In this document: positions 1 to 64,000 of the stretch, piece after piece | Layout of the letters: the number at the start of each line of letters is the position of its first letter | Numbering within the stretch: position 1 is the first letter of the stretch | From: Trichosphaerium sp. ATCC 40318 | Taxonomy: Eukaryota > Protista > Tubulinea | DNA length: 64,000 nucleotides | Assembly: GCA_038496445.1 (NCBI GenBank) | Contig: JALMLS010000304.1 | Span: 310,001-374,000 of the forward strand | Direction of reading: 5' to 3' | Notes under the pieces: model-generated | Seen by the model: the letters and a program-made list of their open reading frames with translations, nothing else | Database searches by the model: none | What the model was told of the DNA's origin: nothing | Translations under genes and position numbers: made by a program

Positions 1-191
1 CTCAACTCGCAAACGGTGTTTGTGGTTTTTACAAAGACTAGAAGTTCGTTCAGTGGTAAGTTATTTCGATGTTAATCGCGTTCCGTGGGTTACAAAATGA
101 TCAGGCTGATTTTCTCGTAGTTTGTAATTTCTCGTTTTGTCTGCCTATGAGATTATCGTAAAACGCGTCTAGAGAACACAATACGCTTGTT

Positions 192-2647
192 ATGGCGGCT
201 CCGAGTACTGATGAAGCTAAAAGCGTAGAAAAAGATGATATTAACACAGTACTGATTATATACACCGGAGGTACGATAGGGATGGCGAGGAACGCAAACG
301 TACGCTAGTCGTTGGTTTTATAACCGTAAACAAATTCGGTATATAATCTAAACTGTGTTATACGCTTTTAGGGCGCTCTAGCACCCAAACCGAATTACTT
401 GGAACAGAAATTAGCTTCTTTGCCTCAGTTTCATGATCCAGCATACCCAAAGCTTACAACTCCTCTGACACGCTTTGGAAATCGCACAAGATACCAGTTG
501 AAAGAGTATGATCAATTAATGGATTCTGCGACAAGTCAGTTTGACACTTGCCACAATGTCGTCTAAATTTGTTCGTAGTGGACATGGGAGATTGGCTGGT
601 TATTGTTAATGACATCGCATCAAACTATGACAAATACGACGGTTTTGTGTGCGTAAACAATCTATAAACCATGTCATTAAATTCTCTATCTAGTGTGCTT
701 CACGGGACAGATACTATGGCGTATACATCTTCGGCACTGTCGTTTTTCTTAGAGAATCTTTCCAAACCGGTTATTGTCACTGGCTCGCAAGTACCATTAG
801 GCGTACGTACAACGTAATGTGACTTTATTAACGTTGCGCGTAGGAGGATCCGAATGATGCGACTGGCACGTGCTGTTTGAAATAAACTTAGTCAACTACA
901 TTCTTTTTTTTCCAAAGTCAATAGACTTAGACTAACGTTATGTTTAGATAATTTACTGGCGTCAATAATCATTGCCGGTAACTTTAGCTTACCAGAGGTG
1001 ATGTTGTTTTTTAACAACAAATTACTCAGAGGCAATAGATGGTACAGCAATTGAATCGTACATGATGTAATTAACTTCTGCCTGTTAGTATTAAAGCAGA
1101 TGCTGCCGGGTATAACGCCTTTTCATCACCAAACTATACTACTCTTGGATCACTAGGTACTTAAAATTAATGTTAGCCTTTAACAATACGGCAGGCATAC
1201 GAATAGAGATAAACTGGGGCTACATTAGGTGAGTGTCACGTGCAAAATACTATCAAATTGTTTTGTGCTATTAGCTCACACTAAATCAAGGCCACCTCCA
1301 TCTTCAAATATGTCGTTAGTTGCTCACAATGAAGTATGTCGTAACGTTGGTGTATTGAAGATATTTCCGGGAATACCAGCAATGTAAATTTATTCAGTAC
1401 ACTGTATCCGTCTGCTAACTTTTGTATAGGATTATTAAGAATTTTTTGAGAGAGCCTTTACAAGGTAATTTTGCTGATAGTATCTTTTCACAATGTTCCA
1501 CTTATAATGCTATGAAGGTTGTGTCTTAGAGACGTTTGGTTCCGGAAATGCTCCTACTAACCGTAAAGACTTTTGTGATGCGTTAAAAGAAGCATGTGAT
1601 CGAGGTGTTATCATTGTATGTTTTTTGCTTGTTGTTTTTTTTAAAGAGTAAGTGATGTTTAGGTTGCAATTACACAATGTAGTAAAGGTTCTGTTAGCGC
1701 AACGTATGCTTCAGGTACTCAATTTTAGTTATTTGTAAGTTGTTCATCGCGTTCACAAACCAAAAGGATCTCTTCTTTATGAACAAGGGGTAATTTCTGG
1801 CGGAGATATGACAACTGAAGCTGCACTAACAAAACTCGCGTACGCTGTTAATACTAAATGCTAATGTTTTTGAGAAAGTAACATGTCATAGATACTTATG
1901 TGGTTGTGATTACTTAACAAACGATGAAATTAAACGCTACATGTCAATGAACATGAGAGGCGAACTTACAAATCGAGGTTAGATTGGAAATTTTAGCTAT
2001 GATTTGAGTTCATCTCATGTGTTGTTTAGACGTTTGGAAGTACTCTGATGCTAATAGAAGATTCCTAAGCACTGTTGTAAGTGCAATGGGAAACCCTGTA
2101 ATGGATTCAAACAAGAAAATGGGACATGTGAAGAAGTGTTTGCTTCCAATAATTATGTGTAAGGCTGCAGGAGCTGTACGTTTGCTGTTTTGTCACGTGA
2201 TGTGGTATATCTAAAATATTAATACTTGCCTTAGGGTAATCTTAACGAACTCAAAGCACTTGTTATGATAGGCGGAGAAGTGAATAGTACTGACTACGAC
2301 AAACGATCAGCACTACACATTGCAGGTAGAGCAGTTTTGTACATTTAATTTTTGTGCAAAGGAACAACATTCAAAGTTTTTTAACTTCTCGTTTATGGTT
2401 ACATTATAGTCGCTCTCTTTAGTACTATTGAAATGTATACTTACGAAGGAGTGTTTTACTAATGTTGCTATTAGCGAGTGAGGGCCACATGCACGTTGTT
2501 GAGTATCTGGTTAACTTTGGTGCTACTGTTGATGTTGTAGATAGATGGTCACATACACCGTTAGATGAGGCTATTACTAATAATCACCAAGATATTATTG
2601 CTTTTTTAAAGAAGGCAAGTTGGGTACAACAACAAACAAAGTCTTGA
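192..2647 (+). CDS. ASPG: Type I L-asparaginase / 60 kDa lysophospholipase with C-terminal ankyrin repeats (~15 introns)
   Basis: Spliced translation gives [56 protein letters not shown] and ankyrin motifs [16 protein letters not shown] / [11 protein letters not shown]; stop TGA at 2645-2647. Confidence 0.95.
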
Positions 2648-2923
2648 AGGACCAAAAAAGGCTGTAAATACAGGGTGTTACTGGGAAAAGCGTAAAGTTT
2701 TTCAACTTCGTTTTTTTTTTTCATCTTTTCTGCAGAAACCTAAACCTTTGAGAACATTCAAATTCATAAGACAGCTCGGTACTTTACGTTTAGAAACAAA
2801 ACTACTTACAAAACAAGAGAAAAACAATAGCACTCTCTGGATTATAGCGTGCGTAAACAGGTGTTAATGCTTGTCGCCGTCATGTGTGGGAAATCTTACT
2901 AGATTTATTGGATGTGCCTCAGC

Positions 2924-3849
2924 TTAGTCACAGATAGAGCAAATGCAATTGTTTGTTGTCCAAATACAACCCTCTGGATCTTTGAAACCGTTAGATACTA
3001 GCCACCTTGTACAGCTATTATCGTCACAGCCGGCAGAGTTTCTCCTGCAAGAGTGGTACGTAATTAGGTCGTCATGTGATAAACAAACGCAGTCTCTTTG
3101 GGGACCTACCAACGGATTAGATTCAGCAAATGAAAATAATAGTCTGCTGAACTTTTCGTTCACAGTACACATGTGAATTGTAAAAACTGTAAAAGATCAA
3201 AGAAATAGATAAAAAGTAGTACCTGAGGGACCTACTCTTGTTATCTGTTGGCACTCTGCTCTATGACCCGCCTCTTCTCCTCTCTTTCTACAAGAGATGT
3301 CTTGGCATTGTCCGTTGTCAAGAAGCTTACAGCACTCTTCGTCATCGCAAACTACACATTCGCATCCTTTTGTCGTTGGAACACATTTACCATCGGCAAA
3401 TCCCATATCCACCAATATAGCTTTACATCTATAGATATCACAAGAGGATGCCGTTGGGTTCCTGCATGCGTTTTCTACCAGATCTTCTTCCTTTACCTTA
3501 CAAACGCAGCTGATTTCATCAGCTCCTTCGCCAGCTAAAAGCGGTTGTAAGCTATCACGTGATTGTACAAACTATTGTGACTCATAAAACAAGACGTACG
3601 TGGGAATACTTTTGTTACCTTTTTACAATAGGTCTCAATGTCCGGGTTACGGCCTACGCAGTTAATATTGATACACTCATCATCCTTCTCATCATATTCG
3701 CAACAAGGCGAGGTATGAACCTAGGTAATGGTTACCAGTCGAAGTGAAAGTCTTGCCTCTGCAATGTTGTGCCGATGAAAACTTAAAACTGCGAGAACAC
3801 TCACAAAGGAAGATAAACATAAGAGGATCAGAATAGTTGTTAGATGCAT
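2924..3849 (-). CDS. Secreted cysteine-rich protein made of two tandem ~100-aa 12-Cys modules (3 introns)
   Basis: Signal peptide MHLTTILILLCLSSFVHT; GT-AG splicing joins exons into two aligned modules CC..C...C...C...CVC...C...C...C...C...CxCxxCD. Confidence 0.8.
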
Positions 3850-4492
3850 GTTGTTTTGTTTGCTTCAGGTGTGATTAAATTGTGCGCTCTTTTTGGAAGT
3901 ACCTTGACTTTTCGAAGTTCTGCTGGTCAAATTCATAAATTCAATTTATTATCCAAATTCATGTGAAAGACAATTGTTTACTGAATGTAAACCTAATGTT
4001 TGGGCGGCGGATGGTTCCGTAGTTTGCTTTTGAGTTCCGTTGGAACATAGCTGCTTTCGCAGTCGTTCGTTGCTGGTAGCGCATTGATATCGGAAGTGGA
4101 AACAACATGATTACAATCAATCGTACCTTTGCTAGGCCGAATGATGGACTGGTTAAGCAAAACAGTCAAAAAAAAACCAGTGCGGATGATAGCGCGCAAG
4201 TCTTATCCGCTGCATTACCACTACTGCCGCGGTTTGCAAGTGAGATAACCCTGGTACTATACTATTTTTTCGCAAGGAAGTTAGTGTGCATGCTAACTTA
4301 CTTGATAGCTTTCAGATATTAGTTCCTAGCGTTAGAACGCATACCCTGGGTTTTTGTAAGTAGAAAGCGTCATGGGATGCACCATACTGTAAAACCATGC
4401 GAATGATTCAATAGTAAAACCAAGAAAAAAAAAGGTGTCGGTTCGGTCACGTTTTGTTCTGGAACAGGCTAAATCGGTTCACATAACTTACA

Positions 4493-6105
4493 ATGCTGGC
4501 CTGTATTCTCAACATCACAATAAAATTCAACCAAACTCACCCCTGCTGCATACTTCTACGTTACTTACACAGCTGCTTATAAAGTACACTTCCGCAAAAG
4601 CACATATCTCCTTTAACTTTGAACAAAGAAAAGCTATGACTTACCAAGTAAGACCTCGAAAAATCAGTAACCTTTTACACGTTGATGTCTACAATCAGTA
4701 AAACCAAACAAAGGTGTGAAGCACTATGGTAATTTATTAGCACTCTAAACATCCTTTTAGTGCAGGTATAAGCATATTAGACCTCCCAACAGAGATTTTA
4801 GCACATATTTTACGTCAAACAACAAAAGAGAGATTTGCCGCCTGTCAAACATGTCATAGACTTGCTTCCATCATTCACGACGTTATTGGATATGATAACG
4901 TTACAATTTCGACTATTCATCAAGCCAAAGCGCTTGTTAAACACAAGAGCGCTCTACTTCACACGGAAATCAAAATCAGCACACTTTCAGATCCTAAAAG
5001 CATAAATGGCATAGTCAAACTACTTAATGGTGTTCGTAACCTTAGTCTTTCCTGTACCTCAGTTACGGATGATGGTATAAAAGGACTTGTGGGAGTTCAT
5101 ACCATTGACCTTTGTTCTTGTAAGAATATAACAGACGAAGGTATCAAGGTGCTTGCTGGTGTTCATACAATCGACCTTCAAAGTACAAAAGTTACAGATG
5201 ACGGTGTTAAGGCATTGGCTGGTGTTCATACAATTAACCTCAATGGTTGTAAGCAAATAACAGATGAAAGTGTCAAAGCACTTGCAGGTGTTCACAGTAT
5301 AGACCTTGCTTACTGTAAAAACATTACAGCTGATGGTGTTAAAGCACTTTCAGGTGTCCATACTATTACACTTTCTTGTTGCCCTGAGATTACAGATGAG
5401 GGCATCAAGGCACTGTCAGGTGTTCATGAAATTCACCTTAGTTGTTGTTACAAAATTACAGATGATGGTATCAAAGCGCTTGCTGGAGTTCATACTATTA
5501 CATGCAACGCAGCAGTAACTGATGAAGGAGTGAAAGCACTGAAAGGCGTTCATGATATAGATCTTGGTGGCTGCAAAGCTGTTACAGATGAAGGCATCAA
5601 GGCGCTTTCAGGTGTTCAATCTATTGTCTTGTATGATGTTTCAGTAACAGATAGAGGTTTACAAGCACTTTCTGGTGTTCAATTCATTAGTATTGCTTTT
5701 TGTAACGGTATTACAGACAATGGTATAAAAGCTTTGAAGGGTGTTCATACAGCCATACTTTGTAGTTGTACGCAAATTACAGATGACGGAATCAAAGCTT
5801 TGAAGGGTGTTCATACCATTGATCTTTCTGATTGTTGGCAAATTACTGATGAAGGTGTTAAAGCACTTGCAGGAGTACATGAGATTATCCTTTCTAACAC
5901 CAAAGTAACAGATGAAGGCGTCAAAGTACTTACAGGTGTCCATACTATAAACCTTTGCAACACAGCCGTAACTGATGAGGGATTGAAAGCACTGAAAGGT
6001 GTTTATTACATAGACCTTACTGGATGCAAAGCTATCACAGACGAAGGCATTAAGTCACTTTCTGGTACTACTGTCTGTAGATCTCACAGCAATGAATACT
6101 ATTGA
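4493..6105 (+). CDS. F-box / leucine-rich-repeat protein (5' exons uncertain)
   Basis: Open frame 4741-6105 encodes F-box SILDLPTEILAHIL...ACQTCHRL, then ~14 repeats of ITDEGIKALAGVHTIDLxxC. The start at 4493 needs four predicted micro-exons. Confidence 0.85.
5020..6070 (+). repeat. Coding tandem repeat, ~72-75 nt unit (24-25 aa LRR), ~14 copies
   Basis: Recurrent acagatgaaggtgtcaaagcacttgcaggtgttcatac-like units. Confidence 0.9.
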
Positions 6106-6406
6106 CTGCACCATTAAATACAAGATTTCGACGGAAACACCCAACACATACTCTACACTTTGCAAACCACAGTACCAAAAAACGTAAATAAACCATTAGT
6201 AATATAATGACTTTCACGGAGCAAAAATTATTGAGGAGTTTTTTCCATGCACAAGAACAACACATCAAAAATTACAGAAACATGTCTGTAAAGTTCTCTT
6301 GTTTGTTTTTTGCAATGTGGTTATGTTGATAAATACAAAGGGTTGTTTATTTACATAGTTTTGACAAGAACAAGGCACGTGAGATTATCTGCTTTCTTCC
6401 AACACG

Positions 6407-9400
6407 TTAATATTTAAAGTTCAAACGAAGTTGCATGTTTGGATACTTGTCAGTACGTTCTTTTGGTATATTATACAACTGGTAAGTTACACTTCTGTGA
6501 GGTTCGTGTACTAGGCATATTCTATGTGTCTGATCACGTCTTGTTCCTTCGTGTTTGTATGTAACAGTACCAGCAACACGTAATATATGTCTTGAGTTCT
6601 CTGGCTTCACGCACATCATATCTTTCTTGTGAATAAAAGTCCTAATCGTAAGATTAGCGATTGCTGCTACACACCTTTTGCGGAGAAAAAGAAATGTATG
6701 CTGTTCTTACCATAGAAGTCCAGCTGCATAAAAAGTTACTCTAGTGCCAGATGCTTTGCTTAATGGGATATTTTTTACAATATACTTTGATCTACCCAGA
6801 GGTGTTGCTGTGTTGAGTTGACTAATAACGTTTGTTAGCCATATTGTATGTTTGAAATACACGTGTATTTTTTGATTGATGACGTACTCGATTTTATTTG
6901 TTCCGTATAATTGCTCAGTGTCTTCAAAATCAACAAAAAGTCTTGACTGGAGCATTGTCTTATCAAGAGCGTCAGGGTTGACAAGAGTACCCCAGGCACT
7001 CTCCCACCAGTATCCATCAAATTGAGCCAGTAGCAAATAAGAAGCAAAGCTTACTGGAAGCCACCTTTCCATCGTTGAAGCGATATCACTGTATCCTCCC
7101 ATACCTAAAACCATTAGACAGTGTATTCAAGAATGAGACGAAAAATACGACTCCAGGAAAAAGGTTAATCGCTCAAAGGTTGAAAGGGAAATCATGGTCG
7201 TACCAGCTAGTATCCAAATATCAGCAGCAGAATCTACATACTTTTCAGGACGGTATGTCTGTTGGTGCTCATTTAAGTAATCGCAGCTCATCATTGAAAC
7301 AACTTTCTTAGGAAATTTGACTGTTTCTTTTGCTTTCCATAAATGATCAAGTAAAACTGTAGTAGAGTATCCCTTTAGCTTTTCATAGTAAAGATCCATA
7401 AGCTTTGGTAGACCCGCTAGATCTAATACAGACAGTTGTATAAGAGCAATCATATCAGCAGATTGCATGACATGTCTCAACAGCAACTCTCTCAAGTCAG
7501 TCTCGAGCATCTACACAATCATTAAAACTACAAAAGTAGATGTGTATAGCTAACGAGCTTACCATTTGCAGTTTATCAACTAAGCCAAGCCAAAGTTTAT
7601 CTTCTACTATTGTATTGATTTCTTGCTCGATCGTTAGTGAAGGTACTGCGCTTGACATTATATCTATCAACATTGTTGCCGATGCTAAGGTTTCATTCTC
7701 CAGGAGATAGTACTTCATATAAGGTGTGCTCGTTTCTGTCATGCCCGTTGAGAATGCCTTGTGGAAATACCTAAGAAACACGTTAAAATTATGTTATTCC
7801 CTCACTTTGTTGTAGTACAAAAAAAAATAACGACTTCTCAGACCACTCCATGCTGCACTTTTGGCTTTGATAAAAGGAAAAAAAACAACAAAAAAAACGT
7901 GATCGGCACGTGATAAAAATAAAGAATGGTAAGAACTTACTTTGAGTTGCGAGCTAGCAATAATTTTGAAGCGTGTATGCATGCTATCGCCTCAGTACTG
8001 TCCGGGTGAGGATAAATGTAAAGTATGACGTCGGAGAACGCTCTCAACTCCTCGTCAAAGTTATTTAAAGTAATCTCTGGAATTCCAGACGTTTGGTCCT
8101 TTCTATTACTTTAAATGAGTATGACTGCGCGAAATTAGGTAACCGTACATCTTTCTTGCTTCATTGAGATTAGATAGGCATAAAGAAATTTGATCCTATT
8201 TAAAGAAGTCAGTGTATGTCGTATTTAATGCATTACTGTTGTTTAAACATTACCGCTGCAGGTCCTGTGTACAGTTTTAACATTCTTATTATTTGTTCAT
8301 ATTGTTCATCTCGGCTGTCTGATAATGCAGTATCTTCGTTATCATAGTTCTCACAGTTGTACTCTTTTGATGGATACAAAGGTGTAACGCAGTCCGTTGA
8401 CATATCGTACTATAATTTTATAAGGAATGCATAACTAACTATTGTACGCACGTGAGAGAGCAGAGATGGCTTTATTGAACGTCCGGGGGTTTTTAACGGC
8501 ACGCTCCGCGTTAAGTTGACTACATTTAAGGAGGATCACACAGTATCGACTTGATCCGTGGTAGAACCGTAGATAATCACGAAACTTTAACGTAGTAAGG
8601 TAATGTAAAGTTATGTGTATTTTTAGCACTATTTATTCTAAGACAATCTTTCCGAAGTACTTTGGTCTGTGAAAGCAAGGTACGGATCCACTCTCTGTTG
8701 AAGACCAACATGAGTACTCTTTATCATATCCTACATAATTGTGAACAATGTGAGCAAGGTATCTTCGAAAGTAAACAAAACTCATATAAAACTGTTGCGA
8801 AGGAATGCTTGGTTTGTAATTTAAATAGCACGTGCCTAGAGGCGTGTCAATCCTGAAAAAATTACCATACAAAGTTTTAGAATGGCTGCAATCCTTCTTA
8901 TCAATGAAAGCCCACGGTATTTTCATGTAAGCCCAAAACCGTTCAGTTGGTTTGCTAATTCTAAAACAAGTATTAACGTTATAGCTCACGTGATTTAACG
9001 TACTGTGCATCCCAAGTAATGCCTGTCTCGTCACAGTCTATCAAGGTGTCTACAATACCAGGACAGTCTAAGTTTGGATTATAAACTCTTGCAGCGAATA
9101 ACACTCCTTTTGGTGACACCTCCAATTCAGTGTAGTTTTGAAAACCTACATCGCAACGGCTTGTTAAGAATGCCTGAAAAAAAAGAGTCTGTTAAAAATT
9201 ACGCGCTCTAATTGTAGTTACAAACCTCTACAACGCTTTCTTGGTACAGTGGTTGGTTACACTCTGTGTACTTGGATATTGGGTTGTTATCAATACAATC
9301 ATACTTTAGGTACAAGTAATCTGCGTCATAGCAACCGTGTACTGTTGTTTGTTGAATTGCGGCGTGTGTTTCGTCTGTCAAATTAATAAAAGTGCTAGAA

Positions 9401-9620
9401 GACGCTAAACATACCTTGTGAAAGCGTAAAATTACCCACAGACCCAATATTAGCCCAGGAATCTCCTTTTTAACAAACAATTAAGGATAGTGCTGTAACA
9501 GTACTAAATAATGATACCTGGCTTTGGTAACGCGCTTGGGCATTGTTTTAGCGAAAAAACCTTTTCAGCAATGGTTACAACTGAAAAAAGCGCCAACACA
9601 ACCAGTGCGTACTTTGACAT
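6407..9620 (-). CDS. Large multi-exon secreted hypothetical protein with Cys-rich N-terminus
   Basis: Signal peptide MSKYALVVLALFSVVTIA; consecutive minus-strand exons (e.g. ORFs 9208-9480, 7497-7781, 7127-7510, 6707-7114, 6407-6619) bounded by GT/AG sites; no family recognised. Confidence 0.65.
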
Positions 9621-9689
9621 ACTACTAGCGATATTTTTTAGTGTCAATGTTGTTCTGACACGTAACAAAATTTGTCTTTAGTCTATCAA

Positions 9690-9995
9690 GTACACTTCGA
9701 TGGGTTGATATCTGCTAGCTATTAATGACCAAAACCCAAAACAGTCCAAAGTGTTTGTTGGCATTCAACGAATATCACAGCGAAAAGGGTTGGTGGAAAG
9801 TTCCCTTCTCCACTTAGTCTTGCGCGTACGCTACACTATTCACGTTCAAGAATCACGTGCTTTACGGGCTTCAATATTGTTTCCCACGTGATTTCCCGGA
9901 GCGTATGTTCTAGCCCTAACTCTGTACCACGCGTTATTGCTATCTAAAGCGAAAGTAAAAGCTCTAAATGGGACTTATTTAGAAATAGTGTATGT
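9690..9995 (+). ncRNA. Candidate RNase P/MRP RNA
   Basis: P3-like stem/internal loop/stem at 9728-9794, directly followed by CR-I-like GGAAAGTTCCC (9795-9805) that can form P4 with CR-V-like AAATGGGACTTA (9966-9977); P1, P2 and CR-IV are weak. Confidence 0.3.
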
Positions 9996-10319
9996 CTGCA
10001 GCTCGATAACATGCAGACACGCTCGAAAAACACTGAAAACGCATGTGGAAGCACTACGACGGTGTATTTTATTTTCACCGTTTTAACCGGACGAATTCGG
10101 GTAAAAGTGGCTGTGTGCAAGAGAGCATAGGCACAATACTGCCACCGCATACTAAGCAATACAAGATATAACGGCATACATGAGCACAAACGTCTAACTT
10201 AAATAAAACTTCAAAAAAACCCAAATCGCCCCGAACGCACGCAACAGCTTGTATATACGAAAAAGACGCGTTTTATCGCCTATTAAACAACACCAAGCTC
10301 CGTTAGGACGTATTTGATC

Positions 10320-13300
10320 ATGTGTGCTCTAAAGATCATTGCTGCGCTGGTTATATTAATTGTGTGTGCACTGACGCATGGTTTACAAATACAAAACGTC
10401 ACGTACGTGACCAAAGAACTAAGACAGGGTTCGACGTATGAAAAAGGGCTAGAATTAGAGTTTACATTCGACAACGATATTTATACAACATACAAGTTTG
10501 AAGAGGAAGAATGCGGCTTCTCCACCCCCAAATCACTACCGGCGCTCGATAATTGTACCAGCTTGGTTGGGAGCAACTCTTTTACGCTAGTAAATGGCTC
10601 AGTGGTTTTTAATGCTGGAACTGTCCAATATCAATGTATAGACAAGTTTGATGAACCTTACTCCGTCACAACAACGAACAACATGACTAGAGGCGACAGC
10701 GTATCATTTGTATTTAAAGTATCGTCTGCAAACCTAACGTGCGATACAATATCTGTTGCAGCTTGGTCTAGCTTCGGAAATACAAGGTTACGCGTGCAAG
10801 CAAACAATAAACGCAGGTAAGTACGAAGAGACGGAAAAATAACCCAAAAAAAGGAATTTTTTTTAATTTTATAAAGCTTTACAAAATTCTATTTGTGGAC
10901 GCTTGTACGATGCCAACACAACTTCATCCGTTGTTTATTTTCTTTAACAATAGTTGTTTAGTACTACACTTCCAAATCCTGGAAATCTTAAAAATGAAGC
11001 TTTTGATGTTGACGACTTTGATTACTTTGTTGAAGAACATTCTGCATCTAATGAGGGTATTACTCTTTGTTGCACAAACCTTGATAATAGCGTTACACAA
11101 TGGGATGGTTTTGTTGCTGTTGCAGTAATTGCAGAAACAGATCTTCCGGCAGGAACACAAATATTTGTTTCTCTCTTTGGTACGCCAATAAATTGTGCCA
11201 TAAATTCATTGATTATTTTTTAGACGATGGACAGCATCTACCAGCACGGTTTTACTACCATAGTACCCCTTTATCTATCTCTTGTCCAGGAGAGGATGAT
11301 CCACTTCCTGTATCTAGTTTTGCTTGTGCTCTGGGTTATTGTTTTTTAGTCCCACCAGTACCTGAAAACGCTCTAGCTTCACATCTTGCTCGTTTTGGGT
11401 AAATTATTAACTTTTTAAGGCGTCCATCGCTCATCATATTTTTAGCGGCACTAACGTTGAGCCTGGAGCTATATTAAACAGTAACAAATTGAATATTGTT
11501 CTACTTCTAGAAATAAGAAATGACGTGACAGGTGTAGGTGCTTCAAATATCATACGAAATTATTAATTTTTTCCACTCTATAGAAACTTGAAGAGACTTT
11601 CCCTGGATGGTCCTTAGATGATATTACCACATTAAAACAAGGAAAATGTAGAGTTTCTTTTGAAATTCACGATGCTAATAGAGTGGTAAGCCTAACTATG
11701 GCCTTGATAGTTGCTTATATCTTACTATAAAATAGGAGTTGGATGAATCCGTGCAGCCCGTGTGGACTGAAAGGAAATTAGCTTGTAACCACGAAGAGTT
11801 CAGTGTTAGAAGAGGGCAATTAAACGCTATTCTAGACGCGCAGGCTGTAGAAACCAATAGCGTAGAGGACGATATTTCCATATTTGACCAAGCTGTAAGT
11901 ACAAGCTTTTATTTTCAGTTTTGTCTAATTTTTAATCAGCTGTTGTCTATTGTACTATCCGATGAGTGGGTTGCTTGTCAGAATTTTGTTACAAATGAGC
12001 TATTCACAAAGTACGTTCTTCGATTATTTGTGTAGTTAACAAGAGGTCTAGGACAGAAACAGAAATACCTGAAGCAGATACAACCCTTTGTTTCTCTAAG
12101 GTAGATTCACCTGAATGGTTGAGTGATGCCTGTTGTAACCCAACGTACGCTTGAAAGAGACTTGGACAATGTTTAATACTTTTCTAAGGTTAAATCAATG
12201 TTGTGTAGAACGTACAGCTACAAGGAATATAACTACTTTGGTTCCTCAATCCTCTAGTGTAATAGCAGAAAAGTGTGAGAATGTGAATTGCCTTAATGTA
12301 TGTGAACAAAAAGCCTTTTGAGCTCACGATCTTACGCTGTACTTGTAGAACTTTCTGATTGATTACTCCAACTTGTATAATGTCGCTACTGATCGCCAAT
12401 CTGGCTGTGGTGGCGAATTTAGAGAGGCACGTTCATTGTTACGTTTGTTACTAACAATAAAGTCTATAGATAGAGGCACTTGGAGCTGAGACTACAGGAA
12501 GATTAACAAATATCGTTACTGCATGCAAAAACAGGATTTACAGACCTATTTGCTCGTTTGAAAACGGATGGGACTTGGAATGTCAACGATTGTTTGGCAC
12601 ACTTGCAAAGTGCGGTAGGTATCCATCTCTTGGTATAGGGGAGTGTGAAATACCTTGTCCAGAAGGTAACTGTTCAACATTCAGTCTCCTAAGCGGGGAC
12701 TACCTTGATACTAGAGTCGATGATGATATGCTCTTTGATTGTTTGATAAACGAAATAGATAGCGGAGAGAAATCTCGCGCAGTGGAGATCCTTACAGGAA
12801 GTTCACCAAACGCGAGTATGTCAACAAAATACGAACTCAAAAACGTGAATGCTAACTTGCAACTTGTAGCTGAAGATTTAGATGCCATTTTAAGGGCACA
12901 ATTTATAGTCCCTCAATGTGCAGGACCAAATGGTGCCATACTTGACGATATTGAGGATGTTACAGAGTGTGAGGCTGTGAAAACATGCAATTGGGGTAAA
13001 AACTGCAACGATGAAACTGTCGAGGGTTGCACAGAAGAAGCATGTGTAATCGATGCTCCTACTACAAATTTTTGCTCCTTGTGCACAGAGGGAACATCAC
13101 CTATTTGTGTTGACGTACAAAATAATTTTCGTTCTTGTTGACTCTGTGTCTAATATTACTAGGTCTCAAGACAAGAGGGCTGCTACCCACTGGATTTAGG
13201 AACTACCGAGGAGGATGTATTAGAAGGTTGCGAATTATACAATCGTCTTACTGAAAACGAAGCAAACCTCCTCAATTGTGAGTTTAAAGTAGTGCCCATT

Positions 13301-16300
13301 TTTTATTTATTCTGACTTTGTTTTAATAGCTTTTGGACAATTTCCGAATGATTATACTAAAGAAGTTGTGATTAGTAGAGTATTGACACATGCGTGTCCA
13401 GCAGAATTAGCTACGACGCCAAGGGAGTGTACTGATTCATGTCCTCCAGCTATGAGGGAAATAAGAGTAACGCGAAGAGTAATAGAGTTTAGATGGTATA
13501 CCTAACTTTCGTTTTTAGGACAATGTCACCGTCTGTAGATCATTTTGTTACTTTGAAGTACCTGAAGACGAAGTTGACGCATCTTTATATTGCGATGAAA
13601 CCAGAGGAGAATTAAGAGAAGAAGTAGCTGAAAGTTCTATTGGAGACATCCCTATACCACTTCTTCTTGCGTATGAATTCTGTTTCTTGTGTTTCTCTTA
13701 ACTTTTCTTTTTTTTAGAGAGAATGTGACACTTCCGGGAGGTGATATTCAACGAATATGCCGAATGGCAGCTGGAGTAGATTATAAAGGATGCAAAAACT
13801 TGAATACGTTCGGTGGCCTTTGGTGGTACGTGTTTCCTTCCGTTCTTGCACTAGGTTGCAGTTTCTTATTAGCGTATTAAACAGGCCTGGATACGAATGG
13901 AGAAACGCTTTGTTAGGTAGCGAGGCTTCTTGTGGTGGAATATGCTCAGGAAGACTTCTTGACAGAACAGCGTGTATAGACAATAGCTCGTTCTTTTGTA
14001 CTACAAGTGGCAATTTAGCCACCACAAGCGAACTTTGTGATAGCGTAGGATCTTGTACTGATGAAGAAGCTTGCTATTTTACTACTGAAGAAGATGGTAC
14101 TTGCGAATCCCCAATGACTCTATCTCCGTTTGGTTGCATAGAGCCACGCATTACTAAAGAAACTGCATGCAACAACAATGCTGGTCAATGGATTCCGAAA
14201 GTTTTTACACGTGATGAATGTGTAAACAAGGCTAGTCTTTGTCGCGAAGCAAACTTGGATCCAACACGTGCAATTGGTATTGTCGTTATATCTTTAGGTT
14301 TTTTGTTGTTGTTAGCTTACTTACGCTCTAGATGGCATTTACTCGCTTAAAAATCAAAGTGAATGTGAGAAATGTGGTGGTATTTATGAGCAATATTATA
14401 GCTGGCGTCAAGGAGAGTGGCAAAATACAGAGTGGTTACAGTTATCATGGAAAGCAAGGGAATGGGAATCTGGTACTTATAAATGGGTTGAAACTTTCTC
14501 GTTTGAAGCACTCGAAGAGATTGTTGAACAAGTCGCTGGTGATTTATCAAGCACTCAGAAATACTCTGAAGCTCTTTGCCGATATGGACGTATTAGCGAG
14601 TCTATTGATGTATTGGCTTGCAGTTGTGGTGTTGACAAGAGTAGTGGTTGTGGTATTAACGACGTGCAATCTGTCACAAATCGGTAAGTAGTATTTTTGT
14701 TTGTTTGTGGATATTGTATTAAAACAATGATTGTAGAGCTGCTAAAGTATGTTTTGGTGATAGTACAACATCAATTCCTCATGAGCTAGGGTACATATCA
14801 ATCAACGAGGTACGCAGAATCTACGTTTGAAACAAAGTATCTAAACTATTTGATAGACTACTTTTGAAGCAGTAGGTTCCTTATGCGCAGATTTTCAGCT
14901 ATCCATTAAACCTAAGGAGCAATTTGAGTTATCGGAAGTTGTTTCAACTCTTACAACCATTCCAGACCCAGGCGTTGATTTGCCTGGCATTCTATACCTT
15001 GAAAACAACGACGGCGTGACTGTAGCGGAGATTGTAGGTGACGGTTTTGGTGTTACTGTATCTCCACGTGTTAGTAGCGGCGTACAAGTATGTCTTACAT
15101 TGAAAGATGTCGATGATACTGAATTATCTGTACGCAACTGTAAATGAAACCTTGGCTTCTGCACCTCTAACTTTATTTTTTGTTACAGGGTGCTGATCTA
15201 TTTGGTGTTGCTACATCTACAGATAACTTTAATAGTTTTAATCTACTTGATATCCGAAGCCCAGAATCAGCCAAAGAAATATGTGTTGACCTTGATGATA
15301 CTTTCAGCAGTGGTACTTTCTTCCCTGTGAAAGTTGTACCGAACTCTGATTCTAGGAAGCCCCAAGATTCTTTCAGGTACATAACGAGTTTATCCGAAGT
15401 TACAAGCGATACTTATACATTACCTTAGTGACGCTGAAAAGATTATAATCTGGGGAGGAGCCATGCTCTATTTTATGTATCTCACATTCACTATTCTCAC
15501 TTTCTTCTTGCATTTCAAAGCATGGGACCATAAGTCAAGGTTCTTTGGTGTAACACAAATAGCGTTGGTTATATTGATGCTATTTTTAAGCAGTACGTGG
15601 TTGTCTTATTTTGTTCATTTTTGGTGTAATCGTGATTCTTTTTTCTTTAGTGCGATTGATTTTGTTCATCATTTTGCCTTTGGGTTATGTTTTTCTTGAA
15701 CCTGGTATAAGTGTTGTGTTTTCGGAGTTTCCAGCAGTTTTATTCTTTAGTTTGAACTCCATTATTGTCATTAGATGGTACACTCAATCACAAAAGCACG
15801 GCGGTGTTTTTTTTAACGTGTTTATGTTTAGGGCGGAAATTTGGCATTACAGTATGTCTGGTGGATCAAGAAAAGGTGGTATTAAAAAGCTAAAACCAGT
15901 GATTTTGGGCACAAATGGTATTATGCTTGTAGTTTGGATTATCTTAGTAGCGGTTTACTTTGCTGTACCACCAAAAGGAGTCTCTAGATGTACGACCTTC
16001 ATAACGAAAGATATACGCTCATCTCGTTTGTAGCTTGCTTGAATGTTAATGCTGGTAAGACATACGAAACTGCGGAAATTGTGGCTATAATTTACAAGGT
16101 GCGTGTTCAAGTTGCCATTCTTTTGTTTTCATCTACTTCTACTTTAACTCTTCATCACAGTTGTTCTTTGGTCTTGTATCTTTGGGTATTGGTATTGCAT
16201 TCTCTGTTTATGGTATTAGAATTATAAGGACTATCCAGAGCTCTAAACAGCTTACCGGAAATAAACACTCACAAACAATGCAAAACAAAAAAATTATGAG

Positions 16301-16860
16301 GGTACGGACTTTTAACTAGTTTACGTTGTTGACACATGTCTGATTTTTAATTATAGCTCTCATGGGTCTCTTCTGTATGTACTATTGGTTTGATAGCTCT
16401 TGCAGTCTTCTTAATTTATACTGCCTTTGCAAGGCCAAGCTCTCTGCTTGCTGTTGTAATTTTTTACCTTATCGTTGACCTTGTTCCCAGCACAATCTTC
16501 TTACAGTTATTCCAGTACGTACAACTTAAAACAACATGTTGTTGAAACAAGAAAACCACCAAACTTACACGTTCTAGGCCTACATCGCTATTTGCTAAGA
16601 ACAAGCCAAACACAACATCCAGTACAGTCACTGGTAGCACAAGACTAGCGAGCTCTCGAACAGCTGCGTCTACCAATAACATCAGGGCTGTAAACAATAC
16701 AGAGCTCCAACCTGTTGAATCACCCAAGCCTGCGGGTAATGACGATGAGAGTTCGTCAAACTCAACAGAAAGCTCTTCAGGATTCATTCCTGGAGAGCCT
16801 AATAACGCCACAGAAGACAGTGAGGAGAGCTCCTCAGGCTTTATCCCTGGTGAGGACTAA
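10320..16860 (+). CDS. Giant Cys-rich ectodomain + C-terminal 7TM (THH1/TOM1/GPR137-like) receptor-like protein (~24 introns)
   Basis: Signal peptide MCALKIIAALVILIVCALTHG; >1000 aa Cys-rich ectodomain; seven hydrophobic segments from ~15440, including EFPAVLFFSLNSIIVIRWAEIWH and FYLIVDLVPSTIFL; Ser/Thr-rich tail; stop TAA at 16858-16860. Confidence 0.8.
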
Positions 16861-16978
16861 AACCGGTGGTATTTGTCATTTTCTGGTGTTACCTTTTGTA
16901 GAATAAAGTTCAGTGAAATTTACTTGTATTCCGCCGTCAACCACATTCATTTTACTTTGTGCGGTTTGAAATAGGTGA

Positions 16979-19223
16979 ATGGCTTCTACGAGAATAGATC
17001 AATACGAAATGATGTCCAATAGTGTCCAGAAAGTAGATCTAAAACAATTTTCGTCTTCCATCCACAGTGAGCTCTCCGCCATTAAAACCGCACACAAAGG
17101 CTACGAAACTGAGTCACCGAGCGTTGTAGAGAGCGAAGATGGCGAATTGCGGGAAGAACCGGAAAAAGCTTCCGCACCGCATTCTAGAACCATTAAAGCT
17201 TACAAGCTTGGAGATATGGTGGGTCAGGGTGCCTATTCGTACGTTACAACAGCGATTTGCCTTCTCCTGGATGATTCATTTTGTCGTTTAAAATGACGAC
17301 CTAAGCATCTTTCAAGGCGTGTATTAAAAGCACAGGCGAGAATTACCAAAAAATATGTTGCTATCAAGGAGGTAGACCTAGACCAAGAAGATCAGGGAGT
17401 AAGAACCCTTTTTTTGATACCTTTAATCGAAAAAACTAACAAAACCAGATCCCTATTAACAGTCTGAGGGAAATTACCATTCTCCAAACGTTGGACCTTC
17501 ACCCAAACATCATTAGACTTAACGAGGTGCTTTGTGAACGTCCTGCATTCAACAAGAAGACGGCAGGAAAGATTTACCTCGTGTTTGGTATGTTCTGAGC
17601 AAAATAGCCCTCCTTTCTCTTCAAAATAGCTACTCTTACGTCTTGATCGATTTTAACATTCGAGGTGACGTCACGTCGCTTGGAAAAACTTTCTTTTTCG
17701 TTTTTATCATCTTGTGTTGTTTAAAAGACTCAAACGGTCTCAAGAGTATATGGACATTGACTTGGAGAAGCTTATACGCAACTATAATTATGAAATGCCT
17801 CCGAACGTGGTGAAGTGCTTCGCACATCAAATTTTTACCGGTTTGGCTCATATTCATGCCAATGGTATCTTACACAGGGATATGAAGCGTATGTTACTTT
17901 TTTCCATGGTTAAATAGCCTACTTTCACCTCAGGCGTCGTTTTTCGCTTTGCACCTTTACTGTTTTTTTTTGTGGAATTCTACTAGTTTACTCCGTTTTA
18001 AGCATCTAATATACTCGTGAATCGAAAGGGTGAGGTAAAGATTGGTGATTTCGGTCTGTCTATAAAACCCGTACGAACTTTTTCTGTTGATTGAAATAAT
18101 CTGCTCTCTGAGAGGGAACTTTGTTCTTACAGTTTTTATTTTTTTTCATATTTTCTGTACTGTTTTAACCCACTACGTAAAGGCAAGGCGCAACCAAGAC
18201 AAGGAGACTAATGTTGTGACTATGTGGTATAGAGCACCAGAATTACTTCTGGGCATGAAAAACTATACGGTTAGTGCTTGAATACTTCCTCGTTGTTATA
18301 TTTTGTTTTTTTGCGTTATTGCGAAAAAAAACACCAAAGTAAAACCTGTAACAGGCAGCGATTGATAACTGGTCTGCTGGTTGTATACTTGCGGAAATGA
18401 TGCTCAGAGAAGCCTTGTTGCCGGGAGACAATCATATTCAGCAATTAGATCGCATATTCCACTTGTGTGGTACGTTTTTTATTGTTCTTATTTTTTCTCC
18501 ACTTTTGAAGAATTTTTTTCCGGAATTCTCAAAAAACAGTCAAATCTTGTTCTCCCTTGCAGTCTATTTGTATTTCACACCTTTTTGGGATACAGTGTGA
18601 GCGTTTACTACCTATTTTTATTTATTTGCGCCACCAGAGGGACTGCAATTTCTTTTTTTAAACGTCTCCTCTCTTGCGCTCATTTTATTCTGTTAGGTAC
18701 TCCAGAGGATACATGGCCACAAGCGAGAACTTTACCGCTATGGAATAAACTACAACCACGTTATAAAGCCAACAACACGTTTCACAAAAGATTCGAAGAG
18801 CGACCAGAAGAAGTCCTTAGCATAATATACCATCTCCTCACATTAAATCCAGAGAAACGTATGACAATGTCACAAGCTTTGAGATCAACATACTTCTCTA
18901 AAGGAGTGCAAGCTTGCTCTCCCTCAGGTATTAAACTACCTGATCCTTCCCAAAAACCTCGTTCCAAACGACATCGAGACGACTTCTACTATCAAGTGGC
19001 AAACCCACCGAATAGAAAGAGACGACGAATATCACGGTCACCACAAGATAGACGAGACTATAGACGGGAAGATAGACGAGGTGATAGACGAGGTGATAGA
19101 CGAGACGATAGATACGATCAGCGATACAGATCACAACGTCGGGATTACCGTAGCTCTGATGGTGGTTACAGAAAGTATCAGGATAGATATTACAATGATC
19201 GCAATAATAGACGAAGCATGTGA
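16979..19223 (+). CDS. Cyclin-dependent kinase, transcriptional CDK9/CDK12-like, with Arg/Asp-rich tail (7 introns)
   Basis: [21 protein letters not shown] (PITALRE-type), [43 protein letters not shown]. Confidence 0.93.
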
Positions 19224-19442
19224 TTACCCTCTTTCTCTTCTCTACTTTCATTTCATTGTGCTGTTCTTGTATTCTCTGGTGAACCTTGAGTTTTCTTTGG
19301 AGCTGGGTTGTAACTATCTCAGGGCTTTTTTTTTGGTTCTAGATTAGCATCTTTGACTTGTGTTGAAAGATCTAGCTAGTACTATATTCACTTCCAAACA
19401 ATGTAAAATAAAAAAATAATTGTACAAACCGCACTCATTTTT

Positions 19443-19777
19443 TTAATTGTATTTTTTGCAGCTATTAAAACTCACTCCACAGCAACCAAACTCGCTCAGA
19501 CATAGTGTGATTGCTGTACGTTGTAAGCAGTATGATTCTTTTCGGTCATCGCCAAAAGCAGTACATGTTCTAGCACTATACGAATGAATACCAGCAAGAC
19601 TTTCAATGCCTTCATCTGTCACGTGTATACAACCCTCAAGTTCTTTAATAGGGGAAACAGCTGTATTTTCAAAACGTCACCCAACTCGATATTCATCTGT
19701 CAACTGGATGTATCTACAAAGGTTGATGGTGTGAACACCAACAAGTGACTTTAAGCCTTCATCCGTCAATTGTCTTC
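19443..19777 (-). pseudogene. Decayed fragment of the GVHTI-type LRR family
   Basis: Minus strand reads QLTDEGLKSLVGVHTINLCRYIQLTDE...stop, then GCIHVTDEGIESLAGIHS; same repeat as 5020-6070; no start or F-box. Confidence 0.7.
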
Positions 19778-19882
19778 CTAGAAACACGTGGTATGAGAGC
19801 TTTAGTTTATTATTTACAGTTGCTGTTGGAGTACTTTGGGTAACAAGGCTTTACATTTTGTTTTTGACATTAAGAGGATTCT

Positions 19883-22707
19883 CTATAAACCAAATAAATC
19901 ATCTTGTGCACGAGATATTTGACGCGTTTTAGTATTCTCTTGGTATTTCTTTACAGCTTGTTGTGCCTTTTCTTCCAAGTTTTGGTTTGTGTCAAACTTA
20001 TTATTGAAAGTATATTCAAGCTCTGATAAGTTTTCTGTTCAAAAATAAAGTGAGTACAAACAAAAGAAAAGAAAACGAAAAAAAACCTTCACGTTTTTAG
20101 AAGAAGGATAAATTCTTCCTTCATGCTCACTTAACGAATGTATAAGTTCTGTCCATACTATGCGTAGTGCATAGTCACTGTGTAATAGTACAAAATATTG
20201 GTAAAGGAGCATGAAGAAAGTATTTATCAGACATTGACGAACAGCCAAAAAAAAAAATCACGTGTGAGAAATCTCAACTTGCCTTGTAAGTCTTCTAGTC
20301 TATTTATACTTGATTTATGCTCAGCACCTTCTAACTGAAGGAAATAACGTTTTAAGTCTCTTATATCACGTATTAAAGATACTAGCTTCTCTTTTAGTTT
20401 TGTCTGTTTTTCAACATCTTCATTTCCTCCTTCATGGTTTGAAATCTCTTCAAGTAATTGGAACAAACGCTTTTCTAAAACAAAACCATAAGTACCAACA
20501 ACAACAAAAGTCGACAAAGGTTTGCACAGAAAGTGGTGACCAACGTGGAGCAACTAGCGATAGCACAAAACTGAGAAAAAAAAGGTTTTTTTTCCTTGCA
20601 TTGCACGTGTTGTTTTTCATAGCAAGTATTAAAGTACGTACCAACTTCTGGTATACTTGATGGGTTTCCAAGTGAAGTACTTGATTGGCCAATTGCTTGA
20701 GTTGAATCTCTAACATACTTTTTTATTTGTTCAAGCCTGCTCACTATTGATGGACCATCTTGTCTGTTTTGATAAATGCTAATATCGCGTCCTAAATCAC
20801 CAAATAATTTTCCTATACGCTTATACTCTTCCTGGTAAATGAAGTTAGTTGATAAAAACCACGTGACACGTGCCAACGAGTAGGTTTTTGAAAAAGAAAA
20901 CTTTTTTATTCAATCCAAAAAAAACTTGCACAGTGATCATGTACGTTGTGTTATGTTCCTTTTTTTACACTGTAAATAAATACTACAAATGAAAAAGGGC
21001 GTTTTCATTGTGCAGTTGATTTTTACAACGAATTTTTTGTCTTTTCCAGAAAAAGTAAAATAGTACCTTTAACTCTGATTTTGGCTTCGTTGCAAAGTTA
21101 GCCACAATATCTTCTGCCTCCCTCATGTAATCTTCCATCCTTATTTGAACGGCACCTAAACAATATTATTTCATAAAACAAAACCTCTTCACAGGAAGTG
21201 CCTTTAACATACTTTTGTTCTTGTCATTTGTTTGCTGCGTAAATTGATTCATGACAGTCTCTCCTACATGTTCCTCCCAACTTGACGCTATGCCTACACA
21301 AATAATGAGTAATCTCTTTGTTCTATAAATTACTTACCAATATAAGTATCAAGTATATTTAATACACGCTGGAACTCTTCCTGCTGTTGTAAAGAAGCAT
21401 CAAGTCTCTACAAAAAAAAATGTCAACGTCAAAACACAAGCTAAAAACCAAACAGCTGTACTGCTTCTCTATATACTCTGTATTGTAATGGCGAAAAAAT
21501 AAAGTAATGAACACGACTAAAGGGAAAAAAAACCATGCATTAAAACGTGTCACGTGATTTTTTCAAACAAAAAAAGGCAACGAAACATACAAGAGTATCG
21601 ATTGTTGATTGAAACTCGTTCAATGCCTGCATAATAGATGCACCTATATTTGTAAGAATATTAAGAGAAACCAATACACGTACGTCTGGATGATGTATTT
21701 TCAAGTACAGTAAACTTACGCTGAATACTTGCTTCATTAGCAAGAGAATGTCTGATATCTTCAAGTTGGTTTATATTCTCCTTTAAAACAAAAAAGTCAG
21801 AGCCTTATTTTTCAATTTATACAAACTTAGCACGTACAGTCACACTCATCACTATTGCGCCAGCAAAGTATTCTTCTCCGTTCTCTGTTATAAGAATTTC
21901 TGGAACTGAAGCAGCTAAGTTATTGATACGAAACGAAACAGCCTTATCTTCTTCCTACAAAGAATTATTAGCTAAACTATTCTTCGTTTCATGAATGTCA
22001 CATATCGCTACTTTACTATACTTCCAGACGTACAACAGGTTTATTCATAGATGATAACTTGAACAATTGAACAAGATCTGGTAACTCAAAGTACTCTTCT
22101 TTCAAGCTGTTGAAGTACTCTACAATAGAAATTAGAGCGCTTTTAGTACAAAAAAAAAGACTTTAAGATTTTTTGTTGTTCACTTCATATTCCTCTTGTA
22201 GCGTTATCTCAGTTGATAAAGTGAGCGGTTAAGCCTTGTTACAGGCAAAATAGTCGTGATTGTGAATAAATAGAATATTCTCAAATATTGACGTTTAATA
22301 TTCTAATAATGAACGTACGTTCTAGCTCTACCCTTCGTTTGTCTATTTTTTCTTCTTCTGAGCCAAAAAATGTTATTGTACCAAATCTCGACGGAAATTT
22401 TGCGTGTTTATCTCCTCTGAACGTCTCTTTTAACTATATAATCGTAGAATAAGGGCTAAAGACATTTTGACGGTTGAACTTTTTTACCTTTTGGTGAATT
22501 GCCAGCATTTCGCTATAACGCGCTACTACACGCTTTTCTTTACCATGATACAAAACGTCAATGTTAAAACCCTACAAATTGGTTTGTAAAACATGAGTGT
22601 TATACACGCACATAACTGTTTAGTTCCAGCATACGAAGGGTTGAAACAAAGCGAAATTTTGGTTTGGAGCTAGTAACATCTTCCGACGCGACTGGATCTC
22701 TCTCCAT
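19883..22707 (-). CDS. PX-domain protein with coiled-coil C-terminus (~11 introns)
   Basis: Spliced GFNIDVLYHGKEKRVVARYSEMLAIHQKLKETF...KFPSR...IDKRRVELEQYFNSL (PX RYSE and RRxxLExY motifs); ends DDLFGL-TAG. Confidence 0.8.
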
Positions 22708-23016
22708 TGGCGACAGCAATTATGGTTTGGGCGAATTTCTGTACTAATGAGCCAGAAGGACTTACGAGAATGAACTTAATCACTGATTTCTTCCTGTTGT
22801 CACAAACTCGTGTGCAGAATCTGACCAATAGCGATAAGTACGTGTACTCAAGGTGTAGGGACCGTTGGAACTTTTTTTGCAGTTTTGGTATCCGCCGATT
22901 GTAGAATACCTCTACGGCTACAAAGCTCGCTGTACAATGAGATTGCCATTACTTTGAATGTTTTAATGATACGAAAAATAATTGTTCTTTAAGGGTTGAT
23001 GGTTTAGAGCATAACC

Positions 23017-26000
23017 ATGGACTTTGAACGACAAGGTACGTGAATTGTGGAAGTTATCGTTTTAACTCAATGTTTCCAGCCGAACAGTGGAAAAAGCTAG
23101 CAAAGGGCCTAGAGTTAGCGTTGAAGGCCGAACGAGATAGCACCAAATACTTTCAAGTACGTTTCTTTTTCAACTTTCCAAAAAACCTCAATTCCACGCT
23201 GTATACGCGGAGTGCTTGTTACTAGCCCTGAACATCTCGTAACTTGTACAAATTAATGTTGTAAATAGGATGAGCTTAAACTGAGCAAAGAACGAGAAGA
23301 AAAGCGAAAAAAAGAGTGCTTTAAGCTTCAACGACACATAAAACAGCTAAAAAAGAAGAATTCTGCGTTACACGCAAGGCTCGGTGAAGAATCTCCATTA
23401 TCGCCAAGAACAGAAGCAAGCAGTGATGAATCATCAGATAATAGCGATGAAGAGAAGCCAAAACGTCCGTATCAGTTTTTAGTTGCAAACAGTTTTCTCA
23501 CGTTTTTTTGACAGCTACTGCCGAACCAACTCCACAAATAACAGTGGTAACATCACCTAAAATTACAAAGAAGCCATTTATACTTAAAAAAGCAAACACA
23601 TTTGCAGGTGGGGACATAGAACAGGTACATAAACCAAAAACAAAACTTACACAAAGAAAAACTTGCTTTTACGTCTTTCCCTATCGACTTATATTTGTGC
23701 AGTCTACAAAAAGAAAATCAAATAAACCTCGTAAGGCTTCAGTAGAAGCCATGTTATCTGATCTTGCTTCACCAGTGTCAAGAGGTACGACTCAGAAACA
23801 AAAAAACAAGAAAAATTAATATCTTGCCTCTGATTTATTCTTTTTTCACATTAGAGCAGCTAAGAAGAGAGATAAGAAAACAACGTATGCTGGCGAGTTC
23901 TGTACCAACCCGACGCAAGATGTTAAGAACTCCATCTCAATCACCTCGCAGCGGATCAGAGACTAGTATAGCTACCACGTACGTATACAAACAACCAAGT
24001 TGCCACTACCGTATTAATATCTCATAGTTCACTAAATAAGCGCCCCAAGAGTAAGAGAGAGGCAAACTCTGGGAGCCTGACAACTAGACACATGAAAAAG
24101 AAGAAACCTCCAATGAAAAGAACAAAATCGGTTGGCCCTCAACCAGCCAAGTAAGCAACATCTCTATCATAGTAACTAACATTTTTTAAACAAAAGGAGC
24201 GAGAAGGGACATTCAAGAATGAGAAGTGTTGATTTGGCTAAATCATACTCTGTTGGAGCTGAACGCAACCTTGATGATAGTAGAGGAAGAGCATCTGGTA
24301 ATGTGCCTCTACATCTTCAAAAAGATTTTCCTTCAAAGCCTCCTTTGGAGCGTAGTAATAGTATAAAGCGTAAAAGAGGACGCAAGGACTTGACTATTGT
24401 CCGTGAAGTAAGTGCTCATCTTGGGCTGTTTGTCTTTGGGTTCTTTTGTTGTTTCTTTGTATTGATTATTTATTATTAAGGTTGTATATGAAGAGGGTCA
24501 CGAGGGCGATATGGAACAGATTAGTGCTGCAACTCTAGAATGGATTGTAAAGAAATTAATATCAGGAAAACAAAACGTGGATATGGAAGCTGCCTTTCTC
24601 ACGAATTTTCGCGAGTACTGCACACCAGTACGTTCACTCTTTTTTTCAAAAGTAAAAGTCGCCAAAACAAAGAAATCGCCACAAAGCACTTACTTGTGTT
24701 CTTCTTTTTGGGTGCTTTTTTTGGTTTTTTTTTTTTTTTTGAAGTTTTTAGTTTTTCATTCAAACGAAGCTCGCTTTACTTGACTTGTACTTGGTACAAA
24801 ACTCATTATATTCTTTTCTTATAGTTATCACTATTTGAGGAGATATTATCCGCATATAATAGTGCAAAAGAAGGTCAAATGCGTCGCGATAAAAGAAATG
24901 TTTTTGAGAGTTCAAACTCTAACAAATCACTTTCATTATCTCGTCCTACAGAGACTTCAAAGGATAAGTTATCTTATGATAGAGTTATCCAATTACTTAA
25001 AAAATGGATATCCTCTTATGCAAACTATGGTGATTTTAAAGCGCCAAGTATGCTAAGCGCTGTTAATAACTTTATCCATGTTACTCTAAAAGAAGATAAT
25101 TTGACTGCAAGTCAAACACTCTCTACCCTCCTCACTCAACAGCAGGTACCATACTTTTTCTTTAAAGCACTTTTTCCTATCTCCAAAGTTAAGGCGATAT
25201 CCTTCATCAACCAAACTTATCGAGAAGGGCCTTGACGTGAAGAAATTTTGGGTTTTTTAGTTAGACGAAAAAAAGAAGATTGGGTTTTTTTACCCTCCTG
25301 AAGTTCGTTGTGTTTCTTATTTTTTTCTTTCTTTTAGACTCCACAACTAGATACTATTACACCACGACTTAATTCAAAGATTCCTGAGCCGTTAGTATCA
25401 AGAGATATTAGAAAAAGTGATCAACTTGGTGATGACTTTAATCTTTTCGATGTGTCTCCCTTAGAGATTGCAAGACAATTGACATTGATTGATTTTAAAA
25501 TGTACTACTCTATAAAAGAGTGGGAATGTCTTGAACAAGCATGGAACCAGGTACGAGTGTTAGGCTGTAAGAAGTTCTCAGTTTTTTGATAATTTTTCTA
25601 CAAAGTGACTTTTTTTTTGTTATATGTTGATTGACTTCTTGGTATAGGATGAAAAGGAAAAGAAAGCACCTTCAATTGTCACAATTATACGTACGATTAA
25701 AATTATTGATATTTTGTTTTCAATTTGAAGAGAAAAGAGCGAAAACAGCAAAAAAATATTCTTTTCTAACTACCGTTTTTTTTCATGTTTCAATTTCTCT
25801 ATTTCTCACTAAATTCTGAATTAGAGCGTTTTAATAACGTTGCACAATGGGTAGTAGTCGAAGTTTTAGATGTAAAAGACGTCAAGAAGCGAACAGCAGC
25901 TATTGCCTTCTTTGTTAAACTAGCTGAGGTACAGATTCCTTTTGTTACTAAACATGGTTTTACAAGTCAAACTCATTATATTAACTTTTTCTTTTAAGCA

Positions 26001-26790
26001 TTGCAAAGAGCTTCATAACCTCAACACTGTTGTTGCAGTAGTATCAGGACTATGCAAATCGAGTATATCCCGTTTAAAACGCACTTGGGCTGTACGTTCT
26101 CCGTTTTTCGTCCAAGTGTTTCGTGCTACATCAAACTGACTGTTATTCAAAAAAGGGTCTTTCCAAGAGATGCATGGATAATTTTAATGGTCTTCTTGAG
26201 TTTGTTTCACAAACTGATAGTTTTGGACGTCTTCGTGAAGCAATGTCTCACTGCATGCCGCCATGTGTACCATATATAGGTACGCACAACCTACAAACAT
26301 TAAGCTCAAGTTTATTTTTTCTTTCCTCTTCACTTTTTCGACGTAAAAGAATGGGTGATAAGTCATGTGGTTTTTACCGTTCTTTTTACTGCTTCAAAAT
26401 TCTCGACGTAGATTGTGTCTGCCGACAGTTCCGCTTTTTTTCCATTTGCTGCTTTGAAATCAAAGTTTTTTCTTCTTCTTTCAATTTTGAGCTAACTGTT
26501 GGTTTTTCTTAGGCATGTACCTTCAAGATTTAACGTTTATACATGAGGGTAACTCTTCATTGGTTGAAATAGATGGACGTTATTTAGTAAATGTTTACAA
26601 GTGTAAACTTGTGACATCTGCTATTCGTCAACTTGTAAAGTTTCAAGCTATTAGTTATCCTTTCAAGTCTGTACGTTCGCTACAGTATTATCTTTTGCAT
26701 ATAAAGCATAAAGATGATAAGGAGTTATATGCTACATCACTTATTTTGGAACCACGTCAAAATAGCGGACTCAGTAGTTCGAACAAGTAA
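23017..26790 (+). CDS. RasGEF (coiled-coil N-terminus, REM and CDC25 domains)
   Basis: [82 protein letters not shown]. Confidence 0.92.
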
Positions 26791-27710
26791 AGGTGATGCT
26801 AGACGAAAAAAAAAAGGAAAGAAAAAAAAACAAGCATCACACGTGTGATGATAATACCTTCAAAACAAAAGAACCCAAACAATTTTTGTAAAATAAAAAG
26901 AATTAAAGAGAGTTTCGGGTTTTGTGTACATGTACAACATTAGCAGGGTTATGCCGTGCATAGTTTTATTCTAGCAATATTGAACCTTCCTACGTGGATT
27001 ATTGCTGTGGGATCTTCCATCACATGTCTGTTATCTACGAAATCAATCACATATGACATTAAATTTATTCACATTCCCACAACAACAACGTGAGTAAACA
27101 CAACTCTAAGAATTTGGCTCAGGGAATCCTTACCAACAAGGCACCAAGCCTGAAAAAAAAAACCAAAGAAGGAAAGAATGAAAGTATTCTTTTTACGCTA
27201 GGTACTTAACTTCACAATAAGTAGATGATCTTGAAGAGAAAAATCCAGATATAAACTATGTTTGCTGTATTTAGTATTTGAGCGATGGAAATCTGATTGC
27301 ATCATAGCCATAGTATCTAGCTAAATAACCAAGTTGAGATAGTTCTTTTATTACTTCAGTGTAGAGTATGCTCGCATACATAGTGCTGATTTGCTAGGAA
27401 GCTGAACAATTGTTGACTGAAAAGGTAATAACATAAATGCTGTATAAGTAAATTGTTGAACAATAATTATTACGGTCCATGTGATAGCGCACTCAGATTT
27501 ACAGGAACTAACTACGTATGTACAGCGATGTTAGTACATTTTATGCGCTAATTATAGTCCGCTACAAAACCTTACACAGTTACCCAGCTAAAGCCTAAAC
27601 GGCCACGTCTAGCTCGAATCTTTGTCACAAAAAAGTTTGTTAATAATTTTATTCTCTCCAACTTTTTTGTTTGTTACAGAGCTACGTACTTATAATTTTA
27701 TAAACTCTTG

Positions 27711-30700
27711 TCATTCATTAGCAGCACAAACCGCCATAACTTTTTCAAAATAATCAACAACTTCAACAAGTTGGGTGATTTGCTCGGTCTAAGAAAAATA
27801 TCAACAAACTAGCACAAGCATAAAAGCATTGAAAAAAAGACGTCATAAAGTTTCATTGCTTCAACGTTGACTTGATTGCTTTAATAGTACCTTTGGTTTA
27901 TAATCACTAATATCAGAAGCGTGCTTTACTAGTTCTGATTGTAAATGAGCCATAGCCATTGGGTACGTGATCTCTGAACCTCTAATTTTCATTGTTGGTG
28001 CCGGTCCACCTTTTTCAAAAGTGTTAGCCTCTCAACCTGATAGTACCCTTTTTTCCATAACCAAACTTAACTACGTACCTCTTTTGGGGTTCTAAAAGGT
28101 ATTAGAAAGATATTCCAGGAACACCAAGGATGAATAAGCGTACCGAAATATTGTCAATGTAATTCTTCAACTCAGGTTTTCGTTTTTCAATAAAATCGTT
28201 CATAACGCCCATGAATGGTTCTTTTCTACCTGTAAAAAAAGGATGAGTTTTAAAAAAATGCTACTTACATATCTAGGTTCGAAAGGGAAAAGAAAAAACT
28301 ACGACGCACCAAAGGTAGCAAGATTAGCCAACGACATTATTACTTTTGATACTAAAGTTAAGTTTCGTGCAGGTACTGCACTAGGACGATCTAAACAAGT
28401 TTATTAATAAACAAGTTGATCCATCTACAAAGTAACGTACCATCCGCTAATCCAAATAATAGAGGTCCTAGAATAGCAGGACTAAAGATTAAAGTAAGAA
28501 AACATTACAGCACTGAAAAGAAAAAAAGAGTGAAAAGAGACTGTACCAAAACAATCTCAAAAATACGAATCCAGAGACTGCTGTGTATCGAGTGATGTTC
28601 TCATCTGGCCATTTCTCATGTACCTTTATTTGCAAGTGGCTTAACACTTGACGAATACTCCTAAAAGAAAGTTTAGGAAGGGACCAAGAAACGAAATTTC
28701 GTACAAAGGAACAAGCTTCTCATTCTCTATAATGGCCTAAACACGTGATTTAATTAAACAGCTATCAAAAAAAAAGAGAGTAGCGTACATCCCAAACTTG
28801 AGTAGTAGCTTGTAGCAACATCTTAGTGTTGTTCTGTTTAATATTTTTTTTCTTCTTTTGTTTATCTGTAAACTTCATATCGTCTATCTACAAAAAACAA
28901 TCAATCAATGTACCAAAGTAATCACTGCGTTCGCAATAACAAGAGAGGATGCTATTTAAATATGGATAGTCGGTGTCTGCAACCAAACAGTTTTTTGAGG
29001 AGTGGCTGTTTGCAAAGACAAACTAGCTTGTTAATTTAGATTTAATAACGTACCTCCATAGACTGATGATATCCATGGTGTTTATTATATACATCACGAA
29101 TAAAAGGTTGTAGAGTAACTTTAAGTAACTCTGTACCAAGAAGATTAAGATAAGCATCAAGACACATTGATGCAACTGAATTCTTCCTGAATATAATACT
29201 AGGGCTCGCTGTACAAAGTAAGAAAATTATGAGATTGGTACGATTTTAAGTTCTGGTATGAGTACCTGTATTATCGACTTCATGGTCGTTAAGCATATTA
29301 ATAAATGCGACAGCACATCCTTTAGCATGTAGAGCAGCGATTATATCTAGAAAGTACTAAGCATAAGCAATTACGAGTTAACTTACGTTTCAAAACAGCT
29401 TTCTTTGATCCTGATCCACTCTTATTTAAACAATGATCTAATACAGATACAACTGTATTGTCACCACGTGTAAGCTATGGATAAAATGAGTAGGAGGTTA
29501 ATACAACGACAGCGTACTTCAAACAATTTATCATAAAATTTATCGGGTAGAATGCGAGCAACCTAGTTGGTAATGTTTAACATAAAAAACCATTTTACAA
29601 GTATAGGCTTGTTTAAAACACTACATACCGTATACTGTAATACAATACGGACACTACCAAGTTCTTTAGTGCGTGATTTTACTTGACTATATGTCGTTAG
29701 CTTTGTATCAAAAGTAAAAGGTTCTAACGGTCAGGACGTACTTGAATGCAGTGATCACTTTATTTTTGGTAGTAATTAATTTAAACCATTTATCAATGGA
29801 TTCCTGTTTCTTTAAATCATCCATTTGCACACTAGTCTCACCTTACACAGTACATTGTCAGTATAACCGTTACGATTTTTTTATAGTACCTATATAATCA
29901 TCTTTGCCTACGGAATCCTCATCATAGATCTTGAACGTCAAAGCTTTTGTGTTCTTGAAAAAAGTTTAGCAAAAAAAACCCGTGAGAAAAGCAAACAACG
30001 ATTTATCTTTTTGTTCTCACCTGTGGGACCTCACTATAATAATTATCAGAAAAAAAGGGTGTATGTTAACGAAAAATACAACGTACAAAAAGTATTCTGT
30101 TAACCATACTGGATTAAGTGTTCTCCAAATAGTTTTTGTTCGAAATTTCTTTTTGCCATCAACTTAACAAAAAAGTTACGATAAACGAGACATCAGCGTA
30201 TAGAACGAACCCAATAAACGACAATAAGGATCACTAGTACCAAACCCTATATATATTAAGAAGAAATAAACAATTTAAGACATACCAGGGTCCATTATTG
30301 GAATATTTTTGGCTTCCGCAACTAAAACAAAAAAAAGTCAAAAAAAAAAAGTGACTTAGTTTTGTCATCATACTTTTGACGTATACCCAACACTTTGTGA
30401 CTGTTGATAAACGTGTTGGAATAGGTACTAAAGTATTCTTTCTTTTTTTCTTCTCTAGAGGTTGTCTTGCTGTGTTAGCTCTTACAACACTACTGTCAAA
30501 CATAGGTGAAGCAACAAGAAGCTGTGGTATTGCTGCCAGAAAAGTAAGTACTTGAAACAAATCTATTTCAGCGCACCAGGCTCTGTTGGAGCGCTTGTTG
30601 AACGGAGTAGGGAATTTCGGGCTACCCTGGGTGATTCTCGTGGTGTGTTAACGTTTGAAATTGTAGGCGAAGCGAGAATACGGTCCAATAGCTTGTAGTG

Positions 30701-31220
30701 TTATAAATGGATGTTTGATGAAGAAAAAAGTCGTTTAACGTACCAGTCTGATTTGCTTTACTACGGCGCCATAAGATATCAAGGTCTTTAACTGAGCATG
30801 TGTCACATCCTGTCTGATAAAACTCAGTTTGCAGAATATCTCACCTAAAACAAACTCAAGCGCTAGTAAACGTATTAGCACAAAAAGCCATCATTAGCAC
30901 TTAGCATTACATGACGAGTACTCAGAAGCATCATTGGGCGAATGAGCGCCAATGAGCTGTTCGCGCGTTGCGATTGGGCAATTCTCTGGCTTGACGCTCT
31001 TTAGCACTGTGGAGAATTAGTTTCAACGGTATATTGTCTAAAGCGTGCCTGAACGGGTTTTAAGTATAGAAAGCGAGTACACACGGTATTTAACCTCTTG
31101 GTAGTCTTTTGAAAGCACACTTGCAATTTCTGTAGCAATCGAGTCCAATTGGTTTTGTATGGTTCCAACACCACTCGCAATAACAGTTCTCAGGCGTGCG
31201 ATCTTTACTTCAGTTGCCAT
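27711..31220 (-). CDS. C2-domain RasGAP (~22 introns, two 13-nt micro-exons)
   Basis: C2: EAKNIPIMDPGFGTSDPYC, RTKTIWRTLNPVW, IYDEDSVGKDDYIG; GAP: arginine finger IIFRKNS, FVFLRLFCPAILGP, RNLTLVSKVIMSLAN, KEPFM. Confidence 0.92.
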
Positions 31221-31348
31221 CAGAATATATGCATAAAAATGTTATTAACAGGGCCAATTTGTTAACATAAGCTGATGTAGGTGAAACTACAAAGGCTAAA
31301 GTTGACTGCAGAATTTAAGTCGCTGAAAAACTGTAAAATGCTTGAATT

Positions 31349-32402
31349 ATGATTTCGAATACACTCGTCGCCATTTGCACATTGCTTATATGTGCTGGCG
31401 TGGTTTTAGCTGACGTAACATGCTCTGAATATTTAAAGTACGCATTACATTTAATACGCTGCTTTGAGGACATTATAAACGAATGAAATTGTATTAGGAC
31501 TGATTCAGCGTTGTTTGACTGCGGACCAGAAGCTCACTACTGCTACATAACCGCAGGGACTAGCTGTCTTTATGTAGATCTCCACGACATGTCATGGCCA
31601 ACCACAGAACACAACCCCGGGCTTGGTACGCTTTGTAATTCACTCTTGAAGAGGTGCATTAACTATCATTCAAGAATTCGTGTTACGTTTGTGGAACCAC
31701 ACTGGAACAATTTTACCGCTAGACGGGAAAGATTTAATGAAAATTATAACGGGAGAACCACGAAACCTCGACATTTACGTTATTAATGCATGTACTGCCG
31801 CCTCTAACTAAATATTGACGTTGTGGTTAGTTTTACGCTCCTTGGTGCCCCTTTAGCAGACGTTTAGCGCCAATTTATAAACAGCTGTCAAAAGCGTTCC
31901 CAACTATTCCGTTCTTTACCCTTGACGCCAGTAAATACAGGTATGTCACCTTGTGACACATGTCAACATTTATAACCTTTAATTTCAACAAATATCATTT
32001 GACATTTGTTTTTAGTGTACAACGCCAATCTAGATCTTACAACCTATTTGGCTACCCTACTGTAATATTTTTTAGTGCTGGTAGGCCTTTTGAGTACAGT
32101 GGAGATCAATCACTAAAATCTTTGGTTGAATTTATTTCAGAGCTGTCAGGTTTGTCTTTTTATAGCGATTGCTAGCGTGAACATTTGTTAGGATACCAAC
32201 CAAGGATTTATACGGATTTTACCAAGCGTCCAGGTCCTGCAGAGGAACACGTGGAGATGTCTGCGCCGTTTGATCCTTATTTATACTTCTCTGCCGTCTT
32301 TGTATTTTTTTACTTAGTGGGGTGCGTCTAGCGACTGTATTTGTAATTATTTACGTGTATTGTAGTTACCTGTGGCAGCACATAGGATGGAGCCGGTTCT
32401 AG
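31349..32402 (+). CDS. Membrane-anchored thioredoxin-fold protein, TXNDC15-like (WCPFS)
   Basis: Signal peptide; NFYAPWCPFSRRLAPIY; GYPTVIFF; C-terminal TM DPYFILSAVFVFFYLV. Confidence 0.85.
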
Positions 32403-32799
32403 ATACTACCAATCCTCTTTGTAAACAGTTGTACTTTACCATAAAAATTAAAACCTGTACTGGACTAGACTAAGCGTCTCTTTGTAAGAATTGGCGTTGC
32501 CTTTTGATTGTAACATACTTGAAAATAATGAACTCTCGTTTACGTTATGGTAATGAGGTAATAAACCGGGTTTGACAAGGGACGTGCAGTTGGGCGCTTA
32601 ACACGATAATATGCGCGGTTTTTTTTGTAAAATGGCGCAACAACCTAATTCTACAATGCACCATCATTGTAAGCAATACTACGCTCGTTCGAACACAATT
32701 TTCAAAAGACAATGTTTGACATTTAAAGTTTTCCAGTTAGTAATATTTCTTTTAGCGCTGCAACGCCTCTACTGATTGATTTCACTGTACAATAGCAAA

Positions 32800-33922
32800 A
32801 TGAAAAGGTCTAGCAGTAAGAAGCCGTCGTTTATATTATTTGGGTACGCGTACAACCGTCTCTTATGTACTAGGTGTTCGTTTAGTTCCTAAGTAGCTAA
32901 TATCTCTTATTGTCGTTTATACGTGTTGTATTGTCTTAATTAAAGCTAGGAAACGCCCGCAAAGCAAATTTGTTGACCAAATGCCACGCTTGATAGCCTC
33001 AGACAGATCCCTTGGCGAAGCAGTAGAGAAATTCAAGGAAGCAGCCTCTAAAGATTTGAAAACAATGGTAGAACGTAATGGTTCTGCAGAGGAATCACTC
33101 AAGAAATTAACTGGCAAGTTAAAACAACCAAACGCGCGATCTGCTGGACCAAGCTCAAGTGACATCAAATTCATCCGTCAGGCATCAGGATGCTCTAAGC
33201 GTGTAGCAGAGCGTAGTTTAATCATACACAACGAACTACAAAAGCTAAAAAGCAAAGGCCATTCACTGAGCTCTGCTCTCTCAGAACTTACAAAACGCAT
33301 TTCAACTCAACTGACACTACGAAAACGCGCCAGATCATTCTCTCCAGAAAGCAATAAAGCTGCTCTCAGACGTACAAGAAAGAAAAGACGTATTGAGAAA
33401 AAACGCGAGAAAAAGCCTCGTAAAGCATTAAAGAAGCGTCGTAGACAACATACTACGACTTTTGATGATTCAATGGACGCTTTTGGGACAGTACCGCCTG
33501 CACCAAAGAAAATGAAAAAAGAAAAGAAAAGTGTCACTACTACAACCTCTAACGCTCCAACATTTGAAATACCAGAGGGTAACCCATTCCTTAAAACATC
33601 TGTACAAAATTCTTCATTTACTGGGTTTACTTTTACGTCACCACTTGCTTCTGCTGCACAAATACCTGTTGTATCAGACCCAAATCCAATGCCTCTTAAT
33701 TCTCCTCCGCCTGCCAATACGATTTTCTCTGGGGACAGTGATAGTTCTTTAAGTGAGGTACGGTGAAGTCTTTCATTGTCTATCCACTAGCAAGTGTTAT
33801 TGCTTTTTTCTGATTGCATTTTTTTTTTAGGATTCAAACACAACTCCAGGTAGAAAGAGGGCTACTGGAACAGATTGGGAAGATTCTGAGCGGCAAAAAA
33901 AGCAAAAACTGCTACATCCTAG
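32800..33922 (+). CDS. Basic, probably nuclear protein with a UBA-like motif (2 introns)
   Basis: 261-aa ORF core; SDIKFIRQASGCSKRVAERSLIIHN resembles a NAC/HYPK-type UBA; many K/R NLS-like clusters. Confidence 0.7.
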
Positions 33923-35124
33923 CAAAACTGCGTCTTTGTAATTTGGGGTGGGTGCTTATGGATGGCCTGTAGAATAAAATAAAAAAAAAATTGTACATAC
34001 TCAGAAGTTGTAAAGAATGATCGAATTTTACAATGACACCTAATATACAGTAATGTAGTAATCCATTCACCACTACCCTACTCAATCAAATATGAAACTT
34101 CTTAATGAGGATACGTATAAGTCTGTAGTCACCACTACAACTCGAATCAATCAATGTAAACTCAAATAACGTAGTGGATATTTTTTTATTCTTTCAGTTC
34201 TTCAACATAATGTACAGTGTTCAAAAACTAATGATTGATCTTGACCTAGCCATGACGTTTAAAGCAACTTAAATAGTTCTTTGTTAAAACTAAGACAACC
34301 ACAGAAAGCCTGTTAGAATGAGCAATAATAAAATAAACTAAATGACGGTTTTTTGTTGCCCTGTTGGCAGCACTACCAAAACGAATGGAATCACATGGAA
34401 ATTGCACCAGTTCATATACTAGTTTCATAAACTACAGAAGTGAGGAAACTACATGTTTGGCTATAAAAAAATGATTTGGTCATTTGTCGCAAGATGTGTG
34501 CCTTTTGTGTTAGTAGCAAAGTTGACGTAAAGTTCAACTTTTATCAGACTTGGTAACTTGTAGTAAAACCTTTTGTATTCTAAACACGTATAAAAGGCTG
34601 GTTTATTTTAATTTCAACCAACCTCAACAATTGAGCTTGCTATGGGAGTCAAGTGGTGCGTAAATTATAGTTGCGTATAAGCCACGTGTCAATTTCCTCG
34701 ACATAGGGAGTGACTTAGAAATTAACGCAACCACAGATTCTAGGGTTTGTCAAGTAGTTTCAGGTAGCATCAAAATACGGTACTAGACACTAAGCTGGTA
34801 GTGTTGGGTCACTAGCAGTTGTTAATTCTGTCGGACTGTAAAATGTTCCTCTAAACTATTTTTACAGGAAATAGACTTGAATGTATGTACAGAAAATAAC
34901 TTGCACTGAGTTGTCAGTACAGCCCTTGTTGCTTAAAACCATGGTTGTTTCAGTGTGCGTCACACTATTTTTAGAAAGTGCACATTCTATTGATTTTATA
35001 TTTCATGAGCGTCAGATTTGGTTTGTCTTCGTAGGTATGAATGTTACGTAATAGAGTAAAAATAGGGTACAAAAAATTAGGCACCTAATGACGAGTAAGA
35101 CAACCAATTAGATCGACGTGAAAT

Positions 35125-35209
35125 ATTGGATTTATTGTGCTTTTATTGATAGTGCGGGCGAAGGATCACTGAAGATTGGATTTTTGTGTTTTATTGTAGT
35201 CGGGGAAGG
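35125..35209. repeat. Two imperfect ~35-40 nt direct repeats upstream of the PLAT gene
   Basis: attggatttattgtgcttttattgatagtgcgggcgaagg (35125-35164) vs attggatttttgtgttttattgtagtcggggaagg (35175-35209). Confidence 0.8.
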
Positions 35210-35388
35210 CAAAGAATATTAAGCATTACAATAGACACTAAACTTCATTAGATGACGCTGACAAGAAGCTTAAACAATGGCATGCTCAAGAAATTTGTTG
35301 TAAAAGTTCACACAACACCAAACACAAAATTCTTTTGAAGAAAACTTGCCAGGAAAAAGCCATCACAATCATTATCGCACTTACACAC

Positions 35389-36153
35389 ATGATGCAACAA
35401 TTCATAGTAATTCTCTCCCTCGTTTCAATCGCAGTGGCAACCTTCACACCACTAAGAACAGCTTCGCAACAAACGTGTCAAGGGTGCCGTAAGGACTTGC
35501 ACGCCGGAAGCTTTGTTTACTGCGATGGCTACTACGATGGATCGACTGTTACCCACTGTGATTGGGTAGGCGGTACTGGAGAATGTTCTTTCCCTAGAAA
35601 CACTCAAGTAACCAAAACCGAATGCGAAACATTCTGCTCGCAAGATGAAAGATGTAACTTCTATACAAGCTACTACAACTCTGTATGTAACTTGTTCATG
35701 ATGGCTGACTGTACCTTGATCACTAGTTCTGCTACAGGCGATACTCTTCAAAAGAACCTTCCTCCTCAGAATACTGATACTACAGATACCTTCATTATGA
35801 CAACAACAAGCACAGCATCAAACTCAGAAACCGATGGTACTATTAGATACAGATACGTCTATGTAGACGGCTCGAAATCAGCATGGAGCGGTAACATTGA
35901 TGATACACGTGTTAATGATTACCAAAGAGGTGCTCTTGATCACTTTTTTATGACGGCACCTGTCAAAGACCCAGTGAGAACACTTTCTGGTGTTGAAGTG
36001 AAGAATTTCAGTAACGATGGTTGGAGATTTACAAAGTTTTACATTTACAATGGCTTCCACTTTTGCTTCAATGGCGATAGAATAGTTGATGGTAATGGTG
36101 TCAGTGCTAGTACAATTCTCCCAAATAACGGAAACTGCGCTTGCTCAGCTTAA
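35389..36153 (+). CDS. Intronless secreted protein: PAN/apple-like + PLAT/LH2-like domains
   Basis: Signal peptide MMQQFIVILSLVSIAVA; ECETFCSQDERCNFYTSYYNSVCNL (PAN-like); T..SETDG...DYQRGALDHF...LSGVEV..NDGW (PLAT-like). Confidence 0.8.
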   Translation: MMQQFIVILSLVSIAVATFTPLRTASQQTCQGCRKDLHAGSFVYCDGYYDGSTVTHCDWVGGTGECSFPRNTQVTKTECETFCSQDERCNFYTSYYNSVCNLFMMADCTLITSSATGDTLQKNLPPQNTDTTDTFIMTTTSTASNSETDGTIRYRYVYVDGSKSAWSGNIDDTRVNDYQRGALDHFFMTAPVKDPVRTLSGVEVKNFSNDGWRFTKFYIYNGFHFCFNGDRIVDGNGVSASTILPNNGNCACSA

Positions 36154-36828
36154 ATAAAAAGGATCTCTTCCTCCCCTCACTTGCTCCTATTTATTTTCCT
36201 TCAATGTATGACACTTAGAATACAGTTCCATTACGACCTGCTCAACTTCACAAAAATGTTTATTTCCTTTGGTTGGTTAGTAACCTTGTACCTATTAGTC
36301 TTTTCTTGCAGATACGAAAATAACCCATGTTGCTTTAGTAGGTTCTAAAAATTTAGAATAACTTACAGTAACAAGCGAGGTCCACTTTCTGCCAGGCAGC
36401 TCAGCTATGGCTTTCGGTTACGAAATGCTTAACTCTATAATTTCGAACCTATCATTAGTTTGCGCAGGTGTATCTTCCAGCATGCTACAAAACTCTGCAG
36501 AGCATCACCAATGAAAACCACATGGTCTTTTTTGTTCCAGAAGAGCACTGTCGTTCAGCAGAAGTTGTAATCCCGTATCTCACCTAATTTCCTTGCATTC
36601 GTGTTTTATGTCGCTAATCAAGCTGTAACACTTCGTAAACTCGACATCAGCGAAGTTTTGGGTCCTTCATACATCGTTCAGGTATTACGTGTCAAGAACT
36701 TCCCGTTTTTTCGGAAGTTACTCCGACCTTTATTATCTGAATCTGGTTTTTTCTCGTGAAGCCCTTCGAAAAATTTGGTTAATTTGAAACCTATCAAGCT
36801 AAGAAAACACCTCGTCTTAAACTCCTAA

Positions 36829-38916
36829 ATGAATAAGACTAGTATATTCGCTTTTACTTTACTATTAGCAGCTATAAGCGGAGCTCTAGGTACGCCCCAC
36901 GTTTTTTTATTTTTACTTTTTCATGAAAGCTGTCTGTTAACTGAGGTAATATAGTTGGCCATCTTACGTTTGACGGTGGGTTTAACGGCACGTTGGTTGG
37001 TACTGGAGAAGATCCAATATTTGTTGAAGACCGCTTTAATGAGAAAAACAGAGCAGTACAATTTACAGAGTCAAAAGGCATTGAGATAGGTAAGAAAAAG
37101 ATGTCTGCTTAGTAATTTACTTGGAAAAAATTGCTGACTCAAGTTACTTACTTTTCTTCTTTTGCAGTTGATAGCGCCATAACAGCAGCAACTGGGAAAG
37201 CTCCAATGACGCTTTCTTTTGGATAAATCGCCTTGAAAATGAAGAGCAGGGAATATTCAGCAACAGGTTTGGTAGTACAGGGTTGAGTCTTGTCGTCTTG
37301 AAAGCATACAAGATAATTACTGCGTGTTCATCTGTCTGTCAACACATTATTGCTGAGAAACCAAGAAAGTCTTGGTTTCTGGTCACGGTTGTTATACCTG
37401 AATCAAACGATAAGGCATTTATCTATTACGATAATGTGCTTGTACATGAGTTTACTAAGAATGGGCCTATACTATCAAATAACGTTACAACTAATCCGGT
37501 TATTGGCCTAGCAGATAGTACGTTAAACAAACAGTTGACAACTGTAGTTTTTATTTGGATACAAAATCCAGAAATGTTTACTTTGTTGCTAGATCGTAAC
37601 GGAAATGGAATAATTATTGATGATCTTAGAGTGTATGACAGCGCTCTGGATGAACAAGAGAGGTAAACATGACACCATTAGTTCTTATTAAAGTATTTTT
37701 AGAGCAGCTTTGTTGGATTATGTTGATCCTACTCTTACACCAACTTCACCTAACGTAGGATCCGTACCAGCTGGTTCGTGTGGTTTTATTATTATTTTGT
37801 ATTCACTCTGTTTAGTTGCTACAGTATCCTTTGATGGAGCTTACGGCGGAAACTTAATTAAAACCGGTGCTGACCCAGAGTTTGTTGAAGATCGCTTCGG
37901 CATGCCCAACAGCGCTGTATTTTTCAACGTATCGAAGAGAATTCAATTTGGTAAGTTTTCCGTTCTCAGTTGTATCTTGCCATTGTTTGTTAATATTATC
38001 GCATTGTAGATGATGAAATTATCGTCAACACTACTAAAAACGCTCCATTGACAATTTCGTTCTGGATGAAAAGAGATACAATTTCAAAGTTTCAAGGTAT
38101 TTTTGACAATCGAGCAGGTGGCGGATTTCAGGTTAGTAGGTGACCATGTCTCGTGATACATTTGTATTTTCTGCCATTAATCGTTTCTCTTAGCTCTACC
38201 ACGGAGTTGATATAGACAACTCAGTAATATGTTCTGCAGCCGCGTGTAGTGGTGCCGTAGTTCCAAACAAAACTCCAGCTGGACAATGGTTTTTAGTTCA
38301 CCTCATTGTACCGTCAACAAATGATAGACTATTTGTATATTTTGACAACGTATTCGCCTACGAGTTTCCTGCAAACAATTTCCTTACTGCTGGCAATTTG
38401 AACCCAATGATAGGAGGAACAAATCGTAAGTTGTTTAAACAAATTTTTGTGCGCTTTGAAATCTTTGGTTTTTTTTGTCACGTGATTGTAAAACTAATAA
38501 ATAATGTGTAGAGATACAAGGAGGTGGTATAACTATAGATGATTTTAGAGTATACAACTACGCATTAACTTCTGCTGAAAGGTACAAAATGGACGAAGAA
38601 TACAATACTAAAACAAAGATATAGGGCTAGCTTTTTGCCTCCTCCACCGACCGAGCCTCCAACAAGCGAACCACCTACACCTGTACCTACAACAACAAGT
38701 ACACCGACGACAGTAAGTACACCAACGACAATAAGTACCCCAACAACAAGTACAACTACATCTCCAGTAGGCATGCCAGGAATGCCTTCAATGGCTCCAA
38801 CTGTCAATATGCCAAGTTCTCCTACTTCGAACGCTACATCAAATACCTTGGGCTCGCTTACTTTTGCTATAATAATTCTATCATTCGCTCGCACCGTACT
38901 TTTATCGATGTATTAG
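36829..38916 (+). CDS. Cell-surface protein with two LamG/ConA-like domains, P/T-rich stalk and GPI/TM tail; apparent 1-nt frameshift at ~37220
   Basis: Signal peptide; duplicated FDG..G..P.FVEDRF...AV.F / APxTxSFW / IDDxRVY modules; PTT stalk; hydrophobic C-terminus. Confidence 0.8.
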
Positions 38917-39375
38917 GAGTATGCCCCAATAAATAATTTTAAATTTTCTTCGAAGTTGTTTTTTTCGAACGCGACTTTTTATTGGAGCTGAAAGTACACC
39001 TTTGTATTTTACATGTGAAGAACTAAAACGCTTCTCTGAAGCATCCAAAGGGCGGTAACACGTTTCCTTTTGGATGTTAGAACACAGAGCGAATTATGAG
39101 CAAAGTGTGGTCCATCAATGTTCTTTGTTTCACAGAAATCAAAGTAACAGGTTTTTTTTCTCACCAAGTTCTCCTTCTTTTTTTTTGTTTGCTTTTGTAG
39201 TCAATGTTCCTTCTCTCTTGGAACTGAGGATTGCAGGAATACTCGCATAACAACCTCACGTGAAATGAGGGGCAATGACAGATGCTTTTAGTATTTCACC
39301 TATGCGCTAAACAAGGATGTGAAAACGTCGTTCTTTTGAAGACTGTTTTTGACTCACCATACTTTTTTTTTTGGG

Positions 39376-42300
39376 CTATATTCTATTATTGTTTCGTCTG
39401 TTTCCTCTTCTCCTATCATTGTGGTTTCTAGTACCACGTTGTCTGTACTGAGGTGTTAAGTCGTAGTATTGAGAGTCTTCTTCATCGTGTATTTGGTCTT
39501 GTAGCTGCAGTGTACGTTGGTGTACCTTACGCATCTCCTAAAAAATGAATATCCATTAACAAAAAGCTTCTTTCTCTTTGAGTTTACCTCTTCATCTTCT
39601 TTTGCTTTCTTGGCAGCTGCACGTGCTAGTGGAGAGTCTTGTGGAATAACTATTCTCTTCATTATTGATTGCTTGTTTCCTAAAAGAGGCATAAGCTAAG
39701 TCTCAACGTGCAAGAAAAATACAAACATCCCGCTTACCCTTTTTAGTTAAAACCTTAAAACTGACGTGATCTTTTGGAACTGGTCCTTTGTTTGTGTTCT
39801 TTGTATCGTAAGATCTAAACCTTCCTGATTGAGCATTCATTGCTTTACTAATAGTAGGTCGTTGGACAAGTTTTCTTGACTCAGTACTTTCCTTCATCTA
39901 CAACAAAATTAAGTTGTTTTGAAAGAGAAAAAAATAAGAGGAAAAAACTCAAGTTCTTCTTGGTCGCTTACCATCTCTGCGTATAGTTTGTCAAACTCCT
40001 TTTGGTCTTCTTGTTCTTGTGTTTTCTCTACTACATCGTGTATAACCAAATTCTTTGGAAGTACAACAACCTCAACTTTATTATCTTCGCGATGCTTTTC
40101 AATAGCAGCTTGTGCTATAAAAGCAGCCATATCTCTCTTCTCAGGGTTTCGTACAACGTACTACATCATGTTAATTTTGATAAATGTGCACGTGATTTTT
40201 AAACATAAACACAAAGACGCACTGGTGCAGCACATATAAGATCATAAGACAGTTCAGGACGATCTGGAAAAAGTCTATCTTCCAACATCATTATAAGTTG
40301 ATGTGCCTTATTCCAATCGTCTATACGCCTTAACTTTGGTCTTAAGAACTCAAATGTATCATCAATCATAAACTCTACATCCATTGATCTGGCTTTAGAC
40401 AACAAATAGCGCTAAAGATATAGTTAGAAGATAGATTTTAAACAACAACGAAATTACTGTAATAAGTCAAAGCTCAAAAAAAAGTCTTGCGAAACGTTGG
40501 TTGCCAACAAGAGGTTGTTTTCTCAACAAGATAGATGCATAGACAGTATAAAGCGTTACCTGGAAATAAAGGATAAATCTATCCAGCCTATCCTTGCTAG
40601 CTCCTTTATTGAAGTACTGTCCGCAAGTATCCAAAAGCCTACAAGCTAGGCTACCAAAAAGTATTAGACCTTATTGTCAAATCTATAAGATTAACATACC
40701 GAACTCTAATAGTATCTGCAGGAGGATCAATGACAGCACCATTAAAATCGCTGCCAGGCTCTAAACGGAGAAAAGAAAAAAATGAGAAAACTGAATGTCA
40801 CGTGTCTAAAATAATTAAAAAAAAGTAGACATACCATGGCCCAATGTTATTAATGTATATAAAGTATTGAATATGAGTCCACTATCAACTACACTATACG
40901 TATACAACTCTCCAAGCATAGTAACAGTCATGAGCATCTTTTGGTTTTTAGAATAATCAGGACGTTCAATACCAAGCCTACAAACATCAATAAGAACCAA
41001 CACAATTTCAAACAAGTTTGCGGAAGAAAAAGCAAAACAACCATCCATACCGTATTTGCTCACAAATGGCATCAACGTAAAGTATTGAGAACATTGGATG
41101 ATACTTTGTCAAGCCAGCAACTAATTTTGCAACTAACTTGATATTATCGTATTTGCAGTGACCCAATCTTAGAAGAGAACGAAGAACAAGTCTCTAAATA
41201 GTTCATTAGAACAGCAAGGTAACAATGTCATGGTTTTTTTGTTCAATGACTTCCAAACAAAAAAATCGTTGTTACGCACCTCATGTTCTTTCCAGTTTAG
41301 TTTTCTCAATTTTTTTGCAACAATGGCAGCTGTGGCTTTATTCAAATCATCGTATATTAATTTTCGAATATAACGCTCCATAGGAGGAAGATTTTTTTCT
41401 TTCCTAATTTATTGTTAGTTTGGATCCAAAAAAAAAGTCAAAGTATACTTGATGTTACCTTACTGGTATATCTGGCGGTACACAATGATAGTAAGCGTTT
41501 TCAATAACAGTTTTTAATCTACTATCAAAGCTTTTGGCTTTTTTAAGTCTGATCATACGTTCCAACTAAAACACAAAGTAAATAAGTAACATACCAATAA
41601 TTTTGTTGACTCTTTTCTTATGAATTTTTTTTGATGCTCGTACCAAATGTTTCGTTACTTCATGTGTTTCTGGTTTACGGTATAGATACCGTCCACATAC
41701 CTCAAGCATATGTGCTGCTACTTCAACATTGTGATGAACAAAATCATCAAAACATTTTCGTAACATTTGAAAGGCAGTACTTGTTTCAACCAGGCGAAAC
41801 TTTACAAGCTCTGCCAAAAAATGTACATTCTATAAAGCAGTTAGAATAAAACAACGTAGCGCCCTCTTTGTTGCAGGTAGTAACAGCAAAGAAGAAGAAA
41901 AAAAGTAGAATGAATACAGCACCCTACGTTCCCTGGTCCTCACGGACCCAAGTACTGGCAGGGCCATACCATGCTTATCTTCGCGGTTCGGAAAGAGACA
42001 CGGAGTTTTCATGGTTGTATGGCCGTATCCATCAGTGAGGGCAAGATTTTTGAAAGTGGTTTGGTCGATAAACAAGAATACGATTGATGATTGTCATACC
42101 TTCTTTTTAGTCTCAATGTTGATTTGGTCCTTATTGTATAACAGTCTCCAAAATTCCTTTGTTAATAGTTGTACTAACGGTGATGCGATATCCTTGTAGT
42201 ACTTATTTAAAGTAGCAACAAGTCGAGCACAATAAGGAATGATATCAAGCCTATTCCTCGGAACATTAAACAATGCCTACATCAAAAAAAATCAATTACA

Positions 42301-44857
42301 AAAAATGAAAACACAAAATAAGCATCATACGTTAACTAACTTCTTTCTATGACTCTTTGAACTATGATAACAAAACTGTTCAGAAGCACGATCTATTAAA
42401 TCTCTGTTTGAACTTTGAAGTAATTTATCCAAGTAAGCATTGAAAGGATCATGTAATGATTCCTTCTCTTTCTAATTGAAAAAAATTAACAATAACTATT
42501 AAACACTCTTTCCTATCTTTAAAAAAATAATACGTACTGCTTCTTGTTTATCATTATCGTCAGTACCACTTTTGTCACCAGTTGTTTCACTGTCTTTTCC
42601 TTCTTGTTCAACAGCTTCTTTTTGTTCGCCTTCTCCTTTGTCTATACAAGTGATTAGTTGCCTTTTTGTATCCACAAATGGACTCAACGCACCCTTGCTA
42701 TCACTTTGAGGTTCAGGTTGTTTGTCAGGTACTGAATCTGGAGTCGCAGACTCGGCATCGCCATTTTCTGGCGTTTCTGGTTTCCCTGCTTTTGTTGGTT
42801 TGTCATCATTGTCTGTGTTATCAGTATTATCCCCTTTTTTATCTTTGTCTCCTTCTTCTTCATCAGGATCTTCACCAAGCTCTGATTTTGGTATCACATC
42901 CAGTAACGTAGCAGGAATTTTTCCAGAAAGGGTTGGTAGAATCTCATAAAAAGCACGCTGTTCAGAATCATCCCATATCTCTTCAGTTCTATTTCCATGT
43001 TTCGAAAACTAGACCCAGAAGAACAATTAACAAAAAATCAAAGCCTTTTTATGCGCAACGTACACGTGCAACAACAACGTTCGATTCAGATACACGAGTA
43101 AGTTCCTCTTGCTCAAAAACAGGCATATCCTACATCTTGGTTAGTAACAATACCTAAGAAAAGGCTTACTTTATTTAAGAATTCACTCATAGCCTTCAAG
43201 TTAGTTTCAAAACGATCATACTCTTCTCTCATAGTCTTATACTGATTACGTTGTGCTTCACCCACTTCTTTAATCTTGGCAAGTTCTCTATGCTCTGATT
43301 CTTTGTTACGCAAGTTCTAATATAGAGTGTGAATGATGCATTATAACAAAGCCTTTTCCTGTAAAAAGGATAACATAAGGTTACCTTGTTTTGTCTTATA
43401 AGTCCTCTAGAAGCAAATGCAAAGAACTTTTCAAGAAGAGTAATAAATTCCTTTCTCGCTGAAGCTGAAATAATCTCATCACCTTGAAAAGGTTTCTCAG
43501 GTTCATCACTCTGAGAAAATATTAGCATAAATACTGAGCACTAAAGCTATTATATCATTACCTCTGGTTTACGTTGATGTAGTCCTAGAAGTATAGTAGC
43601 ATGACGAATAAAACTGAGCACCAATAACAAGACATTTGCGATATCTTTCTCCTTCTAATTATAACAAAAAATAAACACGTGAGTGGCAAAGTGTTTCTCG
43701 TACATGTAATCTTTGTATAATTGAGATAATTATAGTATGGTCAGGTATAATACCCACAACAAACATATCAGCTAATAAACGTAGTGTAGAACGACGTTTT
43801 GTCCATTTTGTATCTTTTGAATAAAACGAATCTGTTAAAGCCTTGATAACCTCTCCAGAAAAGTCACTGTATCTTTGATGTAAAAGAGACATTATCTAAA
43901 CAATCACGTGAATTCGGTTACTAAACACACGCAATGAATCAACGTACTTGTATTGCAGCTTCCATATCAGCATTTTTAATCGATATTTGAGCAAAGTCCT
44001 ACAAAGACACGTTAATCACATGTGTAGTTATTACATCATTTTCTTTTTTTTTTGTACCTTGACAAGTTCACCTATGTATCGTTCAAGATTCAACGTTCTG
44101 ATATCCTTTAAAACACTATCCTTGATATCTGACAATGCTTCATGCTGTAGACGACGCCTTAGTTTGCCTGTTTTGATCATACTGGATTGTAGATTAAGAG
44201 ATGACAAGGCTTGACAAGAAAAACGTTAGTCAAACTATTATAAATTTTGTACTTTACCTGGGCGATTTTTGGAGATGTCGTTGTTGACTTGTTTCAATTT
44301 GAGCAGCTCTTGGCGTCGTTGCTCTATTTTACGTCTGGCCTCTTCATCTTCACGCTTACGCGCCTTTGTAGTGTCAACATGGTGCATCTCCAGACATTTT
44401 TTGTGTCACGTACCTCTTGCTCTTTTAGAGCGTTTTCTTCAGCTTCTTTAAGCCGTTGAGCTTCTTGTTCTGCTTTTAGTTTCTTTTGTTCTTCAGCTCG
44501 TTTTTTTTGTTCCTCCTTTTCTTTTTCGCGCAAAGCTTGCACCTCTCGCTGCTTTTTAAACAGTTCTTCGCGTTTTTTGGCCTTTTGAGCTTCCTACATT
44601 GTGTTTAGTTATTTTTTTCATAAACAAATTTTTACATACATTGAGCACAGCGTTCTCTTGTTTTTGCTTCTGCTGATAGCCTCCTCGCTTTGATTTATTG
44701 TTTCGTTGATTTCTTCTTCTACCTCGCCCTCGTCCTCTGCCTCTACCTCTTCCTCTGTTATTACCCTGATTGTTTTTGCCCTTATTTATTTTACTGACGT
44801 TTGATTTAGGTGATGTACCTTGCCAGAATTCTGCCTTTTCGGCGCCTGGTCAGACAT
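39376..44857 (-). CDS. UPF2: Regulator of nonsense transcripts 2 (three MIF4G domains), ~20 introns
   Basis: LNLERYIGELV, LFNVPRNRLDIIPYCARLVATL, DQINIETK, LEVCGRYLYRKPET, MLGELYTYSVVDS, LLDTCGQYF, FKVLTKKGNKQ; stop TAG at 39376-39378. Confidence 0.95.
41898..41904 (-). terminator. Pol III oligo(dT) terminator of the 5S gene
   Basis: T7 run on the minus strand ~7 nt downstream of the 5S 3' end. Confidence 0.75.
41911..42030 (-). rRNA. 5S rRNA gene located inside a UPF2 intron
   Basis: 119-120 nt GGATACGGCCATACAACCATGAAAACTCCGTGTCTCTTTCCGAACCGCGAAGATAAGCATGGTATGGCCCTGCCAGTACTTGGGTCCGTGAGGACCAGGGAACGTAGGGTGCTGTATTCA; helix I GGAUACGGC/GCUGUAUUC, helix II ACCAUG/CAUGGU, loop C CCGAAC, loop E AGUA/GAA, helix IV GGUCC-GUGA-GGACC, helix V GCCCUGC/GUAGGGU. 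Confidence 0.95.
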
Positions 44858-45060
44858 ACGAGTACTATGTCATCAAGTGAACAATTCAACTGAAATTGCA
44901 CTCATGGCTTTTTATTGTAAGGTCAATACAATTCTGTTGCTTGTATCGATCTCTTCACCAGCGCAATGAGCGAGTCATACGACAATGTAGTGTCAGGCAA
45001 ATTGAGCTTTAAAACGTCAAAAAAGTATGTTCCTCACAAATAGAAGCTAATAACTCACCC

Positions 45061-45485
45061 ATGCCAAGGGATAAAGACAAAAAGCGTAGTAAACACAAAA
45101 AACGAAAGAAAGACAAGAAACGAAGGAAGAGAAAACGCGAAGAGGATGACAAGCAAGGAGAACAAGCAAGAGAAGATACAAAGCGTATCAAAGTAGAAGA
45201 GGAGGTTAGAGATTAACTTGAACGTTAAATAAATGCTAAAAACCTACAGGAGGAAGAGGACTCATGGGATGCATTAACACCAGCCCAGCGCGCGTTTGCA
45301 CTGCGTCAAAAAACCAAAGCAAGCACCTGAAACACGAATTTTTGAAATGGCTAAAACATGTTTAGGAGGATGCACGCATTGCAGAATTGGCGAAAAAAAG
45401 TCACAGGGAGCGCGTTGATGACTTTAACACTTACCTTGCTGAAAAATCAGAATTTAATGACATGCCAAAAGTCGGTCCTGGTTAA
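45061..45485 (+). CDS. FAM32A: FAM32A/DUF1754 family spliceosome-associated protein (2 introns, second GC-AG)
   Basis: K-rich N-terminus; LTPAQRAF...KSHRERVDDFNTYLAEKSEFNDMPKVGPG-stop. Confidence 0.9.
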
Positions 45486-45705
45486 GCGCCATAGATACGA
45501 TAAACCCATTATAGAGTACCAAAGGATACAACAAAAATGTAGAAAAACCCACACAAAAAGCAAAGAATTACAAACGAAGAATTTTTTTTTGGCTGGCTTC
45601 GATAAAAAGAACCAAAAGATTGTTGTATTTGTTCTCGTCGAAGTTATGTACAAGTAAAACGTATTATTTTTAGTGAAGTGTTGTTTGTGGTTTCCTAAAT
45701 TGACC

Positions 45706-47223
<1,518 letters not shown>

Positions 47224-47553
47224 TTTTGGCACCCAGAACAAGAAACTATAGCGTAAAAAGTCAACAACGGGTAAATTAAAGCAGATTCCATCTGCAGTTC
47301 AACTCACTACACTGTGACTACTTTCTGCAAGTAGAAGGTTTGCCATTGATCATAGTACGACAAGCACACGAGCGGTTTGACTATTCTAAATACGAGAAAC
47401 GCAGAATTTTATGGTTCTTGCAAGGATGCAACATTACGACTAGTTTGGCACGTCACAAAATACACGTGCGGTATTAGTATAAATAGATAATGCACATAAA
47501 GTTTTTTTATGTAAACAACTCTGCTGGTAATTCGCTTCTAGTGCTGTAACTTT

Positions 47554-48879
47554 CTATGATTTTGTAAGCTTTTTTATGTCTACAGTATTTAAATACTTAC
47601 TCTGTGCACCATTCTTTTGAACACTTTGTCCAGCAACAACATGTGCACATTCCATGGCACGTTTCAATGATTTACCCATGCTGAGAAAGTACGCAAAACT
47701 GCCTAGAAAGCAATCACCTGCACCTACAGTATCCTTGACAACAATATCTCCTGGTGGTATTGGCACATGCATAGTCTCTTTATCGCTCACATATATACAA
47801 CCCTCCTTACCCATGGTAACAAGGACTTGAGAGGCGCCCCTAAAAAGTGTTAAACACTGTTATACGAAAGCATTTGAAGTACTTTTCGAGGAGTATTTTT
47901 GCTGCGCTTTTTCCTTCTTCTACAGTGCGCACAGGTTTGTTTGTTATTGCCTCTAGCTCTGTTTCATTTGGGCTTACAATGTCAGCCAATTCGAAGAATT
48001 TTGTGGGCACATCAGCTCTTGAAGGTGCTACGTTCAATTTAGTTCATTGAAGGATTAAAAAACGTTACTGTACCAAGGTTTAGAATACTCGTAGCACCAG
48101 CCTTCTTTGCGAGAACCAAGCAAGTCTCTGTACACTCATCTGGTATCTCGAAATTCGTGACTACAACAGATGGGTTCTAATACGCTTTAGCAACAACAGT
48201 AAAGGAAATGTGGATTGTCTACTACCTTAACTTTTGAAAAGCCTTCAGTGACATCCTCTGAGGTCAGTTTATCCTAAAAGCTCAGTTAATAATTATAGAT
48301 ATAGTGTTCATAAATCACGTGCGTTAGCGCCAGGAATCATTACAATCGTGTTTCCCCTGTTGTTTTAGCTTTAGTTAACAACACTGAAAATAGCAATTGT
48401 ACCCATTATCATCAATGTTAATCGCTGCAATTCCTGATGTCATATTCTTGGCAATTGAAACGCAATCTAAAATTGTCAATGTTAGTTGCTTCTTTTTTTC
48501 AACATTTCAATGTTGACAGTTTACCTGTAGACATGCCAATGTCTGAAAAGTTTTTTAGCATTGACTTTCCAAAATCATCATCACCAACTTTACCAATAAA
48601 CGTCTTACAAAGCGTGATAAGTAATAAATGCGGCCAGCAATGTACGCACGTACAACATTTCCACCCAATTTCGCTGCAGCAACCGCTACATTCGCTCCTT
48701 TACCTCCAAACGCCTAAACTTGCGTTGAGAATTATTCTAAGTTTGTTTTCTGTCTAAGTATAACGCACCTTCTCAAAGCATTTACCTCGCACTGTCTCAC
48801 CTTCTGCAGGTAGTTTTGCACTGTATGAGTTTAAATCTAGATTATATGACCCAACAACAACGACAGAAGCTGTTGCCAT
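47554..48879 (-). CDS. RBKS: Ribokinase (PfkB family)
   Basis: VVVGSYNLD, GGKGANVAVAAAKLG, IGKVGDDDFG, PGANDKLT, PNETE, DTVGAGDCFLG. Confidence 0.95.
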
Positions 48880-49395
48880 TATGTGTATTGTTGTTTAGGG
48901 CTTCAAACTTTTCTATTGTGAGCTTAACGGAGAGTTTAAGTAAAGCATTGCCAACCGACAGCATGCAATCATTAGAACATCCTCCACTCAGTCGCTACCT
49001 TAGCGGGTACATAGGAACACATTAATCGCGATATTCACCTAATAATACAGCTCTGTCGTTATTTTCATTGGGATAATTGTACCAGCCATTTACGTTATAA
49101 GTACGGCGTAGGACATATAGAAACAAAGCTTACCAACACGTTTTTTTTTATTTCTTCTTCACTGTTAGTTTACACTGCCATAGTACATACAAAGATCATT
49201 AATTGTAGTGTGTTAATGCCCACGTGGTGTAGAAAATGTTGCGGCAAGACGGAATCCAGATGGTAGAATAACTGACGTCAGCTAGTGAGAAAAGTAAAAA
49301 CCAAGGAGTAACAAGCAAAAACAAAGATTACATCAAAAGAAACCACGTGGTTTGGTTTTTACATAAACAATTCTTTATTTTTATCTTGTTTGGGT

Positions 49396-50891
49396 TTACT
49401 TGTCTCTTATTTCAGGAAAAACACGCATGTTAAGAGCAGTCAAGCCCCTATGTAAAGTAAGACATCAAATATAAAGTAACAAAGTGAGTGCCAACGCAGC
49501 ACGTACCGTCTATCCCTCTGGTCACCAGCATACGCTAAAATATTCCTCTTTGGATGCCATGCAACCACATTTTGACCTTCCTGTCCTTCATCCTCCGAGT
49601 TCTTCGTTGAGAAAGAGTCAACCAAAGCGCCAGTATCAACGTGATGCTAAACAAAAGGTAAACAGGCTACAACTACATGGATTGTTTGGTAGGTTTCATA
49701 GGGTCTGTGCTTTCAATAAGTCTGTAGGCTTGTAGAACGTACAATGTAAATATTGTGATCATCTGGAGCACAAGCTATCATCTCTGCGTCATGATTAAAA
49801 GAAAGACTGCGTACAGGCATACTATGTAAAAATCTAATTAGCCAACTTATTGCTTCAACAAAAAAACCAAAAGGACAATAGATAGATCCGTACTCTGAGC
49901 ACTCAATAGTACGCAAACAAATATATTCTTCAAAATCCCAAATACCAACTAACGAATCAGCACTTCCAGTTGCATAGTATCTAACAATACATTAAAATCA
50001 AGTGACAACTGAGGGATGTCTTCAAACAATACCCTTTCTTTGGAGCTCTTTCAAAACAATAAATAGAGCTCGTATGTGCTTTTACTGTGTAAAGATTTTC
50101 TCTACAATTGGGGTATCTTAAAACTTCGATATCTCCTGATCCAGTACTCAAATATATTATATCATCAGCATCCCATTTAATATCATTAATCTAGTGCGAA
50201 GGTGGCATTAAAAATGAGTGTTTTTTGATTTTGTAGTTTTCTTGTCAGTTGTTAATGACGTACAATGATCTGGAAGTTGACAGTTCTAATATGCTTCCCT
50301 TTACGCATATCAAACCAGTGTAGTTTGTCCTCTTTTGTACCAACTGTCAAAATATTGGCGTCTAGACTCCAACCCATGTTTAGGTTCTCACCGCCACCAG
50401 TACGCGTAGAGAATACTGGTTTGTTGGGAGCTAATTGTATTAGGTTAATTACAAACGGGTAACATGTCATTAATGACAAACGTACTCCTTCTGTCCCACA
50501 CCTTTATTGTTTTGTCTTTTGCGCACGAAGCAAGTATGTTTGAATCTTTTGGGCTCCATTTAACAGCGCTTACTTCCTCCTCATGAGCAGTGTGGCCAAG
50601 CTCTTGTTCTTTGCCCTGTATTTTCAGTTACATAACGTTGTAGTGAAATAACGTGCCCTTTTGTCTTCTGGGTTACTCCACAAGCGTATGGAGGCGTCTT
50701 TTGAACCTGTAGCTAATACTTCGCCTGTTGGATCCCATTGCATGCATGTAATCTGTCAATCATTATTACTATAGCGCTTTTGAGGTACATACGCGTTTCT
50801 TGTGAGCGTAATAGTCGTGAGTTTTGCCTTGTTGACATAATTTGGCGTAGCGCTTTGCCTCAACGTTGGGGTAGATTCCTAGGTAGTCCAT
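49396..50891 (-). CDS. THOC3: THO complex subunit 3 (Tex1), WD40
   Basis: WD repeats; GENLNMGWS; YYATGSADSLVGIWDFEEYICLRT..MPVRSLSFNHD; VAWHPKRNILAYAGD. Confidence 0.88.
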
Positions 50892-50989
50892 ATGCTTTTG
50901 CTACGCCGATTACTATGAGTTACAAAACAGATCGAGTAGTCAACCGTCGGTCGCTACAAAAATTCAAAAAACAGAATTTAAACCGACAA

Positions 50990-52263
50990 ATGATAGAAGC
51001 CGCCTATTTATCGCTTGTTGAACAATGGCCATATTCAGAAGAGCTATTTTTTGCCTTCGTTATGTTTGGCGGTCATGAACTTATGTATTGGTCGTTTAAT
51101 ATATTCCTGTACGCCATATTATATCGTAAAGAACTCACCTAGTACAGTTTCATGTGTTATCACTTTAATTGGTTTGAGGCTTATAGAATTCAAGGATCAA
51201 AATGGCCTAGGTACTCACAAAAGCCCTAAATACGCTGACAACACCTTTAGCTGGAAAGTAATACGAGCAACTGCTATAGACATCGTAATCTCTCGTATTA
51301 TCTTCGTACCGGTCTTTTACATACTAGTATCCTACTACTAACGAACGACAGCTCTTTTTATATTTTCACAGTACTTTTTCCTTAACCGCTCGTATGCTCC
51401 GTATTACATCATGATGGGCACCAAAATGACAGATCCTCCACCTTCATTGTACGTAGGCAATCATCATCTCTTTTCTTACGTTCACAGAGTGCGGATTGGA
51501 CGAGATTTGTTGATCAGCGTGGCAGTTAACGACACTATGTTTTATTGGGTTCATCGATTTTTACATTGTCATCCAGTCATTTATAAAGCCATCCATAAAC
51601 AACATCACTCCTACACAGCACCTATAGGGATATCATGTACGACCTTAAAAGACATAACGACGTTTCTTTATTTCAACCCACGTGCACAAAGTCAGATGAA
51701 CCAAGAAGTGCGTTCTCTGTCTTTGTGCGCTCACAATGGGATTGTATTAATGCTTGGGAATGAAAGAAGAATATCTAACGTTGATTTATAGGCGAATACG
51801 CTCACCCATTCGAGGCCGCTTTTGCTAACTTCATACCTGCCTTCTTGGGTAATTTTTTTGTTGTTTGAAAAAAAAAAAAAAAGCAAGTCTTTAACATCGT
51901 TAGGTTTACTTCTATGTGGTTCTCATCCAGTAACTTGCTTCATCTGGGTTCTTTTAAGGTAATTTTAAGCGAATGATACACTTCTACGGTCCTAATGATT
52001 GCGTAGAATGTACGAGACAATTGATGCTCATTCTGGTTATGAGTTTCCTGTGACGCTGTTAAACTGGATACCTGGTATTAATGGTCCTGCCAGACACGAT
52101 TATCATCACTCTCACAATAAGGTAAGTGTCATTTGATAATTATTTTATTTCTGCTTATCCTAAGCGTCAAAAGGGAAATTACGGCGCTTTGACCATGTTT
52201 TGGGATTACGTATGTGGTACTGATTGTTGGTACAACAATTGGAAACAAAAGAAAGAAGCCTAA
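50990..52263 (+). CDS. Sterol C4-methyl oxidase-like (fatty acid hydroxylase superfamily)
   Basis: His boxes YWVHRFLH, IHKQHH, HDYHH; EYAHPFE; ETIDAHSGYEFP; GNYG...FWDYVCGTD. Confidence 0.9.
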
Positions 52264-52587
52264 AGTCACAATACACATGCGAATTTTCGCAAAATGTAAA
52301 TAATAATAAAGTGTCATGAATTCGTATAGGAACTATGTGCCGTGCGTAGTGAGCTTCGTTGGGAAACAGGGACGAAGTATCACGTCATTTCGAAATGAAC
52401 TTAGCAAGTTCGTGATGAAAGTATTCCGTTTTTGCACGTTCCCTTACTAAGAAGTCTACGAGTTGATTGGTAGTGTTGGCGAAGTCTACAGCGATATTTG
52501 GAACACTTGACGACTTGTCAAAACATTTCACGAGTTTCCTGTTTATTTTGATAAAAAAAGCGACAAACCCAATTAACATTAATAACA

Positions 52588-54032
<1,445 letters not shown>

Positions 54033-54731
54033 AAAATAAGGAGGTGTTACCACTCAAATAAAAGTGTTTAAGAACGAACAATTGATTGGGTTATTACGAG
54101 AAGAGAAGGCACCAAGTGGTGAATTAGCACCAAGAGACAAAAATTACGCTATGTGTGCACTCATAGCTGCAAAAGAAAAAAAAATATAGGCCATGCACGT
54201 GGTTTGGAATATATTTATTTTGGAATTATGTTTTACAAGTTGCAGTGTTATTGTTAGAAGAGTTTTTTATTTCAGGAAGCATGCAAAAAACTCTCATGCT
54301 TGTTTGACTCAAAATACATTAAACAATTGTTTTGTTTCTAAACCACTCCTTGTGTTGGACTTTGTCCACGAGCACTTTGTTTCATTCTGTCCTTTTGGAT
54401 ACTTTATCAAGTAATTGCTAATGTATATGCAAGTTGAAACTACTTTTTACATCATGCTTGTTTATACGAAATCACGTGCTTTTCTACAACGCCTGCTATC
54501 ATCAAAATTGCTGGCTGGGGTTATGGAATGCTTGAGTACGAAGTGAGTCAGTCGTAAAAGAGTTACTAATTAACTTGTTATTGTTATCAAGATATAAACA
54601 TTATATTATTGGTGTCTTTGTTTTGTTTTTCCTTTTTTTAATTTACATCACGCATTCTGTACAAACAGCTGAAAAAAAAATAGAACCATTCCCTTTTCTT
54701 TTTTGGTTTTTTTTTTTCCAAAGTTTTTTTT

Positions 54732-57700
54732 TTAGCTATCATCCTCATCATCATTATTATCATCGTCATCATCATTGTCGTCATTGTTATCAGTTTTATC
54801 GCCAAATATTAAGTCATACTTGCACATAAGCACTTCAACAACAGTTATAGCATTAGTAGAATCTTCAACTAATGCCATAGGATCATTACTAATCTCTGAT
54901 CCTTCAGGTCGATATAAAATATTTGGTGCTAAAACACGACTCAAATTCTCTTCATTCATTTTTGTTATCTCAGCATTCTTCGCTACACGTCTAATAAAAA
55001 GTTAATTTAAGAACAGACTTAATAGCAATAAAGACCATAGAGTAAGCAGTATCAAATGTTCGATATAGACAGAGCAAGATGGGGTTTTTTTGGTTTTTTT
55101 TGCTTGTGAAAATGTATAGATGGATTGATTTTCATTGTTAGTAACTTTGACGTACACACAAAACGCCAAGAGTACTTTCGATAATGCAATGTTTGCTTTA
55201 GGTAAAGTTTGAAGTTGTTCTGAGAACTTTGAAAGCTTATCTTCGGGTTCACTACAACAAACAATATTAGGTGGATACTACGAGTAAAAATAAAAAAAGG
55301 TTTTTTGTGTATTTTGTGTATCGTTCAGTATTGAGTTGATGGATTATGTTAAAATAAACGTACCATTCAAGCTTTGATATTTCTACCCAAGGATCAATAG
55401 GTCCAAGTAGTGGTTTAGGGAGAGCTCGAAGATACTGCTTTAAAAGTGCAGCAACAGTGTGAACTTTTTGATCAGTAAATTCAATTGGTTTGCCTTTTGG
55501 AAAGTTTTAGTTTTAGCCGCGTGTTACGCTATTATGCGTTTGTAGTTACCTTCATTAAAATCACAACGCATCTTTGTGACTTGTTTTCGGTCTCCAGCAA
55601 GTCGAAACAAACCAACACAGTTAAGTCCTTTTGAAATAAAGTTAAACAAAAAATAATCAAAAAAGTCACTTTTTGCGAAGAAAGACTGTTTTTCGTGTGC
55701 TGCATACCATGCTCATCCAAGTGCTCTATGACTTTATCTACAATAAGTGGGACTTCCCTTTGTTCTTCTTGAAGAAGATCTTCTAAATCATGACCAAATA
55801 TCTTGCCATTCAAGTTAGTATCCTTCTCACCGTTCAAGTACGGTTTGAACTTTGTTTCTGGTTTTGTTGGAGTTGACTTTATATCCAAGTCATCAGTACC
55901 ACTACTTGATAACGGGCTACTGGGAACAGAAGAAGGTTCTATAGTAGATAATACATGAGCAAACAGGAAAAAAAAAGACAACGAACAGAGCAAAAAAAAA
56001 ACAAAGACTGCCTTCAGTGAAACAAAAAAAAAACTCAAAACAAGAACACGTGATAAATTAACGCACTTTTTCGTCCTCTCATCAAGCTAGCCAAAGAAAA
56101 CTTCTTTGTTTTTCCACTTGATGGCGAATCTACTTCATGATAATGATGATGTTTTTCTACTCTATGCTTCTGTTTACTACGTCCAATAGATCCAAACTTA
56201 AGATTTCTAAGTCGAAGAGTAGACCTTTTTGTCTTTCTCAAAGAAGCATGTGTAATAGGTCTCTCCTCAATAATAATATCCTGGGCATCAGTATCTGTAT
56301 GTTTATCCCTACAACAGTATTAACTCTCGTTAAAACGAAACAAAATCGAGCTGGATAGCTGTAAACGCACATTCTAGGAGAATTTGCCACAGGTCGTATT
56401 TTTACGGATTTTTTATCGGAACTATCCGTTCGTGTAGACCCAGATGAGTGTGATTTATTTTGCCGTACTAAATCCTCTGAATGTCTTAAAGGTATTGTAG
56501 GTTCTGATAATGGATCATCTGGAGTATCATAAAATTGTTTTGCAGAACCTTCACCTTTTCCTTGCGGAGCACGTTTTTTCTTAGTTGGTTTTCTCTTTTT
56601 TGTGTTTGTCAAACCAAAGTTTCCTGTTGTTTTACTACGATCACGAAGGTATTTTCTTGGTCTATCAGGATCAGAGCTAAGTTCAGTACCATTGCCATCA
56701 AGATCAAGAGCAAGCTCTGCAGTTAAACCGCCCTAAAAGACACAACAAATAAGTTTACACCAAAACTGTTAAAACCTTTGACTACTAACCCGTCCACTTG
56801 TAGTTTCAGACAATTCAGCTAATCCATCAGCGCTTGCTAACTCTCCTGCCATAGCAATAACGCCACACTGAATTTATAATGTCAGAAAGCAAAAAACAAT
56901 TGAGTCAAGGCGCTCAAGAAGAAAGTAAAAACATACGCCTGCTGTTGGTTCTTCAGTAGATTTGAGTTCTTCTGTAGTACCCGATATAGTATCTGAAGGA
57001 GGTGAATCATGCTTAGGCTCTGTTCTATTAATCTTAGGGACGTTTATATGAACTCTAAACCAAATTATTAGCCAACCACTTGGCAGTTTGTACAAAAACA
57101 AAAAATCGATTTTTTTATGAGTTGTAATTCTTACCCAGACTGTGGTCTTTTAGGAGCTGGCTCGCCTTCTGTAGTCTCGCTTTCTGTAGTAATTGTCTCC
57201 AATTGTGGAACTCTTTAAACAAAATTTGAGTATGTACAAGTCTTAATCTTCTTTAGAATTACGACTTACGGTCGATTAGAGCTTGGGCCGTGGTTTTCAA
57301 GTGAAGCAGAACGAGATGGTGATATATCTAGTTACATCTGTTAAATGGAAAAAAAAATCCAAAAAAAAAAAAAACAAAAACAAACCGCTGTTTGGATCGT
57401 ACACATTGAGTGGGAGGGTTGTGGCTCATCTTCAGGTGGTCTCTTTGCCACAAGTTTTAATCGTTGTTTAGGCATTTGTTCAAGAGGTGGTAATCCGTCG
57501 TTTTCTCGTGTATTACTACTACTGCTCTTGTCGTTCTTATCTTCCCTTGGTATGTGATCTAAAGGAGGTAACTGAATTGTCTTTGATCTCCCTCTAGATT
57601 CTTCAGAGCCAGGCCTCTTTCTTGTGATAGTAGGAGAAGTCTTTGTGCTAGAAGCATTGCTATCAATAGTACGACGAGGAGTAATAGATCCTGATTTTGT

Positions 57701-60275
57701 CCTTTTTAATGTAGGTCTAGGCGATTTTGAACGTCTTCTAGGCTCCATAAAAGTTGTATTACGTCTAGGAGACCTTGAACGTGATCTCTGAACTGTAGGC
57801 GCATGTAAATCTGTTGAATGCCTTGACCTTGATCTGCTATGAGCATGAACTCTATTGCTTGTAACACTATCCGTAGAATGACGCGCAGAACTAGACCTAC
57901 TCCTTGAGAGGCTTCGCAATACATCCCCAGTAATTTTAGGTTCACTTGAATGACGAGGAGACTTTAATCTGCTATGTCGTTGAGGAGATTTCGATCGTTT
58001 CTTGCGTGAAGATCTCTCCACTGGTGAACTTGAACGTAGCTTTGATCCATTTGCAATTTTTCTTTTTCGAGGAGAAGAAGATCTACTATTTGATGACCTT
58101 GTTACAGGAGAACTAGAGCGTAGGTTTCTACCAGCTTCCTTCTTTGTTGTCTCTAGTGGCTTACTTGATGCAATTACTTCATCAAGAGATGAAATAGCAT
58201 GTTGCATAGATGCTTTACCTCTTGCTGATAGCTTTGACTTCTCGTAAGGTCTCTCAGATGAAGCTCTTGATCCTCTTACCGGAGAACTCGATCTTAATGG
58301 TCTTGAAGGTATAGGTGTAGGTGGATGAACGAGTGGAGATGATTTCTGAGTATTAATGTATGCCTTGGCTGTTTCTTGCCATCTTGATATTTGTTTTTCA
58401 GTAGCCGATTTTGGTGATGTGGTATTATTTCTTATAGCAGTTAATAATCCTAATCTCTTCATTTCAGCTTCTTCTAATGCGTCAAACCGATGTCTTTGAT
58501 CATCTTTTTTTTCGATTTCATTTTCGTGACCATTACGTACACCACGTGGTGTTTTTGGAGAGTTTATGGTGTCTTTAGGTGCGCTCTCAACTGATACATC
58601 ATCACCATCGAATATAAGGTCTAAATTATCAGTAAATAAAGAGATAAACAGAAACAAAAAAAAAACCTTCAAAAAAAAAAAAAAAGAAAGAACTTTGTGA
58701 CTTTCTAAAATTATTCACTTGTAACAAAACGCGATCGGCTTATCTTTAAAATGTTCTATTTTCACGTACTCTCAGTACAAAAAGGCCTAAATCTTTTTTT
58801 TCACAATGTACAAAAAAAGCGTTTCAGAAAAAAACAAAAAATTTACAGTACAATTTTTTTGTAGTTTACAAGTTTTATAATTGGACTAGTACTCCACTAC
58901 TAAGCGTAGAAAAAAAAAAAAATAGAAAGTTGTCTTACCATCAGGTACAAACATAATCTTGCTCGTAGGTAAACTACCCAAAGTCTGTTTTAGACTCAAA
59001 GGGTCTCCCTATCGAATAAAAAATAAGCTAACGTAAATACAACCCACATGGGTGTTTTTATAAAGTATATATGGGATGGTACTTGCATCGTAAGTAGCTG
59101 CTTTATACTCGATAATACCAAGAGCTCGAGATTTTGATAAGGCTCCTAAAACACTCGATAGTTTCTTTGTTCCTCTGCATTGTATACAATACTTTCTAGG
59201 GGATTCTTCTGGTTTAAACACGTATACTTCTAAAGCAATTTTGACTGCTTCATCTTTTTTTGGCGTCAACGTAGGAGACAGAGGAGGCGTCTGTTGTTGC
59301 TGTCGATTGGTGCCATCTGTAAAAAAAATTAAAAATAAATAAAAACAAATAGCGACATAGAAAGAAACATGAAGTGGTGGAGTATTAAAAAAAAATACAA
59401 AGGAGCTATAGGGTTTATACGTGGAGCCAAAATAAATACAAACAAAACAAAAAAAAAAAACTAAACACAAATTATATCCCTTCATTGAGAAGGAATAAAA
59501 CAATTTATGGTTAGTAAAATACGCTACGTTCTGAGCATTCATAACGTTTGGTAAATTTTGAAGTGTAAAAAAAAAGGCTCAAAATTTAGACATTTGAGCT
59601 CTACACGCGTTTGCTATACCACTCTTGCGTCTTTGTTGCTTAGTCCAGGGCTGGTCTTGAAGCATTTTGGAGTAGTCAGCACTGACACTTCTTTCATTAG
59701 GCCTTTCACGGCTTATATTCGAATTGATGGCTCCCGCGTGTTGCAGTTTTAATTTAAACGCCATTCCCTGGCAGCGAAATTGACTGGGGTTTTTTTTCAG
59801 CCAGATGTCAAATTGTATTCAACAAAAACAAAACCCAGATGACAAAAAAACGAAGCTATCCACCTCACAGGAAGGCAAAAAAAAGATCAAATGCGCACCA
59901 TCTGTTATAGCTATTAATCTCCTCTTGATACCATCAACCCAGTACGTTTGTTCATCTTTAGAAGGAGCTGAAAGAGTGACAGTTTGTGTGGTTGTCATTA
60001 TTGAAAGGTTAAATCCGGCATCAGGATCCTCTTCTCCGCCCTACACCATTATCAGTACGTTATATTGTTAAATCCTTAATTTCTTTTTTTAATCCTACCT
60101 TGACGCCCGTCATGGACAAAAAGTCAAAAAAGCCCTTCTCGTAGCGTTCTGATATACCTGCGTATAAGCACAGACCTCCATGTTTTTCTACAATGAATCT
60201 ATCACACCACTTGCTGATCTGGCCGAATTGGCTTTTGAACTTTAACCAGCCGCGTAAAGGCTGAAGATCGGCCAT
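54732..60275 (-). CDS. RhoGAP with N-terminal PH domain, RBD/ubiquitin-like domain and long Ser/Arg-rich region
   Basis: LRGWLKFKSQ..KWCDRFIV (PH); IFGHDLEDLL..VPLIVDKVIEHL, GLFRLAG, HTVAALLKQYLRALPKPLL, KMNEENLSRVLAPNIL (RhoGAP). Confidence 0.88.
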
Positions 60276-60617
60276 TTAGACGCCTTTGTGTTTGTTACAA
60301 CGTATTATTGTATCAATAACGCTACCTTCGCTCGCAAGTGCTACTGAGAGTGCGTATTATATGTTTACGTGCTTTTTGGCGACACAAACTCTATTGTTCT
60401 GGGCGTATCAACCACATCCTAAAGGTAAGTTAGGAGTCACAAGTACTGGTAGTTTTGTGTTCATTTGTAGCTTTTTTCAAAAAGTTGGTTGCAAAAACGA
60501 GTTGGTAATACCAAATGCTATGCTAGGTTGTTTAGATGCATACCATATCGGGAGGGACGAGCTACAAACAATCTAAAGATAAACGAACTTAAGTAGCGCT
60601 TTTTTGTTTCGTTTGAC

Positions 60618-63600
60618 ATGAGTCTCCCAACGATGGAGGACAACGTACAAACAGACTCTGGGGATGACGAACTAAACGGAGGAAACACTTCTAACCAAAC
60701 GGATTCATCTGCAACTGCTTTAGGCCTTGAGGACGAAAATCAACTAGCAGGTAGCAACAAAGAAGGCGCTGCTTCCGCACCAATCGATTATAAACGTAGA
60801 TGTAAAGCATTGAGTAGCAAGCTAAAACGCGCATACGTTGATAATAATAACCTCAAAAATCAACTTGCTGCAGAAATTAAAAAAAACCTTGATAAAACGA
60901 GACAACTCGAACAGGCCTTGCTTGAACAACAACAGATAAACGCTAGACTCTCTGGCTCCCTTGACCGACAGGATCGGAGGACCGGCAAAGCTGGAAGCGC
61001 TAAAAGCTTAAACGCGTCTTCTAGAGAAGCACACAGGTTAATTAAGCTATCTATGAACCAAAGCCCTTTAGAACGACCTGGGCGTATTCCAATTTCGGCA
61101 AGACCGCTAGGGTTGTCGACCAACGGACAAACAGTACGTCATCTTTTTATCACCATTCTTTTTGTATTTTTTTGGAACTCTCCGACTAAAAATACCGTAA
61201 AGCTCGAACAACATCGCGCAGCGTTATCTGCACGCGGCAGAAGTGCAACTTACACAGATTTGGAAGATGAGGATGCGATTACAAAGTCAGTAGTCGTGTC
61301 AATGACCGATATAAGCGAACCTCAAGACAACGAACTTTTTAAACTAAGACAACGTGTTTACGAATTAGAAACGGAAAAAGCGACAGCGTCAGCTTCTGCT
61401 GGTTCTGGCTCAGGATCTCCGTTCAGCCTTTCTGCTCGATCAGCAACGCCTACTGAAAGTACATCTCCTTTAGGAGGTACGTAAACAAGCTCTCGGCTCG
61501 AGCTGACGCAGGTTTTTTTTTCTGTTATTTTAATTTTACGAACTAGAGCCTAAAATTGCTGAACCTCCAAATTTTATACGACTTAAATTACCAAATGGGG
61601 AGAATCAAACTATTCTTTACTCTCAGGTTGATACTCTTCGATCAGTATTATCTCGATTCTGTCGTCAAAGACGGTACGTAATTTCTTTGAATGATGTCAT
61701 ATGTTTTGTTTTTTTTTTGTACTGACTACAATTTTGTAGTGATATTAAACTATCAGATTATAAATTGCTTGCTGCGTCAAAGTCAAAGAAGGCAGTTGAT
61801 TTAGATACAAAACTTACAAGGTTAAACCTTAAAGAATTATCCCTCATAAAGAAAAGTGATGCCATAGATTCACCAAGGATGGTATGTTGTGTTTAGTTGC
61901 AGAAGTCTTTTGATATTTTTTTTTTTTTTCGAAAGAAAACTTTTGCTTCATTGATTTGTAGTCTTTTTTTTTTTGTTGTACTGATGTTCTTCTTTAGCCA
62001 AAACGAAAGAAGAAGAAAGGTTTGTTGATTGTGTAGATATATTGACTATTTTTCTAACTGTTGTACCTTTTTAGGAAGAGATTCTATTAGTATTAAATCA
62101 AAATTATCGACATCAAAGATACAAATGCGTGACACAGTGCGTTGTAATATTACATTGTTTGGGTGTTAATATTATTGGTACTAGACAGCAAGATCGGAGT
62201 CACCACGAAGTCCAAGAAAATCTAAACCTTACACAATGCTCAAATCGGTAAGCATACTGTTTTATACCAAAAGAACTTTTTTGTGTTTAGAGATCAAGTT
62301 TTATTTTAACAGTATTGACATCAATAGAAATCTATTCCAAAGGAGATGCAAGGTGTAAAACAACATGAACGTAAACGTTCTCACACAGATATAAATCCTT
62401 TGCGATCGTTTGCTGCAAACAGAGGAACCAAGTTCCTAAAGTACTGCGATTTATTATTATTATGAAATAACCTATATTAATTTTAACCTTATAGGGTGCA
62501 ACTACCTAATGAACAAACTCATACTATACTTGTTACCGATGATTTAACACTCCGTGGTGGTACGAAAATAGTTTTTTGTAGAAACTCTATTCAATGCAGT
62601 TGAATTTTTTATGAGTTCTTCATGTTGACGGAGATTGGTGTTATAATTTCTTTTGTGTTCTTTTTCGTTTACTTATTTTCTATCTCTAGCACTCACAAAA
62701 ATATGTACTGTTCGTACAGATATCAATATTGATGCATATGTACCTCGAGACCCAGAAACAGGACGTCACTTGGGTGGAGAAATGGAGACTAAAATTTGTG
62801 AAATGACAATTGGCGATTCTATTGCTTTTTATTGTAAGAGCGGTACAGCTGAGGAATTTTCACCAATCTTTCCACCTGGTCATGTACGTCACCTCTAACA
62901 TGTCATTTCTGAAAGGAAAACCTGTGTAGCAACGTACTAACTTGATTTAAGCTTATTTATGATAAACCAAACGAAAATGGATCACGAGCAATATCAGCTG
63001 CTACTTTAACTGTACTTCTACACAAAATATGCGGAGAGCAACAACATTGTGCGTTTTTTATTATTATTGTTTTTATTTGTATTGCAACATAGTCACGTTT
63101 TACTTTCTTTTTTCTGTTTTTTTTTTGTTAACAATCTGTTTGTAGCGATTCTATCGGACTTTTTGTTGACATACAGATCGTTTTGTAAACCAGAACGTAT
63201 ACTTAAAACTGTAAGAGAAAATTTTTGTATTGAGAAGCCTCCAGTATGTGATGAAGGTGCTTGGACAAAGTATCTTATGTTACAGAGAATGCGGTGCGTT
63301 TAATACACTTTGTTTCTTTTTTTTTTTTTTTTTTTTTTTGTTTGTACTAATGCTAAAGAGTTAGGGTCTTGGTTGTGTTAAAAAAATGGATTGCAGAGTT
63401 TTGGATCTATGATTTTGCTGGTAATGAGCCTCTTTTAAAGTCAATAACAGATTTTGTAAACGACAAAATGAAACCAGTAATGACTACTGCTGGTACTGCA
63501 GTTTTAAGTCTTATTGAAAAAATGGTATGTGCAAAATGTTGTTGACTAGTTTTACTTATCCTTTATAATTAAAGAGAGCAAACAAAGGAGCTATAAAACG

Positions 63601-64000
63601 TATAATGGTTGTCCAGAAAGAGTCACCTCAATTACCAAAACGTCAACAAGGACCAAATTGGATTGTAACAACACCACCTATTGAGATTGCACGTCAACTC
63701 AGTTTGATAGATCAAGCATCGTACAAAAGTATCAAATGCTGGTACGTACCACCTTTTATGAAGCAGGTTTATATGCTTGGTGTATTTGTGTTATACATGT
63801 GTACTCACGTGATTGTTTTAGGGAGTGCTTAGGATTGTCATGGAATAAGAAAGGAAAAGAACAAAATTCTCCACATATCTTAGATATGATTAATAGTTTC
63901 AATCGATGCTCTAATTGGGTCAGTCAAACTATAGTATCTCAAGAGAATCTTAAGCTTCGTATTAAACTTATTAATTGGTTTATACAAATAGCAGAGGTAC
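60618..64000 (+). CDS. RasGEF with coiled coil and two Raf-type RBD-like domains; runs off the window end
   Basis: FIRLKLPNGENQTIL...TLRSVL and FLKVQLPNEQTHTIL...TLRGAL; REM ISAATLTVLL, DFLLTYRSF, VLKKWI; CDC25 PIEIARQLSLID, SFNRCSNWV. Confidence 0.88.

What the first reader, a model, noticed from the sequence alone, without database searches (positions are those of the whole stretch)
41830..42099. Intact 5S rRNA gene nested in sense orientation inside a coding intron of the NMD factor UPF2
Seen: the 270-nt intron between NIETKKK and NVHFLAELVKF (GTATGA at 42099 ... TTTATAG at 41830) is several times longer than the typical intron here. It contains a full 119-120 nt 5S rRNA (42030->41911) whose helices I, II, IV and V pair, with divergent but compensated stems (e.g. 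GGUCC-GUGA-GGACC). It has box A/box C-like internal promoter segments, an AT-rich element ~25 nt upstream and a T7 terminator. Established: 5S genes are Pol III units, usually in tandem arrays, linked to rDNA or other repeated units, or dispersed intergenically. Inference: this lineage may host 5S genes singly inside protein-coding introns. The copy could be transcribed by Pol III within a Pol II unit or released from the intron like a snoRNA, which could couple ribosome biogenesis to UPF2 splicing and output. Compensated pairing argues for a functional gene rather than a SINE or pseudogene.
Basis: partly seen in the sequence, partly recalled or inferred. Interest (0 to 1): 0.9.

Follow-up and report, generated by a model that had tools for sequence, protein, structure and literature searches.

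The report
5S ribosome gene inside an intron
In this amoeba a complete gene for the small 5S ribosomal RNA sits inside an intron of the ordinary protein gene UPF2, apparently one of many single copies tucked the same way round into introns, a layout I found no published report of for 5S.

Summary
Observation confirmed. A full 5S rRNA (41911-42030, minus strand; Rfam 93.7 bits; 38/38 helix pairs canonical) lies sense-wise in a 270-nt UPF2 intron. Contigs from three independent studies show that intron spliced out. The intron position is old: Pelomyxa and two fungi share it at 49-66 nt, so the 5S entered an existing intron. A same-strain run holds other 5S copies with a matching core and a shared -42..-10 upstream block, but different outer flanks. 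The scan found this before on other DNA: 13 unchecked notes report intronic 5S in this genome (9 of 9 with stated orientation are sense), plus intronic tRNAs, 7SL and U4. UPF2 is therefore probably an incidental host, and the UPF2-specific coupling idea is unsupported. Best reading (0.66): a solitary, independently Pol III-transcribed 5S gene of a dispersed family housed in introns. Rival (0.17): snoRNA-like release from spliced introns. The organism is an amoebozoan, probably Trichosphaerium (inferred). Expression from this locus and TFIIIA were not testable. Dispersed 5S genes and intronic tRNA genes are known; I found no report of 5S genes placed systematically, sense-wise, in introns.

The parts
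39376..44857 (-). UPF2 host gene (MIF4G-domain NMD factor), about 1235-1240 aa, at least 25 introns; the exact start is uncertain
   Evidence: Spliced model gives one open frame. 15 listed intron joints are seen in contigs. Best homologs are UPF2 proteins of Amoebozoa, plants and fungi.
42100..42276 (-). UPF2 exon upstream of the host intron (ends ...NIETKKK)
   Evidence: MIF4G profile 41-100; covered by spliced contigs
41830..42099 (-). 270-nt phase-0 GT-AG spliceosomal intron hosting the 5S gene; ancestral intron position
   Evidence: Joint skipping 270 nt in X1, X2, X3. Same position and phase in Pelomyxa (66 nt), Phycomyces (49 nt) and Borealophlyctis (65 nt).
42040..42072 (-). Upstream block -42..-10 shared with a paralogous 5S copy whose -9..-1 and further flank differ; contains TTTCAAAAAT (42055-42046). 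Candidate upstream promoter element or co-duplicated flank.
   Evidence: X1 record 2 aligns 41909-42072 with differences at 42033-42039 and an unrelated loose end beyond 42072 (reconstruction)
41911..42030 (-). Complete 5S rRNA gene, sense to UPF2: helices I-V intact, bulged A64 and AA50-51, loop E AGUA/GAA, GUGA tetraloop
41967..41981 (-). Box A-like internal promoter segment (+50..+64), assigned by position only
   Evidence: Sequence plus established type-1 promoter geometry; binding not tested
41934..41951 (-). Box C-like internal promoter segment (+80..+97), assigned by position only
   Evidence: Sequence plus established type-1 promoter geometry; binding not tested
41898..41910 (-). 6-nt 3' trailer plus T7 run (41904-41898), candidate Pol III terminator
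   Evidence: Two X1 contigs with other 3' flanks align up to 41898. T-runs are common in these introns.
41840..41844 (-). Branch-point-like CTAAC, 10 nt before the 3' end of the intron
41644..41829 (-). UPF2 exon downstream of the host intron (begins NVHFLAE...)
   Evidence: MIF4G profile 102-163; covered by spliced contigs

Best explanation
This is a functional, solitary 5S rRNA gene of a dispersed family, copied together with about 40 nt of upstream sequence and its T-run into an old UPF2 intron. It is transcribed on its own by Pol III: TFIIIA/TFIIIC on the internal control region, TFIIIB upstream, termination at T7, trimming of a short 3' trailer. Pol II reads through it in the same direction and the spliceosome removes it from the UPF2 mRNA. 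The host is incidental: this genome seems to lodge internal-promoter Pol III genes in introns of many genes. Sense orientation is probably selected for, for example against head-on transcription or antisense-5S RNA, or because the T-run suits a 3' splice region. Shown: intact structure, spliced host intron, ancestral intron position, paralogs sharing core and near flanks. Inferred: Pol III transcription of this copy, the genome-wide pattern (rests on unchecked notes), and the reason for the sense bias.
For: 38/38 canonical pairs and full length. No listed difference in the core against a same-strain paralog, while flanks diverge. The paralog shares -42..-10, which a copy of mature 5S could not carry. 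Two other copies align through the T-run to 41898. The orthologous intron is 49-66 nt and 5S-free in relatives. Dispersed functional 5S families are established (Yarrowia 109, S. pombe 30; PMC2566860), and intronic tRNA genes are Pol III-occupied in C. elegans (PMC4999229). From my own knowledge: ribosomes need 5S one-to-one, and a small share of weakly expressed housekeeping pre-mRNAs could hardly supply that.
Against: No direct sign that this copy is transcribed: no listed contig carries its own intron flanks, and contigs cannot show RNA ends. There is no TATA, and TFIIIA was not located (no note on it). Independent Pol III genes need no sense bias (C. elegans intronic tRNAs are 56% sense), yet 9/9 other notes that state orientation say sense. 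A U4 snRNA, normally Pol II-made, is also noted sense in an intron (unchecked).
Confidence: 0.66

Rival explanations
1. The 5S is, at least in part, released from the spliced intron like a snoRNA: Pol II transcription of the host, lariat debranching, 5' and 3' exonucleolytic trimming down to the protein-protected helix I. The same route would serve the intronic tRNAs, 7SL and U4.
For: Apparent strict sense orientation: this locus plus 9/9 notes (about 0.001 if unbiased and correct). Sense placement is the hallmark of intron-processed snoRNA copies (PMC1687206). 69 nt and 81 nt of room to the splice sites. Notes of sense-nested 7SL and U4. TFIIIA-independent, processed 5S has precedent in Yarrowia (PMC2566860).
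Against: A shared upstream block and a T-run just after the 3' end are what a Pol III unit needs. The flanking stem that might aid processing is no better than chance (P 0.56-0.86). Output from hosts such as UPF2, SIN1 or DPH7 seems far too low for ribosome supply (inference). The orientation counts are unchecked and may be biased by what readers chose to report.
Confidence: 0.17
2. A recent, silent duplicate or passenger of a mobile element (5S pseudogene, SINE3- or Cassandra-like) sitting harmlessly in an intron, while working 5S comes from an array elsewhere.
For: No locus-specific expression was seen. 5S-derived SINEs and TRIMs exist (PMC10946416). A collapsed or missing tandem array cannot be excluded from one window.
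Against: Full length with no broken pair. No target-site duplication, poly(A) tail or element body; only chance-level repeats, and just 95 nt of intron lie outside the unit. Upstream untranscribed sequence is shared with a paralog. No note of a 5S array surfaced in a targeted look-up (weak evidence).
Confidence: 0.13
3. Assembly artefact: a repeat copy was wrongly placed into the intron.
For: No DNA run spanning the intron was available. The RNA joints confirm the exon junction but not the intron's content.
Against: Clean donor, branch point and acceptor, and unique flanks on both sides. The copy differs from the paralog at -9..-1. The layout is reported at many other loci.
Confidence: 0.04

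Closest known systems
Dispersed 5S rRNA gene families (Yarrowia lipolytica, Schizosaccharomyces pombe, Blastobotrys/Trichomonascus; PMC2566860, PMC13130702)
   Same: Single 5S copies outside the rDNA unit and outside tandem arrays, with near-identical cores and differing flanks
   Different: The passages I read describe them as scattered or fused behind tRNA genes and do not place them in introns. Here the copy lies inside a short spliced intron, sense to a protein gene, with no tRNA in front (ARAGORN finds none in the window).
Intronic tRNA genes of Caenorhabditis (PMC4999229)
   Same: Internal-promoter Pol III genes nested in introns of Pol II genes, where the host can influence output
   Different: tRNA rather than rRNA. 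There the intronic share (44%) equals chance and only 56% are sense. Here introns are tiny (median 55 nt) and the reported orientation is uniformly sense.
Intron-encoded snoRNAs and their retroposed copies (PMC1687206, PMC10557570)
   Same: A structured ncRNA in sense orientation in introns of housekeeping genes, moving between hosts
   Different: snoRNAs lack their own promoter and terminator and are released by debranching. This unit has a 5S internal control region, a shared upstream block and a T-run, and release has not been shown.
5S-derived mobile elements (SINE3, Cassandra TRIM; PMC10946416)
   Same: 5S-related sequence dispersed through the genome
   Different: No element body, LTR, tail or target-site duplication, and the 5S is complete and fully paired.

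Membership tests
5S rRNA (Rfam RF00001) | Full-length match above the gathering score | tested here: met
   93.7 bits vs 38, model 1-120
5S rRNA (Rfam RF00001) | Five helices, loop E motif, conserved bulges | tested here: met
   38/38 canonical pairs; AGUA/GAA loop E; bulges A64 and AA50-51
5S rRNA (Rfam RF00001) | Is the sequence found in ribosomes (mature pool) | not testable with these tools
   Only contigs were available. A paralog with matching core is present in run X1, but RNA ends and levels cannot be read.
Pol III type-1 5S transcription unit | Internal box A / IE / box C | tested here: inconclusive
   Present by position in an intact 5S, but inseparable from RNA-structure conservation
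Pol III type-1 5S transcription unit | Oligo-T terminator just downstream | tested here: met
   T7 6 nt after the 3' end, shared with paralogs; background of T-runs is high
Pol III type-1 5S transcription unit | TFIIIA/TFIIIC/Pol III occupancy and 5'-triphosphate | not testable with these tools
   No such data; no TFIIIA note in the genome
Spliceosomal intron | GT-AG ends, branch point, removed from mRNA | tested here: met
   Joint in three studies; CTAAC; contiguous MIF4G profile
snoRNA-type intron-released RNA | Sense orientation inside an intron | tested here: met
snoRNA-type intron-released RNA | Flanking processing stem | tested here: not met
   The best flank-to-flank duplex is no better than shuffles
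snoRNA-type intron-released RNA | 5'-monophosphate, dependence on splicing and debranching | not testable with these tools
   Needs RNA end chemistry or knock-down
5S-derived SINE / retropseudogene | Target-site duplication, A-rich tail or element body, start at +1 | tested here: not met
   No TSD or tail; upstream -42..-10 shared with a paralog
Introner-type element that creates its own intron | Lineage-specific new intron position | tested here: not met
   Position shared with Pelomyxa, Phycomyces and Borealophlyctis

The most novel reading that the evidence does not exclude
This amoeba keeps most or all of its 5S genes (and many tRNA, 7SL and U4 genes) sense-wise in introns because mature RNA is produced, wholly or partly, from Pol II pre-mRNA by splicing, debranching and trimming. 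That would be a ribosomal RNA made by the snoRNA route, possibly without TFIIIA.
Probability: 0.15. Interest if true: 0.92.

Novelty: new variant of a known kind. Interest (0 to 1): 0.62.

Why it matters
5S genes are described as arrays, rDNA-linked, linked to other repeats, tRNA-fused or scattered. A family lodged one by one, always sense, in 200-400-nt introns of housekeeping genes would be an additional arrangement. It gives a natural system for two open questions: how Pol II and a heavily used Pol III unit share one template, and whether a classical Pol III RNA can be matured from an intron, which Sagi et al. raise as untested for tRNAs (PMC4999229). The value lies in the genome-wide pattern, not in this UPF2 locus. 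The retained intron would put a stop at its second codon, so any splicing delay feeds NMD, but that is common for introns and no regulatory link is shown.

Tried and rejected
A flanking stem (GCCCUC/GAGGGC) that closes the 5S in the intron fold looked like a snoRNA-type processing stem. It is no better than shuffles, and the paralog changes part of the 5' arm: rejected. The idea that a 5S-carrying element created the intron was rejected because the position is ancestral. TSD or TIR search found only chance repeats. 5S patterns found nothing in JGI metagenomes or prokaryote genomes. The 97 viral 15-mer hits are not 5S. No close relative's genomic DNA was reachable: UPF2 homologs are at most about 60% identical, and a window ORF is not on record. 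Protein searches did not name the organism directly. The 5S-like variant in run X2, with six differences at depth 4.3, is probably another organism in a mixed sample and was not used. Literature searches for intronic 5S genes returned nothing relevant; the library is open-access only, so absence is not proven.

Full report
Observation. Rfam finds one family in the 64-kb window: 5S rRNA at 41911-42030 on the minus strand, model 1-120, 93.7 bits, E 5.6e-19. A permissive rescan adds only chance-level hits. The sequence folds better than all 200 shuffles, z -3.6. Checking the eukaryotic register pair by pair gives 38 of 38 canonical pairs over helices I-V, with the bulged A in helix II, the AA bulge in helix III, the AGUA/GAA loop E and a GNRA loop D. 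Loop C has 13 nt; from memory, most eukaryotes have 12.

Host gene. A 25-intron model gives an open frame of 1235 aa whose best matches are UPF2 proteins. The two exons around the intron cover adjacent parts of the MIF4G profile. The intron 42099-41830 is 270 nt against a median of 55. Contigs of runs X1, X2 and X3, from three studies, skip exactly these 270 nt with CT..AC ends. The intron is therefore real and spliced, and the 5S is sense to the host, 69 nt from the donor and 81 nt from the acceptor. No DNA run spanning the intron was available, so its content rests on the assembly.

Organism. Many top UPF2 homologs are amoebozoan: Phalansterium, Clastostelium, Pelomyxa, Pellita, Pyxidicula, Mastigella. 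Another scan note calls the genome a marine amoeba. Window GC of about 0.33-0.40 and the intron sizes fit the Trichosphaerium sp. assembly (GC 37.69%, 710 scaffolds, mean intron 75 nt; PMC10521059). This is an inference, not a direct identification. That paper's main text does not contain the terms 5S rRNA, rRNA or tRNA.

Age of the intron. Spliced alignment of five homologous genes shows the same position and phase in Pelomyxa, Phycomyces and Borealophlyctis, with introns of 66, 49 and 65 nt. No Rfam hit lies in any of these loci. The 5S unit therefore entered an old intron; it did not create it.

Other copies. Run X1 matches the window's exons with no differences in the listed pieces. It also holds a 274-nt contig that aligns to 41909-42072 with no listed change in the 5S core, five changes at -9..-3, a shared -42..-10 block, and an unrelated flank beyond; two further differences near the contig ends are unlisted. 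Two more X1 contigs align up to the end of the T-run at 41898 and then continue into other T-rich flanks about 145 nt long. So at least two other copies exist, in different surroundings. Their flanks appear in a run where the other UPF2 introns are spliced out, which fits copies lying in longer transcripts, although DNA carry-over cannot be excluded. The shared upstream block cannot come from a copy of mature 5S. It points to DNA-level (or pre-mRNA-level) duplication, or to a selected promoter element. No target-site duplication or tail was found.

Genome-wide pattern (leads, unchecked). Thirteen first-reader notes report 5S genes in introns elsewhere in this genome: CTD phosphatase, eIF4G, SMG7, SIN1, ABCE1, NMD3, CAF-1 p60, DPH7, SNF2, a kinase and three unnamed. 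All nine that state orientation say sense. Further notes report sense-nested tRNAs, 7SL and U4. Look-ups aimed at antisense, intergenic or arrayed 5S surfaced none. I could not test these. Some may be the same locus, and readers are more likely to flag nested than intergenic copies and to recognise housekeeping hosts. If correct, 10 of 10 sense has a chance of about 0.001.

Mechanism. Best reading (0.66): an independent Pol III type-1 unit, with internal control region, upstream block and T7 terminator after a 6-nt trailer, co-directional with the host and spliced away from the mRNA. The T-run alone is weak evidence, since such runs are common in these introns, but it is shared with paralogs. 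Ribosome supply also argues against low-output hosts as the main source (my inference from general knowledge). Rival (0.17): snoRNA-like release after debranching (pathway: PMC10557570). It is favoured by the sense bias, which is typical of snoRNA copies (PMC1687206) and absent for C. elegans intronic tRNAs, 56% sense (PMC4999229). A candidate flanking stem is chance-level. Silent duplicate (0.13) and misassembly (0.04) remain possible. A UPF2-specific link to NMD has no support, given the variety of hosts.

Comparison and novelty. It is a member of the 5S rRNA family by sequence and structure. Membership of Pol III units is likely but not directly tested. It is not a SINE and not an introner. 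Dispersed and tRNA-fused 5S families (PMC2566860; PMC13130702), 5S-bearing mobile elements (PMC10946416) and intronic Pol III genes are known. Seven searches found no report of 5S genes housed systematically in introns, within an open-access library only. I class it as a new variant of a known kind, interest 0.62, with a 0.15 chance of the far more novel intron-release route.

Noticed in passing
window 46520-46571 (-): Box C (ATGATGA) ... box D (CTGA) pair in an intron of the upstream PP1 phosphatase gene, with a weak Rfam SNORD47 hit (E 3.3). Possible short intronic C/D snoRNA; fold not significant.
   Followed up: partly
window 40412-40559 (-): Second-longest UPF2 intron (148 nt, RNA-confirmed). 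No Rfam hit and no significant fold (z 0.67); reason for its length unknown.
   Followed up: partly
window 44780-44860 (-): The UPF2 start is unclear. The ATG at 44857 needs a further intron of about 38 nt to join the main frame, but an X2 contig covers 44639-44847 unspliced.
   Followed up: no
window 41830-42099 (-): The host intron length is a multiple of three and has an in-frame stop at its second codon, so retention gives an NMD substrate.
   Followed up: partly
window 1-64000: CACGTG occurs 46 times against about 22 expected from 5-mer counts and about 8 from base composition, in line with another scan note on this genome.
   Followed up: partly
window 4741-6105 (+): Intronless F-box plus many LRR repeats, of a type common in amoebae and giant viruses; a Moumouvirus protein is among the hits.
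   Followed up: partly
window 41986-41998 (-): Loop C of this 5S has 13 nt, which from memory is one more than in most eukaryotic 5S rRNAs.
   Followed up: no
L005:1-72: In Pelomyxa a metallophosphoesterase gene also lies next to UPF2, but head-to-head and 544 aa long, so probably not the same PP1 neighbour.
   Followed up: no
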